Virus genome (UHGV): UHGV-0148168
Source of the DNA: a virus
Length of the DNA stretch: 13,309 nt
Reading direction: 5' to 3' (one strand)
Shown: positions 1-13,309 of the stretch, piece after piece
Layout: the number at the start of each line of letters is the position of its first letter
Numbering within the stretch: position 1 is the stretch's first letter
Translations under genes and position numbers: made by a program
Notes under the pieces: model-generated
The model's database searches: none
What the model was told of the DNA's origin: nothing
The model's input: only the letters and a program-made list of their open reading frames with translations

Positions 1-49
1 ACGAGATCTAGTACGGTCTCGTGGGCTCGGAGATGTGTATAAGAGACAG
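1..49. other. Synthetic Illumina Nextera adapter: P7 tail (ACGAGAT), 8-nt index CTAGTACG, read-2 transposase adapter ending in the mosaic end AGATGTGTATAAGAGACAG. Not phage sequence.
   Basis: 16..49 reads GTCTCGTGGGCTCGGAGATGTGTATAAGAGACAG, which I recognise as the Nextera read-2 adapter; 1..15 fits the end of the P7 primer plus an 8-nt index. Confidence 0.95.
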
Positions 50-77
50 ATTCAGAACTATACATATTAACCTCTAA

Positions 78-371
78 TTACTCACCTACCACTTCAGCGA
101 TGATATTTTTATTATTAAAGTTTTTATCGCAATACAGAACATAATTATACTGCATTACACCACCAGATTTAAGTTGTTTTTGCACTTCAGCTTTCATTTC
201 AGGACGATCACGTTCAACGATATTCATAATATCCGCTTCAATTTGAATTTCAACTTCAGTCTGATCTGCAGTCATAGACCATTCGCACAAATCTTTGTCA
301 TAACCCGCCATAGCAGGCTGAGCAGCGCAAGAAGATAAAGCAAAAATTGCAGCAAAGATAAATTTTTTCAT
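78..371 (-). CDS. sp: Spackle (Sp), periplasmic superinfection-exclusion protein that inhibits incoming gp5 lysozyme; 97 aa
   Basis: ATG start with GAGGAG Shine-Dalgarno upstream. N-terminal signal peptide MKKFIFAAIFALSSCAAQPAMA. Length 97 aa and position (two genes downstream of dmd, after gene 41) match T4 sp (61.3) as I recall it. Confidence 0.75.
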   Translation of the reverse strand: MKKFIFAAIFALSSCAAQPAMAGYDKDLCEWSMTADQTEVEIQIEADIMNIVERDRPEMKAEVQKQLKSGGVMQYNYVLYCDKNFNNKNIIAEVVGE

Positions 372-399
372 GATAATCTCCTCAGTAGTTTATGTTTAT

Positions 400-429
400 A
401 TAGTATCTCAATTTCCAATAAAAGTAAAC
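400..429 (-). promoter_or_regulatory. Candidate sigma70-type early promoter for sp: -35 GTTTAC (429..424), 18-nt spacer, -10 TACTAT (405..400)
   Basis: Minus strand reads GTTTAC-N18-TACTAT, starting 3 nt after the stop of the upstream ORF and about 30 nt before the sp ATG. The same GTTTAC-N18-TACTAT arrangement recurs at 6998..7027. Confidence 0.4.
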
Positions 430-431
430 AG

Positions 432-689
432 TTATTTTAAAACTTCTGCATAATCACATGTTACAAACTGTTTCTCTAACTTGGCGATTTTACGAAAGTA
501 TCTTTTGCATTGACGAATCTGTCGCTTTGTAGGGCGCACAGCAAACTTAATAAATTCCACTCGACCAAATGGAGGGCTTTCTTCTGCTGGAATATCTAGC
601 ACCAATTCCCACGTATCTGCAATAAGTGCTTTGAATTGAGTATTTTTCCTGACGTTATACGGAGTAGGTTTAAATAAAACAATATGCAT
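432..689 (-). CDS. Hypothetical basic 85-aa protein at the position of T4 gene 61.4 (between dmd and sp); function unknown
   Basis: ATG at 689..687 lies 1 nt after the dmd stop (TAA-T-ATG), with a GAGG Shine-Dalgarno inside the last dmd codons. The ORF fills the gap between dmd and sp. No motif recognised. Confidence 0.55.
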   Translation of the reverse strand: MHIVLFKPTPYNVRKNTQFKALIADTWELVLDIPAEESPPFGRVEFIKFAVRPTKRQIRQCKRYFRKIAKLEKQFVTCDYAEVLK

Positions 690-690
690 A

Positions 691-873
691 TTATCCTCGG
701 CAATCTACTTCACATACTTTCTTGTCATCAATGAAAGCTTTAACTAATGCTTTATTAACTTCAGCATATTGAGTAGTAGCCCATTGAACGTCATCTTTCA
801 TCATTGTGGTTTCTTTAGTAAACATGCTTTCATTTTTAAACCACCCCATAAAAACTACCTTTACCAATTCCAT
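691..873 (-). CDS. dmd: Dmd (discriminator of mRNA degradation), 60-aa antitoxin that neutralises host RnlA/LsoA RNase toxins
   Basis: Exactly 60 aa, sequence MELVKVVFMGWFKNESMFTKE... matches my recollection of T4 Dmd (gene 61.5). Sits immediately downstream of gene 41 as in T4. GGAG Shine-Dalgarno before the ATG. Confidence 0.75.
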   Translation of the reverse strand: MELVKVVFMGWFKNESMFTKETTMMKDDVQWATTQYAEVNKALVKAFIDDKKVCEVDCRG

Positions 874-894
874 AACAATCTCCCCATTTAACCA

Positions 895-920
895 ACAAGA
901 CTACTATACCATAGTCTTGT
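895..920 (-). repeat. Perfect inverted repeat (9-bp arms ACAAGACTA / TAGTCTTGT, 8-nt loop) in the gene 41-dmd intergenic region; predicted mRNA stem-loop
   Basis: Read directly: plus 895..903 acaagacta and 912..920 tagtcttgt are reverse complements. Located between the gene 41 stop (932) and the dmd Shine-Dalgarno. No U-tract follows on the transcribed strand. Confidence 0.6.
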
Positions 921-931
921 CAGCTTGTAAA

Positions 932-2359
932 CTAAAATTTTAATTCATTTGCCAAAGCATCTAACTGAGCTCGAGTGGATTCATTTCTTTGATAGCGATT
1001 CTGCTCAGCCTGAATCTGCTGTGAACCTGCTACTTCACTCACTTCAGTTGGAGTAGAATCTTGTTCAATTTCTACCCATTTTTGATTTCCTTTTTGAACA
1101 CCCATCAAAAACTTATTCCACTTATTCTTATCGCCATATCGTGATTTGATTTGCTTAATAAGTTGTTGTTCAGCAGCTGCTAGCTCCTCGGTTTCAATGA
1201 CCGCAAGCATAAAATCAGCTGTTGCTGGAAGACCAGCAGATTCTGCAATATCGCTCATGTTAACATCGGAAGAGTCCCAAGCTTGTTTACCAACCTGTGC
1301 TGCAGTCCAAAGAACAGTTTCGGTTTCAACAGCCAGAGCACGCAATTCCTCTGCAATAGCTTTAACAGTTGTGTAACTATTTTCTGAATAAACTCTAATA
1401 CGGCAAGATTTACAAATACCTAGATAGTCGACAATAATGATTGTTGGAACAAAATTCTTCTTGAGCTTTAATTCATTTAAAAGTGATCGAAATGTATTAG
1501 CGTCTGCTCCACCAGTAGGATATTGCTTAACGATTAAACGACCAAGGGTAGATTTCTCACGCCATTTTTCCATTTTTCCTTTATACTCAGCGTAAGAAAT
1601 ATGTCCATCATCAATATCGTCAAGAGAAACATCGAGCATGTTAGCATCAATACGTTTAGCACAGACTTCTTCTGCCATTTCCATGGAGATATAAAGAACG
1701 TTATGACCAAGCTGCAAATAATCTGCTGCTAATGAACAAAGTCCTAATGATTTACCAACGTTAACGCCAGCCATTAAAACGTTCAGTGTTCCAGTCTCAG
1801 CTCCGCCTTTAGTAATTTTGTTTAGAATTCTGAGTTTAAATGGAACCTTACGAGCTTTATTCATATAAGATAGCCAACGTGCTTCATAGTCATCCATCCA
1901 ATCATGACCAACGTAGCTATCAAATGAAATTGATAATGCTTGACGCATAATGTCAGGAATAGCACCAACATCCGGCATTTTCTTATTTCGTTTTTCCGGA
2001 GGAAGCTCAGCATTAGTTTGAATTTCGATTATTTTAGACGTAGCATTAAACATCGCCCTTTGCTGAACATATTTTTCTGTTTCTTTTATTAACCAACTGT
2101 GATCTTCCGGAGAATCAGTCAGTTTTGAAATAAGTGTTTTTACACCAGAATATTCTGTTTCAGTAAATGAACTATTTTCTAATGCAACATTTAACGCATT
2201 AATAGATGGAACGCTATGATACTCATTAACATGAGATTTAATTAATTTGAATGTATTTTTAGCTGGACCACTTTCAAAATATTCTGAATCCATATATGGC
2301 CAAACTTTTGAAAAATAAGCTTGATCAAATATGAGATGAGAAAGAATAATTTCTACCAC
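932..2359 (-). CDS. 41: Gene 41 replicative DNA helicase (DnaB-like, primase-helicase component), 475 aa; apparent GTG start
   Basis: Walker A motif GVNVGKS. Length 475 aa and N-terminus MVEIILSHLIF match T4 gp41 as I recall it. The first codon is GTG (plus 2357..2359 = cac) with a strong AAGGAG Shine-Dalgarno 5 nt upstream. Confidence 0.9.
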   Translation of the reverse strand: MVEIILSHLIFDQAYFSKVWPYMDSEYFESGPAKNTFKLIKSHVNEYHSVPSINALNVALENSSFTETEYSGVKTLISKLTDSPEDHSWLIKETEKYVQQRAMFNATSKIIEIQTNAELPPEKRNKKMPDVGAIPDIMRQALSISFDSYVGHDWMDDYEARWLSYMNKARKVPFKLRILNKITKGGAETGTLNVLMAGVNVGKSLGLCSLAADYLQLGHNVLYISMEMAEEVCAKRIDANMLDVSLDDIDDGHISYAEYKGKMEKWREKSTLGRLIVKQYPTGGADANTFRSLLNELKLKKNFVPTIIIVDYLGICKSCRIRVYSENSYTTVKAIAEELRALAVETETVLWTAAQVGKQAWDSSDVNMSDIAESAGLPATADFMLAVIETEELAAAEQQLIKQIKSRYGDKNKWNKFLMGVQKGNQKWVEIEQDSTPTEVSEVAGSQQIQAEQNRYQRNESTRAQLDALANELKF

Positions 2360-2368
2360 ACTTACTCC

Positions 2369-2707
2369 TTAAAAGAATTTAAATTTTTTCTTTGACCTTT
2401 TATTAAATGCATCTTGCAGTTGCATTGTAATACATTTTTCTACATGAGGAGCTAACTCAGCTTTTCTTTCTTGGTCAAGAACAGCAAAGTCCATTACAAC
2501 CTTTCCATCAACCCAATCCAGTTTAGTTACATACACTATATGTGTAGAACCATCTTCTAGTTTAATGACAATCTCCTGGATAACATTTTCCATAGCGGAT
2601 TTAATTATCTTAAGAGACTCATTAAAAAGACGTTCTTTTCTTTCTTCTTCCCCCTCCGAAGAGGGGGATTCATCGATAATTTCTAAATCTAAATCATCTT
2701 TACTCAT
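2369..2707 (-). CDS. 40: Gene 40-like protein (T4 gp40, head vertex assembly chaperone); most likely ATG start at 2707 (112 aa), with the track's 118-aa version starting at a GTG at 2725
   Basis: Position between uvsX and gene 41 as in T4. The ATG at 2707..2705 overlaps the last uvsX codons; the track's first codon is GTG. The start choice is uncertain; identity rests on synteny only. Confidence 0.55.
   Translation of the reverse strand: MSKDDLDLEIIDESPSSEGEEERKERLFNESLKIIKSAMENVIQEIVIKLEDGSTHIVYVTKLDWVDGKVVMDFAVLDQERKAELAPHVEKCITMQLQDAFNKRSKKKFKFF
2650..2667 (-). other. GC-rich RNA hairpin CCCCCUC-UUCG-GAGGGGG (7-bp stem, UUCG tetraloop) inside the 5' coding region of gene 40, 32 nt downstream of the uvsX stop
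   Basis: Read directly: plus 2650..2656 ccccctc, 2657..2660 cgaa, 2661..2667 gaggggg. On the mRNA strand this is a perfect stem with a UUCG loop and encodes SPSSEGE in the gene 40 frame. Confidence 0.7.
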
Positions 2708-3881
2708 TAAATTCTTCCATATCACTTAACTGCTCGAGGTCAGTTTCTAAATCAGCTGCTGATTTACTTTTACTTTCTGGAGATTTAAATTTTTCAACCT
2801 TTGAGTTAATCAATTCATCAACTTCAGCTTCAACAATTTCATTACTATCAATAGCACCTAACTGATAAGCACGTTTAATAGCATCTCGGAATGGTTGATG
2901 CTTAAATAAAGGACCCCAGAATGTAGTGCAGTTGGTATCTTTTGCACGCCAAGATTTTTCTTCGCGAATCATCTCGCCGGTTTCTTCATCAAGAAATTCA
3001 CGAGCATACCAGCCATTTTTAGGTTTTACTACAAATCCTAATTCTAGAGCCATATCTAACAATCCAGAATAAGGATCGATACCACCGTCAAATTTAACAT
3101 CAATAAAGAATTTACTTTTTTCTTTAACGGTACGAGATTTTTCTACATTTAGAACAAATTGATACCCCTGAAGATCAGAACCATCTTTAATCTGACGCTT
3201 ACCGATAATGAATACAGTATCAGCTGAATACATTACGCCTGTACCACCTGTCATCACGGTTTTACTAAACATTTCAATGGTTTCAATTGTATGGTTAACC
3301 GCAACGCACGGAATATTTTTAATGCTAAAATAAGGAGTAACAATACGGAATAATGACTTCAGTGATTTAGCACGAGTCATATCTGCCACAGATTTTTCAT
3401 TCAAGGCATCTTCCGTTTCTTTCTTAGAAGCCATATTACCAATTGAGTCGATGAATACAATAACCTTTTCACCACGCTCAATAGCTTCAAGCTGATTCAC
3501 CATATCAATTTTCAGCTGTTCAACTGACTGGATTGGTGTATGAATTACTCGTTCCGGGTCAACTCCCATGGATCGCAAATAAGCTGGAGTAATACCAAAT
3601 TCGCTATCATAGAATAGACAAACTGCATCAGGATATTTGTTCAAATACGCTGCAACCATAGTCAAAGACATATTTGATTTAAAGTGTTTAGAAGGCCCTG
3701 CGAAAATAGTTAAACCAGACTGCATTCCACCATCAATCGCACCGGAAATAGCGATATTAAGCATTGGGATTTTTGTACGGATTACATCCTTTTCATTAAA
3801 GAATTTAGATGTAGTCAGTTCAGCAGTCATTTTAGAAGTGGAAGCTTTAATCAAACGGGATTTTAAATCTGCAATAGACAT
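2700..3881 (-). CDS. uvsX: UvsX recombinase (RecA/Rad51 homolog), 393 aa
   Basis: RecA-type Walker A GPSKHFKS. Length and N-terminal sequence MSIADLKSRLIKASTSK match T4 UvsX as I recall it (about 391 aa). Lies between the glycosyltransferase gene and gene 40 as in T4. Confidence 0.92.
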   Translation of the reverse strand: MSIADLKSRLIKASTSKMTAELTTSKFFNEKDVIRTKIPMLNIAISGAIDGGMQSGLTIFAGPSKHFKSNMSLTMVAAYLNKYPDAVCLFYDSEFGITPAYLRSMGVDPERVIHTPIQSVEQLKIDMVNQLEAIERGEKVIVFIDSIGNMASKKETEDALNEKSVADMTRAKSLKSLFRIVTPYFSIKNIPCVAVNHTIETIEMFSKTVMTGGTGVMYSADTVFIIGKRQIKDGSDLQGYQFVLNVEKSRTVKEKSKFFIDVKFDGGIDPYSGLLDMALELGFVVKPKNGWYAREFLDEETGEMIREEKSWRAKDTNCTTFWGPLFKHQPFRDAIKRAYQLGAIDSNEIVEAEVDELINSKVEKFKSPESKSKSAADLETDLEQLSDMEEFNE

Positions 3882-3934
3882 TCATTTTTTCCATAGGCAT
3901 CATTATATTTTCCTCACTGGTTAAAGATAGAGTA

Positions 3935-3958
3935 ATTATAACACAATAAATTTAGGCA
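3935..3958 (-). promoter_or_regulatory. Candidate promoter for uvsX: extended -10 TGTTATAAT (3943..3935) with an upstream MotA-box-like TGCCTAA (3958..3952)
   Basis: Minus strand reads TGCCTAAATTTATTGTGTTATAAT about 50 nt before the uvsX ATG: a perfect TATAAT with a TGn extension, and a TGCTT-like element near -30. uvsX is a middle-mode gene in T4 (established knowledge). Confidence 0.35.
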
Positions 3959-4801
3959 TTAATCAACTGCTATTGGATGAATAGCATTAAACTTATGAAA
4001 TGCTTCTGATTTTTCTTTACGCGAAACACACATGCGAAGAACCTTTAATGGTTCATCTTCTTCACCCAACGATTTTCGTTTTTCAATATTAGAAGTTTTC
4101 CAACGAGCTTGCTCTGGAAACTCTCTATTGATTTGCTCAAGCGCTCTATTATGTTTAGAATTACTACGAATTGAACTACATCCACCGGGAGCGTGTGATT
4201 TTCCAGATACAACTAGATATTTGAACAAGGCCAAATGCGGATAACCTTGATTAATTAAATTGAGAAATGCATACATATCTTCGCATAAATCAATTTTTCC
4301 ATACCCAATTTGTTCTGTCGTAAGTTTTCCGAGGTCATACCATGTATTCGTGAATCCATATGAGTTTTCACGATAATTACCCCAAGATGAAGTAATTTTA
4401 AAAATTGGTAGACGAGCATGACCGTGATAATACCCGCAATCCATGGCATCTTCAACATATTGAATCAATTCATAGAACTGTTCACGAGTTAATTGATTAA
4501 TTTTATCTACGCGCCGTTTATCGTCTCTCTTTCGTATTGAACTCATACGAATAGTAGTATCATCATCAATCATCCATATTCGTTGACCTGCATACATATC
4601 AGTAATTGCTTTACGAGTACCGGAAATTCCATTAACATCATCAGGAATAGTTACAATTTTAGCTCTAGACCCATAAGCATCATAATAAGCTTTTTCTTCG
4701 TGTTCACGCACTACAATATGGGGTTCATAATCAGTCGGAAACATATCAAGGGCAGAAACTGCCCCTACACGCTGATAACTTGGAATTACGAATTGAATCA
4801 T
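3959..4801 (-). CDS. Putative DNA-modifying glycosyltransferase of GT-A type, 280 aa, at the locus where T4 carries beta-glucosyltransferase
   Basis: N-terminal FVIPSYQR followed about 75 residues later by WMIDDD (DxD) is the GT-A fold signature. T4 beta-gt is 351 aa and GT-B, and does not resemble this. Placement between uvsX and gene 42 suggests a hydroxymethylcytosine glucosylation enzyme such as the T2/T6-type beta-glucosyl-HMC-alpha-glucosyltransferase (uncertain recall). Confidence 0.5.
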   Translation of the reverse strand: MIQFVIPSYQRVGAVSALDMFPTDYEPHIVVREHEEKAYYDAYGSRAKIVTIPDDVNGISGTRKAITDMYAGQRIWMIDDDTTIRMSSIRKRDDKRRVDKINQLTREQFYELIQYVEDAMDCGYYHGHARLPIFKITSSWGNYRENSYGFTNTWYDLGKLTTEQIGYGKIDLCEDMYAFLNLINQGYPHLALFKYLVVSGKSHAPGGCSSIRSNSKHNRALEQINREFPEQARWKTSNIEKRKSLGEEDEPLKVLRMCVSRKEKSEAFHKFNAIHPIAVD

Positions 4802-5439
4802 TTAAGTGCCTTACATTTGTCAAAATGGTATCTTGTCATATTTGGCCCACGTCCTTTTAGTCCGCAATGCGGACATATTTTTTCTATCAAATTATGAGGT
4901 TTTCCTTTACGATTTTTAGACATCGTTTCTTTAATTATTTTAGCTTTTTCTGCGCCAAAAATTTCTTCATAAGTTTTACCAGAATTTTCCTTTGCTCGAT
5001 TTATAATTCCATATGCCTGCTCATTTTTACCATACATTGGATTACCTTCGCCTTTCATTCTTTTAGAATGATCAGGACGCTTGATTCCACGAAAGGCATT
5101 TCCGCACTTATATCTTTCTTCTGGAGATAGTTTTTTACCGTACATTCCATTTAATTTGCCTGGAAAACTTCCTCCCCATGCTTCATTCTTTAAATTATAT
5201 GAATCCGGACAATTAGCAGCATCTAAACAAGTTAAAATAATTTCTTCAACCTGTCTAAACATTGGTCCTTCATATAATATTTCTTTATTAAAGGATTTTA
5301 TTCCATATTTCTTTTTAGCATGTTGCCAAACTACACCCGAACCATCATAATTTGGGTTGTGACCATCATGACTTCCTATATACCACTTTTTAGTTTTAGG
5401 ATGTTTATACTTATAAACATGTGGCACATTTACTTCCAT
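4798..5439 (-). CDS. GIY-YIG family homing endonuclease (Seg-like), 213 aa, with NUMOD-like repeats and a C-terminal CxxC zinc-finger-like motif
   Basis: N-terminal VYKYKHPKTKKWYIGS fits the GIY...YIG motif. Repeated G-x-YGK/basic modules (NGMYGKK, NPMYGKN) and C-terminal CPHCG...DKC. The start overlaps the gene 42 end by 10 nt and the stop overlaps the glycosyltransferase start (ATGA), with no own promoter; typical of free-standing phage homing-endonuclease genes. Confidence 0.7.
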   Translation of the reverse strand: MEVNVPHVYKYKHPKTKKWYIGSHDGHNPNYDGSGVVWQHAKKKYGIKSFNKEILYEGPMFRQVEEIILTCLDAANCPDSYNLKNEAWGGSFPGKLNGMYGKKLSPEERYKCGNAFRGIKRPDHSKRMKGEGNPMYGKNEQAYGIINRAKENSGKTYEEIFGAEKAKIIKETMSKNRKGKPHNLIEKICPHCGLKGRGPNMTRYHFDKCKALK

Positions 5440-6170
5440 TTTCCAGTATAATCCTTTTTAGCAATATGAGTTTCACCAGTGTTCCACCAATGGTCAACTA
5501 AATAAAACTGATTTTCGTACACATGAAGACTTCCAACGTTCCATATAATAGAACCTGCTTTATATTGCCGCGATGGGTCGCCTGCATTCAAATCAGATAC
5601 TAATTTATCTAGTACGTATTTTTGCCATGCATAATCATTACGATAGCCTGCCCAGCAGTCATTGCTTCTCATATTAACAACTGCATTGACTTTCTTATCA
5701 CGAATCAGGTACTGTACTGTATTAGTACACATGAAATCTGACATACCATCTTTATTGTAGTCAAATTGCATGGATGGACGAGTATAAATCATGATACCAC
5801 GTCGAGAATCAGGATTTTGACCAAGTTCAGCTAAACACATATCATACTGGGCATAGTTATCTTCTGACCAGATAGCCCAGCCATAATTCGAGTTAATTTC
5901 ACCTTTAGAAGATGCTACTTGTTGCCAAATCTTCGGTGTTTCACCCGGAATATCTTTAACGAACAAGCTCTTAGATTTATACCATTCAAGTTCACGCTGA
6001 ATGTATTCATCATTAAGAGCGCCAAAAATAAACGGTTCATCTGCTACAAATGATGCGCCAATAATTTCAATAGTTTTAACGCCAGTTTTATCAACTACGA
6101 AATCTTTTTCTTTTAATGCAAGCCCCAAATGAAGACGGATTTCTTCAACTGTCATAGAGTCATTAATCAT
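5430..6170 (-). CDS. 42: Gene 42 dCMP hydroxymethylase (thymidylate-synthase fold), 246 aa
   Basis: Length 246 aa equals T4 gp42. The sequence matches my recollection of T4 dCMP hydroxymethylase, including the FMCTNT region carrying the catalytic cysteine. GAGG Shine-Dalgarno before the ATG. Confidence 0.85.
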   Translation of the reverse strand: MINDSMTVEEIRLHLGLALKEKDFVVDKTGVKTIEIIGASFVADEPFIFGALNDEYIQRELEWYKSKSLFVKDIPGETPKIWQQVASSKGEINSNYGWAIWSEDNYAQYDMCLAELGQNPDSRRGIMIYTRPSMQFDYNKDGMSDFMCTNTVQYLIRDKKVNAVVNMRSNDCWAGYRNDYAWQKYVLDKLVSDLNAGDPSRQYKAGSIIWNVGSLHVYENQFYLVDHWWNTGETHIAKKDYTGKWK

Positions 6171-6177
6171 TTAAACC

Positions 6178-6327
6178 TCAATTGATGCATTCATATTTAA
6201 ATTGTAACAGTAATAAACCCCACCCTATGATAAGAGTTGGAATCATAGCAGGAACTGTTACGCTATAGTATATACTTATTATAACCATCAAGATTAAAAG
6301 CAATGCTGCTATAATTTTGCTTTTCAT
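6178..6327 (-). CDS. Small hydrophobic ORF, 49 aa (MKSKIIAALLLILMVIISIYYSVTVPAMIPTLIIGWGLLLLQFKYECIN), predicted membrane peptide; absent from the supplied ORF track
   Basis: Hand-translated codon by codon from the minus strand. The ATG at 6327..6325 overlaps the imm stop (ATGA); the TGA stop at 6180..6178 forms part of the gene 42 Shine-Dalgarno (TGAGG). It exactly fills the imm-42 gap and has two hydrophobic stretches. Confidence 0.45.
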   Translation of the reverse strand: MKSKIIAALLLILMVIISIYYSVTVPAMIPTLIIGWGLLLLQFKYECIN

Positions 6328-6575
6328 TCCTTCTCTCTGATGATAATTACTTGATTTGGCTGTACAGACTTTTTAGTTTCACCCGCAATTGACCAAATAA
6401 ATGTAATAAACCAACCAATAATTGACCAGTTAAACAGTAAAGATGTGAAAAAGATTCCTACTGTCGATTTTGACCCACGCATCAAGGCGATGAACCATGG
6501 AAGCATGTATATAATAATAGCCAACACACCTGAAACTAAAACCATAAAAATTGAACCTGCTACTAAAGTTTCCAT
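6324..6575 (-). CDS. imm: Imm, membrane immunity protein (superinfection exclusion, blocks DNA injection of superinfecting phage), 83 aa
   Basis: 83 aa equals the length of T4 Imm. Two hydrophobic transmembrane segments. Located between genes 43 and 42 as in T4. Its Shine-Dalgarno overlaps the stop of the upstream lipoprotein ORF. Confidence 0.7.
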   Translation of the reverse strand: METLVAGSIFMVLVSGVLAIIIYMLPWFIALMRGSKSTVGIFFTSLLFNWSIIGWFITFIWSIAGETKKSVQPNQVIIIREKE

Positions 6576-6582
6576 GTTTTCC

Positions 6583-6963
6583 TCACTTAGTCAAATTTTT
6601 TACACATGAATTATAAGAATTCACTACATACTCCATCGGAGCATTTTTACCTGTACGCAACTGGTAATTATTAGCCCAATTTGCCCAAAGCACGGCGCAG
6701 TAATTTTCAATTTTTTCTTCGCGTGTAATTACATCTGAATTACGATATGCTTGAGCAGATTCATCTGGACGAATAGCTTCGTCAAAATTCGCCTGCATTT
6801 GTTCTACTGTTTGCTTTGGAGCTTCTTTATAACACTTGACATTAGGATTATAAAATTTGCTTGAACAGTTTACAATTTTTCCTGCATCAGACTGATTTAC
6901 TACCGGTCCTTGAGCTACACAACCAGTAAGACCTAATGCAATAACCAAAATAGCGATTTTCAT
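6583..6963 (-). CDS. Predicted lipoprotein, 126 aa from the ATG at 6963 (the track's 130-aa version starts at a TTG at 6975); function unknown, possibly the imm.1 position
   Basis: MKIAILVIALGLTGC is a classical signal peptide with lipobox L-T-G-C. Four further cysteines in the mature part. GGAG Shine-Dalgarno 6 nt before the ATG. A candidate promoter lies upstream and the gene 43 terminator lies beyond it. Confidence 0.6.
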   Translation of the reverse strand: MKIAILVIALGLTGCVAQGPVVNQSDAGKIVNCSSKFYNPNVKCYKEAPKQTVEQMQANFDEAIRPDESAQAYRNSDVITREEKIENYCAVLWANWANNYQLRTGKNAPMEYVVNSYNSCVKNLTK

Positions 6964-6997
6964 TTCATTCTCCAAATCCGTATTAGTTGATAGTTGT

Positions 6998-7027
6998 ATA
7001 GTACCATGGAAGAACAGTCTTGTAAAC
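6998..7027 (-). promoter_or_regulatory. Candidate sigma70-type early promoter for the lipoprotein-imm-small ORF-42 gene string: -35 GTTTAC (7027..7022), 18-nt spacer, TGG-TACTAT -10 (7003..6998)
   Basis: Minus strand reads GTTTACAAGACTGTTCTTCCATGGTACTAT, with a TG two bases before the -10. Lies downstream of the gene 43 terminator and about 35 nt before the lipoprotein ATG. Confidence 0.45.
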
Positions 7028-7110
7028 AGTTTTGTGAAAAATTTTTTAGGGAATTCTAAGGGTCCAGAATCATCTGTTTTTCATAAGTATAGATTTATAT
7101 TACTTGTATG

Positions 7111-7131
7111 AAAAAGGGACCCGGAGGTCCC
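7111..7131 (-). terminator. Rho-independent terminator after gene 43: GGGACC-UCCG-GGUCCC hairpin followed by UUUUU
   Basis: Plus 7116..7131 gggacccggaggtccc is a perfect 6-bp inverted repeat with a 4-nt loop. On the minus strand it is followed by TTTTT (7115..7111). Begins 13 nt after the gene 43 stop codon. Confidence 0.8.
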
Positions 7132-7144
7132 TAGATTTATTCTA

Positions 7145-9841
7145 TCAGCCAAACAGGAAGTCTAACGAAGCTTTTTCCTCATAATCCATACCAGCCGATT
7201 CACACATACCCGCAAGCGGTTTAACAAACGATTTTTGGAACAAAGTTGAGTAGTCAATCCAAGATAGTACATCAGAACGAATTTCTTTTGGAAGTTCTGT
7301 GCCCGACGGCCAAGCAATGCACTTGTCACCAAATGGATTTCCTTCACGCAATGGAAGAACCATTACCTTATTTCCATCCAAAATTGGAGCTACACCTAGA
7401 CCACTAACAGCTCGACGATAAGTTAGCACACCGCGAATATGGAACGGGCATTTAAATCCTGGCCAACCTTTATCATCATATTTCGCTATATCGTTCGCAG
7501 TTTTTACTTCAGCAATAACTTTATAGTCGAGTTGACGATATTCTTTCTCAAAGTTCTTGTAGTATTCTTGGACAGACTCTTCACCTTCCTGAAGAATACG
7601 ACGAATACTTTCTTCGAGAGCTTCTTGCACTGCTTTTGGTGTTGAACTCTGCTGAGTTTCCATGCCCATGATTTTTAGATGCGGTTCAGCAAATCGCTTA
7701 TCTTCCATATCATAAACGTTCAGAGCATAACGTTTTTTCGCTTTCCAAAATCCACCAACACCCTTTGAACCAAGCGGAGGGCAAGAAATAGCTTCACGGT
7801 CCATATGCATCAGATGCTCGCGATTATTCATATAATCACATAACTCACGATATGCAACATCAATCATAGGTTCCATCTTTTTCTTACCAAACTGATTCAT
7901 GAATTCAACTAAATCATTTTGTTCTTTAAAGCGGTCAAGACCTACTTTTTCAATTACTTTATCTACACAAACATATACCGAATCAGTATCACCTGCTGCA
8001 ATGAAATCTTCATCATTAGTTCCGCATACTTTATTCAGATATTCATTAATTTTACGAGCAATCCACTGAATACCGACTTGGCCAAAAATTGTGATAGCAG
8101 TAGCATTTCGCAAATCATAGTAACGGAAATGAATATTACCAAGAGCACCATAAAGACTGTTAATAAGAATTTTACGGTTTAGCTGATTTGTATTAGCAAG
8201 TGTAGCCGCTTTTTCACATTCTTCAATCAGACTATTGAGAACAGATTCAGTATAATTCGATAGTTCATTTAAGAAATCATCACTGAACTTAACATATCGT
8301 TCAACTTCTGGTTTAGTTGAACAAGACCCTGCGCCTTTCATAATAATCTTTTTAATAGCTTCGGCATTCATTTCTTCAGCGAACATTTTCTTTTTCCAAT
8401 CTTTACGCTGGAAAAATACTTTAGCGATTTCCTTTGGAATGATACCTTCTTGATGCTTATCATACATCCATCCATTCGGAGAACAAGAATATTCATCACT
8501 CGGTTTAGGAGCTGTTCCTGCGATATATTCATGAATTGGATGAACTTTAAACTGCCCACGAATAGTCTCAGGACTAATGTTAACCTGACGAATAATGCTC
8601 GGATACAGAGACGTCAAGTCAAAACTCATAATATATCGACGAGCAATTGGTTTAGGTTCAAACACAAATGCACCCGGAAAACTCTGTTTAACGTGCGAAC
8701 CTTGTTGAGGAATAACCTTATGTTCACCTTTCAATGAGTTAAAAATAATAGCATCCCAAGTTTTAATAGGACTCATTACACCGGAAAAAGGCATTTTAGC
8801 GTAATAAGACATACTTAAAACTAGATCGATAAACCCACGAATTTTATCAATTGCTTGAACTGATTCTACGTCAATGATGTTATAACTAATGTATCGTTGA
8901 TGATTAGTCTCACGAAGTTTATTAATAGGACCGTCGTATGGTAATTTACCTTTTTTGGTTTCATGCTGAGCAACTGATTCCAAAGAGAATGACGGCAAAT
9001 TAGTAAAAGCGAATTTCTTGTACAAATCTAAATAATCAAGAATAGATACGCCATCAATAGAATAAATTTCTTTGCTACCGTACATATTTTGAATTAGTTT
9101 AGATTTTACCCGACCGATTGGAGAGAAGCGTTTCATACTACGTTCGCCCAGAATCATTTTAACACGATTCATGATATACGGAACGTCAAACCCCTCAATA
9201 TTCCAACCGGTAAAAATAGCAGGTCGTTTCTGTTCCCAGAGATTGATATATTCCATGAGCATATCACGCTCATTATCGAATGGCATATAAATTACTCTGT
9301 CAAGAATTTCTTGAGGAACTTCATCACCACCTTCACAGTCAAGCTTAGCAGCTAACTTTGCATCCCATTTTGATACTGAACCGTACATTGAATTCAAAAG
9401 GTCGAAAACATAAAAACGATCGTCAATTGAATCATAATGAGTGATAGCATCAATTTCATATTCAGCTTTCATTGGGTCAGGAAATTTATCACCAGTAACC
9501 TCAATATCACAGTTAGCTACACGAACAAATTTTCGGTCATAAACAATTTCTGAACCATACGTATCACTGATATAAGCGAGTTTAAAATCGTTCATACCAA
9601 GAGCTTCGAGACCGATGTCTTCCATTCGCTTCATCCAATCTCGAGCATCTTTCATTGATTGAAATTTTTGAGGAGCGCAATTTTTACCATAAATGTCTTT
9701 GTACTTTGACTCTTCCTTACAATGCCTAAACATAGTCGGAAGATATTCTACTTCACGAGTACGTTCCTTTCCGTTTTCATCAATATAACGTTCAACAATG
9801 TTATTTCCGACTGTTTCGATAGAGATATAAAATTCTTTCAT
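7145..9841 (-). CDS. 43: Gene 43 DNA polymerase (family B, with 3'-5' exonuclease), 898 aa
   Basis: 898 aa equals T4 gp43. N-terminus MKEFYISIETVGNNIVERYIDENGKERTREVEY matches my recollection of T4 gp43. Exo I motif CDIEV, pol motif A DLTSLYPS, motif B KILINSLYGALG, motif C GDTDS. Confidence 0.96.
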   Translation of the reverse strand: MKEFYISIETVGNNIVERYIDENGKERTREVEYLPTMFRHCKEESKYKDIYGKNCAPQKFQSMKDARDWMKRMEDIGLEALGMNDFKLAYISDTYGSEIVYDRKFVRVANCDIEVTGDKFPDPMKAEYEIDAITHYDSIDDRFYVFDLLNSMYGSVSKWDAKLAAKLDCEGGDEVPQEILDRVIYMPFDNERDMLMEYINLWEQKRPAIFTGWNIEGFDVPYIMNRVKMILGERSMKRFSPIGRVKSKLIQNMYGSKEIYSIDGVSILDYLDLYKKFAFTNLPSFSLESVAQHETKKGKLPYDGPINKLRETNHQRYISYNIIDVESVQAIDKIRGFIDLVLSMSYYAKMPFSGVMSPIKTWDAIIFNSLKGEHKVIPQQGSHVKQSFPGAFVFEPKPIARRYIMSFDLTSLYPSIIRQVNISPETIRGQFKVHPIHEYIAGTAPKPSDEYSCSPNGWMYDKHQEGIIPKEIAKVFFQRKDWKKKMFAEEMNAEAIKKIIMKGAGSCSTKPEVERYVKFSDDFLNELSNYTESVLNSLIEECEKAATLANTNQLNRKILINSLYGALGNIHFRYYDLRNATAITIFGQVGIQWIARKINEYLNKVCGTNDEDFIAAGDTDSVYVCVDKVIEKVGLDRFKEQNDLVEFMNQFGKKKMEPMIDVAYRELCDYMNNREHLMHMDREAISCPPLGSKGVGGFWKAKKRYALNVYDMEDKRFAEPHLKIMGMETQQSSTPKAVQEALEESIRRILQEGEESVQEYYKNFEKEYRQLDYKVIAEVKTANDIAKYDDKGWPGFKCPFHIRGVLTYRRAVSGLGVAPILDGNKVMVLPLREGNPFGDKCIAWPSGTELPKEIRSDVLSWIDYSTLFQKSFVKPLAGMCESAGMDYEEKASLDFLFG

Positions 9842-9880
9842 AGATATTCCTTAGTTTATAGCCCGAGTTATTAGGCTCTT
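9842..9880 (-). promoter_or_regulatory. Gene 43 translational operator: mRNA hairpin (stem AGCCU/GGGCU, 8-nt loop AAUAACUC) plus Shine-Dalgarno AGGA, the site bound by gp43 for autogenous translational repression
   Basis: Minus strand reads GAGCCUAAUAACUCGGGCUAUAAACUAAGGAAUAUCUAUG. The loop AAUAACUC (plus 9865..9872) is the wild-type loop I recall from the T4 gene 43 operator used in the original SELEX experiment. Confidence 0.8.
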
Positions 9881-9899
9881 GATATATTATACTCCAAAT

Positions 9900-9917
9900 A
9901 AGGGGCCGAAGCCCCTT
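9900..9917 (-). other. GC-rich UUCG-tetraloop hairpin AAGGGGC-UUCG-GCCCCUU, starting 2 nt after the regA stop codon
   Basis: Plus 9900..9906 aaggggc, 9907..9910 cgaa, 9911..9917 gcccctt. Perfect 7-bp stem; the loop reads UUCG on the mRNA. Followed by UAUUUGGAG and a TATAAT at 9891..9886. Confidence 0.75.
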
Positions 9918-9919
9918 GC

Positions 9920-10288
9920 TTAATTACCAATCGTATATTTAGGAACGAGTTTCCATTCATGTTTTTGTTTAAAAGAAATAACTCGGAAGTTATTAGTTAA
10001 ATCTTTCATAAAAGTTCTTTGACCAGGAACGATTTCAATCAGTCCCCAATCTTCTAACAACCATGCTATTGAATCACGACGAACTTCATCTTCTTCTGTC
10101 ATTTCAACTTGGCGACCATCCATACGAAGCATTTCTTTAAAATGAACGATATAGTATAGTCCTTTTTTCTGAAGAATATGACAGGACTGATACAGAACTT
10201 TATCTTTATTATTAGCAATTCCCATACGAGTCAAAGTTTCTTTTACTTTCAGAAAATCTTCAGGTTTTTTAAGAGTAATTTCAATCAT
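9920..10288 (-). CDS. regA: RegA translational repressor of early genes, 122 aa
   Basis: 122 aa equals T4 RegA. Position between genes 62 and 43 as in T4. The ATG lies 1 nt after the gene 62 stop (TAA-A-ATG). Confidence 0.85.
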   Translation of the reverse strand: MIEITLKKPEDFLKVKETLTRMGIANNKDKVLYQSCHILQKKGLYYIVHFKEMLRMDGRQVEMTEEDEVRRDSIAWLLEDWGLIEIVPGQRTFMKDLTNNFRVISFKQKHEWKLVPKYTIGN

Positions 10289-10289
10289 T

Positions 10290-10853
10290 TTACCATTCCA
10301 ATGCTAGTTTTTTGAGTTGTTTCTGTTCTTTTACGTTCTTAGTCACTTCTTTCAAAAAATCATCCGTGACTAATCCTTTAAGTTCTTTTAATACTAAAGG
10401 AAGTTTTCCATTTTTAGTAAGAATTGATTTATAGTTAATTGCATCATTTGTATTAACTTGATACCGCTTAGCAAGTAACTTAATAATCAATACTTCGGTG
10501 GAATCTTCAACCAGTTTTGCCCATTTACCATATCTTTTACCACGAGGAACTGCAGCCATTAGATAATTAAAATGAGCTTCATCACTTAATCCAGAACCGA
10601 TTAAATTCATAGCATATACGGCTGGCATGCACTCTGGAAATTGTGATAATGCATTCTCAACCATGTATTTTGAATAATCTTTTTGAGCAATAGAGCATTT
10701 AGTTTTATTATTAATAGCTCCAATTATTTCAAAAAATTCATTTTCAGCTTTTTCCTTGAAAGAATCAGCAGCAGATTGGACAGCTGTCCAATCTTTTGAA
10801 TACCAAGCAACTTGATGCTTGTTTAATTGAATATCATCTTCAAATAAGCTCAT
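10290..10853 (-). CDS. 62: Gene 62 clamp-loader small subunit, 187 aa from the ATG at 10853 (the track's 194-aa version starts at a GTG at 10874)
   Basis: From the ATG the protein begins [22 protein letters not shown], consistent with T4 gp62 (187 aa as I recall). The ATG lies 1 nt after the gene 44 stop (TGA-T-ATG), indicating translational coupling. Confidence 0.85.
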
Positions 10854-10854
10854 A

Positions 10855-11814
10855 TCACTTCCACTGCATTTCACATGCCAATTGAATGAAAAGATATGCT
10901 AAATGTAATTCCGTATTAGCCGCAATTCCATGATACTGATTATTTTCACCAACAATTTCATACATACGAATAATACTTTGCGGAGTTACACGTGAATAGA
11001 TTTCTTCGGCAAGTTTACCCACGAACCACGAATAATCAGCTGCATATTTTGGTGCTAAAGCTCTGAGTTGTTTAACATCTTTATTTTTGAGAGACTCAAG
11101 AACATCATCAATAGCACCACGATCGTTAGTAACCAGTGATAAAATACCAGCATCCAAAACACCTTTAGATGAATAACTATCGAGCTCGCCAATAGTTTTA
11201 CGAAAATCAGGAAAATTCTTTTTAACCAAAGCTGCTACAACTTTCATATCAGCTATAGCAATTCCTTCATGCTTGCAGATTTCAGTCAATCGACGAATCA
11301 TCTGCTTCATCATTTCAATTTTATCTTCATCGGTCGGTTGACCGAATGTAATAACTCGGCAGCGTGACTGAAGTGGTTTAATAATACCATCAATATTGTT
11401 AGCAGTAATAATAATACTACAGTTTGAACTATAAGCTTCCATAAAGGAACGAAGATGTCGCTGAGACTCTGCTAACCCTGAGCGGTCAAATTCATCAATA
11501 ACGATTACTTTTTGACGACCATCAAATGAAGCTGCACTAGCAAAATTAGTCAAAGGACCACGAACGAAATCAATTTTACAGTCTGATCCATTCACAAACA
11601 TCATATCAGCATTTACATCATGACACAATGCTTTTGCTACAGTTGTTTTACCTGTTCCTGGAGAAGGAGAATGAAGAATAATATGTGGAATCTTACCTTT
11701 ACTTGTAATAGATTTAAAGGTTTCTTTATCAAAGGCGGGAAGAATACATTCATCGATAGTAGATGGACGATATTTCTGTTCAAGAATGTGTTCTTTTTCA
11801 TTTACGGTAATCAT
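10855..11814 (-). CDS. 44: Gene 44 clamp-loader ATPase (AAA+, RFC-like), 319 aa from the ATG at 11814 (the track's version starts at a TTG at 11829)
   Basis: Walker [11 protein letters not shown], Walker B VIDEFD, SRC motif LQSRCR. From the ATG the protein begins [17 protein letters not shown] and is 319 aa, as in T4 gp44. GAGGAAA Shine-Dalgarno before the ATG. Confidence 0.92.
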
Positions 11815-11848
11815 AATTTCCTCATTCAAGTTTTAGTGTAAATTATAA

Positions 11849-11862
11849 AGGGCCGAAGCCCT
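11849..11862 (-). other. UUCG-tetraloop hairpin AGGGC-UUCG-GCCCU (extendable to 7 bp with a G-U pair), 3 nt after the gene 45 stop codon
   Basis: Plus 11849..11853 agggc, 11854..11857 cgaa, 11858..11862 gccct. On the mRNA it reads AGAGGGCUUCGGCCCUUU and is followed directly by UAUAAU (11847..11842), then the gene 44 Shine-Dalgarno. Confidence 0.7.
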
Positions 11863-11865
11863 CTA

Positions 11866-12552
11866 TTAAAAATCATGGGTAGAATCAGCTTCAAGAGCTA
11901 CTACATAATTCGCATGTTCACCTTCAAATTTAGCAGCGCCTTGTTTACCTTTTGCCCAGAGCAGAAGTTTATAATTTCCTGGTTGCATTTTCATATTTGC
12001 CATATTGATAATGAAATTAAATGTATTTTCACCATCGTAATCACCAAGAGTCAAAGAATATTTAACACGTGTCAAAGCAGAATCTTCTACTTTATTAAAA
12101 CCGTTAATTACGATTTTACCTTCTTTTACCGTGATAGCAATTGTATCAATTTGCAGACCACGAGATACACGCAACAGCTGTTGAAGGTCTTCAGCTTTAA
12201 TTTCGGTAACAACAGATGCTACCGGGAATGGAATTGGTTTATTAGGAGCAACTACTGTACTCGGATCGGCTGCTGGCCAAAAAATTGTTGAGCGTGCATC
12301 AGCAATTTTAATATTTCCATCTTCTGACTGGGAAATTTCTGCATCATCATTAACTAGAGACAGAATACCGAGAAAACCGTTCAAATCGTAAATTGCTACA
12401 TCAAAATCAATAACGTCAGAAATATTTGCTTCCGCATAAGTTGTACCATTAACTGCGCGAGTCATAATAAATTGACCTGATTTAAGCATAATGCCAGAGT
12501 TAATAGTAGCGAAATTTTTCAAAATATTCAGTGTGTCTTTAGATAATTTCAT
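11866..12552 (-). CDS. 45: Gene 45 sliding clamp (PCNA-like processivity factor), 228 aa
   Basis: 228 aa equals T4 gp45 and the N-terminus MKLSKDTLNILKNFATINSG matches my recollection. Sits upstream of 44/62 as in T4. The ATG overlaps the stop of the upstream ORF (ATGA). Confidence 0.9.
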   Translation of the reverse strand: MKLSKDTLNILKNFATINSGIMLKSGQFIMTRAVNGTTYAEANISDVIDFDVAIYDLNGFLGILSLVNDDAEISQSEDGNIKIADARSTIFWPAADPSTVVAPNKPIPFPVASVVTEIKAEDLQQLLRVSRGLQIDTIAITVKEGKIVINGFNKVEDSALTRVKYSLTLGDYDGENTFNFIINMANMKMQPGNYKLLLWAKGKQGAAKFEGEHANYVVALEADSTHDF

Positions 12553-13260
12553 TTCAATTTCCTATTTACATAATAGTTAGACCAGGACCGTACAGCACCC
12601 TGATAAGATTCGTCGTTAAACCCATTAGCTACTGCAATTTTACGAAATTTATTATAACTCGGTTTTCCGTAAGCATGCCATAAAGATTTTAATTCATCTT
12701 CATGTTCAATCCAAGTTCCTCTAGCTTTAGATTTTCTAAATTTTGATTTGAATTCCGGTAAATTATTTCTAACAGTTGCTTGAATTGAAGCTCTCTGTCT
12801 TCTTTCAGCATTATTCCATAACTCTTTTTGAGATTTAGAAATTTTTGATCTTACACTTTCTGAATTCATTATATCACTAAACTTTTTAGCATAACTACAA
12901 TCAAGATATTTCAATTTCATCTTATTTGAAAGTTTAAGCTTTTTCTCATCGGTCCAGTGATTCTTCATTGAATTAGATATTTTGTATTTTACGTCAGAAC
13001 TATGTTTGTAACCTTTACGAATACCAACATAATCGGGCGTGATTTCAGATTGCGAAAGCTTTACAATTTTTCCAGTTAAAACATTTTTATATGTTCCATA
13101 TCCTTTAGCGCCAATTAAAGTATTTTCATCTGCGTATGCTTTATTAAAATATTTTATATTACTTTTTGCTTTAACTTTTAATTGAAAAAATCTTTCCAAT
13201 TTTCTTGGATCTAATATAGTTTCAGCTAAAATTTTGACGGTATATTTAGTGGTTTTAATA
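12549..13260 (-). CDS. 5'-truncated ORF (at least 236 aa in the window) encoding a lysine-rich protein with NUMOD3-like repeats; probable homing-endonuclease DNA-binding region. The N-terminus lies beyond the window.
   Basis: Motifs YKHSSDVKYKISNSMKNHW and SESVRSKISKSQKELW resemble the NUMOD3 module of I-TevI (HKHSDITKSKISEKMKGKK, as I recall it). The ORF runs open into the adapter; the track's first six residues MCIRDS are translated from adapter sequence. The stop overlaps the gene 45 ATG. Confidence 0.5.
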
Positions 13261-13309
13261 CTGTCTCTTATACACATCTGACGCTGCCGACGACTCCTTA
13301 CGTGTAGAT
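13261..13309. other. Synthetic Illumina Nextera adapter (reverse complement of read-1 transposase adapter CTGTCTCTTATACACATCTGACGCTGCCGACGA, 8-nt index CTCCTTAC, start of P5 GTGTAGAT). Not phage sequence.
   Basis: 13261..13293 is an exact match, by eye, to the reverse complement of TCGTCGGCAGCGTCAGATGTGTATAAGAGACAG. The following 8 nt and GTGTAGAT fit the i5 index and P5 tail. Confidence 0.95.

Follow-up and report, generated by a model that had tools for sequence, protein, structure and literature searches.

The three small genes at positions 78 to 873 of UHGV-0148168, a stretch of viral DNA of 13,309 nucleotides that is referred to here in its entirety as the window, very probably represent the standard dmd-tifA-sp stretch of a Tequatrovirus, encoding a ToxN-neutralizing TifA, Dmd, and Spackle, the last from a separately promoted sp gene. 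The locus is already known, being near-identical to one that has been dissected experimentally in T4, T2, T6, and RB69. The middle gene encodes an 85-residue protein that the initial annotation of this DNA regarded as uncharacterized, but it can be identified with high confidence as the orthologue of TifA, the name given in 2022 to T4 gp61.4, for which a mechanism was described in 2023. The same annotation had guessed from the neighbors of the gene that its product might be an anti-defense factor, and this guess was right in kind, TifA being an inhibitor of ToxN. It should be noted that the present comparisons concern identity, motifs, and gene layout and that the biochemical activities attributed to the encoded proteins are those of the published T4, T2, T6, and RB69 proteins, which are 57–98% identical to them.

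Source and Organization of the Locus

The window is a fragment of a T4/T2/T6-like phage of the genus Tequatrovirus and, taken as a whole, is 97–99% identical to many sequenced phages in BLAST searches, with the phage similarity confined to positions 50 to 13260. The remaining bases at the two ends, positions 1 to 49 (strand not assigned; index CTAGTACG, followed by GTCTCGTGGGCTCGGAGATGTGTATAAGAGACAG) and 13261 to 13309 (with index bytes), are non-phage and are Illumina Nextera adapters, the first of them from the i7 side. The 881 bases around the locus match 503 deposited phage genomes at 90–99% identity, nearly all of them Tequatrovirus phages of Escherichia, Shigella, and Yersinia, and the DNA of the locus is 98.3% identical to that of many Tequatroviruses.

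The genes discussed here all lie on the minus strand, as do the sites associated with them, and are transcribed in the order gene 41, dmd, tifA, and sp. Gene 41 (932 to 2359) is the upstream neighbor of dmd in the open reading frame listing and encodes a replicative helicase of 475 residues that differs from the T4 gp41 helicase at three positions. It is followed by dmd (gene 61.5, 691 to 873, 60 residues), tifA (gene 61.4, ToxN inhibitory factor A, 432 to 689, 85 residues), and sp (gene 61.3, Spackle, 78 to 371, 97 residues), and the interval from 78 to 873 thus extends exactly from the sp stop codon to the dmd start codon. A reading of the minus strand against the open reading frame listing bears out the earlier description of three small genes downstream of a helicase gene, the first two separated by a single nucleotide: the TAA stop codon of dmd occupies 693 to 691, base 690 is the sole spacer, and the ATG of tifA occupies 689 to 687, so that the junction reads GGA-TAA-T-ATG. 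The GAGG Shine-Dalgarno sequence of tifA is embedded within the final codons of dmd and, because of this location and the 1-nucleotide junction, the two genes are probably translated in a coupled manner. In all four genes, the codon changes relative to T4 and the phages EC121 and SHFML-11 are overwhelmingly synonymous, and the genes are therefore all under purifying selection at the protein level; in tifA, comparisons with three related phages reveal 7–10 synonymous and 0–2 non-synonymous codon changes.

An early promoter, composed of (G)TTTACA, a 17-nucleotide spacer, and a TG-extended TATAGT, is located at 903 to 932, sharing its first base with the last position of the stop codon of gene 41. 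It matches the σ70 consensus at 10 of 12 positions in addition to having the TG extension, is the top σ70 match in the first 1100 bases, and is unchanged in sequence from T4, where dmd and 61.4 are reported to be under the control of an early promoter (Srikant, Guegler, and Laub, eLife 2022, PMC9391042). A generic σ70 scan found no promoter-like site between dmd and tifA, and these two genes, as read from the layout and the promoter, are one operon. Host RNA polymerase would initiate at this promoter soon after infection to produce the dmd-tifA message, in which the Shine-Dalgarno sequence of dmd is GGGGAG (880 to 885) in place of the GAGGAG of T4. The gap between gene 41 and dmd also contains the sequence of a stable 14-bp RNA hairpin (891 to 924) that overlaps the spacer and −10 element of the promoter. 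The minimum free energy of the region from 874 to 945 is −20.2 kcal/mol (z = −4.75; none of 200 shuffled sequences folds as well), and a difference from T4 in one arm preserves pairing by changing a G-C pair to G-U. The hairpin would form only in transcripts that read through from gene 41. A scan of the whole window against Rfam gave no match at the gathering thresholds, and no intrinsic terminators were found between positions 1 and 1100.

The candidate early promoter that had been proposed ahead of sp is also present as a motif, lying within the 60-nucleotide gap (372 to 431) between tifA and sp. It is of the T4 early type (400 to 429), with GTTTAC at 429 to 424, an 18-nucleotide spacer, and TACTAT at 405 to 400, and begins 2 nucleotides beyond the tifA stop codon. 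It should be recognized that this motif was recovered only with a T4-style GTTTAC pattern; it matches the σ70 consensus at only 8 of 12 positions and was missed by the generic σ70 scan, whose nearest match (398 to 370) overlaps the ribosome-binding site and start codon of sp. The T4-style pattern has three matches in the window as compared with 0.58 expected, all of them intergenic and on the coding strand, and the copy before sp differs from that of T4 by a single spacer base. Its position fits the mention, for T4, of a promoter that follows tifA (PMC9391042), and it may drive transcription of sp, which has its own Shine-Dalgarno sequence, GAGGAG (378 to 383), 6 nucleotides ahead of the ATG.

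TifA and the Inhibition of ToxN

The TifA of the window is 98% identical to T4 gp61.4 across 85 of 85 residues and is 96 and 57% identical to the T6 and RB69 proteins, respectively. The two differences from T4, V69A and I83V, are conservative substitutions in the C-terminal tail, of which the active RB69 TifA, a protein of 70 residues, lacks the part from residue 71 onward. The likeness to T4 includes the length of the protein, the position of its gene 1 nucleotide after dmd, the early promoter, Phe41, Pro53-Thr54, and Lys55, Arg56, and Arg59 and extends to the T4-early-type promoter motif and sp that follow. Exactly the same protein sequence is present in at least 69 deposited phage records, including that of phage EC121, and the open reading frame is conserved across 671 phage records. 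The protein matches Pfam family PF23945 (DUF7279; E = 2.2e-20, above the gathering score) and PHROGs family phrog_2375 (E = 4e-38), but neither resource provides a function, the former being a DUF and the latter listed as of unknown function. NCBIfam has no model for Dmd, TifA, or Spackle, and TifA is still designated hypothetical in every GenBank record among the matches listed.

As the initial annotation stated, the protein is basic (pI 9.8, with 17 Lys and Arg as compared with 9 Asp and Glu). Codons 53–71 (477 to 533) encode a Pro53-Thr54 helix cap and a basic C-terminal helix that contains Lys55, Arg56, and Arg59, and these five residues are invariant in the TifA proteins of the window, T4, T6, and RB69; codon 41 (567 to 569) encodes Phe, as in the T4-type allele. 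In the published fold of TifA, an N-terminal β-sheet of three strands packs against a basic helix at the C terminus, and residue 41 lies in a loop some 20 residues long (Guegler et al., NAR 2023, PMC10853763). Structure prediction, which had been suggested as a check on the 85-residue protein, was carried out with AlphaFold2 on the single sequence; the model has strands at residues 2–6, 27–32, and 46–49 and a helix at 55–71, a secondary structure that agrees with the published description, but its mean pLDDT of only 45 makes the model too uncertain for a fold search. A sequence search of the PDB with TifA gave no match at E values up to 1 and no solved TifA structure.

The function of TifA was discovered by experimental evolution. 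[quoted passage not shown] Induction of tifA alone abolishes toxIN defense, restores plaquing by T4, and rescues cells from ToxN toxicity, whereas induction of dmd does not; that the protein and not the RNA is active was established by deleting the start codon, by recoding, and by removing a putative ToxN site (PMC9391042). The homologues from T2, T6, and RB69 also inhibit ToxN (PMC9391042). With respect to mechanism, TifA is an early RNA-binding protein, co-transcribed with dmd, that associates with ToxN and traps the toxin on abundant RNA such as 16S rRNA, forming a high-molecular-weight complex of ToxN, TifA, and RNA that is enriched in 16S rRNA, and mutation of either Pro53 and Thr54 or Lys55, Arg56, and Arg59 abolishes RNA binding, co-precipitation of ToxN, and rescue (PMC10853763). 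Extrapolated to the window, the basic C-terminal helix with its Pro53-Thr54 cap and Lys55, Arg56, and Arg59 would bind RNA, whereas the face formed by the β-sheet and loop, including residue 41, would contact ToxN, an interface that in the published work is represented by medium-confidence AlphaFold models (PMC10853763). The resulting complex, located mostly on 16S rRNA, would protect phage transcripts against cleavage by ToxN at GAAAU, and abortive infection by toxIN would be defeated.

A different reading of these properties is that TifA serves chiefly as an RNA-binding or ribosome-associated factor of a general kind, which might, for instance, protect or tune phage mRNAs or bind 16S rRNA, and that inhibition of ToxN is secondary and largely a consequence of overexpression. 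TifA does bind RNA of any tested sequence, as well as single- and double-stranded DNA, with sub-micromolar to micromolar affinity (PMC10853763), and a single native copy of tifA in T4 fails against plasmid-borne toxIN (PMC9391042). Six more distant TifA homologues inhibited no ToxN or TenpN that was tested. However, inhibition is specific to ToxN proteins that are at least 81% similar to that of E. coli, and point mutants of ToxN escape TifA in a manner that variants at residue 41 of TifA reverse (PMC10853763). In infected cells, ToxN and TifA also co-precipitate, native tifA is enough to overcome chromosomal toxIN, and five independent lines amplified tifA under toxIN pressure (PMC9391042), a result that was reproduced in a 2026 paper and linked to the homing endonuclease SegB. 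A primary role as a general factor is consequently very unlikely, and inhibition of ToxN is the preferred function. The inactive distant homologues indicate, nevertheless, that a protein of this family need not inhibit ToxN, although for the TifA of the window, at 98% identity with the T4 protein, this is a weak caveat.

The potency of TifA is tuned by residue 41, where substitution of Phe by Ser or His strengthens the inhibition of ToxN (PMC10853763). Because the window encodes Phe41, as does T4, its allele is probably a moderate inhibitor that, by extension of the T4 data, would be adequate against toxIN at chromosomal but not at plasmid levels.

The motif at which ToxN cleaves, GAAAU, occurs twice in the dmd-tifA coding message of T4 but is absent from that of the window, where the changes responsible for Dmd I22T (ATC to ACC) and TifA I83V (ATT to GTT) each remove one T4 site, the latter at the 3′ end of tifA. 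The significance of this difference should be judged against the sense-strand frequency of GAAAT, of which the 13.2-kb window has 59 copies (4.47 per kb), corresponding to 1.97 expected in dmd plus tifA and a probability of 0.14 for finding none, which is not significant. The dmd site is kept in 5 of the 10 T4-like loci compared and is lost elsewhere through at least two different mutations, whereas the tifA site, among the nine loci with full-length tifA, is kept in T4 only. These loci are closely related to one another, and a scan of IMG/VR contributed only five more, a set too small and too interrelated for a proper test, so that the absence of the motif is no more than a hint. It seems doubtful that T4-like phages in nature harden their anti-ToxN mRNA against this RNase through loss of GAAAU; if it were true, such loss would represent a second layer of counter-defense beside the TifA protein.

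Dmd, Spackle, and the Gene after sp

The calls of Dmd, Spackle, and the helicase in the initial annotation, and the functions it gave for them, agree with Pfam, the PDB, the comparison with T4, and the literature. Dmd matches PF17587 over 60 of 60 positions (E = 1.8e-45) and the chain designated Antitoxin Dmd in PDB entry 5hy3_B (E = 1e-36). It resembles Dmd of T4 (gp61.5, PDB 5HY3) in its length of 60 residues, full-length Pfam match, and genomic position and is 98% identical to it, differing only in I22T, a change that is shared with phage SHFML-11. T4 Dmd blocks RnlA and LsoA, toxins of the host that are HEPN RNases, and stands in for their labile antitoxins RnlB and LsoB. On the strength of this literature, the Dmd of the window is a predicted RnlA/LsoA antitoxin and would bind and block both toxins in the infected cell.

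Spackle matches PF25676 (T4_Spackle; E = 1.6e-44) and PDB entry 6x6o (E = 8e-60), and 7cn6 aligns with its residues 23–97. It is 96% identical to Sp of T4 (gp61.3; PDB 6X6O, 6XC0, and 7CN6) and, like it, has 97 residues, of which 1–22 (306 to 371) form a signal peptide that is followed by a mature protein of 75 residues. Two of the four differences from T4, T8A and A13S, are in the signal peptide, whereas T42I and K53E are in the mature protein. According to the structural account (PMC7677548), the mature protein is a periplasmic helical bundle with a Cys29–Cys81 disulfide; it is an inhibitor of gp5, the tail lysozyme of a superinfecting phage, and binds the lysozyme domain with helices α1, α4, and α5. 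Both cysteines are kept in the window; the gp5-lysozyme contacts given there, Ser32, Met33, Thr34, Ala35, Gln37, and Asn76, are the same as in T4, and neither T42I nor K53E is among these contact residues. The Spackle of the window would thus be exported, lose its 22-residue signal peptide, and inhibit the gp5 lysozyme of superinfecting T-even phages.

Immediately past the sp stop codon, T4 and EC121 no longer match the window: in both phages this stop codon overlaps the adfA start codon (TAATG), whereas the window has GAGG-N6-ATG, in which GAGG is a Shine-Dalgarno sequence. This ATG (65 to 63) begins a T2-type short gp61.2 that occupies the slot of T4 adfA (61.2) and of which the first five codons, encoding MYSSE, lie at 50 to 65; the gene is truncated in the window because the adapter occupies positions 1 to 49. 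The MYSSE start is identical to that of Shigella phage SHFML-11 gp100, and the protein has 118 residues in relatives. A full-length AdfA of about 208 residues, as in T4 and RB69, was considered for this position and rejected, as the gene of the relatives encodes 118 residues, the similarity of the SHFML-11 protein to AdfA is confined to the C-terminal half of the latter (PF23813, E = 1.1e-7, profile positions 115–211), and in this relative a Cys replaces the His with which T4 AdfA neutralizes DarT1. The 118-residue protein is 97.5% identical to T2 gp61.2, its gene is found in about 295 phage records, and T2 has been described in the literature as naturally devoid of adfA.

An Island of Accessory Genes

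The initial annotation viewed the three genes as a compact module. This holds for dmd and tifA, which form one operon, but not for sp, a gene that is preceded by a separate promoter motif, is set apart from tifA in RB69, and has a periplasmic product. In its strongest form, the module view would have dmd, tifA, and sp as a functionally coupled anti-host unit with products that act together. In its favor, all three genes are early, they neighbor one another on a single strand in an order that is conserved in more than 500 phages, and one promoter and the 1-nucleotide junction are common to dmd and tifA. Joint action of Dmd and TifA against one toxin can nonetheless be rejected, in that overexpression of dmd is ineffective against toxIN, tifA alone is sufficient, and the targets of the two proteins are unrelated toxins. 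Inclusion of sp in the same functional unit is similarly rejected: in addition to having its own promoter motif, its product is exported and acts in the periplasm on the lysozyme of another phage, and RB69 places imm and imm.1 between tifA and sp. The published view is also of an island of independent anti-toxin genes (PMC9391042). Functional coupling of the three is accordingly highly improbable, and the preferred reading is of individual genes with separate targets. The remaining alternative, that the 85-codon frame is a noncoding one open by chance in AT-rich DNA, where short open reading frames are frequent on both strands of the window, has virtually no likelihood and is refuted by its Pfam and PHROG matches, its synonymous-biased substitutions, its conservation across the 671 phage records, and the published start-codon deletion and recoding, which show that the protein is active (PMC9391042).

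The cluster is therefore an island of accessory genes rather than one machine, because the function of Spackle, superinfection exclusion in the periplasm, differs from that of its neighbors and because imm and imm.1 are inserted in RB69. In T4, dmd, tifA, and the nearby 61.2/adfA have already been proposed to constitute an “anti-TA island,” the other genes of which were considered attractive anti-toxin candidates (PMC9391042). AdfA/AdfN, which are directed against DarT1, and pseudo-ToxI RNAs are like TifA in being small early phage products that replace a labile host antitoxin and are clustered, as antitoxin substitutes, in the same island. TifA is unlike them in being a protein that replaces an RNA antitoxin and in needing RNA as a third partner.

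For annotation, the lesson of this locus is that the databases lag behind the literature of 2022 and 2023 on TifA; with Pfam, PHROGs, NCBIfam, and GenBank all behind, readers of sequence alone and automated pipelines can be expected to go on re-flagging TifA. The locus is also an example of guilt by association succeeding in the T-even stretch that separates gene 41 from gene 61, where the T2-type short gp61.2 is a candidate anti-defense gene of like kind.

The gene following sp

Divergence of the window from T4 and EC121 begins directly past the sp stop codon. The slot after sp is occupied in both of those phages by adfA (61.2, 208 residues), whereas in the window it holds the first codons (MYSSE...) of a T2-type gp61.2 of 118 residues (50..77, minus strand, start codon at 65..63), the full gene being found in the locus of a relative (L003:2660-3016). 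The shorter protein, which is contained in about 295 phage records, resembles AdfA in the C-terminal half only (Pfam E=1e-7, 34% identity), and the final 14 residues of the two are identical; the His position with which AdfA neutralizes DarT1 is Cys in the 118-residue form. The T2-type gp61.2 is a candidate anti-defense gene within the proposed anti-TA island.

Similarity to phages is confined to positions 50..13260. The terminal segments, 1..49 (...ACGAGAT-CTAGTACG-GTCTCGTGGGCTCGGAGATGTGTATAAGAGACAG) and 13261..13309 (CTGTCTCTTATACACATCTGACGCTGCCGACGA-CTCCTTAC-GTGTAGAT), are Illumina Nextera adapter read-through, and the presence of adapters at both ends indicates that the contig is an assembly product that was left untrimmed.

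GAAAU motifs and a hairpin in the dmd-tifA region

The coding message of dmd and tifA has two GAAAU motifs, the cleavage site of ToxN, in T4 but none in the window, an absence that is not significant relative to the motif density across the window (P ~0.14). The lost sites, both on the minus strand, are at 811..813 (dmd codon 22) and 441..443 (tifA codon 83); the two losses are accompanied by the non-synonymous changes I22T and I83V, respectively. Among the T4-like loci examined, the tifA site is kept in T4 only (one of nine with full-length tifA); the dmd site is kept in 5 of the 10 that carry dmd, and no fewer than two distinct mutations account for its loss in the others.

A 14-bp hairpin (891..924, minus strand) is located in the gap that separates dmd from the gene 41 stop codon and overlaps the spacer and −10 element of the dmd promoter; the region 874..945 has an MFE of −20.2 kcal/mol (z = −4.75). 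The single arm difference from T4, G-C to G-U, preserves pairing. The hairpin is not followed by a T-run and may have a role at the 3' end or in the processing of read-through RNA from gene 41.

Immunity and DNA-modification genes

RB69 has two superinfection-immunity genes, imm and imm.1, between tifA and sp (L005 4012..4690), whereas in the window the imm genes are about 6 kb away, close to gene 43. Exclusion genes are shuffled around the anti-TA island in T-even relatives. A third promoter motif of the T4 early type, GTTTACA...TGGTACTAT (6998..7027, minus strand), is located in the gap upstream of a 130-residue ORF (6583..6975) labeled "immunity protein" in relatives, after which imm (6324..6575) is next.

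Where T4 has segA and β-gt, the window has a T2/T6-type β-glucosyl-HMC-α-glucosyltransferase gene (3959..4801) and an adjoining hypothetical gene (4798..5439), both on the minus strand. By this replacement, the DNA-modification genes of the window are T2/T6-like and not T4-like.

Follow-up and report, generated by a model that had tools for sequence, protein, structure and literature searches.

The locus studied here raises the question of why a very stable RNA hairpin lies inside the called reading frame of gene 40, shortly after the stop codon of uvsX, and which gene it serves. We analyzed a window of 13,309 nucleotides, which is the whole stretch of virus genome UHGV-0148168 under study. 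The window belongs to a Tequatrovirus, and its uvsX-40-41 region is 98% identical to that of T4 and 99.6% identical to that of Escherichia phage PinkRuby. A sequence-only reading of this DNA had offered two alternatives, namely a stability or processing element together with a gene 40 start further downstream, or a structure that throttles the translation of gene 40. We consider, with a probability of about 0.65, that the hairpin acts in the uvsX-40-41 transcript as an RNA element by which a 3' end immediately downstream of uvsX is set and shielded.

Direct reading of the minus strand confirmed the hairpin CCCCCUC-UUCG-GAGGGGG that had been placed at 2650-2667. This is the 7-bp G/C-rich core of a stem that reaches 8 bp, with 6/8 G-C pairs, by one extending U-A pair (Table 1). 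The order along the minus strand is GAUGAA, UCCCCCUC, UUCG, GAGGGGGA and AGAAGAAAG, and the AU-rich sequence GAUUUAGAUUUAGAAAUUAUC adjoins the hairpin on its 5' side. The ORF ends confirmed the claimed distance of 32 nt between the uvsX stop and the core. The hairpin was also said to lie in the first 20 codons of gene 40, and it indeed occupies nt +40 to +59 of that frame, corresponding to codons 14-20 (S P S S E G E). The ATG of gene 40 (2707..2705) overlaps the end of uvsX (AUGAGUAA). As had been noted, the other two UUCG hairpins of the window sit just past stop codons; these proved to be the stops of regA and gene 45.

Table 1. Features of the window (one row per feature) and stems found at the same place in relatives
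Feature	Position	Strand	Sequence	Basis or remark
RNA hairpin	2649..2668	-	UCCCCCUC-UUCG-GAGGGGGA	direct reading, MFE/centroid fold
Hairpin, 5' arm	2668..2661	-		
Hairpin, loop	2660..2657	-	UUCG	
Hairpin, 3' arm	2656..2649	-		
C(UUCG)G motif	2661..2656	-	CUUCGG	motif match; C-G closing pair, Watson-Crick stem
A/G-rich tail	2630..2648	-	AAGAAGAAAGAAAAGAACG	without U tract; adjoins hairpin 3' side
uvsX (393 aa)	2700..3881	-		ORF list; annotated UvsX in T4; stop 2702..2700
Gene 40 (112 aa, head vertex assembly chaperone)	2369..2707	-		ORF list, T4 annotation
Gene 41 (primase-helicase, GTG start; cistron downstream)	932..2359	-		ORF list, T4 annotation
Next most stable fold	4771..4742	-		TAGT-family glycosyltransferase gene, nt +31..+60; 27 nt past upstream ORF stop
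Next most stable fold	7132..7115	-		hairpin + U run after gene 43
Next most stable fold	921..894	-		hairpin just past gene 41 stop
CUUCGG hairpin	9922..9895	-		also among the next most stable folds; motif 9906-9911; directly after regA stop
CUUCGG hairpin	11866..11845	-		also among the next most stable folds; motif 11853-11858; directly after gene 45 stop
Stem, Tequatrovirus and Karamvirus			CCCCCUC / GAGGGGG	loops UUCG, UAAG or UCAG
Stem, Mosigvirus			CCCCUUC-UUCG-GAAGGGG	loop UUUG in one contig
Stem, Jiaodavirus			UCUCCCUC-GGAA-GAGGGAGA	
Stem, Roskildevirus			CCUCCCC-UUCG-GGGGAGG	
Stem, Dhakavirus and Mosugukvirus			GAGGGUC-CUAGU-GACCCUC	
Stem, Kanagawavirus			GAGGGCC-CUAGU-GGCCCUC	U·G intermediate in locus L032
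Stem, locus L047			AGAGGGUCA-CUA-UGACCCUCU	
Stem, locus L036				extended version, 12 bp
Stem, Gaprivervirus			UGCGGAGGGAGC-UAAG-GCUCCUUCUGUA	three G·U pairs
Stem, Tegunavirus			GAGGCUCC-GAAA-GGAGCUUC	
Stem, locus L037			GGAAUCCUC / GAGGAUUCC	
Stem, locus L041			GGAGUCCUC / GAGGACUC	compensatory A-U to G-C change relative to L037

When folded within 141 nt of surrounding sequence, the hairpin was present in the MFE structure as well as in the centroid structure, and within 401 nt each of the seven core pairs formed with a probability of at least 0.998. Its folding energy, -16.7 kcal/mol, makes it the most stable 30-nt window on both strands of the whole 13.3 kb, across which the energies of 30-nt folds have a mean of -2.3 and a standard deviation of 2.2 kcal/mol. 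A scan of the whole window against Rfam 15 gave no family match at the gathering score, and the late-promoter motif TATAAATA occurs nowhere in the window. The first 50 kb of T4 contain 17 hairpins of -12 kcal/mol or lower on the transcribed strand. Like layouts are seen in T4 nrdG, with a hairpin at nt +37..+60 and 26 nt past the mobC stop, and in T4 segF, with a hairpin at nt +46..+65 and 35 nt past the gene 56 stop. The window itself has a second instance at 4771..4742 (Table 1). A strong hairpin 26-38 nt past a stop codon and inside the next, overlapping gene may be a general device of T4-like genomes.

Two explanations look elsewhere than to RNA, namely that the repeat is a chance by-product of the encoded peptide, or that it is a DNA palindrome acting as a protein-binding site or cruciform; together we regard them as extremely improbable. 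As for the peptide, codons 14, 15, 17, 18 and 19 are TCC, CCC, TCG, GAG and GGG, whose shares of their synonymous families in the window's genes are 7%, 4%, 6%, 14% and 7%, respectively. Given the peptide, the probability of this codon choice is approximately 7e-7, and only 2 of 20,000 synonymous recodings (same peptide, weighted by codon usage) reached the observed energy. Every stem design found in relatives falls in the top 0-7% of its protein-preserving recoding nulls. These rare codons and nulls reject a by-product of the peptide. Acinetobacter phages (Hadassah- and Lazarusvirus) encode a related N-terminal peptide, GPSG, with non-pairing codons and no hairpin. The earlier judgment that the element is very unlikely by chance therefore holds, on the grounds of the rare codons, the recodings and the energy rank. 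Within Tequatrovirus alone, six silent sites in the hairpin were unchanged versus about 8 of 31 variable in the flanks, in a rough unscripted count that is too weak for significance. We conclude that the feature exists, did not arise at random and has a function as RNA.

We compared loci from a phage collection and from IMG/VR. A hairpin was found at the same place in approximately 45 loci, from about nine named Tevenvirinae genera (Tequatro-, Mosig-, Karam-, Jiaoda-, Roskilde-, Dhaka-, Mosuguk-, Kanagawa-, Gapriver- and Tegunavirus) and from unnamed viral contigs of IMG/VR. Within the roughly 1 kb around gene 40, no other 30-nt window folds more stably in nearly all of the Tevenvirinae loci. 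The hairpin lies 38-61 nt into gene 40 and roughly 30-60 nt past the uvsX stop, the latter range including a few unreliable automatic stop calls. The stems follow at least seven designs (Table 1), with compensatory changes, G·U pairs and differing encoded peptides (SPSSEGE, TPSKEGE, ESPSEEGD, SSPSGEA, EGPSDPR, EGPSGPQ, EGHYDPL, EGAKAPS, EAPKGAS and EESSDEDS).

The designs fall into two registers. In the first register, an ungapped alignment of 10 sequences showed all seven core pairs to be 100% paired, with double substitutions at four pairs in different lineages and one-sided variation at none; the covariation score was reached by 0 of 500 shuffles. Sequences of the second register likewise keep all seven core pairs (100% paired), and one of these pairs is U-A in five sequences, C-G in two and U·G in one. 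The change from Dhakavirus to Kanagawavirus replaces U-A with C-G, with the U·G intermediate listed in Table 1, and the change from T4 to Mosigvirus replaces C-G with U-A via two synonymous changes, CCC to CCU and GAG to GAA. A MAFFT alignment of all designs mis-aligned the arms, since an arm that is G-rich in one design can be C-rich in another, and pair counts were therefore made within designs, with cross-design comparison by script. This failure itself indicates that the pairing, not the sequence, is what is kept. Accordingly, the expectation that base-pairing might be conserved in relatives at the RNA level while the protein varies was borne out. A metagenome scan for Tequatrovirus variants found the identical hairpin only, the flanks of which varied at third codon positions. 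The same scan also gave two unrelated matches.

Conservation of this kind also bears on the DNA palindrome. On the one hand, the repeat is a perfect inverted repeat, and the antisense version of the window's hairpin is nearly as stable as the sense version (-15.8 vs -16.7). On the other hand, G·U pairs and tetraloop types make several orthologues far more stable as sense RNA, as in Gaprivervirus (-18.8 vs -9.0), locus L036 (-19.4 vs -12.9) and Tegunavirus (-14.2 vs -9.7). None of the designs was clearly more stable on the antisense strand, and the sense-strand loops include UUCG and GNRA types. The far stronger sense folds of several designs argue for an element of the mRNA, and the palindrome was rejected on this bias and on the conservation of pairing without conservation of stem sequence. 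A RegB target at GGAG was rejected as well, with GGAG being base-paired here and missing from several designs. The hairpin is thus a selected sense-strand RNA structure.

The first alternative of the sequence-only reading had coupled the stability or processing element to a downstream start of gene 40. There is no in-frame ATG, GTG or TTG between the hairpin and M39, and S31 and I34, which are invariant in 12 gp40 sequences from nine genera, lie in this interval. The part of the frame that precedes the hairpin also looks like coding sequence: its differences among Tequatrovirus copies are mostly synonymous (GAU/GAC at three codons, CUA/UUA), its sole length difference among them is an in-frame 6-nt repeat unit, and an acidic D/L-rich motif is recognizable in it across genera. 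The downstream start was therefore rejected. This half of the alternative fell, and the stability or processing half was supported, given that a conserved RNA structure accompanies the uvsX 3' end and that a 3' end is reported in T4. The annotation of Citrobacter phage CkP1, in which gene 40 begins after the hairpin, is probably wrong, and annotators should not shift the gene 40 start past the hairpin in this way. With respect to the protein, gp40 matches Pfam PF11113 at residues 42-97 and PHROG 999 at residues 10-112, and the hairpin lies outside PF11113, within a poorly conserved N-terminal extension. Judging from the poor conservation and the limits of the Pfam domain, the N-terminus of gp40 may be disordered.

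Relatives with a rearranged locus indicate which gene the element accompanies. In Yersinia phage JC221, a spacer between uvsX and gene 40 carries GGGGC-GUAAU-GCCCC followed by UUUUUU; the hairpin is upstream of the gene 40 start, gp40 is without the N-terminal extension, and gene 40 itself is hairpin-free. In the Krischvirus KFS-EC, AAGGGGC-GUUAU-GCCCCUU and UUUU lie 15 nt past the uvsX stop, followed by a homing endonuclease gene and then a short gene 40 without a hairpin. In both phages, the hairpin and U run together look like a canonical intrinsic terminator. Gene 40 has lost company with the hairpin there and is also without the N-terminal extension, whereas uvsX has kept the hairpin behind it; the element therefore belongs to the uvsX 3' end. 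In the Acinetobacter phages, a CUUCGG hairpin is found right after the gene 40 stop instead. From these arrangements, the element goes with the end of the uvsX message, or with that of uvsX and gene 40 as a pair, and does not serve gene 40.

The second alternative, in which the hairpin would hold back ribosomes on gene 40 and keep the yield of gp40 low, or would space ribosomes that re-initiate after uvsX, becomes improbable in the light of these arrangements. It would fit the location of the hairpin in the gene 40 frame, 13 codons past the start, and the conservation of the structure wherever gene 40 has the N-terminal extension. However, a hairpin starting at +40 is beyond the footprint of an initiating ribosome, and elongating ribosomes unwind hairpins of such strength. 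When uvsX and gene 40 are separated, the hairpin precedes the start of gene 40, as in JC221, or gene 40 has none, as in KFS-EC, and the Acinetobacter phages with the same type of N-terminal peptide lack it. This alternative is accordingly disfavored, both for the +40 start and for the hairpin staying with uvsX.

The element is related to several known systems. Intercistronic stem-loops can stop 3' exonucleases and thereby make the genes of one operon unequally expressed, as with REP elements in malE-malF and with the hairpins of the Rhodobacter puf operon. The present hairpin resembles them in being a stable hairpin after the more-needed cistron, with a 3' end at its base according to the T4 literature and scarcer RNA downstream, and we found the stable stem-loop just past the protected cistron to be conserved as a structure. 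It differs in that it overlaps the coding sequence of the next gene, and therefore competes with gene 40 translation, and it has no sequence relation to REP. C(UUCG)G hairpins of T4 mRNA were reportedly described by Tuerk et al. in 1988 (PNAS 85:1364) as typically intercistronic. Our hairpin shares with them the loop, the C-G closing pair, the G+C-rich stem and the setting in an AT-rich phage transcript, but it lies inside a real reading frame. Loops other than UUCG occur in other genera (UAAG, UCAG, GGAA, GAAA, CUAGU and others); the conserved feature is therefore a stable stem-loop at the site and not the tetraloop. The UUCG tetraloop was first noticed in T4 mRNA (history in PMC4371310).

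At the level of the element itself, the T4 counterpart is already known, as far as the cited summaries go, and the 3' end described in 1989 very probably belongs to it. Kim et al. 2025 (PMC12152347) place an in vivo 3' end immediately past a stem-loop, within the 358 nt that precede T4 gene 41; the stem-loop and the 3' end are shown in Fig. 5B of that paper and go back to Hinton 1989 (J Biol Chem 264:14432 and 14440). In the 358 nt of T4, the CUUCGG hairpin (-15.8) is the sole strong stem-loop, the next reaching -7.1, and hence the published stem-loop is very probably this hairpin, as judged from the T4 sequence. The hairpin and its flanks are identical in T4 (AF158101), in the same uvsX-40-41 context, and window position 2649 corresponds to about 22,329 of T4. 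We see no difference at the element level, the window being another Tequatrovirus, and it is this identity with a T4 element of reported 3' end that makes the element already known. Citing Hinton 1989, Kim et al. 2025 (PMC12152347) also state that hosts with a rho mutation (nusD) have more RNA ending there and low gene 41 mRNA and protein. In the same account, GoF(D25Y) stabilizes RNA carrying the 358-nt region, and this region confers regulated stability on a downstream reporter (PMC12152347).

The accessible T4 papers contain no discussion of the hairpin as a selected structure inside the gene 40 frame, or of other genera. The element is not mentioned in the 2010 review of T4 post-transcriptional control, and the T4 GenBank record has no feature annotated for it. 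A literature search for sequencing-based mapping of T4 3' ends returned nothing usable, and in a tblastn search with T4 GoF for a distribution shared with the hairpin, GoF diverged too fast for such a search. Covariation across genera, the association with the end of uvsX and the overprinting by gene 40 all appear to be undescribed in the literature searched.

The published 3' end could arise in more than one way. The main rival to our reading is a partial terminator or attenuator, at which RNA polymerase stops in some rounds, perhaps with Rho or NusA. It is compatible with a barrier to decay and differs only in the origin of the 3' end. The canonical intrinsic-terminator form with a U run at the equivalent site in KFS-EC and JC221 argues for it, and U-rich codons follow some of the embedded designs, with 5-6 U in the first 8 nt (Dhakavirus, Tegunavirus and loci L037 and L041). 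In addition, the amount of RNA ending here shifts in rho mutants, according to the summaries of the T4 work. The hairpin of the window and T4 is likewise G+C-rich and placed after a stop codon, but differs from intrinsic terminators in having no U tract: its 3' tail, AAGAAGAAAG, has 0 U in 8 nt. A scan of 2000-4200 with terminator and promoter consensus sequences made no call at the hairpin. Given the missing U tract and the absence of a terminator call, the barrier to 3'-5' decay is favored. Moreover, the summaries in Hinton 2010 and Kim et al. 2025 (PMC12152347) state that later work favors a post-transcriptional, RNA-stability account of the rho and goF effects. We therefore consider the attenuator unlikely, and the 3' end probably arises mainly by exonucleolytic trimming.

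A protective role at the other end of an RNA is very improbable. In this case, an endonuclease would cut the AU-rich stretch immediately before the hairpin, and the hairpin at the new 5' end would shield gene 41 mRNA from 5'-end-dependent RNase E. The AU-rich GAUUUAGAUUUAGAAAUUAUC immediately 5' of the hairpin and the regulated stability that the 358-nt region reportedly gives to a downstream reporter are in line with it. However, the published end beside the stem-loop is, as summarized, a 3' end and not a 5' end, and the element of KFS-EC and JC221 has canonical terminator form after uvsX.

Returning to the reading that we prefer, a 3' end set by the hairpin just past uvsX, a full-length uvsX-40-41 RNA would be made first. 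An early stop of transcription, or cutting followed by 3' to 5' decay of the distal 40-41 part, would then bring exonucleases to the very stable C(UUCG)G hairpin, where they would stall and leave a stable uvsX message. The trimming barrier may be combined with inefficient termination, and the 40-41 RNA would be lowered relative to uvsX. UvsX, which is needed stoichiometrically, would thereby be expressed above gp40 and the gp41 helicase. Gene 40 starts on top of the uvsX stop and leaves no intergenic space, and the hairpin is therefore placed in the N-terminal extension of gp40. In Tevenvirinae, it would have been written into this poorly constrained, acidic extension, with the peptide following the RNA structure.

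Three observations were counted against the barrier. The hairpin has to be opened by every ribosome that translates gene 40; an RNA with its 3' end at the hairpin would be a non-stop template for gene 40; and T4-like phages of Acinetobacter do without a hairpin at this place, having one past gene 40 instead.

A further, more specific proposal concerns the history of the element. We tentatively suggest, at somewhat less than even odds, that an ancestral intergenic terminator of uvsX was swallowed by the extension of gene 40 and is now a translation-sensitive switch. The ancestral form would survive in Krischvirus and JC221, while in Tevenvirinae gene 40 would have been extended back to the uvsX stop. 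In such a history, the RNA structure would be the primary target of selection, with at least seven stem designs in two registers, and would dictate the local gp40 peptide. Since translation of gene 40 melts the hairpin, the element would act as a switch: when gene 40 is translated, there would be read-through to the gene 41 helicase, and when it is untranslated, the RNA would be trimmed to a stable uvsX message. If this is true, it is at the hairpin that Rho (nusD) and GoF would exert their effects.

In summary, we found that a hairpin known from T4 is a selected RNA structure within the gene 40 frame, and that it probably marks the 3' end of the uvsX message. The element offers a natural example of RNA structure overriding protein-coding constraint, in which pairing is kept while nucleotides and amino acids change. 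It is open to synonymous mutation, for which the natural compensatory variants can serve as guides. The old rho(nusD)/goF puzzle on gene 41 mRNA would thus be pinned to one defined element. Our study provides a sequence-level account of how these phages may obtain far more UvsX recombinase than gp40 and gp41 from one unit with overlapping genes.

Among related sequences, several variants were seen both of the hairpin near the start of gene 40 and of the N-terminus of the gene 40 protein (gp40). The TTAGAT unit differs in copy number by 6 nt, in frame, between the window (2675-2698) and T4 (603-632 of L001), and accordingly gp40 carries DLDL in the window and in the closely related Escherichia phage PinkRuby, whereas T4 and most relatives carry DLDLDL. 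In an IMG/VR contig (L021, 2974573174), at about 350-380, the C run of the hairpin is one C short, which leaves a shorter stem and shifts the frame of gene 40; the missing C may reflect either a genuine frameshift or an error in sequencing the homopolymer. In the Citrobacter phage CkP1 (L004, 280-358), the annotated ATG of gene 40 lies downstream of the hairpin, and the frame upstream of this ATG is open and conserved.

In the Acinetobacter T4-like phages AbTZA1 and KARL-1, the hairpin is absent from the 5' part of gene 40. Despite the missing hairpin, gene 40 of these phages encodes a related GPSG peptide, and a CUUCGG hairpin is found instead directly 3' of the gene 40 stop codon. On a separate note, in the Krischvirus KFS-EC a small ORF lies upstream of uvsX, and the spacer separating this ORF from the DNA polymerase gene contains a very strong hairpin.

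Within the window, two CUUCGG hairpins begin at the stop codons of regA and gene 45, and neither is followed by a U run. At their intercistronic positions, these two are the counterparts of the hairpin in gene 40. The hairpin after gene 43 is followed by UUUU, and its form is that of a canonical intrinsic terminator. Another hairpin follows gene 41, and its T4 copy, at -16.3 kcal/mol, is stronger than any other hairpin within the first 50 kb of the T4 genome.

Hairpins of the window and of related phages.
Feature	Record	Position	Strand	Structure	kcal/mol	Location
Glycosyltransferase ORF	window	4742-4771	minus	CGUGUAGGGGCAG-UUU-CUGCCCUUGAUAUG	-14.2	nt +31..+60 of ORF 3959..4801
nrdG	T4 (L067, AF158101)	42857-42880	minus	strong		nt +37..+60
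segF	T4 (L067, AF158101)	16216-16235	minus	strong, GAAA loop		nt +46..+65
regA stop	window	9895-9922	minus	CUUCGG	-13.7	before gene 43
Gene 45 stop	window	11845-11866	minus	CUUCGG	-13.2	before gene 44
After gene 43	window	7115-7132	minus	AGGGACC-UCCG-GGUCCCU		13 nt past stop
After gene 41	window	894-921	minus	11 bp, GACAAGACUAU-GGUAUA-GUAGUCUUGUU	-13.8	11 nt past stop
Upstream of uvsX	KFS-EC (L068)	2588-2616	minus	12 bp, UGGCGGGUGUUG-GGUUA-CGAUACCCGCCA	-22.2	spacer
Acinetobacter phage site	AbTZA1 (L010)	610-637
Acinetobacter phage site	KARL-1 (L055)	674-693

Hairpins inside the start of a reading frame were also found beyond gene 40. The interval between gene 42 and uvsX (window 3959-5439) holds genes other than those of T4: segA and the 351-aa beta-glucosyltransferase are both absent from it, and in their place are a 213-aa ORF that matched no Pfam family and a TAGT-family glycosyltransferase of 280 aa. 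The strong hairpin inside the reading frame of this glycosyltransferase lies 27 nt downstream of the stop codon of the upstream 213-aa ORF, the same layout as that of uvsX and gene 40. In T4, the nrdG hairpin lies 26 nt downstream of the mobC stop codon, and the segF hairpin 35 nt downstream of the stop codon of gene 56. These two T4 cases suggest that a stop-proximal hairpin within the next, overlapping gene is a recurrent design.

Follow-up and report, generated by a model that had tools for sequence, protein, structure and literature searches.

A Seg-family GIY-YIG endonuclease gene between gene 42 and a glucosyltransferase gene of Tequatrovirus phages, and its linkage to one gene-42 haplotype

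SegF of phage T4 is a free-standing GIY-YIG endonuclease whose gene, located between genes 56 and soc, is a promoter-less cassette with a start that overlaps the upstream essential nucleotide-metabolism gene by 11 nt. In the account of Belle et al. 2002, SegF reportedly cuts the T2 allele a few hundred base pairs upstream, and the interval is co-converted. I-TevI differs in being encoded within an intron and in cutting within about 25 bp of its own insertion site; it targets a thymidylate-synthase-family gene (td) and combines a GIY-YIG domain and a linker with a zinc finger and DNA-binding modules. More generally, the cut made by free-standing endonucleases lies hundreds of base pairs away from the endonuclease gene, and the DNA in between is co-converted (PMC2988022); the target of SegF is its upstream gene 56 (PMC2988022, Table 1), and the start/stop overlaps of such genes are treated in the same work (PMC2988022). 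Here we describe a previously uncharacterised member of the Seg-type endonucleases. In the literature, we found no description of an endonuclease at the gene-42/glucosyltransferase site.

The window, a 13,309-nt stretch of the virus genome UHGV-0148168, carries the gene in the following arrangement.

3959–4801, minus strand: beta-glucosyl-HMC-alpha-glucosyltransferase gene, 280 aa (phrog_842, 2e-87; Pfam TAGT, 1e-9); downstream neighbour
4798–4801, minus strand: ATGA, in which the endonuclease TGA (4800–4798) overlaps the glucosyltransferase ATG (4801–4799); from the sequence
4798–5439, minus strand: free-standing, putatively homing, endonuclease gene, 213 aa plus stop; promoter-less cassette; from the ORF list and translation
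5430–5439, minus strand: 10 nt shared by the endonuclease start (ATG) and the end of gene 42 (last codons and stop); from the sequence
5430–6170, minus strand: gene 42, dCMP hydroxymethylase, 246 aa (Pfam Thymidylat_synt and phrog_160); upstream neighbour and presumed target

All three genes lie on the minus strand, and the ORF, which reads from 5439 to 4798, sits in neither an intron nor an intein. The sequence-only reading had proposed a 213-residue homing endonuclease wedged between gene 42 and a glycosyltransferase gene, and this layout held up: both neighbours had been named correctly, the endonuclease ATG (5439–5437) lies within the end of gene 42, 7 nt upstream of its TAA (5432–5430), and the endonuclease stop overlaps the glycosyltransferase ATG as described. 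The overlap with gene 42 is likely to be a termination–reinitiation coupling point; it resembles that of segC as well as the overlap of segF with gene 56. T4 differs in lacking this gene and in carrying beta-gt downstream of gene 42. The gene 42 in the window shares about 94% amino-acid identity with gene 42 on other Tequatrovirus contigs.

No sigma-70-like promoter or terminator was found on the minus strand inside the ORF, no T4 late promoter (TATAAATA) in the window and no match to the MotA-box middle-promoter pattern on the minus strand upstream of the ORF. The ORF has a weak translation initiation region, and the RNA fold around the start codon (z-score −0.18) lent no support to a sequestering hairpin. 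Expression by read-through, as the earlier reading had suggested, is a plausible mode.

A chance reading frame is excluded on comparative grounds, because the ORF has 69 homologues in the database, its dN/dS is 0.16 (at a dS of 1.5, against the orthologue in Jiaodavirus, which are Klebsiella phages) and the differences between its copies are mostly synonymous. Four other Tequatrovirus copies showed a total of three amino-acid changes relative to the window, and in the most diverged of them all 12 of 12 substitutions were synonymous. These comparisons indicate that the ORF is intact and that purifying selection has maintained the protein along its full length, the catalytic Y, Y, E and N residues included. 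The ORF also matches phrog_314, 'homing endonuclease', at 1.8e-31.

In the protein, the N-terminal GIY-YIG nuclease is followed by a NUMOD3 linker, then by a helical region and finally by a CCHC zinc finger at the C terminus; I-TevI has the same modular plan.

5164–5439, minus strand: N-terminal GIY-YIG catalytic domain, approximately residues 1–92 (Y9, Y20-I-G22, E65, N82); from BLASTP, the family profile and AlphaFold/Foldseek
5026–5160, minus strand: linker with two NUMOD3-like G-x-x-YGK motifs, residues 94–104 and 125–138; from Pfam and family matches
4810–4884, minus strand: C-terminal CCHC zinc-finger module (C189, C192, H205, C209); from conservation and the structural model

The motifs picked out by eye in the earlier reading are all present in the translation: the stretch V8-Y-K…W19-Y-I-G-S23, in which nine residues lie between V8-Y9-K10 and Y20-I21-G22, in keeping with the spacing of about 10–11 residues between the GIY and YIG motifs of the superfamily; the repeats NGMYGKK (residues 97–103) and GNPMYGKN (residues 132–139); and the tail C189-P-H-C192…H205…C209. 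In a 49-member family of homologues, Y20, G22 and N82 are invariant (49/49 each), Y9 is kept in 47/49 and E65 in 44/49; E65 and N82 align with the catalytic Glu and Asn of I-TevI (E75 and N90) and with their T4 Seg counterparts. The CCHC ligands are each kept in 44 of the 49 members, and AlphaFold models the region as beta-beta-alpha (strands 186–188 and 195–197, helix 199–206); this zinc finger presumably binds DNA. The same CCHC module is borne by an HNH endonuclease of Moonvirus KM16.

The sequence-only reading had expected a profile search to identify the GIY-YIG domain directly, and here it was not borne out. Neither Pfam GIY-YIG (PF01541) nor SegE_GIY-YIG (PF19835) matched the protein at E ≤ 0.1, TIGR01453 scored 25.1 bits against a cutoff of 56, and the only Pfam signal was a sub-threshold NUMOD3 match (PF07460, residues 125–138, 18.1 bits against a gathering cutoff of 20.4). 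The domain emerged instead through family members, 17/49 of which match PF19835 and 7/49 PF01541, and through structure; NUMOD3 matches occur in 34/49 homologues, with a best E-value of 4.5e-10. A family profile was needed for a match in the PDB, because a single-sequence search of PDB sequences returned only a meaningless match to a sugar-binding protein (0.54). The profile built from the 49 homologues matched I-TevI chains alone (1LN0/1MK0, E = 0.01). Consistent with this, the AlphaFold2 model (pLDDT 87.8 overall, 93–98 over residues 11–80) retrieved the I-TevI catalytic domain (1MK0/1LN0) as its three top Foldseek matches in the PDB, with probability 1.0 and target-normalised TM scores of 0.62–0.66 over 93–99 columns. 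Because the protein is also homologous to T4 Seg proteins (BLASTP: SegC 2e-12, SegB 2e-10, SegD 1.5e-9, SegA 4e-8, SegE 1e-6, SegF 9e-4), we assign it to the T4 Seg family of free-standing GIY-YIG endonucleases, upholding the original call of such an enzyme between two conserved genes.

The protein is orthologous to none of SegC, SegB, SegD, SegA and SegE, although these are its closest relatives in the catalytic domain (31–36% identity, E 2e-12 to 1e-6) and share with it the signature Y..Y-x9-YIG.H....Y.GSG....A..KYG..F.KEIL...E..(I/V)...YN.K.GG; the C-terminal halves are unrelated. SegF, which it resembles in genetic arrangement, is only about 33% identical over 55 residues, has no C-terminal CCHC zinc finger and has other neighbours. 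For SegG, encoded between genes 32 and 59 of T4, the resemblance is confined to the fold, with no sequence similarity detected (E 6.9), and I-TevI, the best structural match, has no significant pairwise similarity (E 4.3).

The prediction that some relatives lack the gene was confirmed. At a threshold of 95% identity, approximately 78 public Tequatrovirus records carry the ORF, their actual identities being 98–100% (99% or more in 72). In about 400 more (~397) the site is precisely empty, with the stop of gene 42 overlapping the glucosyltransferase start codon, so that the ORF occurs in only about one relative in six. In Jiaodavirus, about 13 of 151 records are filled, the remainder being empty. 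The ATGA at the filled-site exit of the endonuclease is a copy of the gene-42/glucosyltransferase ATGA found in the empty sites. Recent transfer from Klebsiella phages is ruled out by the dS of 1.5 between the two endonuclease versions. Decay was also seen, as zinc-finger-only remnants in Klebsiella phage GF and at loci L072–L074. The copies in PYps5T and REP3 differ by ±1 nt in an A6 run, and the SYGD1 copy is probably intact. In phage Hyena_ER38, the same gene-42/glucosyltransferase slot holds an HNH-type endonuclease.

Comparison of filled and empty loci revealed that every copy of the ORF is linked to one form of the 3′ part of gene 42.

5440–5672, minus strand: endonuclease-linked gene-42 3′ haplotype, codons 167–243; presumed co-conversion tract and cleavage-resistant allele
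5643–5669, minus strand: block D, gene-42 codons 168–176, at the upstream edge of the tract; marked by the recurrent edge and homology to td

The tract is about 17% diverged from that of endonuclease-less relatives: identity over 5440–5672 is 79–85% between filled and empty phages, compared with 96–99.7% among filled and 94–96% among empty phages. Across the database it is bimodal, with 86 records at 95% or more, 1 at 90–95% and 417 at 80–90%. Outside the tract, filled-versus-empty, filled-versus-filled and empty-versus-empty identities are equal, filled phages form no clade, and no differentiation is seen beyond 5700 or on the glucosyltransferase side. The upstream edge falls at codon 168/169, to within one codon, in both Tequatrovirus and Jiaodavirus. 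An uncultured lineage (L018–L025) was considered as a third contrast and set aside, its empty loci being 70–90% identical and too diverged to define a tract. The presence or absence of the ORF, its complete linkage to one gene-42 haplotype and its adjacency to thymidylate-synthase-family genes are seen directly in the genomes compared.

Because the tract is one-sided with an edge that recurs in two genera, and because 9/9 full-length homologues at 45–71% identity lie directly 3′ of a PF00303 gene (their other neighbours vary), the target is probably in gene 42 rather than at the junction. Within gene 42, block D reads R-S-N-D-CWAGY in the window and R-S-N-D-VVFGF in endonuclease-less phages, and the contrast of CWAGY with VVFG(F/Y) recurs in Tequatrovirus and Jiaodavirus. 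All 13 of the 13 endonuclease-positive dCMP-hydroxymethylase-type loci surveyed have xWAG(Y/F) and never VVFG. However, many distant endonuclease-less phages also have xWAGY, and around eight records carry the linked haplotype without the endonuclease; WAGY is therefore not diagnostic, and block D is no more than the leading candidate for the stretch that would be cut in endonuclease-less genomes.

We consider it probable that the gene encodes a functional Seg-family homing endonuclease that breaks gene 42 of relatives, with the tract and the ORF then copied by repair. In this model, the ORF, which lacks a promoter consensus, would share the transcript of gene 42, and ribosomes terminating at the stop of gene 42 would reinitiate at the ATG 7 nt before it, giving low-level translation. 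During mixed infection with an endonuclease-less relative, the enzyme would introduce a double-strand break into that phage's gene 42, most likely in codons 168–176, a conserved R-S-N-D-V-V-F-G-F loop beside the active-site Asp179 and about 240 bp from the insertion point. Using the carrier genome as template, repair would then transfer to the recipient both the resistant gene-42 3′ end (5440–5672) and the endonuclease gene. The model predicts cleavage activity, the exact target and the mode of expression. It also predicts preferential inheritance, which agrees with the pattern in the population, where ORF and tract show 99% identity on backgrounds that are 93–98% alike. T-even phages recombine freely, and a linked cassette could also be spread by ordinary recombination together with a selective or neutral sweep; the sharp tract edge may instead stem from co-adaptation within gp42.

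The sequence-only reading had placed the cleavage site of endonuclease-less relatives near the junction of gene 42 and the glycosyltransferase gene. Such relatives exist, as described above; the location is probably too narrow, because the genome comparisons implicate the 3′ portion of gene 42, at distances of up to about 240 bp from the insertion. A true homing endonuclease that cuts at or next to the junction, with the diverged tract as hitch-hiking donor DNA, nevertheless keeps some weight as a less likely reading. The only positions fixed between 8/8 filled and 11/11 empty Tequatrovirus loci are at 5439–5481, by the junction, and EO1-type empty phages retain empty-type sequence there while carrying filled-type sequence further upstream. 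Against these observations stand the absence of differentiation on the glucosyltransferase side, the codon 168/169 edge shared by two genera and the tendency of characterised free-standing endonucleases to cut at a distance (PMC2988022). Moreover, homologues keep a thymidylate-synthase-family gene upstream but have entirely different genes downstream, which leaves no way for a site spanning the junction to be conserved.

It is improbable that the ORF is instead a defunct or domesticated Seg relic, spread only through its linkage to gene 42 and T-even recombination, or retained in a DNA-binding or regulatory role. T4 is known to have several defective endonuclease genes, mobA and I-TevIII being annotated in this way, and the missing direct Pfam GIY-YIG match, the weak initiation region and the A6-run variants of PYps5T and REP3 fit a relic. 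So does the lack of an Arg equivalent to I-TevI R27 in residues 23–46. However, the I-TevI segment with R27 is an insertion missing from the ORF protein and from T4 SegA–G alike, which makes its absence a Seg-subfamily trait and not a sign of inactivation; SegA, B, C, E, F and G, which are biochemically active (PMC2988022, Table 1), have the same R27-less loop. Selection over a dS of 1.5 has also preserved the whole protein with its catalytic residues, the ORF is 99% identical over backgrounds differing by 3–7%, and the one-sided, sharp-edged linkage to gene 42 is as expected for break-initiated co-conversion. That the ORF is an ancestral resident gene, repeatedly deleted in most lineages rather than inserted, is very improbable: remnant copies show that loss occurs, and the endonuclease has diverged between the genera as deeply as gene 42 has (dS 1.5 and 1.24, respectively), but the same scar-free ATGA is found in the roughly 400 Tequatrovirus empty sites and in Jiaodavirus, filled phages are not a clade in flanking DNA, the ORF is less diverged than its flanks and an HNH-type endonuclease fills the same slot in Hyena_ER38.

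Under the homing model, the gene joins the Seg-like selfish genes for which this phage group is famous, and the locus is an unusually clean natural record of homing, with two gene-42 haplotypes of which only one carries the endonuclease, the same tract edge in two genera, resistant alleles without the endonuclease and decayed copies. The gene would also skew which hydroxymethylase region is inherited when therapeutic T-even phages are crossed or combined in cocktails.

The endonuclease lineage tracks thymidylate-synthase-family genes across unrelated phages, and its candidate target resembles a known one. Block D is homologous to the sequence QRSVDVFLG|LPFN that surrounds the T4 td intron, the homology extending over gene-42 codons 167–179, and the position of the tract edge is homologous to the I-TevI homing site. 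This homology is relevant to the question of how free-standing endonucleases and mobile introns arrive at common targets. The enzyme may cut a gene-42 site homologous to that of I-TevI in td. As a tentative extension, which we regard as possible but doubtful, the lineage may be specialised on thymidylate-synthase-family genes, cutting the sequence for the conserved R-S-x-D…G active-site loop at a place homologous to the td intron position and near the I-TevI cut. The collaborative-homing model explains how mobile group I introns originated by way of a 'pre-adapted' free-standing endonuclease; if the extension holds, this lineage would be an extant instance of one. A new case of marker exclusion would also be predicted, in which carrier phages exclude the gene-42 3′ end of T2, T4 and T6.

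Some GenBank depositors have labelled the ORF 'homing endonuclease'. The label 'SegD' in LR746311 does not denote orthology, as identity is 31% and T4 segD sits between genes 23 and 24.

The window derives from a T-even phage (Tequatrovirus), with every gene on the minus strand and in T4 order (45, 44, 62, regA, 43, imm.1, imm, 42.1, 42, the ORF, beta-glucosyl-HMC-alpha-glucosyltransferase, uvsX, 40, 41, dmd, sp), and its nearest public genomes are 98–98.6% identical to it across window 3900–6200. The sequence-only reading had placed a 213-aa ORF at 5439 to 4798, starting inside the last codons of gene 42 (dCMP hydroxymethylase) and overlapping the glucosyltransferase start with its stop. This layout is borne out by the sequence: the ATG lies 7 nt ahead of the gene-42 TAA (a 10-nt overlap), the TGA falls within a common ATGA, and all the motifs named in that reading are found in the translation. 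T4 has no such gene next to gene 42 and carries beta-gt there instead.

Features of the window
4798–5439 (−): the ORF
About 5440–5672 (−): linked tract, the gene-42 3′ haplotype accompanying the ORF
4747–4767 (−): terminator-like hairpin (GGGGCAG-TTT-CTGCCC, then a T-rich run), 34–54 nt into the glucosyltransferase CDS
6583–6975: imm.1–gene 43 interval, variable among relatives
12549–13277 (−): 242-aa ORF directly upstream of gene 45, with a 4-nt overlap

Direct profile searches with the ORF are weak: the sole match in a Pfam scan was NUMOD3 (18.1 bits, under the 20.4 cutoff), and NCBIfam TIGR01453 ('group I intron endonuclease') matched at 1.5e-5, under its cutoff. A PHROGs search returned phrog_314 ('homing endonuclease', 1.8e-31), and BLASTP against T4 proteins (from NC_000866) matched SegC (2e-12), SegB (2e-10), SegD (1.5e-9), SegA (4e-8), SegE (1e-6) and SegF (9e-4), all confined to the N-terminal 90–130 residues of the ORF. 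The GIY-YIG domain proposed from sequence alone therefore has no direct Pfam match in the ORF itself, but it stands at the level of family and fold. In an alignment of 49 database homologues, 17 matched SegE_GIY-YIG and 7 matched GIY-YIG, and the 49-member profile, run against all PDB sequences, matched only the catalytic domain of I-TevI, across its whole length. The same domain supplied the three best PDB neighbours of an AlphaFold2 model (probability 1.0, target-normalised TM 0.62–0.66; mean pLDDT 87.8, with 93–98 for residues 11–80), followed by a GIY-YIG restriction enzyme. Catalytic residues Y9, Y20, G22, E65 and N82 are nearly invariant across the family. The equivalent of I-TevI R27 is missing, but the segment that bears it is also missing from all T4 Seg proteins, including those that are biochemically active (Table 1, PMC2988022). 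Towards its C-terminus the protein continues with two NUMOD3-like motifs, then a helical region and finally a CCHC zinc finger of beta-beta-alpha form, whose residues C189, C192, H205 and C209 are each kept in 44 of the 49 members.

The ORF is a Seg-family GIY-YIG gene; orthology to any particular T4 seg gene was rejected. Several GenBank records already label it homing endonuclease, SegD or GIY-YIG_SegABCDEFG, and a literature search for a description of it found none. It is an uncharacterised member of an already known endonuclease kind, in which the linkage analysis and the td-site homology deserve follow-up. Separately, Salmonella phage KM16 (Moonvirus; L007 2464–3138) encodes an HNH homing endonuclease adjoining pseT that has a C-terminal zinc-finger module, CPHCGKKGAGPNMTRYHFDNCK, in common with the ORF, an example of module shuffling in which the presumed DNA-binding part was swapped between nuclease families.

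We aligned 8 loci that carry the ORF (filled) and 11 that lack it (empty), all from Tequatrovirus, from uvsX to imm.1.

Pairwise identity by interval
4801–5400 (−), ORF: filled versus filled 98.7–99.7%; absent from empty loci
5401–5700 (−), gene-42 3′ end: filled versus filled 96–99.7%; empty versus empty 94–96%; filled versus empty 79–85%
Other flanks: 93–100% in each of the three classes

Outside 5401–5700, the three classes lie within about 3 points of each other in every 100-bp window; the glucosyltransferase side shows zero differentiation between the 8 filled and 11 empty loci, and the difference is gone past window position 5700. Database-wide, the tract (5440–5700) is bimodal, with 86 records at 95% or above, 1 at 90–95% and 417 at 80–90%, and all ORF-carrying records belong to the highest class. 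The ORF is nearly identical across varied backgrounds and is linked, on one side only, to a divergent haplotype of the gene-42 3′ end whose boundary recurs. Within the tract, divergence is patchy.

Divergent blocks of the linked tract (linked versus endonuclease-less)
Block A, adjoining the junction: KDYTGKWK versus KDYNGEWK
Block B, codons 218–220: ENQ versus SRH
Block C, codons 199–202: DPSR versus DSTR
Block D, codons 168–176: RSND-CWAGY versus RSND-VVFGF; synonymous R and S codons differ too

In Jiaodavirus, the ORF-carrying phage Mexia has CWAGY with QNQ, and PKO111, Nispero and Hyena, which lack the ORF, have VVFGY with ERH or SRH; Mexia gene 42 diverges from its endonuclease-less relatives from codon 169 through the gene end. 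The tract edge therefore lies at codon 168/169 in both genera alike, and it persists despite the ancient divergence of their endonuclease versions. Among 88 further contigs, xWAG(Y/F) occurred in 13 of 13 endonuclease-positive loci of dCMP-hydroxymethylase type and VVFG in none. Because one endonuclease-positive locus (L104) pairs CWAGY with SRH, block D is the constant partner.

Nine full-length homologues (45–71% identity), picked irrespective of gene context, all lie directly 3′ of a Pfam Thymidylat_synt gene (224–338 aa), in completely different genome types. On their other side are T4 beta-gt, dCMP deaminase with a family A polymerase, a nucleotidyltransferase, a helicase or small unknown ORFs. 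The constant neighbour of this lineage is a TS-family gene, not the glucosyltransferase. T4 dCMP hydroxymethylase has Cys148 and Asp179 as catalytic residues, and block D is placed between the conserved RSND and RND(179) motifs. In T4 td, exon 1 ends in ...TATCAACGCTCAGTAGATGTTTTCTTGGGT and exon 2 starts with CTACCGTTTAAT, reading WYQRSVDVFLG/LPFN, so that the intron insertion site aligns with gene-42 codons 175/176. I-TevI cuts 23–25 nt upstream of that site, which aligns with codons 167–168; block D covers exactly the interval between the two equivalents. This positional coincidence is suggestive, not proof, of where the target of the ORF may lie.

A true endonuclease could instead cut at the gene-42/glucosyltransferase junction. 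Fixed filled/empty differences at 5439–5481 favour such a site, as do about 8 records with the linked haplotype but no ORF (including EO1, T4_ev151, PD112, CE1, BYEP01, ERS-1 and CJY920). In these, namely EO1 (L002 1999–2290) and about 7 others, the haplotype is present in blocks B–D and empty-type sequence adjoins the junction; they may have lost the endonuclease through recombination, or may represent endonuclease-free resistant alleles. Given that the downstream neighbours change among homologues, we consider a junction cut possible but doubtful.

Relative to the Jiaodavirus version (69% aa identity), the ORF has a dN/dS of 0.16 (dS 1.5), against 0.20 for gene 42. In a codon-by-codon comparison with four other Tequatrovirus copies, most differences are silent (all 12 in the copy furthest from the window), and only three amino acids change in total. 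The ORF is thus under purifying selection, which, together with the one-sided tract, makes it improbable that it is a defunct relic spread via ordinary recombination. The PYps5T and REP3 copies differ by ±1 nt within an A6 run, through either real decay or sequencing error.

The sequence-only reading presupposed relatives lacking the ORF, and precise, scar-free empty alleles exist in both genera. In the phage collection, gene 42 matched in 507 records, 475 with both flanks; 78 of these carry the ORF (72 at 99% identity or above), and about 397 give a single uninterrupted piece 10 nt longer than the ORF-deletion query. In T2, RB3, EO1, U115, JK08, Kha5h and teqskov, gene 42 ends in a TGA that overlaps the start codon of the glucosyltransferase gene. 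The inserted DNA measures 632 bp and is bounded by TGGAA and ATGATTC. Jiaodavirus is polymorphic at the identical position: about 13 of its 151 records have the ORF, and the remainder are empty with the same ATGA junction. Repeated loss of an ancestral gene is very hard to credit against scar-free empty sites, indistinguishable flanks in filled and empty phages, and the lower divergence of the ORF compared with the DNA on either side.

In our favoured model, of cleavage within gene 42, the ORF would be co-transcribed with gene 42; no promoter or terminator consensus was found within it on the coding strand. Translation would be low-level, by ribosomes that terminate on gene 42 and reinitiate at the overlapped start codon, a mechanism proposed for segC, segF, mobA and mobC (PMC2988022). 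A double-strand break in gene 42 of an endonuclease-less phage, most likely at codons 167–176, would be repaired with co-conversion of the roughly 240-bp interval and the 632-bp insert. Glucosyltransferase expression would continue: the insert 3′ end restores the AAATGA junction and supplies AAGG 8 nt upstream of the ATG, so this gene can remain translationally coupled. The hairpin at 4747–4767 is unchanged among the aligned filled and empty alleles; the fPS-2 record has a terminator annotated under gene g041c.

The gene-42/glucosyltransferase junction is an insertion hotspot for endonucleases. In Klebsiella phage Hyena_ER38 (Jiaodavirus; L101 1590–2120), a different, 176-aa HNH-type endonuclease gene occupies the slot and overlaps the end of a VVFGY/SRH gene 42. 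Klebsiella phage vB_KpnM_GF (L006 2489–3227; a 'partial genome' record) has only a 36-aa zinc-finger-end remnant and a gene 42 apparently cut to 214 aa, which reflects a true deletion or else faulty assembly. Three metagenomic contigs from an uncultured T4-like lineage (L072 3689–3892, and likewise L073 and L074) have a 67-aa ORF just past gene 42 with only the C-terminal zinc-finger part left, a decayed copy. Together, filled, empty and remnant loci would represent stages of a homing cycle of invasion, decay and loss.

Elsewhere, in the imm.1–gene 43 interval (T2, L001 3545–3900), T2, U115 and AV119 have extra small ORFs (237–252 nt and 102–108 nt), of which the window apparently has none. 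The 242-aa ORF at 12549–13277, whose upstream part, if any, could extend past the window end, lacks any obvious motif of the GIY-YIG or HNH type. It matches phrog_655 ('homing endonuclease', 5e-29) and could encode another free-standing endonuclease, or a remnant without its nuclease, at the T4 rpbA position.

Follow-up and report, generated by a model that had tools for sequence, protein, structure and literature searches.

The locus between uvsX and gene 42 of the T-even phages raises the question of which DNA glucosyltransferase occupies it in the phage studied here. In T4 (gene order uvsX-segA-b-gt-42) it is the beta-glucosyltransferase gene, beta-gt, and in T2 and T6 it is the gene named ggt. 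We addressed this question in a stretch of 13,309 nucleotides of viral DNA (the window), in which all substantial ORFs lie on the minus strand and are ordered as a T-even replication and recombination cluster. In window order, the features are as follows.

sp, 61.4 and dmd, minus strand: first genes of the window
932-2359, minus strand: gene 41
2369-2725, minus strand: gene 40
2700-3881, minus strand: uvsX, downstream of ggt, a synteny marker (PF21134 T4_UVSX_C, 4.7e-39)
3959-4801, minus strand: ggt (also g-gt or beta-alpha-gt; TAGT family), 280 aa, very probably the second DNA glucosyltransferase, leading to gentiobiosyl-hydroxymethylcytosine (gentiobiosyl-hmC)
4798-5439, minus strand: free-standing gene of a 213-aa Seg-like homing endonuclease, an insertion separating gene 42 from ggt
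5430-6170, minus strand: gene 42, dCMP hydroxymethylase, upstream of ggt, a synteny marker (PF00303, 7.3e-15)
imm and imm.1, minus strand: between gene 42 and gene 43
7145-9841, minus strand: gene 43, DNA polymerase
regA, 62, 44 and 45, minus strand: after gene 43, with gene 45 at 11866-12552
12549-13277, minus strand: final ORF, cut by the contig end

Over at least 80% of its length the window has matches in 489 phage records, among which Tequatrovirus BCH953P4 ranks first (OZ035784; 97.6% identity over 50-13260). Therefore, judged by these matches, the contig comes from a T-even phage of the T2/T6-like kind (Tequatrovirus). Phage homology is confined to positions 50-13260. Bases 1-49 read ...GTCTCGTGGGCTCGGAGATGTGTATAAGAGACAG and end in AGATGTGTATAAGAGACAG, and bases 13261-13309 begin with CTGTCTCTTATACACATCT and read CTGTCTCTTATACACATCTGACGCTGCCGACGA...; both ends are Illumina Nextera adapter sequence. 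The 'MCIRDS' with which the ORF at 12549-13277 starts results from translating adapter and is not phage sequence.

The 280-aa translation at 3959-4801 is uninterrupted, and it is no chance reading frame, as homologues were retrieved down to E = 2.7e-184. Two plus-strand ORFs that overlap it (4032-4244 and 4583-4897) are without support and were taken as spurious. A scan for sigma-70 promoters around ggt gave 10 sites versus 11.8 ± 3.7 in shuffled sequence, which is not above expectation and carries no information on expression. On the downstream side, the 393-aa UvsX of the window matches T6 UvsX when the translations are read side by side; on the upstream side, the gene 42 product is near-identical to T6 gp42. 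The original prediction, which had been made from the letters alone, placed a 280-aa protein between uvsX and the gene 42 region. This placement holds with one refinement: since the homing endonuclease gene at 4798-5439 separates ggt from gene 42, the wording "the gene 42 region" turns out to be accurate.

The sole Pfam match of the protein is PF20691 (TAGT, TET-associated glycosyltransferase; 38.9 bits, E = 1.1e-9, with a gathering threshold of 27.5 bits). Residues 3-207 align with model positions 2-205 of 205, i.e. the full-length model is covered, and nearly all ggt homologues found also carry this domain. Among the PHROG families the protein falls into phrog_842 (PHROG 842; 2e-87), "beta-glucosyl-HMC-alpha-glucosyltransferase", while NCBIfam holds no model for it. 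The gene is present in 479 phage records at 90-99% nucleotide identity, at a common locus, and many of these records bear the annotation beta-glucosyl-HMC-alpha-glucosyltransferase.

A comparison with individual relatives narrows the assignment. The closest of those compared is the protein of phage vB_Eco_EL (Durham collection), EL_047, annotated as a glucosyl transferase and encoded at the shared locus; it is identical at 279 of 280 positions, the only difference being S60 in the window protein and A60 in EL. The T2 protein, likewise of 280 aa, is identical at 270 of 280 positions (10 differences) in three independent T2 records (MH751506, AP018813, LC348380). With T6 (MH550421), 250 of 261 residues agree (96%); altogether 12 positions differ from the window protein, one of them being the amber codon that this record has in place of Q10. 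T6 (MH550421) and the three T2 records all show the gene order uvsX-ggt-42, with the middle gene annotated as ggt or beta-glucosyl-HMC-alpha-glucosyl-transferase.

We collected 52 family members in two rounds of homologue search, reaching down to about 20% identity. From these, a 50-sequence alignment served as the source of all conservation counts and as input for AlphaFold2, because a model computed from the single sequence was unusable (pLDDT 43) and had to be replaced. With the alignment, the model reached a pLDDT of 92.7 and a pTM of 0.90. It consists of a single GT-A domain, an alpha/beta/alpha Rossmann-like nucleotide-diphospho-sugar transferase fold, followed by a C-terminal extension, and its best structural neighbours are all GT-A enzymes. 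According to the model, the window protein is thus a single-domain GT-A glycosyltransferase, as had been predicted from its VIPSYQR and WMIDDD motifs, both of which were located in the translation together with two further conserved elements.

4769-4789, minus strand: VIPSYQR, residues 5-11, first beta-strand and loop of the nucleotide-binding half, a GT2-like 'IPxYxR' motif
4559-4576, minus strand: WMIDDD, residues 76-81 (TGG ATG ATT GAT GAT GAT), containing the DxD motif (D79, D80, D81)
4277-4282, minus strand: E-D pair (LCEDMY), codons 174-175, candidate catalytic base of an inverting GT-A enzyme
4166-4189, minus strand: PGGCSSIR, codons 205-212, family-specific conserved motif, possibly an acceptor or DNA contact

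Five residues are invariant in the alignment (R11, R63, D79, D80 and D81; 50/50), and I6, P7, Y9, R32, Y39, T62 and R212 are nearly so; the window protein carries the complete set. D175 occurs in 44 of the 50 sequences. Within PGGCSxxR (205-212), P205 is found in 38 of 50, G206 and G207 in 44 each, C208 in 41 and R212 in 48. In the model, D79-D80-D81 come after its fourth strand, E74-78. In the PDB, the family profile retrieved a single, weak match of GT2-like type (9jma, E = 0.089), in which IPSYkR is aligned with IPTYNR of the GT2-like glucosyltransferase and DDD with DDD; D175 lies opposite the 'EED' of 9jma in a second HMM stretch that is weak and non-significant. Searching the PDB with the protein sequence alone returned only chance matches (E > 1). 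Since neither the sequence nor the family profile retrieved a solved structure of any TAGT family member, the residue roles considered below rest on the model. As close systems we regard the GT2-like inverting GT-A enzymes, e.g. AvpGT/PglI-like 9jma, TarP (6h1j), SpsA (1h7l) and BcsA.

When sequence, locus and predicted fold are taken together, it becomes clear that the window gene is the ggt of T2 and T6 itself and not merely a gene alike in function. It has in common with the T2/T6 genes (PF20691) the locus, the motifs, the predicted GT-A fold and 96% amino acid identity, and it displays the features of this family that can be read from sequence, locus and model.

The function of the family has been described in detail. 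T2 and T6 have alpha-GT only, and their TAGT enzyme glucosylates hmC that is already alpha-glucosylated, yielding gentiobiosyl-hmC (PMC13216743). The same 2026 NAR paper presents an AlphaFold3 model of T6 TAGT as a GT-A enzyme that is sister to GT2 (PMC13216743) and places the gene at the position of beta-gt in T4; the synteny of TAGT with T4 beta-GT is likewise reported in PMC13390438. In phages EL (by HPLC/MS), BGP and Geo, hmC, alpha-glc-hmC and alpha-gentiobiosyl-hmC occur in the DNA in a ratio of about 1:2:2, and beta-glc-hmC is absent (PMC13390438). Deletion of g-gt from T6 leaves only alpha-glucosyl-hmC, at ~75%, instead of ~72% gentiobiosyl-hmC (2026 preprint, bioRxiv 10.64898/2026.02.25.707755). 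The present analysis supplies the identity of the gene, its orthology and synteny, the fold and the conservation of the motifs; this literature supplies the chemistry, the phenotype of the T6 deletion and the LC-MS data on EL DNA.

On this basis we consider it highly probable that the gene is ggt and that its enzyme makes gentiobiosyl-hmC from alpha-glucosyl-hmC, in the slot that T4 uses for beta-gt. The pathway would begin with gene 42, which makes hm-dCMP, so that hmC would enter the DNA through replication. An alpha-glucosyltransferase encoded outside the window would then add an alpha-linked glucose to hmC, and the ggt enzyme would take a further glucose from UDP-alpha-glucose and attach it to O6 of the first one, giving the beta-1,6-linked gentiobiosyl-hmC. 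Because of the beta-1,6 linkage of the presumed product and the presumed UDP-alpha-glucose donor, the reaction should invert the configuration, as in GT2-type GT-A enzymes. Within the active site, D79-D81 should hold a divalent metal and the UDP diphosphate, which would make the enzyme metal-dependent; the N-terminal IPSYQR strand and loop together with R63 should bind the nucleotide, the role of general base probably falls to D175 in the E-D pair, and the PGGCSxxR motif as well as the C-terminal third, which is basic, may be in contact with the acceptor on the DNA.

The alpha-glucosyltransferase is a prerequisite of this pathway. tblastn found no alpha-gt within the 13.3-kb window. In OZ035784, the closest complete genome, an alpha-gt (91% to T6) lies 5.5-6.7 kb beyond the equivalent of the window, and a search of ~27 kb of this genome revealed no beta-gt. 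By analogy, the phage from which the window derives probably has an alpha-gt, too. Its DNA is expected to be free of beta-glucosyl-hmC and to contain a large share of gentiobiosyl-hmC. None of the tests run produced evidence against this reading. The extent of gentiobiosylation varies greatly between near-identical alleles (T2 ~5%, T6 ~72%, EL ~40%) and is therefore not predictable from sequence.

Variation of this kind directs attention to the deposited T2 and T6 alleles, several of which depart from the family at conserved positions. All three T2 records (MH751506, AP018813, LC348380) have R11H at ggt codon 11, corresponding to window 4769-4771, together with P251S. In T6 MH550421, CAG is changed to a TAG amber codon at ~7951-7953 (window codon 10, 4772-4774). 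Its ggt is annotated as a 261-aa protein starting from Met20 and lacking the IPSYQR strand; the other T6 record is without the amber codon. This Q10amber reflects either a mutation in the stock or an error in sequencing. We considered whether VIPSYQR might lie outside the real protein, as the 261-aa annotation would imply, and rejected this reading: apart from CAG to TAG the surrounding DNA in MH550421 is identical, and the amino terminus is included in T2, EL, the other T6 record and all homologues. In T6 AP018814, one GAT has been lost in frame at ~1165 of the sequence examined (window 4559-4567), which shortens DDD to DD (WMIDDTTIR, 279 aa). NC_054907 gave the same match as AP018814 and presumably shares this deletion. 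We assume it to be the RefSeq copy of AP018814, in which case it would be the TAGT query of the 2026 NAR paper. The window ggt, on the other hand, keeps R11, Q10 and the full DDD.

The occurrence of different damaging changes in two T6 genomes suggests, at the level of the deposited sequences, recurrent loss or attenuation of ggt in laboratory stocks. The R11H of T2 is a candidate hypomorphic change that could explain why T2 has ~5% gentiobiosyl-hmC versus ~72% in T6; in the literature we found no statement that names R11H as the cause. More generally, it is possible, if rather doubtful, that the difference between T2 and T6 and the variation among wild Tequatrovirus isolates are set by point lesions in ggt. 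If that were true, the allele of the window, being intact at these sites, would be a 'high-gentiobiose' allele. These considerations concern the gene family; the window's own allele looks fully ordinary.

The lesions also bear on the alternative that survives best, namely that ggt is present in this phage and weak or inactive, as the T2 allele may be, so that the DNA would be mostly mono-alpha-glucosylated. Such damage does occur at family-invariant positions in deposited T2/T6 alleles (R11H, Q10amber, DDD to DD), and T2 DNA contains only ~5% gentiobiosyl-hmC (bioRxiv 10.64898/2026.02.25.707755). The window allele, however, is full length and retains R11, R63, D79-D81 and D175, and its only difference from the working EL allele (~40% gentiobiosyl) is at position 60, which is a variable column of the alignment (A 18, P 13, K 5, S 4 of 50). 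We therefore give this alternative only a slight chance.

Marginally less probable still is a TAGT enzyme of another specificity, i.e. with another sugar donor, or with bare hmC or beta-glucosyl-hmC as acceptor, so that the adduct would not be gentiobiose. Specificity must vary somewhere in the family, as TAGT homologues are found together with alpha-GT, together with beta-GT or on their own (PMC13216743), and distant members have only 20-30% identity to the window protein. Yet the window protein is no distant member: it shares 96% identity with the ggt products of T2 and T6, and 279 of its 280 residues are those of EL, whose DNA carries alpha-gentiobiosyl-hmC (PMC13390438). It is the enzyme making gentiobiosyl-hmC from alpha-glucosyl-hmC, as in T2 and T6, that we retain.

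A divergent T4-type GT-B enzyme placing a single beta-glucose on hmC, for which only the position in T4's beta-gt slot would speak, is refuted by the tests run: homology to T4 beta-gt was rejected in three ways (BLASTP E = 4.2, i.e. no similarity; hhalign of the ggt family profile, probability 0.08%; no match of the window protein to PF09198 at E <= 1 versus 325 bits for T4 beta-gt), and the model is a single-domain GT-A fold that lacks the two Rossmann domains of GT-B. T4 beta-gt (PF09198, GT-B) thus shares with ggt the genomic slot between uvsX and gene 42, while in sequence and fold it is unrelated to the window protein. Its length of 351 aa (6401-7456 of the T4 sequence examined) agrees with the figure given in the original prediction, and so does its different sequence. 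Both enzymes use UDP-glucose as donor, decorate hmC DNA and make a beta linkage (PMC13216743; established knowledge). They differ in the acceptor, which is bare hmC for T4 beta-gt and the glucose of alpha-glucosyl-hmC for the ggt enzyme. The GT-A rather than GT-B assignment and the distinction from T4 beta-gt were thereby borne out, and the proposal of gentiobiose as in T2/T6 gained strong backing from the shared locus, the 96% identity and the single-residue distance to EL (PMC13390438).

Where the original prediction falls short is solely in novelty. The gene, its locus, the GT-A fold and the product are all published, about 480 sequenced phages carry the gene, and what is described here is textbook T-even biology that has been stated explicitly (PMC13216743, PMC13390438); it constitutes neither a discovery nor new biology. 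Still, which host defences can attack a T-even phage depends on the sugars attached to its hmC: glucosylation blocks McrBC and McrA, the specificity of Brig1 is for alpha-glucosyl-hmC, GmrSD acts on both glucosyl isomers as well as on gentiobiosyl-hmC, and gentiobiose cannot be removed by BapA, a glucosyl hydrolase that acts together with the glycosylase Brig3 (PMC13216743; bioRxiv 10.64898/2026.02.25.707755). A large share of gentiobiosyl-hmC would alter which of the modification-reading defences work on the phage. For this reason, knowing whether ggt or beta-gt is present helps in annotating a phage and in predicting its host range and its sensitivity to defences, e.g. in choosing therapeutic phages.

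The homing endonuclease gene beside ggt distinguishes the window from T2, T6 and EL, in which it is absent at the loci compared. Its stop overlaps the ggt start (ATGA), so that it abuts the ggt start codon. The 213-aa ORF matches the PHROG 314 homing endonucleases (1.8e-31), NUMOD3 weakly, and the group I intron endonuclease model TIGR01453 (1.5e-5) under its cut-off; one record annotates it as SegD. Of the 78 phage records that contain it, 72 have it at 99% identity or more, versus the 479 records at 90-99% for the flanking ggt. Judged by these identities, this looks like the pattern typical of a recently spreading mobile gene.

A second homing-endonuclease-like ORF lies downstream of gene 45 (12549-13260, minus strand; PHROG 655, 5.2e-29) and is truncated by the contig end. 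Beyond position 12563 only some relatives match, e.g. OZ035784 and EC121, and this ORF is therefore another variable insertion. Between gene 42 and imm, a 49-aa ORF (6178-6327, minus strand) matches phrog_3610 (3.4e-26); the T4, T2 and T6 records have no annotation in the equivalent gap of ~150 nt, and in phage EL the ORF is annotated as EL_049. Finally, a terminator-like G+C-rich hairpin, TAGGGGCAGTTTCTGCCCTTG, is located at 4747-4767 (minus strand) within ggt codons 12-18, just past IPSYQR. The identical sequence is present in T6, and it may be coincidental coding sequence.

What the first reader, a model, noticed from the sequence alone, without database searches (positions are those of the whole stretch)
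6178..7131. Envelope-targeted three-gene cassette (lipoprotein, Imm, 49-aa membrane peptide) with its own promoter, set between DNA polymerase and dCMP hydroxymethylase
Between the gene 43 terminator (7111..7131) and gene 42 lie a candidate early promoter (6998..7027), a 126-aa predicted lipoprotein (lipobox LTGC, four further cysteines), the 83-aa Imm membrane protein and an uncalled 49-aa hydrophobic ORF. Their starts and stops are chained (SD-over-stop, then ATGA). Imm is a known superinfection-exclusion factor; the other two have no function I can assign. Three translationally linked envelope proteins in the middle of the replication genes could act together on the cell envelope, for example in exclusion of superinfecting phage or membrane remodelling.
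Basis: partly seen in the sequence, partly recalled or inferred. Interest (0 to 1): 0.7.

Follow-up and report, generated by a model that had tools for sequence, protein, structure and literature searches.

The report
T4 imm.1–imm–42.1 early envelope genes
This is the already annotated imm.1–imm–42.1 early gene cluster of a T4-type phage: three small cell-envelope proteins made from one early promoter, of which only Imm has a known job (blocking DNA entry of a second phage), and related phages show that the three are separable modules and not one obligate machine.

Summary
On the minus strand, between DNA polymerase (gene 43) and dCMP hydroxymethylase (gene 42), lie a terminator, an early-type promoter, and three chained ORFs. 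These are a 126-aa lipoprotein (T4 Imm.1, DUF5481/phrog_1754), the 83-aa Imm (PF14373) and a 49-aa hydrophobic peptide. The window is 99.5% identical to Shigella phage SHFML-11.

None of this is new. RB32, RB14 and RB51 annotate the peptide as 42.1, RB69 as ORF054c, and it has family models (phrog_3610, PF26865). It is simply unannotated in T4 and T6.

- The translational chain runs on into gene 42.
- The experimentally mapped MotA-dependent middle promoter P42 lies inside 42.1.

Across Tevenvirinae the lipoprotein (L), Imm (I) and the peptide (S) occur as L-I-S, I-S-L, L-I without S, and L-S with no Imm detected. In RB69-type phages L-I sits next to spackle while S stays by gene 43. Published work shows Imm alone excludes T4 by binding the tape-measure protein. 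A T4 knock-down screen scored imm.1 as "Not Fit".

The genes are therefore co-regulated, separable envelope modules. Imm.1 and 42.1 remain uncharacterised; a role in protecting the infected envelope is a guess. Verdict: already known, modest interest.

The parts
7110..7132 (-). Intrinsic terminator after gene 43 (stem-loop 7132..7115, T-run 7114..7110)
   Evidence: 7-bp stem, 5 G-C pairs, TTTTT tail. (-13.9 kcal/mol, z -3.25). Conserved in T4, RB32 and T6.
6998..7027 (-). T4 early-type sigma-70 promoter: GTTTACA (7027..7021), 17-nt spacer, TG (7006..7005), TACTAT (7003..6998)
   Evidence: for the consensus match, which is not above chance by itself. Identical in T4 and RB32; T6 differs only in the spacer. 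A similar GTTTAC(A/T)-17-TAnTAT (or close variant) site precedes the first cassette gene in most other lineages checked. T4 imm.1 is early RNA and early protein. The transcription start was not mapped here.
6583..6963 (-). imm.1: 126-aa lipoprotein precursor. Signal peptide with lipobox LTGC (Cys15), +2 residue Val, an unstructured tether, and a C-terminal helical domain with invariant Cys89 and Cys120. Shine-Dalgarno GGAG at 6973..6970.
   Evidence: Pfam DUF5481, E 6.9e-69, 229 bits. phrog_1754, E 1.1e-41. 96.8% identical to T4 Imm.1. AlphaFold2 gave mean pLDDT 72; the last 45 residues score 93-96 and residues 1-50 are low. Lipobox present in 33 of 34 family members, with no Asp at +2. pN/pS 0.06.
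6324..6575 (-). imm: 83-aa inner-membrane superinfection-immunity protein. Its Shine-Dalgarno GAGG overlaps the imm.1 stop codon.
   Evidence: Pfam PF14373, E 7.8e-16, 58 bits against a cut-off of 27.9. phrog_1039. 97.6-100% identical to Imm of T4-type phages. R33 and W50, the residues whose mutation lowered exclusion in the 2026 preprint, are invariant in alignment A3.
6178..6327 (-). 42.1: 49-aa peptide with two hydrophobic segments (about 5-23 and 27-43) and the invariant motif P-x-M-I-P-T...W...Q...C-x-N. Its start overlaps the imm stop (ATGA). Its stop overlaps the Shine-Dalgarno of gene 42.
   Evidence: phrog_3610, E 3.4e-26. Annotated as 42.1 in RB32. ORF intact in T4. Conserved in five lineages with saturated synonymous sites. 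Invariant columns. Relatives carry PF26865 and all named ones are from T4-like phages. Hydropathy.
6271..6304 (-). MotA-dependent middle promoter P42 inside the 42.1 ORF: MotA box ATTGCTTTT (6304..6296), 12-nt spacer, TATAAT (6283..6278), start site at about 6271
   Evidence: Sequence read and identical in T4. Hinton 2010 (PMC2988021, Table 1) lists the P42 start site at T4 26320. By the offset between locus L004 and the window this is window 6271, an A 7 nt after the -10. The start lies 54 nt downstream of the 42.1 ATG, so P42 transcripts cannot encode full-length 42.1.
5430..6170 (-). Gene 42 (dCMP hydroxymethylase), translationally chained to 42.1; context
7145..9841 (-). Gene 43 (DNA polymerase); context
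78..371 (-). sp (spackle), the other T4 superinfection-exclusion gene, 6 kb away in this window; context
   Evidence: Pfam T4_Spackle, E 1.6e-44. Annotated in SHFML-11.

Best explanation
The region is the T-even phage early gene cluster imm.1-imm-42.1.

How it is expressed:
- Right after infection, host RNA polymerase starts at an early promoter placed just behind the gene 43 terminator.
- The transcript carries three small envelope proteins and runs on into gene 42.
- Once MotA/AsiA appear, the mapped middle promoter P42, which lies inside 42.1, transcribes gene 42 without the three upstream genes. The envelope genes are thus an early-only burst. This timing is inferred from the promoter layout and the published P42 start site.

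What each product does:
- Imm (shown by others): it inserts in the inner membrane and binds the helical-bundle domain of the tape-measure protein gp29 of a later-arriving phage. This blocks the DNA conduit.
- Imm.1 (inferred): it is exported, lipid-modified at Cys15 and, having no Asp at +2, sorted to the inner face of the outer membrane. From there a flexible tether of about 35 residues holds a small disulfide-stapled helical domain in the periplasm.
- gp42.1 (inferred): a two-segment hairpin peptide in the inner membrane.

How they relate: the three are independent, co-regulated modules and not an obligate complex, because related phages keep them in every pairwise combination. My committed guess for Imm.1, and more weakly for 42.1, is an Imm-independent contribution to protecting the freshly infected envelope from further T-even attack (exclusion or resistance to lysis from without). 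I put that guess at about 0.3.
For: Identity:
- 99.5% DNA identity to Shigella phage SHFML-11. 517 phage records match and 499 cover at least 80% of the query.
- Family matches. Annotations in RB32, T6, T4 and RB69.

Expression:
- Conserved early promoter.
- T4 imm.1 classed as early RNA and early protein; imm as middle RNA and early protein.
- P42 start site at T4 26320, equal to window 6271, inside 42.1.

Imm mechanism: cryo-EM and co-purification of the TMP-Imm complex, and exclusion by plasmid-borne Imm (bioRxiv 10.64898/2026.03.06.709160).

Imm.1 anatomy:
- Lipobox in 33 of 34 relatives. The +2 residue is A, V, Q, S or H, never D. Mature chains carry mostly 2 or 4 cysteines (one has 3).
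- Two cysteines are invariant.
- Model with a disordered first 50 residues and a confident helical hairpin at 81-125.

Modularity, with L = lipoprotein, I = Imm, S = 42.1:
- L-I-S in Tequatrovirus.
- I-S-L in Dhakavirus and Gaprivervirus.
- L-I without S in Gelderlandvirus and Jiaodavirus.
- L-I beside sp, with S left by gene 43, in RB69 and JK45.
- L-(arabinose-5-P isomerase)-S in LC53, EcS1 and Q7622 (no imm adjacent to L in any; none found in the ~150 kb of LC53 scanned, nor in the sp-to-43 region of Q7622; the rest of EcS1 was not scanned).
- Sources.

Selection: pN/pS is 0.06 for L and I, and 0.2-0.4 for S.
Against: - No experiment assigns a function to Imm.1 or 42.1.
- imm.1 knock-down was 'Not Fit' in the T4 CRISPRi-ART screen, so any role is dispensable or conditional under laboratory conditions.
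- Outer-membrane sorting rests only on the E. coli +2 rule, and lipid modification was not tested.
- The early promoter's start site was not mapped here, and the consensus match alone is at chance level.
- Adjacency of L and I may be inherited synteny. Outside T4-like phages only 2 of 56 Imm-domain loci have a neighbouring lipobox ORF.
- The LC53 genome was scanned over about 87% of its length. The unscanned 22 kb is a structural-gene block, but an Imm gene there is not formally excluded.
Confidence: 0.8

Rival explanations
1. One reading: the lipoprotein, Imm and the 49-aa peptide assemble into one trans-envelope exclusion or remodelling device, and their translational coupling sets its stoichiometry.
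For: - The ORFs are chained and share one promoter.
- L sits next to I in every Imm-bearing T4-like locus examined.
- Counts match: 502 and 155 records for L against 502 and 156 for I. In Klebsiella phages the counts are 135 against 135.
- The L-I pair moved together to sit beside sp in RB69-type phages.
Against: - S is absent from Gelderlandvirus, Jiaodavirus and L029-type loci that keep L-I. No Klebsiella phage appears among the S hits.
- L and S persist in LC53, where no Imm was found.
- Coupling is lost in RB69-type phages, and in the window it extends into gene 42.
- Imm alone excludes T4 and binds its target.
- imm.1 knock-down is 'Not Fit' while imm is 'Fit'.
Confidence: 0.12
2. Imm.1 is a receptor-masking lipoprotein in the manner of T5 Llp or the Cor proteins. 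It would block the phage's own outer-membrane receptor, preventing re-adsorption or the loss of progeny on debris.
For: It is a predicted outer-membrane lipoprotein made early. The analogy with Llp rests on established knowledge of T5.
Against: - Imm.1 is 96.8-98.4% identical among T4, T6, RB32 and this phage, and 97.6% to T2. By established knowledge these phages use different protein receptors (OmpC, Tsx, FadL).
- No fold or sequence similarity to any solved protein was found.
Confidence: 0.08
3. The 49-aa ORF is not a gene. The DNA is conserved only as the P42 middle promoter and the 5' leader of gene 42.
For: The mapped P42 promoter and start site lie inside the ORF. The T4 and T6 records do not annotate it.
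Against: - The ORF is kept, at 45-49 aa with the same motif and C-terminus, where gene 42 is not downstream: VR26, JS98, RB69/JK45, LC53.
- Synonymous sites are saturated while pN is 0.22-0.36.
- It always starts at or overlapping the upstream stop codon.
- It has its own family models, phrog_3610 and PF26865.
Confidence: 0.03

Closest known systems
Bacteriophage T4 imm.1 - imm - (42.1) - 42 locus (also T2, T6, RB32, SHFML-11)
   Same: Same genes, order, junctions, terminator, early promoter and P42 middle promoter. DNA identity is 97.5-99.5% to the listed relatives (T6, RB32, SHFML-11). Against T4 the proteins are 88-98% identical and the aligned intergenic and 42.1 DNA is nearly identical.
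   Different: Only point differences. For example, a one-base difference from T4 at the imm.1/imm junction closes the T4-specific 94-aa extended Imm frame.
RB69-type (Mosigvirus) 61.4 - imm.1 - imm - sp cluster
   Same: Homologous lipoprotein (32% identity, phrog_1754) directly upstream of imm, with the same early-promoter motif in front.
   Different: The pair lies next to spackle, about 10 kb from gene 43. Each gene has its own promoter and there is no translational coupling. The 42.1 homologue stays by gene 43 among arabinose-pathway genes.
T4 Spackle (Sp), the periplasmic inhibitor of the gp5 tail lysozyme
   Same: A small, early, exported T-even protein acting in the periplasm. It is encoded in the same window and sits adjacent to imm.1-imm in RB69-type phages.
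T5 Llp and Cor-type phage lipoproteins (receptor blockers)
   Same: Phage-encoded, early-made lipoproteins of the Gram-negative envelope used for exclusion (established knowledge).
   Different: Imm.1 is nearly invariant across T-even phages that use different receptors. No similarity was found.
HK97 gp15 and pore-forming colicin immunity proteins
   Same: These are the working analogues of Imm named in the 2026 preprint: inner-membrane proteins that block a pore-forming or tape-measure element.
   Different: They relate to Imm only. Neither comes with a dedicated lipoprotein or a 49-aa partner.

Membership tests
Imm_superinfect (Pfam PF14373) / phrog_1039: T4 Imm | Profile match above the curated cut-off | tested here: met
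   58.1 bits against a cut-off of 27.9, E 7.8e-16. phrog_1039, E 8.4e-32.
Imm_superinfect (Pfam PF14373) / phrog_1039: T4 Imm | Functionally important residues R33 and W50 (mutants lose exclusion) | tested here: met
   Both are present in the window protein and invariant across six genera in alignment A3. Mutant data are in the preprint.
Imm_superinfect (Pfam PF14373) / phrog_1039: T4 Imm | Excludes superinfecting T-even phage; binds the gp29 tape-measure protein | not testable with these tools
   Shown for T4 Imm, which is 97.6% identical. Not tested for this allele.
Imm.1 family (Pfam DUF5481 / phrog_1754) | Profile match above the curated cut-off | tested here: met
   229.2 bits against a cut-off of 27. 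phrog_1754, E 1.1e-41. Divergent 122-167-aa relatives also match phrog_1754.
Imm.1 family (Pfam DUF5481 / phrog_1754) | N-terminal lipobox and the two conserved cysteines of the C-terminal helical hairpin | tested here: met
   L-T-G-C15, with C89 and C120 invariant in 34 sequences.
Bacterial lipoprotein (signal peptidase II substrate, Lol-sorted to the outer membrane) | Positively charged N-region, hydrophobic core, and an [LVI][ASTVI][GAS]C lipobox at residues 12-15 | tested here: met
   MKIAILVIALGLTGC. The Pfam LPAM_1 match is weak, E 0.42. No dedicated predictor such as LipoP or SignalP was available.
Bacterial lipoprotein (signal peptidase II substrate, Lol-sorted to the outer membrane) | Diacylglyceryl modification, globomycin-sensitive cleavage, outer-membrane location | not testable with these tools
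   Only the +2 rule could be applied: Val at +2, and no Asp in any of 33 relatives.
gp42.1 family (phrog_3610 / Pfam PF26865) | Profile match and the conserved P-x-M-I-P-T...W...Q...C-x-N motif | tested here: met
   phrog_3610, E 3.4e-26. Invariant columns. PF26865 is precomputed on all 22 relatives found. The local Pfam copy did not report this model.
gp42.1 family (phrog_3610 / Pfam PF26865) | Translated, membrane-inserted product | not testable with these tools
   Only evolutionary evidence of coding and hydropathy.
T4 early promoter class | GTTTAC -35, 17-bp spacer, TGn, TATAAT-like -10 | tested here: met
   GTTTACA-17-TGg-TACTAT, with the -10 matching 4 of 6. Conserved across genera.
T4 early promoter class | Transcription start used immediately after infection without phage proteins | not tested
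   Indirect only: imm.1 RNA and protein are classed as early in T4.
T4 middle (MotA/AsiA-dependent) promoter P42 | MotA box near -30, 11-13-bp spacer, a -10 of form TAnnnT, and a mapped start site | tested here: met
   ATTGCTTTT, 12 nt, TATAAT, identical to T4. The published start at T4 26320 falls on the A 7 nt after the -10.
   L-I without S, L-S without a detected I, and L-I separated from S were all found.

The most novel reading that the evidence does not exclude
Imm.1 is a third superinfection-exclusion or envelope-protection factor of T-even phages that acts independently of Imm. It would be an outer-membrane-tethered periplasmic helical domain that intercepts a part of an incoming tail, such as the ejected tape-measure protein or the gp5/gp27 tip, before it reaches the inner membrane. 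gp42.1 would be a further inner-membrane modulator. The early-promoter slot just downstream of gene 43 would then be a general landing pad for such envelope genes. In 326 phage records that slot also holds an extra 78-aa secreted ORF.
Probability: 0.3. Interest if true: 0.55.

Novelty: already known. Interest (0 to 1): 0.3.

Why it matters
T4 superinfection exclusion is a textbook phenomenon. The mechanism of Imm has only just been worked out, and that work did not consider the neighbouring genes. Imm.1 is a strongly conserved, early-expressed lipoprotein present in every T4-like lineage examined here, and 42.1 is an unannotated peptide in the T4 reference genome. Both remain without a function.

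The comparative map made here says which experiments are worth doing: test Imm.1 and 42.1 separately, and do not assume a complex with Imm. It also warns that deletions of 42.1 will remove the P42 promoter of an essential gene. Beyond that, the locus is ordinary and well annotated.

Tried and rejected
- **Other libraries.** NCBIfam and PADLOC gave nothing for any of the three proteins. Rfam found nothing in the region.
- **Is 42.1 a fragment or paralogue of Imm?** Rejected: hhalign probability 2.5%.
- **Is an Imm-plus-lipoprotein pairing general to the Imm_superinfect family?** Rejected: 2 of 56 non-T4-like loci.
- **My own interim idea** that conserved L-I adjacency through rearrangements shows a functional partnership. 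I downgraded it after finding lineages with L and S next to gene 43 but no adjacent imm (LC53 scanned over ~150 kb with none found).
- **Searches that failed or were limited.** The search for related loci with the divergent lipoprotein alignment failed for lack of a conserved stretch. A single-sequence protein search returned only near-identical proteins. The T4 genome review (Miller 2003, PMC150520) is not held. No paper mentions DUF5481. The only phage paper using 'Imm.1' lists it, without test, as exclusion-related and absent from the RB69 group; RB69 in fact has a divergent copy.
Full report
**What the window is.** A 1.1-kb query spanning the finding matches 517 phage records. The best is Shigella phage SHFML-11 at 99.5%, and T6 and RB32 are at about 97.5%. 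All genes run on the minus strand in the T4 order: 45, 44, 62, regA, 43, [finding], 42, a homing-endonuclease-like ORF, a glucosyltransferase, uvsX, 40, 41, dmd, 61.4, sp. The finding is the T4 locus imm.1 - imm - 42.

**Checking the observation.**
- Read from the sequence, imm.1 starts at the ATG at 6963 behind GGAG. Its TGA stop is part of the GAGG that serves imm (ATG 6575). imm and the 49-aa ORF overlap in ATGA.
- The 49-aa ORF's TGA is again part of a GAGG that serves gene 42 (ATG 6170). The chain therefore does not stop at the cassette.
- The terminator is a 7-bp G+C-rich hairpin with a U-run: -13.9 kcal/mol, z = -3.25.
- The promoter (GTTTACA, 17 nt, TGg, TACTAT) is one of six consensus matches in a region where shuffles give 5.6. 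The match alone means nothing.
- The promoter is nevertheless credible for three reasons. It is identical in T4 and RB32, and T6 differs only in the spacer. A GTTTAC(A/T)-17-TAnTAT (or close variant) site sits 30-45 nt before the first cassette gene in most genera examined, whichever gene comes first. In a T4 time-course, imm.1 is classed as early RNA and early protein, so the protein is made.

**Identity of the three products.**
- Imm.1 matches Pfam DUF5481 (229 bits) and phrog_1754. Imm matches PF14373 and phrog_1039. The 49-aa peptide matches phrog_3610.
- The peptide is annotated as 42.1 in RB32 and in RB14 and RB51. Its relatives carry Pfam PF26865.
- It is merely missing from the T4 and T6 records, where the ORF is intact.
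- It is a real gene. Five lineages keep a 45-49-aa ORF with the invariant pattern P-x-M-I-P-T...W...Q...C-x-N. Synonymous sites are saturated (pS 0.6-0.8) and pN is 0.22-0.36.
- imm.1 and imm are under strong purifying selection, with pN/pS 0.06.

Inside the 42.1 ORF lies a near-perfect MotA-dependent middle promoter: ATTGCTTTT, 12 nt, TATAAT. It is identical in T4. Hinton's review lists middle promoter P42 with its start site at T4 26320 (PMC2988021). By the coordinate offset this is window 6271, an A 7 nt after the -10 and 54 nt downstream of the 42.1 start codon. Gene 42 therefore has its own middle-mode transcript, which cannot encode full-length 42.1. The three envelope genes depend on the early promoter or on read-through from gene 43.

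**Anatomy of Imm.1.**
- The family is small: 28 clusters at 50% identity among 1.84 billion representative proteins.
- Of 34 aligned members, 33 have a lipobox. The residue after the lipid-modified Cys is A, V, Q, S or H and never Asp. Mature chains carry mostly two or four cysteines (one has three), and two are invariant. By the E. coli +2 rule this predicts an outer-membrane lipoprotein facing the periplasm.
- AlphaFold2 with the 34-sequence alignment gives a disordered first ~50 residues and a helical C-terminal domain. Its last hairpin (residues 81-125, holding C89 and C120) scores pLDDT 93-96.
- No solved or viral predicted structure resembles it.

**Do the three genes belong together?** I wrote L for the lipoprotein, I for Imm and S for 42.1, and mapped them with HMMs in reference genomes and in 80 IMG/VR loci fetched with an Imm profile.

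| Lineage | Arrangement |
|---|---|
| Tequatrovirus | 43 / L-I-S / 42 |
| Dhakavirus, Gaprivervirus | 43 / I-S-L (one Dhakavirus-like locus, L024, lacks S) |
| Gelderlandvirus, Jiaodavirus, one Citrobacter-phage-like group | L-I with no S |
| RB69 and JK45 | 61.4 / L-I / sp; S remains by gene 43 among arabinose-pathway genes |

- Record counts agree. There are 502 Tequatrovirus and 155 RB69-type records with this L, against 502 and 156 with Imm. For Klebsiella phages the counts are 135 and 135.
- At that point L-I looked like a conserved pair. Following the divergent L hits changed this view. Serratia phage LC53, Escherichia phage EcS1 and Enterobacter phage Q7622 have 43 / promoter-L-(arabinose-5-P isomerase)-S with no imm next to L.
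- Scanning 150 of the 172 kb of LC53, and the whole sp-to-43 region of Q7622, found no Imm homologue.
- Outside T4-like phages, Imm-domain genes have neither L nor S, and only 2 of 56 have any neighbouring lipobox ORF.
- Every pairwise combination therefore exists. L, not Imm, is the member found in every T4-like lineage examined, usually in the slot just behind gene 43.

**Published function.**
- A 2026 preprint shows that T4 Imm co-purifies with, and was resolved by cryo-EM bound to, the helical-bundle domain of the tape-measure protein gp29. Imm expressed alone from a plasmid lowers T4 plating, and R33A and W50A weaken this. Both residues are invariant in my Imm alignment.
- The preprint does not mention a lipoprotein or Imm.1.
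- In the CRISPRi-ART T4 screen, guides on the imm.1 start were 'Not Fit' (-0.77), imm was 'Fit' (1.40) and gene 42 was 'Fit' (3.41).
- The only phage paper I found using the name Imm.1 lists it, untested, as exclusion-related and absent from the RB69 group. RB69 in fact has a 32%-identical copy.

**Interpretation.** The locus is an early-promoter slot that delivers small envelope proteins in the first minutes of infection. After that, P42 takes over for gene 42. Imm's role is established. Imm.1 and 42.1 are conserved, expressed or at least selected, envelope-targeted and separable from Imm. Their chaining is the usual tight packing of T4 early genes and not evidence of a complex. In RB69-type phages the same genes have separate promoters and 60-70-nt spacers. 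My best guess for Imm.1 is an Imm-independent periplasmic contribution to protecting the infected envelope. I hold that at about 0.3 because nothing tests it. A receptor-masking role is unlikely, because Imm.1 is 97-98% identical among T2, T4 and T6, which by established knowledge use different receptors.

**Verdict.** The feature is already known and annotated, with two members of unknown function. Interest is modest. It lies in a clean, testable lead beside a freshly solved mechanism, and in the practical warning that 42.1 overlaps the promoter of an essential gene.

Noticed in passing
window 6271-6304 (minus strand): The experimentally mapped T4 middle promoter P42 (MotA box, -10, start site T4 26320) lies inside the 42.1 coding sequence. 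The same DNA therefore codes for a conserved peptide and drives an essential gene. On P42 transcripts the invariant Met28 would be the first in-frame ATG of the conserved half of 42.1, but it has no obvious Shine-Dalgarno.
   Followed up: yes
L002 1741-1977 (Escherichia phage U115); same site as window ~6964-6975: Many Tequatroviruses carry a 250-bp insertion between the early promoter and imm.1. It encodes a 78-aa protein with an N-terminal signal peptide (phrog_4189) and is found in 326 phage records. This is a fourth exported gene in the same slot, and it reuses the imm.1 ribosome-binding site and the first codons 'ATGAAAAT'. It is absent from this window, T4, T6 and RB32.
   Followed up: partly
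window 4798-5439 (minus strand): A 213-aa ORF sits between gene 42 and the glucosyltransferase gene and overlaps both neighbours. It matches homing-endonuclease families (phrog_314, E 1.8e-31; weak NUMOD3 motif). RB32 has no such ORF: there gene 42 overlaps the glucosyltransferase gene directly. In T6 a ~53-nt gap separates them. It is probably a mobile insertion.
   Followed up: partly
window 6847-6875 (minus strand), inside imm.1: This is the best sigma-70 consensus match in the region (TTGTAA-17-TATAAT, 10 of 12), about 270 nt upstream of imm. Both hexamers are kept in T4, RB32, T6 and SHFML-11 (T6 has one spacer change). It could be an internal promoter for imm or simply a consequence of coding conservation.
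   Followed up: partly
window 6576-6600 versus L004 4626-4660 (T4): T4 has one extra base at the imm.1/imm junction. This shortens Imm.1 by one residue and opens an upstream ATG giving a 94-aa Imm, the form used for cryo-EM in the 2026 preprint. In this window that upstream frame hits a TAA. The extension is therefore absent here, and the 83-aa start is the one shared with T4.
   Followed up: partly
L004 / NC_000866 (T4 RefSeq) and NC_054931 (T2): RefSeq names imm.1 'iduronate sulfatase', and several records name it 'immunity protein'. Gene 42 is named 'thymidylate synthase'. The names for imm.1 have no support in any search made here.
   Followed up: no
L097-L099 (Serratia phage LC53), L095 (EcS1), L100 (Enterobacter phage Q7622): These T4-like genera keep spackle (annotated in LC53 and Q7622), the Imm.1-type lipoprotein and 42.1, but no Imm homologue was found in the parts scanned. 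In LC53, EcS1 and RB69-type phages 42.1 is translationally overlapped with an arabinose-5-phosphate isomerase gene of the DNA-arabinosylation cluster. In Q7622 it overlaps the unannotated gene in the same position.
   Followed up: partly
window 432-689 (minus strand): This is the gene 61.4 homologue (85 aa, DUF7279, phrog_2375), lying between dmd and sp. In RB69 the imm.1-imm pair lies between 61.4 and sp.
   Followed up: no

Follow-up and report, generated by a model that had tools for sequence, protein, structure and literature searches.

A frame of 49 codons in the gap between imm and gene 42 of a T4-like phage is probably a copy of gene 42.1 that encodes a small membrane peptide and overlaps a P42-like middle promoter

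UniRef lists the T4 allele of a small protein encoded between gene 42 and imm as 'Uncharacterized 5.6 kDa protein in Gp42-imm intergenic region'; the gene has been named 42.1 in RB14 and RB51, RB32ORF043c in RB32 and RB69ORF054c in RB69. Its annotation is uneven. In a spread sample of 57 annotated records the gene was called in 28 (about half), as hypothetical, and it is uncalled in the T4 records AF158101.6 and NC_000866.4, in T2 (LC348380.1) and in SHFML-11, so that a reader who follows the T4 gene order sees a gap at this place. The neighbouring Imm protein is reported to bind the tape measure protein and, when a plasmid is its only source, to exclude T4 (preprint 10.64898/2026.03.06.709160). 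In T4 the middle promoter P42 has also been mapped, with its start site at 26320 (Hinton 2010, Table 1, PMC2988021), and the middle-promoter consensus consists of a MotA box, (a/t)(a/t)(a/t)TGCTTtA, situated 12 +/- 1 bp from a -10 element, TAtaaT (PMC2988021). Literature searches with the names of the gene and for T4 Ribo-seq or proteogenomics gave nothing relevant, with no paper on function and no Ribo-seq or proteomic study covering the small ORF among what was found; in the CRISPRi-ART paper the matches to 'imm' were to the word 'immunity'.

Here we analysed a window of 13,309 nucleotides from the virus genome UHGV-0148168, a T4-like phage that belongs to Tequatrovirus. Over 801 bases surrounding the small ORF its identity is 99.4% with Shigella phage SHFML-11 and with three BCP phages, and 98.5% with T2, and 503 phage records match these 801 bases at 90% identity or more. 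Every gene in the region lies on the minus strand. Gene 43, encoding DNA polymerase (7145-9841), is followed by imm.1 (6583..6963), whose product is a predicted lipoprotein of 126 aa counted from the ATG (DUF5481, PF17578, E=7.6e-69; lipobox LTGC; imm.1 in the T4 and T2 annotation), by imm (6324..6575), encoding the 83-aa superinfection immunity membrane protein (PF14373, E=7.8e-16; phrog_1039; T4 annotation), by the small ORF, a 42.1 homologue of 49 codons plus TGA (6178..6327), by gene 42 for dCMP hydroxymethylase (5430..6170; PF00303; phrog_160; T4 annotation), and by a homing-endonuclease-like ORF (4798-5439).

Just 3' of gene 43 the minus strand carries a GC-rich hairpin with a T run after it (7115..7132), the only terminator-like site found on that strand between 5900 and 7200, and from its position it would part the gene 43 transcript from an early unit imm.1-imm-42.1-42, of which imm.1 is presumed to be the first gene. 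Before imm.1 a site resembling T4 early promoters (6998..7027, minus strand) reads GTTTACA, 17 nt, TGgTACTAT, is preceded by a tract rich in A/T and matches 9 of 12 consensus positions together with the TG, and it is the likely source of transcripts able to encode the full small ORF. The terminator scan (5900-7200, minus strand) found no terminator-like site between imm.1, or the early-type promoter, and gene 42.

The small ORF begins with ATG, runs for 49 codons on the minus strand, and would yield the product MKSKIIAALLLILMVIISIYYSVTVPAMIPTLIIGWGLLLLQFKYECIN. Its ATG (6327-6325) overlaps the TGA of imm (6326-6324) as ATGA on the coding strand, the start and the stop sharing TG (6324..6327, minus strand), which has the appearance of a termination-reinitiation signature and suggests that the small ORF is coupled to imm as its upstream gene. 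Directly 5' of the ATG, within the 3' end of imm, lies a purine-rich tract resembling a Shine-Dalgarno sequence, GAGAGAAGGA (6328..6337, minus strand), and the coding strand across the junction reads ...GAGAGAAGGA-ATGA-AAAGC... This tract is kept in the Tequatrovirus loci; the Dhakavirus copies lack an obvious Shine-Dalgarno sequence and rely on the overlap alone. At the opposite end the sequence is TGC ATC AAT TGA GG TTTAA ATG, in which GG comes right after the stop TGA (6180-6178), then TTTAA, and lastly the ATG of gene 42, at 6170. The stop is thus fused to the gene 42 Shine-Dalgarno sequence, TGAGG, with its TTTAA spacer (6171..6180, minus strand), and 7 nt, including the remainder of the Shine-Dalgarno sequence, separate it from the gene 42 ATG. 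The TGAGG-TTTAA junction is identical in all Tequatrovirus loci.

The original prediction, made from the letters of the DNA, had described a 49-codon frame filling the gap between imm and gene 42, an ATG overlapping the imm stop as ATGA, a TGA lying within the TGAGG of gene 42, and a product with two hydrophobic stretches parted by P-A-M-I-P-T. The ORF listing contains the frame exactly as described, the coding-strand sequence bears out both junctions, and the two stretches and the motif between them are present. It had also been supposed that the ORF went uncalled through a length cutoff, which is plausible because the default ORF listing likewise begins at 60 aa. The contention that such a fit is hard to get by chance was right for the frame, the junction geometry and the amino acid sequence, all of which are conserved beyond chance, but not for length alone: when the ORF was shuffled by mononucleotides its 48 codons stayed open in 1.7% of cases, and in this same 2.5 kb the wrong frames of known genes contain several spurious ORFs, 53-89 aa long.

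One implication of the prediction is not supported, namely that the gene had been overlooked. NCBI already lists the exact protein of the window, under AFH20004.1 and YP_006986596.1 from phage ACG-C40 and under UAV89007.1 from U115, where it is a 'putative transmembrane protein', and the gene has a name and both PHROG and Pfam families. The gene is already known, and there is no new gene here. Our overall reading, to which we give a probability of roughly 0.8, is that the locus is the local copy of 42.1, a translationally coupled gene for a membrane hairpin with P42 embedded in it, and a dispensable accessory gene under purifying selection. The ORF, its junctions, its conservation, the selection acting on it, its family and the promoter motifs are what the analysis itself shows, and the P42 start comes from the T4 literature.

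The gap had been taken to be otherwise empty, and this was not so, given that it contains P42, mapped in T4, whose MotA box, 12-bp spacer and TATAAT also occur in the window. In T4 the copy of the ORF is complement(26227..26376), and the start site 26320 is nucleotide 57 of the ORF. In the window a consensus match to the MotA box, ATTGCTTTT, occupies ORF nucleotides 24-32 in codons 8-11 (6296..6304, minus strand; read 6304-6296), differing at its last position, where the window has T and the consensus A; it is followed by a 12-bp spacer and the -10 element TATAAT (6278..6283, minus strand; read 6283-6278), and the same motif is found in T4. The A at 6271, seven bases past TATAAT, is by homology the T4 P42 start. 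The box, spacer and -10 element of a middle promoter are therefore all in place, and from the T4 mapping we infer that P42 is active in the window phage as well. Among the Tequatroviruses silent-site divergence is 0.056 over codons 1-19 and 0.147 over codons 20-49, a 2.6-fold reduction over the former, which is what an overlapping promoter would produce.

With the P42 start in codon 19, the full peptide could come only from read-through transcripts begun upstream, and P42 transcripts would serve gene 42 alone, with a leader of about 100 nt. The P42 leader had no Rfam match, and its folding was no better than that of shuffled sequences (z = -0.84). An internal start at Met28 on P42 transcripts was considered and set aside, there being no Shine-Dalgarno sequence before Met28 in any genus. 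In loci of the Mosigvirus/Kanagawavirus type the N-terminal promoter motif is absent. In these genera the last codons of the ORF (Glu/Asn-Cys-Phe-Asn) form a MotA box, A[AT]TGCTT[CT]A, that lies 12 bp from a TACAAT situated in a conserved inverted repeat downstream of the ORF, and the next gene may have its middle promoter in this 3' motif.

Given these elements, it was not unreasonable to consider that the region might be non-coding, comprising only P42 and the 5' leader of the gene 42 mRNA, with the open frame incidental. The T4-mapped start inside the ORF, the promoter elements, the lower silent-site divergence over them, the ease with which ORFs of this length arise by chance in this DNA and the lack of a gene here in the T4 reference annotation are all in keeping with such a proposal. 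Comparison of the locus among phages, however, points the other way. We assembled 42 loci, consisting of 9 obtained by nucleotide similarity or anchored on imm, 6 from other genera (tblastn), 21 from IMG/VR that came via the family alignment, 5 from metagenomes anchored on gp42, and the window itself. The frame was intact in 42 of 42, over several genera of Tevenvirinae, with 45-49 codons and indels of whole codons only; this includes all five of the gp42-anchored Tequatrovirus metagenome contigs.

Codon tests were made on the 26 unique coding sequences from the first 37 loci. The sense frame was open in every one of the 26, and stops occurred in the other five frames of nearly all; variable columns at codon positions 1, 2 and 3 numbered 33, 24 and 44, and the median dN/dS was 0.22 (37 unsaturated pairs). 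Among 20 Tequatrovirus loci pN/pS was 0.33 for the small ORF, as compared with 0.057 in imm and 0.108 in gene 42, values by which the small ORF is constrained, more weakly than imm and gene 42. Synonymous codons were moreover found at invariant residues: CCT, CCA and CCG for P26, CCA, CCT and CCG for P30, ACT, ACA and ACG for T31, TAC and TAT for Y20, and CAA and CAG for Q42.

A retained frame, purifying selection and silent codon changes at conserved residues were thus found together, with the isolates teqhad and Pu-Krd-SF5 as exceptions. Whole-codon indels, a dN/dS of 0.22-0.33 and synonymous change at invariant residues are at odds with an incidental frame, as is the retention of frame and peptide motif in Dhakavirus, Mosigvirus and Kanagawavirus, where that part of the ORF holds no promoter motif and the downstream gene is not 42. 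The best conserved codons, 20-49, also lie downstream of the promoter, and the leader shows neither significant RNA structure nor an Rfam match. The comparative data strongly disfavour the non-coding proposal, which we regard as extremely improbable. There is, conversely, strong comparative evidence that 6178-6327 (minus strand) is a genuine protein-coding gene.

Two of the checks suggested along with the original prediction were therefore favourable, in that the peptide is conserved in relatives by tblastn and the balance of synonymous and non-synonymous substitution favours coding (dN/dS 0.22, pN/pS 0.33), and the proposal of a genuine frame for a small hydrophobic membrane peptide, coupled at its start to imm and with its stop in the ribosome-binding site of gene 42, is supported. 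The tblastn search with the peptide was incomplete owing to low-complexity masking, reporting no record of at least 90% identity despite the existence of identical alleles, and counting of blastn spans was substituted for it.

For that purpose a 201-base query spanning the ORF was used, which returned 493 records, of which 60 were sampled at even steps. The span was the same as that of the query in 58 of these, and 59 were free of frame-breaking indels. In fFiEco06 the spacer that leads from the stop to the ATG of gene 42 has one extra A, and the ORF is intact; in Pu-Krd-SF5 changes of +1 and -14 within the ORF scramble everything after residue 27. Separately from this sample we found teqhad, in which an extra G in a GGG run, which could be a homopolymer sequencing error, leads to a 43-aa product with a scrambled tail, as well as G4507, which has lost one codon in frame. 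Frameshifts or stops in close relatives, named at the outset as evidence that would count against the frame, are consequently not systematic, but they do occur in rare isolates, teqhad and Pu-Krd-SF5. Because the disrupted copies are found in two viable isolates the gene is probably non-essential, and the rare broken copies probably point to a dispensable accessory gene rather than to a non-gene.

The ATGA overlap was likewise present in 42 of 42 loci, whether the upstream gene was imm or a SIS-domain isomerase, and because it is found in every locus whatever the upstream gene, translational coupling can be argued to be a conserved mode of expression. The window ORF has the expected genomic position, downstream of gene 43 and overlapping the upstream stop as ATGA. 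The upstream gene is imm in Tequatrovirus, Dhakavirus and the L022/L023 type, and encodes a SIS-domain protein in Mosigvirus and Kanagawavirus; the downstream gene is gene 42, a lipoprotein gene or a sugar-nucleotidyltransferase-like gene. Thus in Dhakavirus (Bp7, VR5, CLB_P2) the small ORF comes after imm and is followed by a gene for a 166-aa lipoprotein instead of gene 42, and in Mosigvirus (APCEc01) and Kanagawavirus (CIP9, Q7622) it stands between the gene for a SIS-domain sugar isomerase and the sugar-nucleotidyltransferase-like gene, ending about 40 nt before the latter with the promoter-like site between. Mosigviruses carry imm several kb away (e.g. WFK at 18.8 kb; WFK_00049), and in the Gelderlandvirus Melville imm overlaps gene 42 directly, with no small ORF.

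The geometry of the two junctions, identical in all Tequatrovirus loci, would also be expected if the ORF served as a translational relay, ribosomes leaving imm reinitiating on it and being delivered by its stop, within the gene 42 Shine-Dalgarno sequence, to the gene 42 start, with a peptide whose sequence has no function. This is hard to reconcile with purifying selection on the amino acid sequence and with a motif, P-x-M-I-P-T ... Q-x-K-x-x-C-x-N, that is invariant across genera. In Mosigvirus and Kanagawavirus, furthermore, the gap of about 40 nt and the promoter-like site within it separate the ORF from the next gene, Melville couples imm to gene 42 without the ORF, and gene 42 has a promoter and a ribosome-binding site of its own, namely P42 and the TGAGG at the 3' end of the small ORF. 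A mere relay is in our judgement very improbable.

The proximity to imm raised a further proposal, that Imm has the peptide as an accessory subunit, which helps to block DNA entry of superinfecting phage. The translational coupling to imm in Tequatrovirus, Dhakavirus and the L022/L023 type agrees with it, and both products would be small inner-membrane proteins (the peptide by prediction), made from the same early transcript if our model holds. The two genes part company elsewhere, however: the ORF follows the SIS-domain gene in Mosigvirus and Kanagawavirus, the Mosigvirus imm being several kb off, the imm-bearing Gelderlandvirus has no ORF at its imm-42 junction, and the profile search gave no family member from imm-carrying Klebsiella or Acinetobacter phages. 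Imm expressed alone from a plasmid, moreover, excludes T4 (preprint 10.64898/2026.03.06.709160). We therefore think a subunit role quite unlikely, and any part that the peptide plays with Imm may be a modulatory one. Obligate linkage to imm was rejected on the Mosigvirus/Kanagawavirus and Melville arrangements, and linkage to gene 42 was rejected as well, since 75 distant T4-like contigs with gp42 (52-67% identity; mostly freshwater and marine metagenomes) carry gene 42 without any member of the family.

The window peptide matches phrog_3610 (E=3.4e-26), its residues 3-49 aligning with profile positions 1-47 of 47. The Pfam model PF26865.1 is precomputed on all database homologues. Members of the family are 45-49 aa long and share the invariant residues Y20, P26, M28, P30, T31, W36, Q42 and N49, all of them present in the window peptide. 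Among 20 clustered members the invariant set is M1, Y20, P26, M28, P30, T31, W36, Q42, C47 and N49, C47 not being absolute in the wider set, where one allele has C47Y. P-x-M-I-P-T is the most conserved part of the family, and a C-terminal K-[YF]-x-C-[FI]-N is nearly invariant.

In 27 of 27 members the core, 36-40 residues long, is free of charge and has 2-3 prolines in its middle, charges being confined to the extreme N-terminus and the K-[YF]-x-C-[FI]-N tail. A core of this length exceeds one membrane span and fits two. AlphaFold, run with the family alignment, gave a mean pLDDT of 89.5 and helices at 2-24 and 26-44 with a one-residue break between them; the break in the model being a single residue, the proposal of a hairpin rests on span length and the prolines. 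As the basic residues lie at both ends, a helical hairpin with both termini cytoplasmic is the favoured and most likely topology according to these predictions. By eye we rejected a signal peptide or lipoprotein N-terminus, as neither an A-x-A-type site nor a lipobox is present.

The family appears to be narrow, given that an exhaustive profile search of 1.84 billion representatives returned three genuine clusters only, all of 46-47 aa; two larger hits, P0024 and P0026, were rejected as repetitive sequences. The named members come only from T4-like phages of enterobacteria. No functional homologue was found in Pfam (local copy, without PF26865), NCBIfam, PADLOC, PDB or BFVD. The PADLOC defence and counter-defence profiles had no match to three family members at E<=0.1, and Pfam gave no match of the peptide to Imm_superinfect (PF14373) at E<=1. 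Matches to an NCBIfam signal peptidase I (E=0.06) and to Pfam RSN1_7TM (E=0.38) were dismissed as hydrophobic noise. A fold search gave no PDB match and a single BFVD match, itself a family member from Pectobacterium phage PM2.

Returning to the locus as a copy of 42.1, we can propose how it might work, bearing in mind that translation, topology, early-only expression and function are the inferred parts of the explanation. Early in infection a transcript covering imm.1-imm-42.1-42, probably begun at the early-type promoter before imm.1, would carry the full peptide. Ribosomes ending imm would reinitiate at the ATGA, and the peptide's own termination would take place on the gene 42 Shine-Dalgarno sequence. 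The 49-residue, almost uncharged product would insert in the host inner membrane as a helical hairpin, with helix 1 at about 2-24, a tight turn at the invariant V-P-x-M-I-P-T and helix 2 at about 26-44, with the K-Y-E-C-I-N tail in the cytoplasm along with the N-terminus, which is short and basic. Later the MotA-dependent P42, in codons 8-17, would add transcripts that start at ORF nucleotide 57 and serve only gene 42, the same DNA being put to dual use as coding sequence and promoter.

The gene would on this explanation be a dispensable accessory kept by purifying selection in the enterobacterial Tevenvirinae, and our best guess at its role is that it acts early, and independently of Imm, to modulate some function of the host inner membrane. 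A more specific idea, speculative and in our estimate unlikely, would make the peptide a membrane effector that T-even phages use early in infection against a protein of the host inner membrane, perhaps as a second factor for exclusion or for anti-defence. Its synthesis would end once MotA and AsiA activate P42 and transcripts begin from codon 19. Were this true, the displacement of the promoter to the Cys-Phe-Asn codons in Mosigvirus and Kanagawavirus would represent promoter and peptide co-evolving in the same nucleotides.

While 42.1 opens no new kind of system, and the data here reveal no function, the locus is of value for annotation. The T4 reference, T2 and the closest relative of the window all omit a strongly supported gene, and pipelines that inherit from the T4 reference will go on missing 42.1. 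The gene adds one more conserved small membrane protein to the T-even early set, beside the superinfection-immunity gene, and it offers a clear example of a coding sequence and a mapped middle promoter in the same nucleotides, with silent-site change measurably suppressed.

AcrZ and MgrB of E. coli are small, hydrophobic, regulatory membrane proteins with a single span. The family resembles proteins of this type in size, at 45-49 aa, and in its near absence of charge, and by this likeness the peptide would likely be a modulator of a larger membrane protein, a comparison that we offer as a lead only. It differs from them in its core of 36-40 residues with central prolines, and neither its sequence nor its fold was matched to a protein of this kind in PDB, BFVD, NCBIfam or PADLOC.

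T4 Imm is, like the peptide, a small early inner-membrane protein, and its gene adjoins the ORF and is coupled to it in Tequatrovirus and Dhakavirus. The two have no apparent sequence relationship, the peptide having no Pfam match in the local copy. Imm is, in contrast, 83 aa long, with more helices and a known partner, the tape measure protein (preprint 10.64898/2026.03.06.709160), and it is under far stronger constraint (pN/pS 0.057 vs 0.33) and more widely distributed.

With T4 P42, which works by MotA/AsiA sigma appropriation, the window shares ATTGCTTTT, the 12-bp spacer, TATAAT and a predicted start at the T4-mapped position. P42 is a DNA element that overlaps the gene, and does not explain the peptide; in Mosigvirus and Kanagawavirus the P42-like motif is located instead at the 3' end of the ORF, where it arises from the Cys-Phe-Asn codons.

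The closest likeness is to the T4 5.6 kDa protein and 42.1 of RB14 and RB51, which are the same gene in the same position with the same ATGA and TGAGG junctions. The RB69, JS98 and JS10 records give a shorter, 36-aa version that starts from an internal Met, which is argued against by the universality of the ATGA overlap. The T4 allele is 88% identical to that of the window, the two differing at six residues (V15I, A27L, L32I, I34L, G37S and F43V).

Phages of the Mosigvirus/Kanagawavirus type carry an inverted repeat, tGGTACAatggaTGTACCa, that is conserved 3' of the stop codon of the 49-codon membrane-peptide gene (42.1). The site is at 982-1022 in two of the phage loci fetched for comparison, L010 and L014, and at equivalent positions in L015, L019-L021, L024 and L029-L032. 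In these loci the final codons of the small ORF, TGC TTT/C AAT, make up a consensus MotA box, and 12 bp separate it from the hexamer TACAAT within the repeat. As read from the sequence, MotA box and TACAAT together constitute a candidate middle promoter, which would serve the sugar-nucleotidyltransferase-like gene of these phages and which overlaps both a hairpin and the conserved C-terminus of the peptide.

Salmonella phage Melville (Gelderlandvirus, L118) has no small ORF between its Imm-like gene (701-949) and gene 42 (from 946), which overlap directly by 4 nt. This junction indicates that either the Tequatrovirus, Dhakavirus and Mosigvirus lineages acquired 42.1 or Gelderlandvirus lost it. 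In Dhakavirus-type phages the small ORF is followed by the gene for a predicted lipoprotein of ~166 aa (MKKL...LLSGCA; 989-1489 in L012, 991-1491 in L011, and also found in L018, L022 and L023), for which family searches gave no match. Tequatrovirus instead carries a predicted lipoprotein gene, imm.1, on the upstream side of imm.

A tblastn search of the 49-aa peptide against phages returned zero records at ≥90% identity and aligned only residues 24-49, despite the presence of identical alleles in SHFML-11 and U115. We attribute the incompleteness of the protein-level searches to low-complexity masking of this hydrophobic peptide, and counts from the tblastn search against phages are therefore lower bounds.

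Directly after gene 43 on the minus strand of the window is a terminator-like GC hairpin followed by a T run (7132-7115), which carries a terminator score on the plus strand too. Next, in front of imm.1 on the minus strand, comes a site resembling a T4 early promoter (GTTTACA - 17 nt - TGgTACTAT, within 6998-7132). In our analysis the product of imm.1 belongs to DUF5481 and has an LTGC signal of the lipoprotein type; in RefSeq T4 (NC_000866.4, 26100-27100; L117) it is named 'iduronate sulfatase' and gp42 'thymidylate synthase', both of which look like propagated misnomers.

On the other side of gene 42, overlapping its 3' end by 10 nt, lies a homing-endonuclease-like ORF of 213 aa (window 4798-5439, minus strand; matches phrog_314 at E=1.8e-31 and, weakly, a NUMOD3 motif), the counterpart of which is annotated 'hypothetical protein' in SHFML-11. 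This ORF is probably a mobile endonuclease insertion beside gene 42; the same position is occupied in T4 by the beta-glucosyltransferase gene, and in T2 by that of a different glucosyltransferase.

Follow-up and report, generated by a model that had tools for sequence, protein, structure and literature searches.

The intergenic regions of phage T4 are rich in CUUCGG hairpins (Tuerk 1988, as summarised in PMC8948821), and T4 intergenic stem-loops, terminators among them, often carry UUCG (Durand et al., PMC1702504). The role of these C(UUCG)G hairpins varies by site; individual examples act as a terminator, as a 5' stabiliser or as a reverse-transcriptase stop. The middle promoters of T4, of which about 60 mapped examples are tabulated in the review of Hinton (2010; PMC2988021), combine a sigma-70 -10 element with a MotA box of consensus (a/t)(a/t)(a/t)TGCTTtA, 12 ± 1 bp upstream of the -10, and have no -35 element. 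One of them is P43, a MotA-dependent promoter with a start at T4 29933 (PMC2988021 Table 1, citing Guild 1988 and Hsu & Karam 1990). The translational operator of gp43 is an 18-nt hairpin with UAAC in its loop (PMC3014915), and the RegB/S1 consensus GGAGRAYARAA and the RegB site of motB, GGAGUAUAAAA, have likewise been described (PMC1702504, PMC3014915).

Here we analysed the boundary between regA and gene 43 in a 13,309-nt stretch of viral DNA (UHGV-0148168), the whole of which is referred to as the window. The original prediction, made from the letters of the window, was that a UUCG hairpin just after regA could protect the 3' end of the regA message or partially terminate transcription, and that a TATAAT beyond it may start a separate gene 43 transcript with the gp43 operator. 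Our results support this interpretation; the boundary is real and conserved, but it is already known T4 biology.

Organization of the regA-43 spacer

The minus strand carries all long ORFs in the window and is the coding sense for every gene (ORF list); the G+C content is 35%. Shigella phage SHFML-11 is 100% identical to the window over 701 compared bases around the site, and hundreds of Tequatrovirus genomes are 97-99.6% identical over the same 701 bases. The alignment with T4 around the spacer has one difference in 141 bases, located inside regA. The 78-bp spacer itself does not differ from that of T4, and the T4 literature is therefore directly applicable; T4 coordinates (AF158101) were converted into window coordinates by subtracting 20052. 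The gene is annotated as regA in T4, T6 and other records, and the gene order in annotated records is 45, 44, 62, regA, 43. No regulatory features are given at the site in the GenBank records of T4, T6 and SHFML-11. A search of the whole window against Rfam returned no family above the gathering thresholds, and the matches around the site were at chance level only (E > 1). Elsewhere in the window, between gene 42 and uvsX (~3959-5439, minus strand), a 213-aa hypothetical ORF and a 280-aa glucosyltransferase occupy the place that corresponds to the 351-aa beta-glucosyltransferase and segA of T4.

The elements of the spacer are collected in Table 1. The coordinates predicted for the hairpin proved exact, on the minus strand, with only two bases between the regA stop and the stem, and the distance of 9 nt quoted for the TATAAT corresponds to eight intervening bases, the hexamer starting at the ninth.

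Table 1. Features of the regA-43 boundary, in window coordinates
Feature	Coordinates	Strand	Basis
regA, translational repressor, 122 aa	9920..10288	-	ORF list; SHFML-11 identity; annotation in T4, T6 and others
regA stop codon, TAA	9922-9920	-	sequence
GC, two bases between regA stop and hairpin	9919-9918	-	sequence
C(UUCG)G tetraloop hairpin, AAGGGGC-UUCG-GCCCCUU	9917-9900	-	sequence, fold, covariation, RNAalifold
Hairpin 5' arm, AAGGGGC	9917-9911	-	
Hairpin loop, UUCG	9910-9907	-	
Hairpin 3' arm, GCCCCUU	9906-9900	-	
UUAUUU, U-rich tract directly 3' of the G-C core of the stem; moderate terminator-type tail	9896..9901	-	
ATTTGGAG, eight bases between hairpin and TATAAT		-	sequence
GGAGUAUAAUA, GGAG plus A/U-rich 7-mer, overlapping the -10	9885..9895	-	near RegB/S1 consensus GGAGRAYARAA
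TATAAT, -10 of MotA-dependent middle promoter P43	9891-9886	-	PMC2988021 Table 1 and coordinate transfer
P43 transcription start, approximate	9879..9881	-	T4 29933 = window 9881; mapping precision ~2 nt
ATATCAAG, between TATAAT and operator hairpin		-	sequence
gp43 translational operator hairpin, AGCCUAAUAACUCGGGCU (AGCCTAATAACTCGGGCT)	9877-9860	-	fold; covariation in relatives
Shine-Dalgarno sequence, AAGGA	9852-9848	-	sequence
Gene 43, DNA polymerase, 898 aa, ATG at 9841	7145..9852 (including Shine-Dalgarno)	-	ORF list, annotation
GGCTTCG within hairpin, forward MotA-box-like, core GCTT	9907..9913	-	definition from PMC2988021
TTGCTTAA, inverted consensus MotA box adjoining hairpin	9916..9923	+	sequence, comparison

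Stability and non-randomness of the hairpin

On the sense strand, the hairpin consists of a GGGGC-UUCG-GCCCC core extended by two A-U pairs, and in isolation it folds at -12.1 kcal/mol. Chance does not account for it: in 200 dinucleotide shuffles, with both strands counted, tetraloop hairpins of this grade (≥7 stem pairs, including ≥5 G-C) are expected at 0.11 per window, and three were observed in gene-sense orientation. A fourth tetraloop hairpin, after gene 45, has 9 pairs, 4 of them G-C. The loops of all four gene-sense hairpins are UNCG, and the hairpins stand directly past the stop codons of regA, gene 43 and gene 45 and ~30 nt past that of uvsX. That C(UUCG)G hairpins are an intercistronic feature of T4, as the original prediction had stated, is documented (PMC8948821, summarising Tuerk 1988; PMC1702504). 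The fold of the whole region is unremarkable (z-score -1.27), and the long-range pairing seen in its minimum-free-energy structure was rejected because the alignment consensus gives it no support.

A canonical intrinsic terminator, AGGGACC-UCCG-GGUCCCU followed by UUUUU, stands 12 nt past the gene 43 stop (7115-7132, minus strand). The gene 45 hairpin (11845-11866, minus strand), AUAGAGGGC-UUCG-GCCCUUUAU, starts at the gene 45 stop codon, and its 3' arm continues into a TATAAT (CCCTTTATAATTT) shortly upstream of gene 44, a layout like that of the regA-43 spacer. No middle promoter is tabulated for gene 44 in PMC2988021, and this hairpin could be an attenuator that accounts for the known difference in synthesis between gp45 and gp44. 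The hairpin downstream of uvsX (2649-2668, minus strand), UCCCCCUC-UUCG-GAGGGGGA, has 8 pairs, 6 of them G-C, and is followed by AGAAGAAAG with no U-tract, unlike a terminator.

Conservation across relatives

Comparison of 12 annotated phage loci and 80 IMG/VR loci around regA homologues gave ~36 distinct hairpin variants from several Tevenvirinae genera. In every Tevenvirinae-type locus among them that has the gp43-operator motif and a -10, a tetraloop hairpin with a GC-rich stem precedes the -10 by 5-21 nt. In a motif search the hairpin was present in 48 of 49 matches, and the remaining match was a chance motif on a contig of cyanophage type; further variants have TAAAAT as the -10, and one is without a clear -10. 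The stem occurs as GGGGC/GCCCC, GGGAC/GUCCC, GGAGCC/GGCUCC, AGGCC/GGCCU, GGGAG/CUCCC and GGGCC/GGCCC, and the loop is UUCG in most variants, with UACG, UCCG, GUAA, GAAA and, once, UUAC in the remainder; all of these except UUAC are tetraloops known to be stable in RNA.

Pairing is retained throughout this variation. Over 25 distinct sequences, pairing holds in 99.4% of cells, and compensatory double changes occur at six of the seven pairs. The covariation score, computed on an alignment anchored on the detected hairpins, is 0.603, compared with 0.175 in shuffles (0/500 reach 0.603) and at most 0.21 in slid controls. An unanchored MAFFT alignment of the whole spacer, analysed with RNAalifold, yielded two helices only, those of the UUCG hairpin and of the operator, and each shows compensatory changes. 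Selection thus acts on the hairpin as a structure and not as a sequence, and the comparative data show that compensatory evolution has maintained it in several genera. The loops that are stable as RNA lie consistently on the sense strand, which points to selection at the RNA level.

In many relatives, an extra ORF of 54-79 aa (phrog_3826) lies between regA and gene 43. The hairpin of these phages is found 3' of the extra ORF, not of regA, and still beside the -10; what it marks is therefore either where the upstream unit ends or where the gene 43 leader begins, and not regA itself. The comparison shows the hairpin to move together with the gene 43 leader and not with regA. The extra ORF, absent from the window, is present in L003 (792-1028), L004 (783-1004), L005 (792-1016), L012 (962-1126) and many IMG/VR loci; it has the shared motif FDL..E.Q.EFQ, is present or absent among close relatives, and its indel junctions are formed by short AATT(T)AA repeats located at both stop codons.

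A few loci depart from the common arrangement. The operator hairpin of L048 (1548-1641) and L049 (1548-1644) starts 1-5 nt after a -10-like hexamer, and a transcript started there would be without the 5' arm of the operator. L055 (~1740-1870) has no TATAAT, and its operator lies 12 nt past the hairpin. In relatives of these types, gene 43 mRNA is a read-through product or there is no autoregulation.

Promoter P43 and candidate MotA boxes

The TATAAT fits the TAnnnT pattern of a -10 element, and T4 29933 corresponds to window position 9881, 5 nt past it and 3-4 nt ahead of the operator hairpin. The proposal that this hexamer starts a separate gene 43 transcript with the operator is thereby established, being the mapped P43 (PMC2988021 Table 1). 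A -35 element was sought 17 bp upstream and none was found, either by reading the sequence or in a scan of the window, the hexamer there, GGGCTT, matching TTGACA at 1/6 positions; a sigma-70 -35/-10 promoter was rejected on this ground. A late promoter was rejected as well, as TATAAATA occurs nowhere in the window. The operator hairpin, AGCCU-AAUAACUC-GGGCU, agrees with the description of the gp43 operator (PMC3014915), for which an 18-nt hairpin with this loop (UAAC core) is expected ~36-40 nt upstream of the gene 43 AUG. Since P43 starts downstream of the UUCG hairpin, its transcripts are without that hairpin, which is present only on RNAs started upstream; P43 RNAs carry the operator at their extreme 5' end. 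Three points were missing from the original prediction: the dependence of the promoter on MotA without a -35, the position of the hairpin DNA over the -30 region, and the absence of the hairpin from P43 RNAs.

The hairpin DNA covers the -30 region of P43, where GGCTTCG, formed by the hairpin loop and its closing pairs, is the sole forward MotA-like sequence. Its assignment as the MotA box of P43 is uncertain, because it lies 15 bp from the TATAAT and the box spacing in seven neighbouring tabulated T4 middle promoters is 10-13 bp. RB69-type relatives have GACTTCG at 13 bp from the -10; in long-spacer relatives the sequence is TGCTAT or TACTTTA, 11-12 bp away. The forward candidate in the loop is absent from relatives with GNRA, UACG or UUAC loops.

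The sequence that flanks the hairpin on its 5' side, (T)TAA(A)GCAA(T/A), corresponds exactly to the MotA-box consensus read as its reverse complement. This inverted box is kept in 21/24 short-spacer variants while stems and loops change, and it is absent from all 12 long-spacer variants, which have a forward box instead. The two spacer classes are maybe two clades, and the pattern could then stem from a single evolutionary event. In the window, the inverted box TTGCTTAA is followed after 10 bp by TATATT inside regA codons (9916-9939, plus strand). An antisense middle promoter of this form (box, 10-11 bp, TATATT) was rejected as the cause of conservation, because the -10 exists only where the regA codons K-Y-T supply TATATT; it is lost where another ORF precedes the hairpin, and the inverted box is conserved even there. 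The conserved inverted MotA box adjoining the hairpin is unexplained, and together with the non-standard box spacing of P43 it is the sole point that may repay experiment.

Terminator-like features of the hairpin

The tail 3' of the G-C core is UUAUUUGG in T4, with 5 U in 8 nt, interrupted and then followed by GG. Its tail score of -3.95 lies beyond the 5th percentile of the local background (-3.44) and passes a TransTermHP-type cut-off. Counted past the full stem, there are only 3 U in 8 nt. A simple terminator scan of the window did not list the regA-43 hairpin, because the extension of the stem through the A-U pairs leaves 3 T in the next 8 bases. The 5' flank of the hairpin is A-rich.

Every variant has a short U run within a few bases of the stem, either UUU or a T4-type UU-A-UUU/UU-AA-UU. 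In variants with 18-21 nt between hairpin and -10, the tail is a full U-tract (UUUUACUUUAU, UUUUCUGCUAUU) whose scores, -4.0 to -4.6, lie close to the 1st percentile (-4.16) or past it. RB69-type relatives have a weak tail, with AUUU only after the stem. A GC-rich stem, the UUAUUU tract and strong structural conservation together fit 3'-end protection or partial termination. One RNA-seq study took transcription from Pe35.3 as running through gene 43, and read-through past the hairpin is therefore probably substantial. A literature search for T4 Term-seq or dRNA-seq data found none.

Model of the boundary and alternative explanations

The combined results suggest that the hairpin is probably a leaky intrinsic terminator and 3'-exonuclease barrier which ends the RNAs of the 45-44-62-regA unit, fused to the middle promoter of gene 43. 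The structural and promoter parts of this model are secure; termination and 3'-end protection at the hairpin we infer. The hairpin is of the classic T4 intercistronic C(UUCG)G type, placed at the boundary between two transcription units. RNAs started upstream carry the extra-stable 7-bp stem-loop and then UUAUUU, and on these RNAs the element would act both as a leaky terminator and as a block to 3' exonucleases, so that the 3' end of the regA message would be defined and stabilised and read-through into gene 43 limited. The same DNA forms the upstream (-30) part of the MotA/AsiA-dependent P43, with TATAAT as its -10, and P43 RNAs start 5-7 nt past that hexamer and 2-4 nt before the gp43 operator hairpin. 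With its own start and operator, gene 43 would thus be insulated from the upstream operon in both transcriptional input and autogenous translational control. The structure, its non-randomness, the covariation and the fixed place in the cassette come from this analysis, and the P43 start site, the MotA dependence, the operator and the stability of the UUCG loop come from the literature.

The hairpin may instead be a purely post-transcriptional stabiliser of 3' ends, an explanation that we consider unlikely. Polymerase would read through, an enzyme such as RNase E or RegB (the latter at the GGAG, 9895-9892) would cut the RNA downstream, and 3' exonucleases would then degrade it as far as the hairpin, leaving the regA message protected. 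The candidate site GGAGUAUAAUA matches GGAGRAYARAA at 9/11 positions, including the key A6, A8 and A11, and is one position off the motB site, which is cut efficiently. Stimulation of gp43 synthesis by RegB has been reported (PMC3014915), and the title of Hsu & Karam 1990 names 'mRNA processing' sites in the cluster. GGAG is kept ahead of the -10 in most genera, but several have GGGG, GUAG, AGAG or GGAUGA, so RegB cleavage cannot be the conserved function; moreover, the stimulation of middle proteins by RegB has been explained as indirect (PMC1702504) and most middle transcripts are RegB-resistant according to the literature. Blocking of exonucleases alone would also leave the conserved short U run without a need.

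It is distinctly unlikely that the hairpin region is a dual-coded switch and not a passive boundary, although two observations lend themselves to such a scheme. First, the retention of the inverted box as stems and loops change, and its loss where a forward box fits, suggests that MotA, or another factor recognising AAGCAA and the hairpin, may be functionally tied to the hairpin; such a factor could drive P43 in relatives without a forward box, or an antisense transcript into regA. Second, with only 2 nt between the regA stop and the stem, a ribosome that terminates there would open the hairpin, and read-through into gene 43 could depend on the translation of regA, which is itself RegA-repressed.

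A role in the gene 43 leader of read-through RNAs is very unlikely. Cleavage just upstream would make the hairpin 5'-terminal and hence a 5' stabiliser, or the hairpin would insulate the operator against misfolding with upstream sequence. The CUUCGG hairpin of the gene 32 leader is a precedent (PMC8948821), and the regA-43 hairpin is always beside the gene 43 leader, whatever the upstream ORF, even in L055, which has no recognisable TATAAT. However, a signal at the end of an operon explains this adjacency equally well, the U-rich tail and A-rich 5' flank are features of a terminator, and the main gene 43 mRNA, started at P43, is entirely without the hairpin.

Selection on the DNA, whether as an element of P43 architecture or as a recombination-prone cassette resembling the PeSLs, in which GGGG...CCCC stem-loops are joined to promoters and flank gene indels (PMC2839356), is highly improbable: the -30 of P43 does fall within the loop and 5' arm, GGCTTCG does hold the core GCTT, the inverted and forward boxes do follow the spacer classes and a small ORF does come and go beside the hairpin, but the stem sequence varies freely with pairing retained, the loops are RNA-specific stable tetraloops always in sense orientation, the long-spacer class keeps the hairpin though its MotA-like box is outside it, and the ORF indel junction is not the hairpin itself but the short AATT(T)AA repeat that lies upstream.

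Comparison with known systems

The regA-43 hairpin shows no structural difference from the T4 intercistronic C(UUCG)G hairpins (Tuerk 1988, via PMC8948821), with which it shares the CUUCGG motif, a G-C-rich stem, an intergenic position, the sense strand and the extra stability of the RNA. With intrinsic terminators, including those of T4 with UUCG loops (PMC1702504), it has in common the GC-rich stem, the stable tetraloop, the A-rich 5' flank, the U-rich tail and an operon-terminal place just past a stop codon. Its U-tract, in contrast, is short, interrupted and squeezed against the next promoter, so that any termination is probably partial in efficiency; the terminator of gene 43 in the same window has the canonical form.

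PeSLs of RB49 and phi1 also fuse a GGGG...CCCC stem-loop, acting as terminator or attenuator, to the promoter of the next gene, beside a gene that is present or absent (PMC2839356). They carry sigma-70 -35/-10 early promoters and belong to hyperplastic regions, whereas the regA-43 spacer has a middle promoter without a -35 in a conserved core of replication genes. Membership of the PeSLs was rejected for want of a -35 and because the indel junction lies upstream of the hairpin. The CUUCGG hairpin of T4 gene 32 (PMC8948821) is the same motif upstream of an autogenously regulated replication gene; it lies inside the 5' leader of the transcript that it stabilises, whereas the main promoter at the regA-43 boundary starts downstream of the hairpin.

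The promoter is that of T4 itself, with the same TATAAT, no -35, the same mapped start and an identical sequence (PMC2988021 Table 1). It departs from typical middle promoters in that its presumptive box, GGCTTCG, is in a hairpin loop at 15 bp and not 12 ± 1 bp, and in that its start is only 5 nt past the -10. The locus adds nothing new to T4 biology, its promoter, operator and hairpin class having been described in 1988-1990, and it is a clean annotation example in which a terminator-like hairpin, a MotA-type promoter and a translational operator are combined within 78 bp.

Follow-up and report, generated by a model that had tools for sequence, protein, structure and literature searches.

Between gene 45 (sliding clamp) and gene 44 (clamp-loader subunit) of a T4-like phage, the minus strand of the 13,309-nucleotide stretch of DNA analyzed here (the window) encodes a hairpin with a C(UUCG)G tetraloop. 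This hairpin is sense-strand-specific and well beyond what chance would give, and the evidence supports a real, selected RNA element that belongs to the already known class of intercistronic C(UUCG)G hairpins of T4. With moderate confidence, we read it as an element acting at the RNA level, mostly read through by RNA polymerase and serving as a leaky attenuator and/or a barrier to 3′ decay, and we read the adjoining TATAAT as non-functional, that is, as a Tequatrovirus-specific A+T-rich stretch whose first bases also form the 3′ arm of the extended stem.

The hairpin at the gene 45-44 junction

Judged from its sequence, the window comes from a T4-like phage of the genus Tequatrovirus: an 801-base segment around the junction shows 97-99% identity with more than 500 Tequatrovirus genomes, including T4, T2, T6, RB phages, and Shigella and Yersinia isolates, and the long ORFs on the minus strand follow the order of the T4 replication cluster (45, 44, 62, regA, 43). 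In the ORF list, gene 45 (228 aa; 97-99% identity to Tequatrovirus gene 45) occupies 11866..12552 with its stop included, gene 44 (319 aa) occupies 10855..11814 with its ATG at 11814..11812, regA lies at 10288..9920, and gene 43 lies at 9841..7145, all on the minus strand, where gene 62 is found between gene 44 and regA. Directly upstream of gene 45, at 12549..13260 on the minus strand, is a homing-endonuclease homolog (phrog_655, E = 5e-29; without a Pfam match), and its stop overlaps the gene 45 ATG (ATGA). This ORF sits where T4 has the rpbA-45 spacer with the middle promoter P45 (MotA box TTGCTTTA), and because the P45-bearing spacer is replaced, the transcription of gene 45 may differ from that in T4. 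The end of the window (13261..13309) we take to be an Illumina library adapter rather than phage DNA; it reads on the minus strand ATCTACAC (P5 tail), then GTAAGGAG (i5 index), and then TCGTCGGCAGCGTCAGATGTGTATAAGAGACAG (Nextera read-1 adapter). Because the ATG "start" (13277) of the 242-aa ORF falls within this adapter, the ORF is 5′-truncated.

On the minus strand, the junction reads ...CAT GAT TTT TAA TAG A GGGC TTCG GCCC T TTATAAT TTACACTAAAACTTGAATGAGGAAATT ATG, and the spacer between the two genes is 51 nt long. Gene 45 ends with tandem in-frame stops, TAA (11868..11866) and TAG (11865..11863), which are evident both in the sequence and in the alignment of relatives (11863..11868, minus strand). 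The core hairpin, AGGGC-UUCG-GCCCU (11849..11862, minus strand), identified by sequence and folding, has a 5-bp stem capped by the C(UUCG)G tetraloop, and its closing pair has a predicted probability of 0.998 in context. It begins 3 nt past the TAA, and those 3 nt are the second in-frame stop. A preliminary description of the window had placed a hairpin at 11849-11862, 3 nt after the gene 45 stop, with a TATAAT adjoining it before gene 44; the hairpin coordinates were reproduced exactly, and the hexamer was found at 11847..11842, followed by the Shine-Dalgarno sequence and the AUG. Folding predicts an extended 9-bp hairpin (AUAGAGGGC/GCCCUUUAU; 11845..11866, minus strand) with one G-U pair and a free energy of -12.2 kcal/mol, whose stem incorporates the final A of the TAA as well as the initial three bases of the TATAAT. 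Position 11863 is the sole variable stem position within the Tequatrovirus alignment, being G or A among the relatives (TAG or TAA), and either base pairs with U11848. Further downstream on the minus strand, the gene 44 Shine-Dalgarno sequence GAGG (11820..11823) is invariant in Tequatrovirus, with its AUGAGGAAA context kept across genera, and AAAUUAUGAUU (11809..11819), overlapping the AUG, matches the published RegA operator of T4 gene 44 as quoted in PMC3014915.

RNAfold also proposed an A/U-rich long-range helix of 9 bp between 11877..11869 and 11821..11812, in which the last gene 45 codons (CAUGAUUUU) pair with the Shine-Dalgarno-AUG region of gene 44 (GAAAUUAUG) and enclose the hairpin. 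Such a helix would couple the translation of genes 45 and 44, but it was rejected as fortuitous because it depends on the CAU codon of the window, and relatives with CAC or GAC lose the pairing without compensation. The folds flanking the hairpin differ between near-identical genomes.

The 22-mer folds to -12.2 kcal/mol, compared with -3.8 ± 2.2 kcal/mol for its shuffles (z = -3.9; 0 of 200 shuffles as good). The hexamer CTTCGG occurs at three sites on the sense strand of the window (after gene 45, after regA, and inside gene 40), all three with stems of 7-9 bp, and at four sites on the antisense strand with stems of just 1-3 bp. By chance, 0.034 CTTCGG sites per strand would carry a stem of 5 bp or more, and none of 500 dinucleotide shuffles reached three. 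The antisense strand of the extended hairpin folds to only -7.7 kcal/mol, versus -12.2 kcal/mol for the sense strand, and the G-U pair of the sense strand is a C-A mismatch on the opposite strand. The same sense/antisense asymmetry was reported by the Gold laboratory for the entire T4 genome (PMC7165471). Of about 16 gene junctions in the window, only 4 carry a stable sense hairpin of this kind, and three of those four have UNCG loops. Rfam covariance models gave no match with E up to 1 in 9700..12100.

A class of T4 intercistronic C(UUCG)G hairpins was reportedly described by Tuerk et al. in 1988 (PNAS 85:1364). CUUCGG hairpins are abundant in T4, are mainly intergenic, and stop reverse transcriptase (PMC4371310, PMC8948821, PMC7165471), and the class is the source of the first characterization of the UUCG tetraloop (PMC4371310, PMC8948821). 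The gene 45-44 hairpin has the same CUUCGG hexamer (11858..11853, minus strand) at an intercistronic position on the sense strand, and its complementary flanks form 5 Watson-Crick pairs, extendable to 9, where the class has 2-8 bp of flanking complementarity with G-U allowed. We see no substantive difference between the two. The presence of the hairpin only confirms an ordinary T4-type replication-gene cluster.

Conservation of the hairpin among T4-type phages

To place the hairpin among its relatives, junctions were retrieved for twelve cultured phages of eleven other genera and for 80 environmental gp45 loci. Among the cultured lineages and two IMG/VR genomes, 12 of 14 lineages besides the window keep a stable hairpin between genes 45 and 44; the hairpin is found in Tequatro-, Jiaoda-, Mosig-, Gelderland-, Karam-, Gapriver-, Kanagawa-, Marfa-, Krisch-, Lazarus- and Muldoonvirus, and in the IMG/VR contig L020. 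The loops across lineages are UUCG, UACG, CACG, GAAA, and UAAA, the last closed by G·A or A·A in two RB49-type lineages, together with a 6-nt GUAAAA in L020. The stem sequences vary between lineages, and 8 of 8 stem positions are changed on both sides in a compensatory manner, a count that is biased toward structure by an alignment anchored on the hairpins themselves. Two controls are independent of covariation, namely spacer shuffles and neighboring spacers: all 13 of the 13 gene 45-44 spacers fold better than their own shuffles (z = -1.2 to -3.1), and the neighboring rpbA-45 spacers are unstructured (0 to -3 kcal/mol). On the evidence of these alignments and folds, the hairpin is conserved by structure, not by sequence, in at least eleven genera, which argues for a real RNA-level role, still imprecisely defined. 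The preliminary description had proposed a comparison across T-even genomes as a check, and this comparison bears out the hairpin, which is kept in 12 of 14 lineages, with the TATAAT confined to Tequatrovirus.

Two lineages, Bragavirus and L019, are without a hairpin and have spacers of 14 and 9 nt, respectively. Most of the distant environmental T4-like genomes are also without this gene 45-44 arrangement. Among the 80 IMG/VR gp45 loci (30-40% identity), gene 45 often precedes other ORFs or overlaps gene 44, and these loci are uninformative on the junction. Synteny is preserved at the junction in the cultured lineages, and no rearrangement is seen.

Of the 14 Tequatrovirus sequences aligned, 12 have an identical core, GGGCTTCGGCCC, and the remaining two are legacy T4 records that are one C short. 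The T4 records NC_000866 (at ~31,895) and AF158101 and the 1984 record X00769.1 read GGGCTTCGG-CC, lacking one C in the 3′ arm, and the full GGGCTTCGGCCC is read in the window, in 11 other Tequatrovirus sequences, and in resequenced T4 (MZ375356). When this C is missing, the predicted probability of the hairpin falls from 0.998 to 0.24. A deficit of one C in the 1984 record and in the T4 reference is as expected from gel compression by a stable hairpin, and the missing C is probably a legacy compression error still present in the T4 reference.

The placement of the hairpin within the spacer bears on which gene it serves. The distance from the hairpin end to the gene 44 AUG is steady at 20-35 nt in 13 of 13 lineages (mean about 29 nt), whereas the gap between the gene 45 stop and the hairpin drifts from 1 to 32 nt, with the added spacer sequence always upstream of the hairpin. 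This pattern would suit a hairpin that functionally belongs to gene 44, either as a 5′ boundary or insulator that shields the A/U-rich ribosome/RegA site from pairing with upstream sequence, or as the 5′ hairpin of a cleaved 44-62-regA mRNA produced by an endonucleolytic cut in the AU-rich stop-codon region. The title of a paper by Hsu and Karam from 1990 reportedly mentions mRNA processing sites in this gene cluster, which we count in favor of such a role. Moreover, a 5′ CUUCGG hairpin has been reported to stabilize the T4 gene 32 mRNA (PMC8948821). However, the lineages are few and related, the constant distance may be trivial given that a ribosome site needs a minimum clearance anyway, and the read density of gene 44 in T4 is below that of gene 45, not above it. 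A function of the hairpin on behalf of gene 44 is thus possible but rather unlikely.

The TATAAT hexamer and transcription across the junction

In the 1984 T4 record X00769.1, the TATAAT (11842..11847, minus strand) bears the label "-10 region (g44)", and a consensus scan pairs it with a -35-like hexamer, TTAATA (11864..11869, minus strand), across a 16-nt spacer that is the hairpin itself. The pair matches the sigma-70 consensus at 10 of 12 positions and has the spacing of a sigma-70 promoter, but such matches are no commoner than in shuffles: the window holds 54 sigma-70-like sites versus 53 expected from shuffles, and 20 copies of TATAAT versus 21.5 expected. No TATAAT follows the hairpin in any of the 11 other genera examined, and in RB49 the order is reversed, with the TATAAT before the hairpin. 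Even within Tequatrovirus, a 2-nt deletion in Ec_YwIITB1 and PinkRuby (GCCCTT--AAATTT) changes TTTATAAT to TTAAAT and leaves the hairpin core intact. Over an 86-nt stretch, 90-95% identity is seen for 31 of 503 records, which may share this 2-nt deletion.

The mapped T4 middle promoters in the region are P43, P45, P45.2, P46, and P47, with none before gene 44 (PMC2988021 Table 1). Similarly, no early promoter has been placed between 35.66 and 27.2 kb of T4, and Patterson-West et al. handled 35,662-27,197 as a single stretch downstream of the early promoter Pe35.3. A middle (MotA-dependent) promoter has been annotated at this site in phage fPS-90. We rejected this candidate, since just 12 nt separate the loop's GCTT from the TATAAT (from the G to the first T), versus 16-21 nt at P45 and P43, which is too short for the GCTT core of a MotA box near -30 and about 12 bp upstream of the -10, and since the read density drops across the site. 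A T4 late promoter was also rejected, because the late motif TATAAATA is absent from the entire window.

Published RNA-seq data of T4 allow a check on initiation between the two genes. Raw T4 read counts for 5 min post-infection are listed in Table S1 of PMC6024815 for three hosts, each with wild-type T4 and a motA amber mutant; these are gene-level counts that cannot show 3′ ends, they concern T4 rather than the phage of the window, and they cover 5 min only. In the wild-type host infected with wild-type T4, the reads per nucleotide are 65 for rpbA, 92 for gene 45, 56 for gene 44, 36 for gene 62, 32 for regA, and 45 for gene 43, so that the density of gene 45 is about 1.6 times that of gene 44. 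The 44/45 density ratios in the six conditions are 0.61, 0.63, 0.64, 0.65, 0.66, and 0.64. In particular, the ratio is 0.61 in wild type and 0.63 in the motA mutant, despite about 15-fold lower upstream transcription in the mutant, and the MotA dependence of the two genes is alike (fold change of 0.063 for gene 44 and 0.060 for gene 45). The ratios across the two mapped promoters do shift in the wild-type host without MotA, from 1.42 to 0.97 for 45/rpbA across P45 and from 1.39 to 1.16 for 43/regA across P43. Because the 44/45 ratio stays constant with or without MotA, there is no detectable initiation between genes 45 and 44, MotA-dependent or not. The preliminary description had expected promoter activity from the TATAAT, and in this gene-level check of a coverage step, with ratios of 0.61-0.66 with and without MotA, no promoter signature is seen.

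The TATAAT at the junction is a chance-level motif and probably no functional -10. More generally, a TATAAT adjoining a hairpin in A+T-rich phage DNA is no evidence of a promoter, and RNA-seq with and without MotA can serve as a test.

The regA-43 junction, which the preliminary description had regarded as having the same architecture, is instructive in this respect. Its sister hairpin, AAGGGGC-UUCG-GCCCCUU (9900..9917, minus strand), identified by sequence and folding after regA, is followed by UUAUUU, then by GGAGTATAAT with a TATAAT at 9891..9886, and then by the gp43 operator hairpin. The order of stop codon, C(UUCG)G hairpin, TATAAT, Shine-Dalgarno sequence, and ATG is indeed shared by the two junctions. 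At regA-43, however, the TATAAT is the -10 of the mapped middle promoter P43, which starts at T4 29933, 5 nt downstream of the hexamer (PMC2988021 Table 1), and the GGAGTATAAT there is conserved in most genera. The U-run after the hairpin, the conserved GGAGTATAAT, the mapped promoter, and the MotA-dependent rise in density are features of regA-43 and not of 45-44, so the likeness holds for the sequence order but does not extend to the promoter. Over 9917..9886 (T4 29,967..29,933), the UUCG loop has its GCTT near position -30 relative to the P43 start, so that the hairpin DNA at regA-43 may also serve as a (deviant) MotA box for P43. Right before the TATAAT at regA-43 there is also a RegB cleavage motif, GGAG.

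A more elaborate proposal is a cassette of the PeSL type, in which the stop, the stem-loop, a sigma-70 promoter (TTAATA-16-TATAAT), the Shine-Dalgarno sequence, and the ATG together would end the gene 45 RNA and restart transcription for gene 44. PeSLs (promoter-early stem-loops; Arbiol et al. 2010; Comeau et al. 2014) are repeated, sequence-conserved cassettes with demonstrated promoter activity, and they likewise combine a stop, a stem-loop, -35/-10 boxes, a Shine-Dalgarno sequence, and a start codon in one short spacer. The 10 of 12 consensus match, the label in the 1984 record, and the order shared with regA-43, where the promoter is real, all speak for such a cassette. However, PeSLs are concentrated in hyperplastic regions beside variable ORFs, whereas the 45-44 site is in the conserved replication core. 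Moreover, the PeSL promoter is active, whereas the boxes at 45-44 are unconserved and initiation independent of upstream transcription leaves no signature in the T4 RNA-seq data. With the hexamer at chance frequency, absent from the other genera, deleted in two isolates, and matched by no mapped T4 promoter, a PeSL-type cassette at this junction is very unlikely, and the module with re-initiation from the TATAAT suggested by the preliminary description is not supported.

Read-through of the hairpin and its possible roles

In the reading that we favor, a leaky and mostly read-through RNA hairpin, the element would fold in the polycistronic 45-44-62-regA transcript just past the tandem gene 45 stops, and most RNA polymerases would read through it. 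It would be at most a leaky attenuator and/or a barrier to 3′-to-5′ exonucleases for transcripts ended or cut downstream, and as an outcome gene 45 mRNA would be modestly more abundant than gene 44/62 mRNA. Ribosomes would then start independently on gene 44 in the read-through mRNA, at the gene's own unstructured Shine-Dalgarno/RegA-operator region some 30 nt further on.

The read-through of the hairpin in the T4 data accounts for at least ~60% of the signal. Leaky termination could account for the remaining drop of about 38% between genes 45 and 44, as could better survival of the RNA on the 5′ side of the hairpin. At the 44-62 junction, which has neither spacer nor hairpin, the 62/44 ratio is 0.53-0.64. 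Because this hairpin-free drop from gene 44 to gene 62 is equally large, the hairpin cannot be credited with the 45-to-44 drop, which may reflect a general 5′-to-3′ gradient rather than a hairpin effect. The idea in the preliminary description that the hairpin sets the expression ratio of clamp to clamp-loader is accordingly compatible with gene 45 mRNA at about 1.6 times gene 44 mRNA, but it is weakened by the same drop at the 44-62 junction. Any choice between partial termination and decay protection is one that we infer, and a role of the hairpin in setting the protein ratio would likewise be putative. In time-resolved T4 omics data, genes 45, 44, 62, and 43 are in one expression class and regA is expressed later (PMC9697503, whose supplements give classes only). 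Furthermore, the hairpin is so near the stop codon that a terminating ribosome must melt the stem, and termination and protection would therefore be limited on translated mRNA.

Several GenBank annotations call the 45-44 hairpin a putative terminator, and annotators predicted one in G4507, DalCa, and G4500. An efficient Rho-independent terminator would make gene 45 the last gene of its transcription unit, and the hairpin resembles one to some extent in its G+C-rich stem, its very stable loop, and the UUUAUAAUUU that follows. However, UUUAUAAUUU is interrupted (6 U in 10) and lies partly inside the extended stem, so that a consensus terminator scan omits the site, and most other genera have no U-run. 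Because its 3′ flank is of only moderate U content in this phage, and in most genera is not U-rich, the hairpin is unlikely to be a strong intrinsic terminator. Moreover, gene 44 retains 61-66% of the gene 45 density without a promoter between them. The apparent intrinsic terminator after gene 43 (7132..7115, minus strand) is also a G+C-rich hairpin with a stable UNCG loop directly past a stop codon, but its tail UUUUUCAU is an uninterrupted U-run, whereas at 45-44 at least ~60% of the signal continues past the tail. That hairpin, AGGGACC-UCCG-GGUCCCU followed by UUUUUCAU, looks like a canonical terminator. Efficient termination after gene 45 is thus highly improbable.

The least probable reading, which we consider scarcely tenable, is an element acting at the DNA level, either a cruciform or, as has been envisaged for PeSLs, a hotspot of recombination that shuffles modules: PeSL stem-loops have been suggested as recombination sites and a homing-endonuclease gene lies just upstream of gene 45 in the phage of the window, but the loops are of RNA-stable types (the UNCG-type UUCG and UACG, the UNCG-like CACG, and the GNRA-type GAAA), the stem-forming CTTCGG hairpins are confined to the sense strand, and the 45-44 junction is unrearranged in the cultured lineages. 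It is because of these loop types, the G-U pair of the sense strand, and the weaker antisense fold that the hairpin is considered to act as RNA.

Other elements were noted elsewhere on the minus strand of the window. In the gene 42-uvsX interval (3959..5439) there are a 213-aa ORF without a Pfam match and a 280-aa TET-associated glycosyltransferase (PF20691), at a position where T4 has its beta-glucosyltransferase. After gene 41, a 15-bp hairpin (-17.9 kcal/mol) is found at 925..890. A third and stronger sense C(UUCG)G hairpin (UCCCCCUC-UUCG-GAGGGGGA, -15.9 kcal/mol) is located at 2668..2649, within the 5′ coding part of gene 40, about 40 nt past its start and just downstream of the uvsX stop.

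Follow-up and report, generated by a model that had tools for sequence, protein, structure and literature searches.

The Seg genes of phage T4 are promoter-less cassettes, and at segG/gene 32 the endonuclease ORF contains the promoters from which the essential gene downstream is transcribed (PMC2988022). Where characterized, T4 endonucleases of the free-standing kind usually cut their target hundreds to thousands of base pairs away from their own genes, and none of the Seg genes tabulated in the 2010 review lies between rpbA and gene 45 (PMC2988022). As a 2003 paper by Liu et al. puts it in its title, SegG itself acts from a distant cleavage site (cited in PMC2988022). Literature searches returned no account of the gene described here or of any endonuclease gene at rpbA/45.

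The window analyzed in this study, a stretch of 13,309 nucleotides from the virus genome UHGV-0148168, contains at this position the C-terminal 80% of a 295-residue free-standing T-even 'Seg'-type homing endonuclease. The closest characterized relative of its nuclease domain is T4 SegG (gene 32.1, between genes 59 and 32), and the endonuclease is an uncharacterized but ordinary member of a well-known class. The gene is considered likely to be a Seg-type GIY-YIG homing endonuclease cassette at rpbA/45, with a predicted target at the insertion junction and propagation by intronless homing.

Reading frame and domain architecture

The position of the ORF is given by three features:

12549-13260, minus strand: 3' portion of the gene for the free-standing homing endonuclease, comprising codons 60-295 of 295, the TGA stop, and one base of codon 59 (by translation)
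11866-12552, minus strand: gene 45, the essential sliding clamp of 228 residues (by translation and the annotation of matching records)
13261-13309, no strand: Illumina Nextera adapter read-through, which marks the contig edge and is not phage sequence (sequence read directly)

The adapter segment is composed of what are taken to be the mosaic end, the i5 index, and the start of P5. A 242-residue ORF beginning at the ATG in 13275-13277 is an artefact, and this call needs correcting since its start codon is adapter sequence; for the same reason, the endonuclease frame is open at the contig edge. On the minus strand, the frame is uninterrupted from 13259 to the TGA at 12549-12551, giving 236 phage-derived codons, and the TGA overlaps the gene 45 ATG (12550-12552) as ATGA. 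The initial annotation had described a lysine-rich ORF of at least 236 residues that abuts the gene 45 ATG and is open at the contig edge, and translation confirmed each of these points. The fragment contains 16.5% Lys, and with Lys+Arg at 22% against Asp+Glu at 9%, the protein is basic overall. It is 99% identical to the 295-residue protein P0001, and the residues upstream of the contig edge were taken from the 99%-identical P0001 and L001/L002/L006.

The protein begins with a SegG-like GIY-YIG domain (residues 1-105), which is followed by a small beta module, a set of four NUMOD3-type helices of degenerate sequence, and a C-terminal three-helix domain; I-TevI and the Seg enzymes are built in this modular way. 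The following parts are encoded in the window:

13122-13259, minus strand: C-terminal half of the GIY-YIG nuclease domain, residues 60-105
13023-13100, minus strand: three-stranded beta module, residues 113-138 (Y.TYK...TGK..[R/K]L......YVG), with AlphaFold strands 113-118, 124-128, and 136-138 (pLDDT >90)
12768-13004, minus strand: four tandem NUMOD3-like helices forming a modular DNA-binding region, predicted at 147-160, 163-178, 193-208, and 210-225 (AlphaFold)
12963-13004, minus strand: NUMOD3-like copy 1, HSSDVKYKISNSMK, an exact fit to the pattern HS-x-x-x-K-x-KIS-x-x-x-K
12915-12953, minus strand: degenerate NUMOD3-like unit, TDEKKLKLSNKMK, a predicted helix
12825-12866, minus strand: NUMOD3-like copy 2, NSESVRSKISKSQK, agreeing at five of the pattern's seven fixed residues (H is replaced by N and K by R)
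12768-12812, minus strand: degenerate NUMOD3-like unit, NAERRQRASIQATVR, a predicted helix
12552-12719, minus strand: C-terminal three-helix domain, residues 240-295, with helices 246-255, 261-270, and 276-294 (AlphaFold)

Sequence and structure matches identified the N-terminal domain as a GIY-YIG nuclease domain. The 'homing endonuclease' family phrog_655 was matched at E=4.8e-29 by the fragment and at 6.6e-33 by the full-length protein, phrog_7504 matched the N-terminus (E=5e-18), and T4 SegG aligned with residues 1-111 at 37% identity (BLASTP E=5e-16; tblastn E=1e-8). The AlphaFold model (mean pLDDT 87.9) has the alpha/beta fold of GIY-YIG domains, and its structure matches in BFVD were SegG and GIY-YIG/NUMOD proteins, down to E=1e-11 for an entry named SegG. 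Seven residues (Y5, Y22, G24, Y44, S47, E81, and N98) were invariant in an alignment of 103 sequences. The GIY-strand tyrosine lies in V4-Y5, where all 102 sequences that are not gapped at this column have Y5, and the YIG motif is literal (Y22-I23-G24), with I23 found in 101/103. Seventeen residues separate the motif tyrosines Y5 and Y22; the corresponding spacing in I-TevI is 11 residues. The catalytic-type Glu81 (13194-13196) and Asn98 (13143-13145) are both encoded in the window and were equated with Glu75 and Asn90 of I-TevI by motif order and predicted secondary structure. A conserved arginine after YIG, such as Arg27 of I-TevI, was not found at residues 27-65, while R12 (88/92) and K26 (102/103) are conserved instead. 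The catalytic domain, which had been placed beyond the contig edge, is divided by that edge: its first 59 residues, with GIY at 4-5 and YIG at 22-24, do lie outside, but the second half with Glu81 and Asn98 is inside the window.

Neither PF01541 nor PF19835 of Pfam was matched above threshold by the fragment or the full-length protein. Since the characterized T4 SegG likewise has no Pfam match, this threshold test has low power for the clade; SegE_GIY-YIG (PF19835) was matched by 7/103 family members. The Pfam search of the fragment and the full-length protein produced only sub-threshold DUF4476, DUF7132, and NUMOD3, and no match to the protein was found in NCBIfam or PADLOC. The sole phmmer match among PDB sequences, a GNAT acetyltransferase at E=0.14, was regarded as spurious. 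When the family was compared with I-TevI by hhalign, the NUMOD3 helix was matched and the catalytic domain was not. An HNH-type endonuclease was rejected: none of the searches brought up an HNH family, and every match by fold or sequence was to GIY-YIG.

The resemblance to NUMOD3 that had been noted is not significant in Pfam for the protein by itself, where PF07460 scored 10.8 bits with the fragment (E=0.51) and 13.0 bits with the full-length protein (E=0.1), below the gathering score of 20.4 bits. Among the relatives it is significant: 72 of 103 matched the Pfam NUMOD3 model (best E=1.7e-17), and the family profile matched the NUMOD3 helix of the I-TevI DNA-binding domain 1I3J (E=1.6e-4; hhalign E=3.7e-5), which falls on residues 155-178 in the hhalign comparison. 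Additionally, a custom NUMOD3 HMM built from 12 canonical units of distant relatives scored 9.9 bits on the fragment, versus a maximum of 8.7 in 2000 composition-preserving shuffles. Of the two motif copies originally described, the first stands as given and the second is divergent, and two further degenerate units accompany them. In two orthologues, P0003 and P0004, most of the signature has decayed.

The beta module, located between the nuclease domain and the helices, is conserved at residue 126 (R in 93/103, K here), L127 (94/103), and G138 (93/103), and is probably part of the linker, where it may contact DNA. The C-terminal domain is strongly conserved among four orthologues and is presumed to be a helix-turn-helix-like DNA-binding module.

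Insertion between rpbA and gene 45

Full-length copies of the gene, 97-99% identical, occur in 25 GenBank Tequatrovirus genomes; PaulHMueller, SHBML-50-1, and G10400 carry the full-length gene. In carrier genomes, the 888-bp gene sits between intact rpbA and gene 45. All full-length relatives that were examined have the 129-residue rpbA directly upstream, with an ATGA overlap between it and the start of the endonuclease gene. The order that the initial annotation gave for T4, with a 129-residue rpbA directly upstream of gene 45, is also that of T2, T6, and further genomes lacking the endonuclease, and the 55-bp rpbA-45 spacer of T2, T6, RB10, AR1, and ime09 is what the endonuclease gene replaces. 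The gene is therefore an insertion and not a replacement of rpbA, as intact rpbA is kept upstream and only the spacer is lost; the initial annotation had allowed for both, and the comparison with T2 and T6 that it suggested defined the boundaries as an exchange of the 55-bp spacer for the 888-bp gene. The result is a promoter-less cassette joined to both rpbA and gene 45 by ATGA overlaps.

The distribution of the gene is sporadic. The 25 Tequatrovirus carriers compare with ~480 records in which the rpbA-45 junction is uninterrupted, so that ~5% carry the gene, in support of the earlier suggestion of a strain-specific mobile insertion beside the clamp gene. Alleles of 55-62% identity occupy the same rpbA/45 site in Mosigvirus (FL31, AV118, and AV115) and Gaprivervirus (VR26). 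A gene that comes and goes at a single conserved intergenic site, while the relatives are otherwise collinear, shows the pattern expected of a free-standing homing gene. An exhaustive search with the family profile retrieved 228 related clusters. The dN/dS values between Tequatrovirus copies ranged from 0.06 to 0.36, and the endonuclease protein is therefore under purifying selection.

Expression signals of gene 45 were located inside the cassette:

12550-12563, minus strand: gene 45 translation-initiation region, with AGGAAA (12558-12563), a 5-nt spacer, and the ATG (12550-12552)
12651-12676, minus strand: candidate MotA-dependent middle promoter for gene 45, ATGCTTAC-N12-TATAAT, recognized by motif

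The last codons of the endonuclease (N-R-K) encode the gene 45 Shine-Dalgarno sequence, and AATAGGAAA is conserved in all alleles; the cassette would supply a replacement ribosome-binding site for gene 45. The candidate promoter is within the endonuclease coding sequence, with starts 124-123 nt upstream of the gene 45 ATG, and the alleles of Mosigvirus (ATTGCTTTA-N12-TATATT) and Gaprivervirus (AATGCTTTA-N12-TATATT) have an equivalent element in the same place. The promoter-like element of the T2 spacer, TTGCTTTA-N10-TATAAAAT, is deleted in the endonuclease carriers. Judged by its sequence, the embedded element probably serves gene 45 as a substitute middle promoter. It emerged only after the last two positions of the MotA box were relaxed and the alleles were compared; the exact late-promoter (TATAAATA) and strict MotA-box patterns were not found inside the endonuclease gene. 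A scan of 11800-13260 for sigma-70 promoters and terminators showed no enrichment over shuffles, and Rfam gave no match across the whole window. A 16-nt inverted repeat (12458-12473/12646-12661) was rejected as a regulatory hairpin, as a substitution weakens its pairing in PaulHMueller, and it is probably a chance occurrence.

Recoded gene 45 patch and candidate target site

The 5' end of gene 45 differs between carriers and non-carriers in one segment:

12522-12546, minus strand: recoded patch, gene 45 nt 7-31 (codons 3-11; TTALL to TLNIL), a candidate immunity or target-site difference

All 12 fixed gene 45 differences between carriers and non-carriers fall in nt 7-31, and the patch is present in 25 of the 25 endonuclease-carrying records. 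Among the 315 variable sites of the ~5 kb flanks, fixed differences occurred only at the last codon and stop of rpbA and in gene 45 nt 7-31, with nt 60 added in a 3-genome comparison only. The 2.6 kb downstream contained no other fixed difference (save nt 60 in that smaller comparison), and the 2.3 kb upstream contained none except the rpbA last codon. The Mosigvirus alleles provided an independent replicate of this junction-restricted pattern at gene 45 nt 9-45, with a different patch sequence. The patch also occurs without the endonuclease, complete in RPN226 and LH2 and partial in 47 'Lutter-type' records, and could therefore be a pre-existing, hitch-hiking allele. With the spacer replaced and nt 7-31 recoded, carriers possess a sequence difference at or near the site that could protect them.

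In the proposed mechanism, the predicted nuclease would bind an extended site during a mixed infection with a T4-like non-carrier and introduce a double-strand break. The break is placed around ATGAAACTGTCTAAAGATACTA, within ~90 bp that carriers have replaced or recoded and that extend from the rpbA stop through the spacer to gene 45 nt 31. In recombination-dependent repair, the carrier genome would then be the source from which the endonuclease gene is copied along with the neighboring 5' patch of gene 45, and the outcome would be intronless homing with local marker exclusion. The carrier would be immune because its spacer is gone and gene 45 codons 3-11 are recoded. For SegB, breaks with mostly 2-nt 3' overhangs are reported (PMC2330249).

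A broader reading is put forward tentatively, in which this lineage of endonucleases cuts the translation-initiation region of the clamp gene at its own junction, resists deletion, and leaves gene 45 alleles that represent states of a homing cycle. With a junction target, the gene may be hard to delete through carrying the ribosome-binding site and the substitute MotA-type promoter of gene 45. The T2-type, Lutter-type, and RPN226-type gene 45 5' alleles may be sensitive, partly resistant, and resistant, respectively, and a homing cycle of this kind may be ongoing side by side in three genera of the Tevenvirinae.

The characterized T4 enzymes usually cleave far away (PMC2988022), which would make a target only ~30-90 bp from the gene unusual, and it is conceivable, though somewhat unlikely, that an active GIY-YIG endonuclease at this locus has a target hundreds of base pairs away or more, or one not set by local differences, with the patch as a hitch-hiking donor allele. 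The existence of the patch in genomes without the endonuclease is consistent with such a target, and at 7-31 nt from the insert, tight linkage would be expected anyway. However, the scarcity of fixed differences throughout the flanks argues for the junction, as does the asymmetry of the pattern, which appears on the gene 45 side and is absent on the rpbA side, and Mosigvirus arrived independently at the same boundary-restricted pattern with another patch sequence.

The preferred reading of a homing endonuclease with a junction target also has to be weighed against loss of function and against misidentification. It is improbable that the gene is a decaying or inactive remnant, no longer homing and kept since its deletion would remove the ribosome-binding site and probably the promoter of gene 45. 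Degenerate NUMOD3 units (Pfam E=0.1-0.5), frameshifted copies in ESh24 and AV115, and presence in only ~5% of Tequatrovirus records would fit a remnant, and the T4 review argues that embedding the signals of the downstream gene, here the Shine-Dalgarno sequence and candidate promoter of gene 45 within the ORF, favors retention (PMC2988022). Yet 295 codons would not be preserved if only the expression signals were being retained, whereas the ORF is full and intact in most copies across the three genera, the catalytic-type residues are intact in all orthologues, and the dN/dS values indicate selection on the protein. Effectively refuted is the reading of the ORF as an RpbA variant, fusion, or replacement, or as another non-nuclease DNA-binding protein. 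Its place directly upstream of gene 45, as for T4 rpbA, and its basic, lysine-rich composition would agree with such an origin, but intact rpbA is present upstream in all full-length relatives, GIY-YIG endonucleases are what the protein matches in fold and sequence, and it has no similarity to RpbA (BLASTP E=25), in keeping with the original view of an endonuclease-like protein distinct from RpbA.

Comparison with characterized endonucleases

The gene adds an uncharacterized Seg-family endonuclease at rpbA/45, a location absent from the 2010 review's list of T4 sites (PMC2988022), and comes with a concrete and cheaply testable target prediction. With sensitive and candidate-resistant alleles available, as well as independent alleles in three genera, the locus would lend itself well to work on homing cycles, and on local marker exclusion at an essential replication gene. 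Many 'hypothetical protein' annotations at the rpbA/45 position can be renamed, while the general understanding of homing endonucleases is unchanged by this gene.

Like SegG, the rpbA/45 endonuclease is encoded by a promoter-less cassette in the same orientation as, and directly upstream of, an essential replication gene whose signals lie inside the ORF. The two differ in their sites (rpbA/45 versus 59/32), their lengths (295 versus 210 residues), and their DNA-binding regions, which are unrelated, with no significant similarity past residue 111. They also differ in target, as SegG has a distant cleavage site and the rpbA/45 endonuclease is predicted to cut at its insertion junction; activity is known for SegG and predicted here. 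The other Seg proteins, SegA-F and SegH, share the superfamily and the same 'intronless homing' biology, and SegE is linked further by BFVD matches to 'SegE-like GIY-YIG' proteins. With T4 RpbA, the 129-residue RNA-polymerase-binding protein, only the neighborhood upstream of gene 45 is shared. I-TevI of the T4 td intron (PDB 1LN0 and 1I3J) has in common with the rpbA/45 endonuclease a NUMOD3-type minor-groove helix and the design of a nuclease, a linker, and a modular DNA-binding region, at 22% identity in the aligned core. In contrast to I-TevI, the rpbA/45 endonuclease is free-standing rather than intron-encoded, has no obvious counterpart of Arg27 and no zinc-finger cysteines, and carries four helical repeats instead of one.

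Insertion between rpbA and gene 45

The contig belongs to a T4-like phage (Tequatrovirus) in which every gene lies on the minus strand, with regA, 62, and 44 located between genes 43 and 45:

7145-9841, minus strand, gene 43
11866-12552, minus strand, gene 45

Upstream of gene 45, a minus-strand frame is open from 13259 to a TGA (12549-12551) that shares an ATGA overlap with the gene 45 ATG. As described in the initial annotation, this frame is open at the contig edge and its product is lysine-rich, with 16.5% Lys over the 236 phage-derived codons in the window. The gene continues past the contig end, and untrimmed Nextera adapter read-through was found at both ends (1-49 and 13261-13309). The adapter order is P7 tail, index CTAGTACG, GTCTCGTGGGCTCGG, and mosaic end on the left, and mosaic end, GACGCTGCCGACGA, index CTCCTTAC, and the start of P5 on the right. 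A 242-aa version of the frame from an automatic ORF call was rejected because its start ATG (13275-13277) falls in the right-end read-through and is adapter sequence, not a phage start.

By megablast, an 861-bp query was matched over its whole length in 25 GenBank phage records (97.4-99.3% identity), and its gene 45 portion alone in about 440 further records. The full-length gene is 888 bp (295 aa) in PaulHMueller, SHBML-50-1, and G10400, where it follows an intact 129-aa rpbA and precedes gene 45, with ATGA overlaps at both junctions. Since carriers keep an intact rpbA while T2, T6, RB10, AR1, and ime09 have a 55-bp rpbA-45 spacer and no endonuclease, the element is an insertion substituting for the spacer. 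Of the two options initially offered, insertion or replacement beside the clamp gene, replacement of rpbA does not hold; sequence comparison also found no similarity between the endonuclease and RpbA.

The rpbA/45 neighborhood holds other variable inserts. In FL31 (locus L007, 81-797), a gene annotated as a homing endonuclease abuts gene 46 from the opposite strand. T2 (L019, 6511-7363) and T6 (L020, 6496-7350) have extra hypothetical ORFs between genes 46 and 46.1, and none of the carriers examined has these ORFs. Elsewhere in the window, a second endonuclease candidate lies between gene 42 (5430-6170) and a transferase gene, overlapping both:

4798-5439, minus strand, free-standing homing endonuclease candidate, 213 aa (phrog_314 'homing endonuclease', E=1.8e-31; NUMOD3, E=0.0026)
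3959-4801, minus strand, transferase ORF, 280 aa (phrog_842 beta-glucosyl-HMC-alpha-glucosyltransferase, E=2e-87)

The 213-aa candidate and the rpbA/45 endonuclease are not significantly similar in sequence. The transferase match is not to the T4 beta-glucosyltransferase, and we take it to suggest a T2/T6-type gentiobiosyl DNA modification.

Nuclease domain and NUMOD3-like repeats

Direct searches found no GIY-YIG match in Pfam and nothing in NCBIfam; the Pfam negative is uninformative because the experimentally characterized T4 SegG is also missed by Pfam. SegG aligned with residues 1-111 at 37% identity (E=5e-16), with a tblastn match as well, and PHROGs returned 'homing endonuclease' (6.6e-33) and an N-terminal family (5e-18). 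An exhaustive profile search yielded 228 related clusters. In a 103-sequence alignment, Y5, Y22, G24, Y44, S47, E81, and N98 were invariant, which by sequence is the GIY...YIG...E...N signature; SegE_GIY-YIG was matched by seven of the 103 members. The canonical Arg after YIG has no clear counterpart in the family, and R12 and K26 are conserved instead. In an AlphaFold model (pLDDT 87.9), an alpha/beta domain at the N terminus is followed by a beta module of three strands, by four long helices at the positions of the repeats, and by a three-helix domain at the C terminus.

Two copies of a NUMOD3-like motif had been proposed, the first of which fits the pattern exactly and the second in part:

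12963-13004, minus strand, motif copy 1, HSSDVKYKISNSMK, exact
12825-12866, minus strand, motif copy 2, NSESVRSKISKSQK, five of seven specified positions

Between and following these copies are two more degenerate units. A direct Pfam search of the protein for NUMOD3 failed (E=0.1-0.5), while relatives and profiles did match: NUMOD3 was found in 72 of the 103 family members (best E=1.7e-17), and the family profile matched the NUMOD3 helix in 1I3J, the DNA-binding domain of I-TevI (E=1.6e-4; by hhalign, E=3.7e-5, mapped to residues 155-178). With an HMM from canonical NUMOD3 units of distant relatives, the window fragment scored above all 2000 shuffles. The initial interpretation is supported with two corrections, namely that rpbA is retained and that half of the catalytic domain, which had been placed beyond the contig edge, is inside the window, with residues 1-59 outside.

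Probable mobility and the recoded start of gene 45

Several observations point to a mobile element. In Mosigvirus (FL31, AV118, and AV115) and Gaprivervirus (VR26), the very same site holds alleles of 55-62% identity; it is empty in other members of both genera. Purifying selection acts on the endonuclease copies (dN/dS 0.06-0.36), and a few are frameshifted. In AV115 (L009, 1501-2395), a frameshift at a poly-A stretch splits the frame, and the ESh24 copy (P0002) is annotated as two ORFs and differs by 1 nt in length from the query; either decaying copies or homopolymer sequencing errors would account for these. The VR26 annotation (L008, 1501-2388; internal start, 633 bp) looks truncated because the full frame of 295 codons can be read without interruption from a GTG overlapping the rpbA end.

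Four Tequatrovirus genomes with the endonuclease were compared with five that lack it. Gene 45 showed 12 fixed differences, all of them at nt 7-31 (window 12522-12546), and rpbA differed only in its final codon and stop (CGTTAA to AAATGA in carriers). Widening the comparison to 2.6 kb on the downstream side and 2.3 kb on the upstream side, with 315 sites variable, added only gene 45 nt 60, fixed only in a smaller three-genome sample. The recoded gene 45 patch was present in 25 of 25 carrier records. In Mosigvirus, 15 of 15 fixed differences fell within nt 9-45 of gene 45, and the sequence of the patch is not the one seen in Tequatrovirus. Endonuclease-free genomes of both genera share ATGAAACTGTCTAAAGATACTA at the start of gene 45.

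Repeated double-strand-break repair from a junction break would leave such a one-sided, boundary-restricted pattern, and from this match the cleavage target is predicted to lie within the ~90 bp that are replaced or recoded. Against this prediction, the patch is also seen in endonuclease-free genomes, in part (nt 21-31) in 47 Lutter-type records and in full in RPN226 (L017) and LH2 (L018), and the free-standing T4 enzymes known so far mostly cut far from their own genes (PMC2988022). Over the first 31 nt, endonuclease-free genomes carry three gene 45 5' alleles, the T2-type (~85%), the Lutter-type, and that of RPN226 and LH2, where the full recoding accompanies an intact T2-type spacer. These may be empty sites that are resistant, or derivatives that have lost the gene.

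Gene 45 signals and relation to known endonucleases

A MotA-box-like element with its -10 (TTGCTTTA-N10-TATAAAAT) is present in the T2-type spacer and has been lost in carriers. Within the endonuclease gene, all alleles contain a TGCTT box separated by 12 nt from TAnnnT, with the TGCTT core 123 nt upstream of the gene 45 ATG:

window 12651-12676, Tequatrovirus candidate promoter element, ATGCTTAC...TATAAT
Mosigvirus candidate promoter element, ATTGCTTTA...TATATT
Gaprivervirus candidate promoter element, AATGCTTTA...TATATT

The gene 45 Shine-Dalgarno is formed by the conserved last endonuclease codons N-R-K (AATAGGAAA). These embedded signals, of which the promoter is a candidate based on motifs, would parallel segG/gene 32, where promoters of the essential gene sit inside the endonuclease ORF (PMC2988022). 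A 16-nt inverted repeat (12458-12473 / 12646-12661; 94% complementary) pairs gene 45 nt ~80-95 with the candidate -10 region; one of its arms carries a substitution in PaulHMueller, so the repeat is probably due to chance.

The gene already bears the label 'homing endonuclease' in several RefSeq and GenBank records, and literature searches found no published description of it. The criteria tested place it among the free-standing GIY-YIG homing endonucleases of the T-even Seg type, and its product is predicted to act as they do, as a nuclease. T4 SegG is its closest relative in the nuclease domain and I-TevI its structural reference. It differs in where it is inserted, in a DNA-binding region that is longer and has four helices, and possibly in a junction-proximal target.
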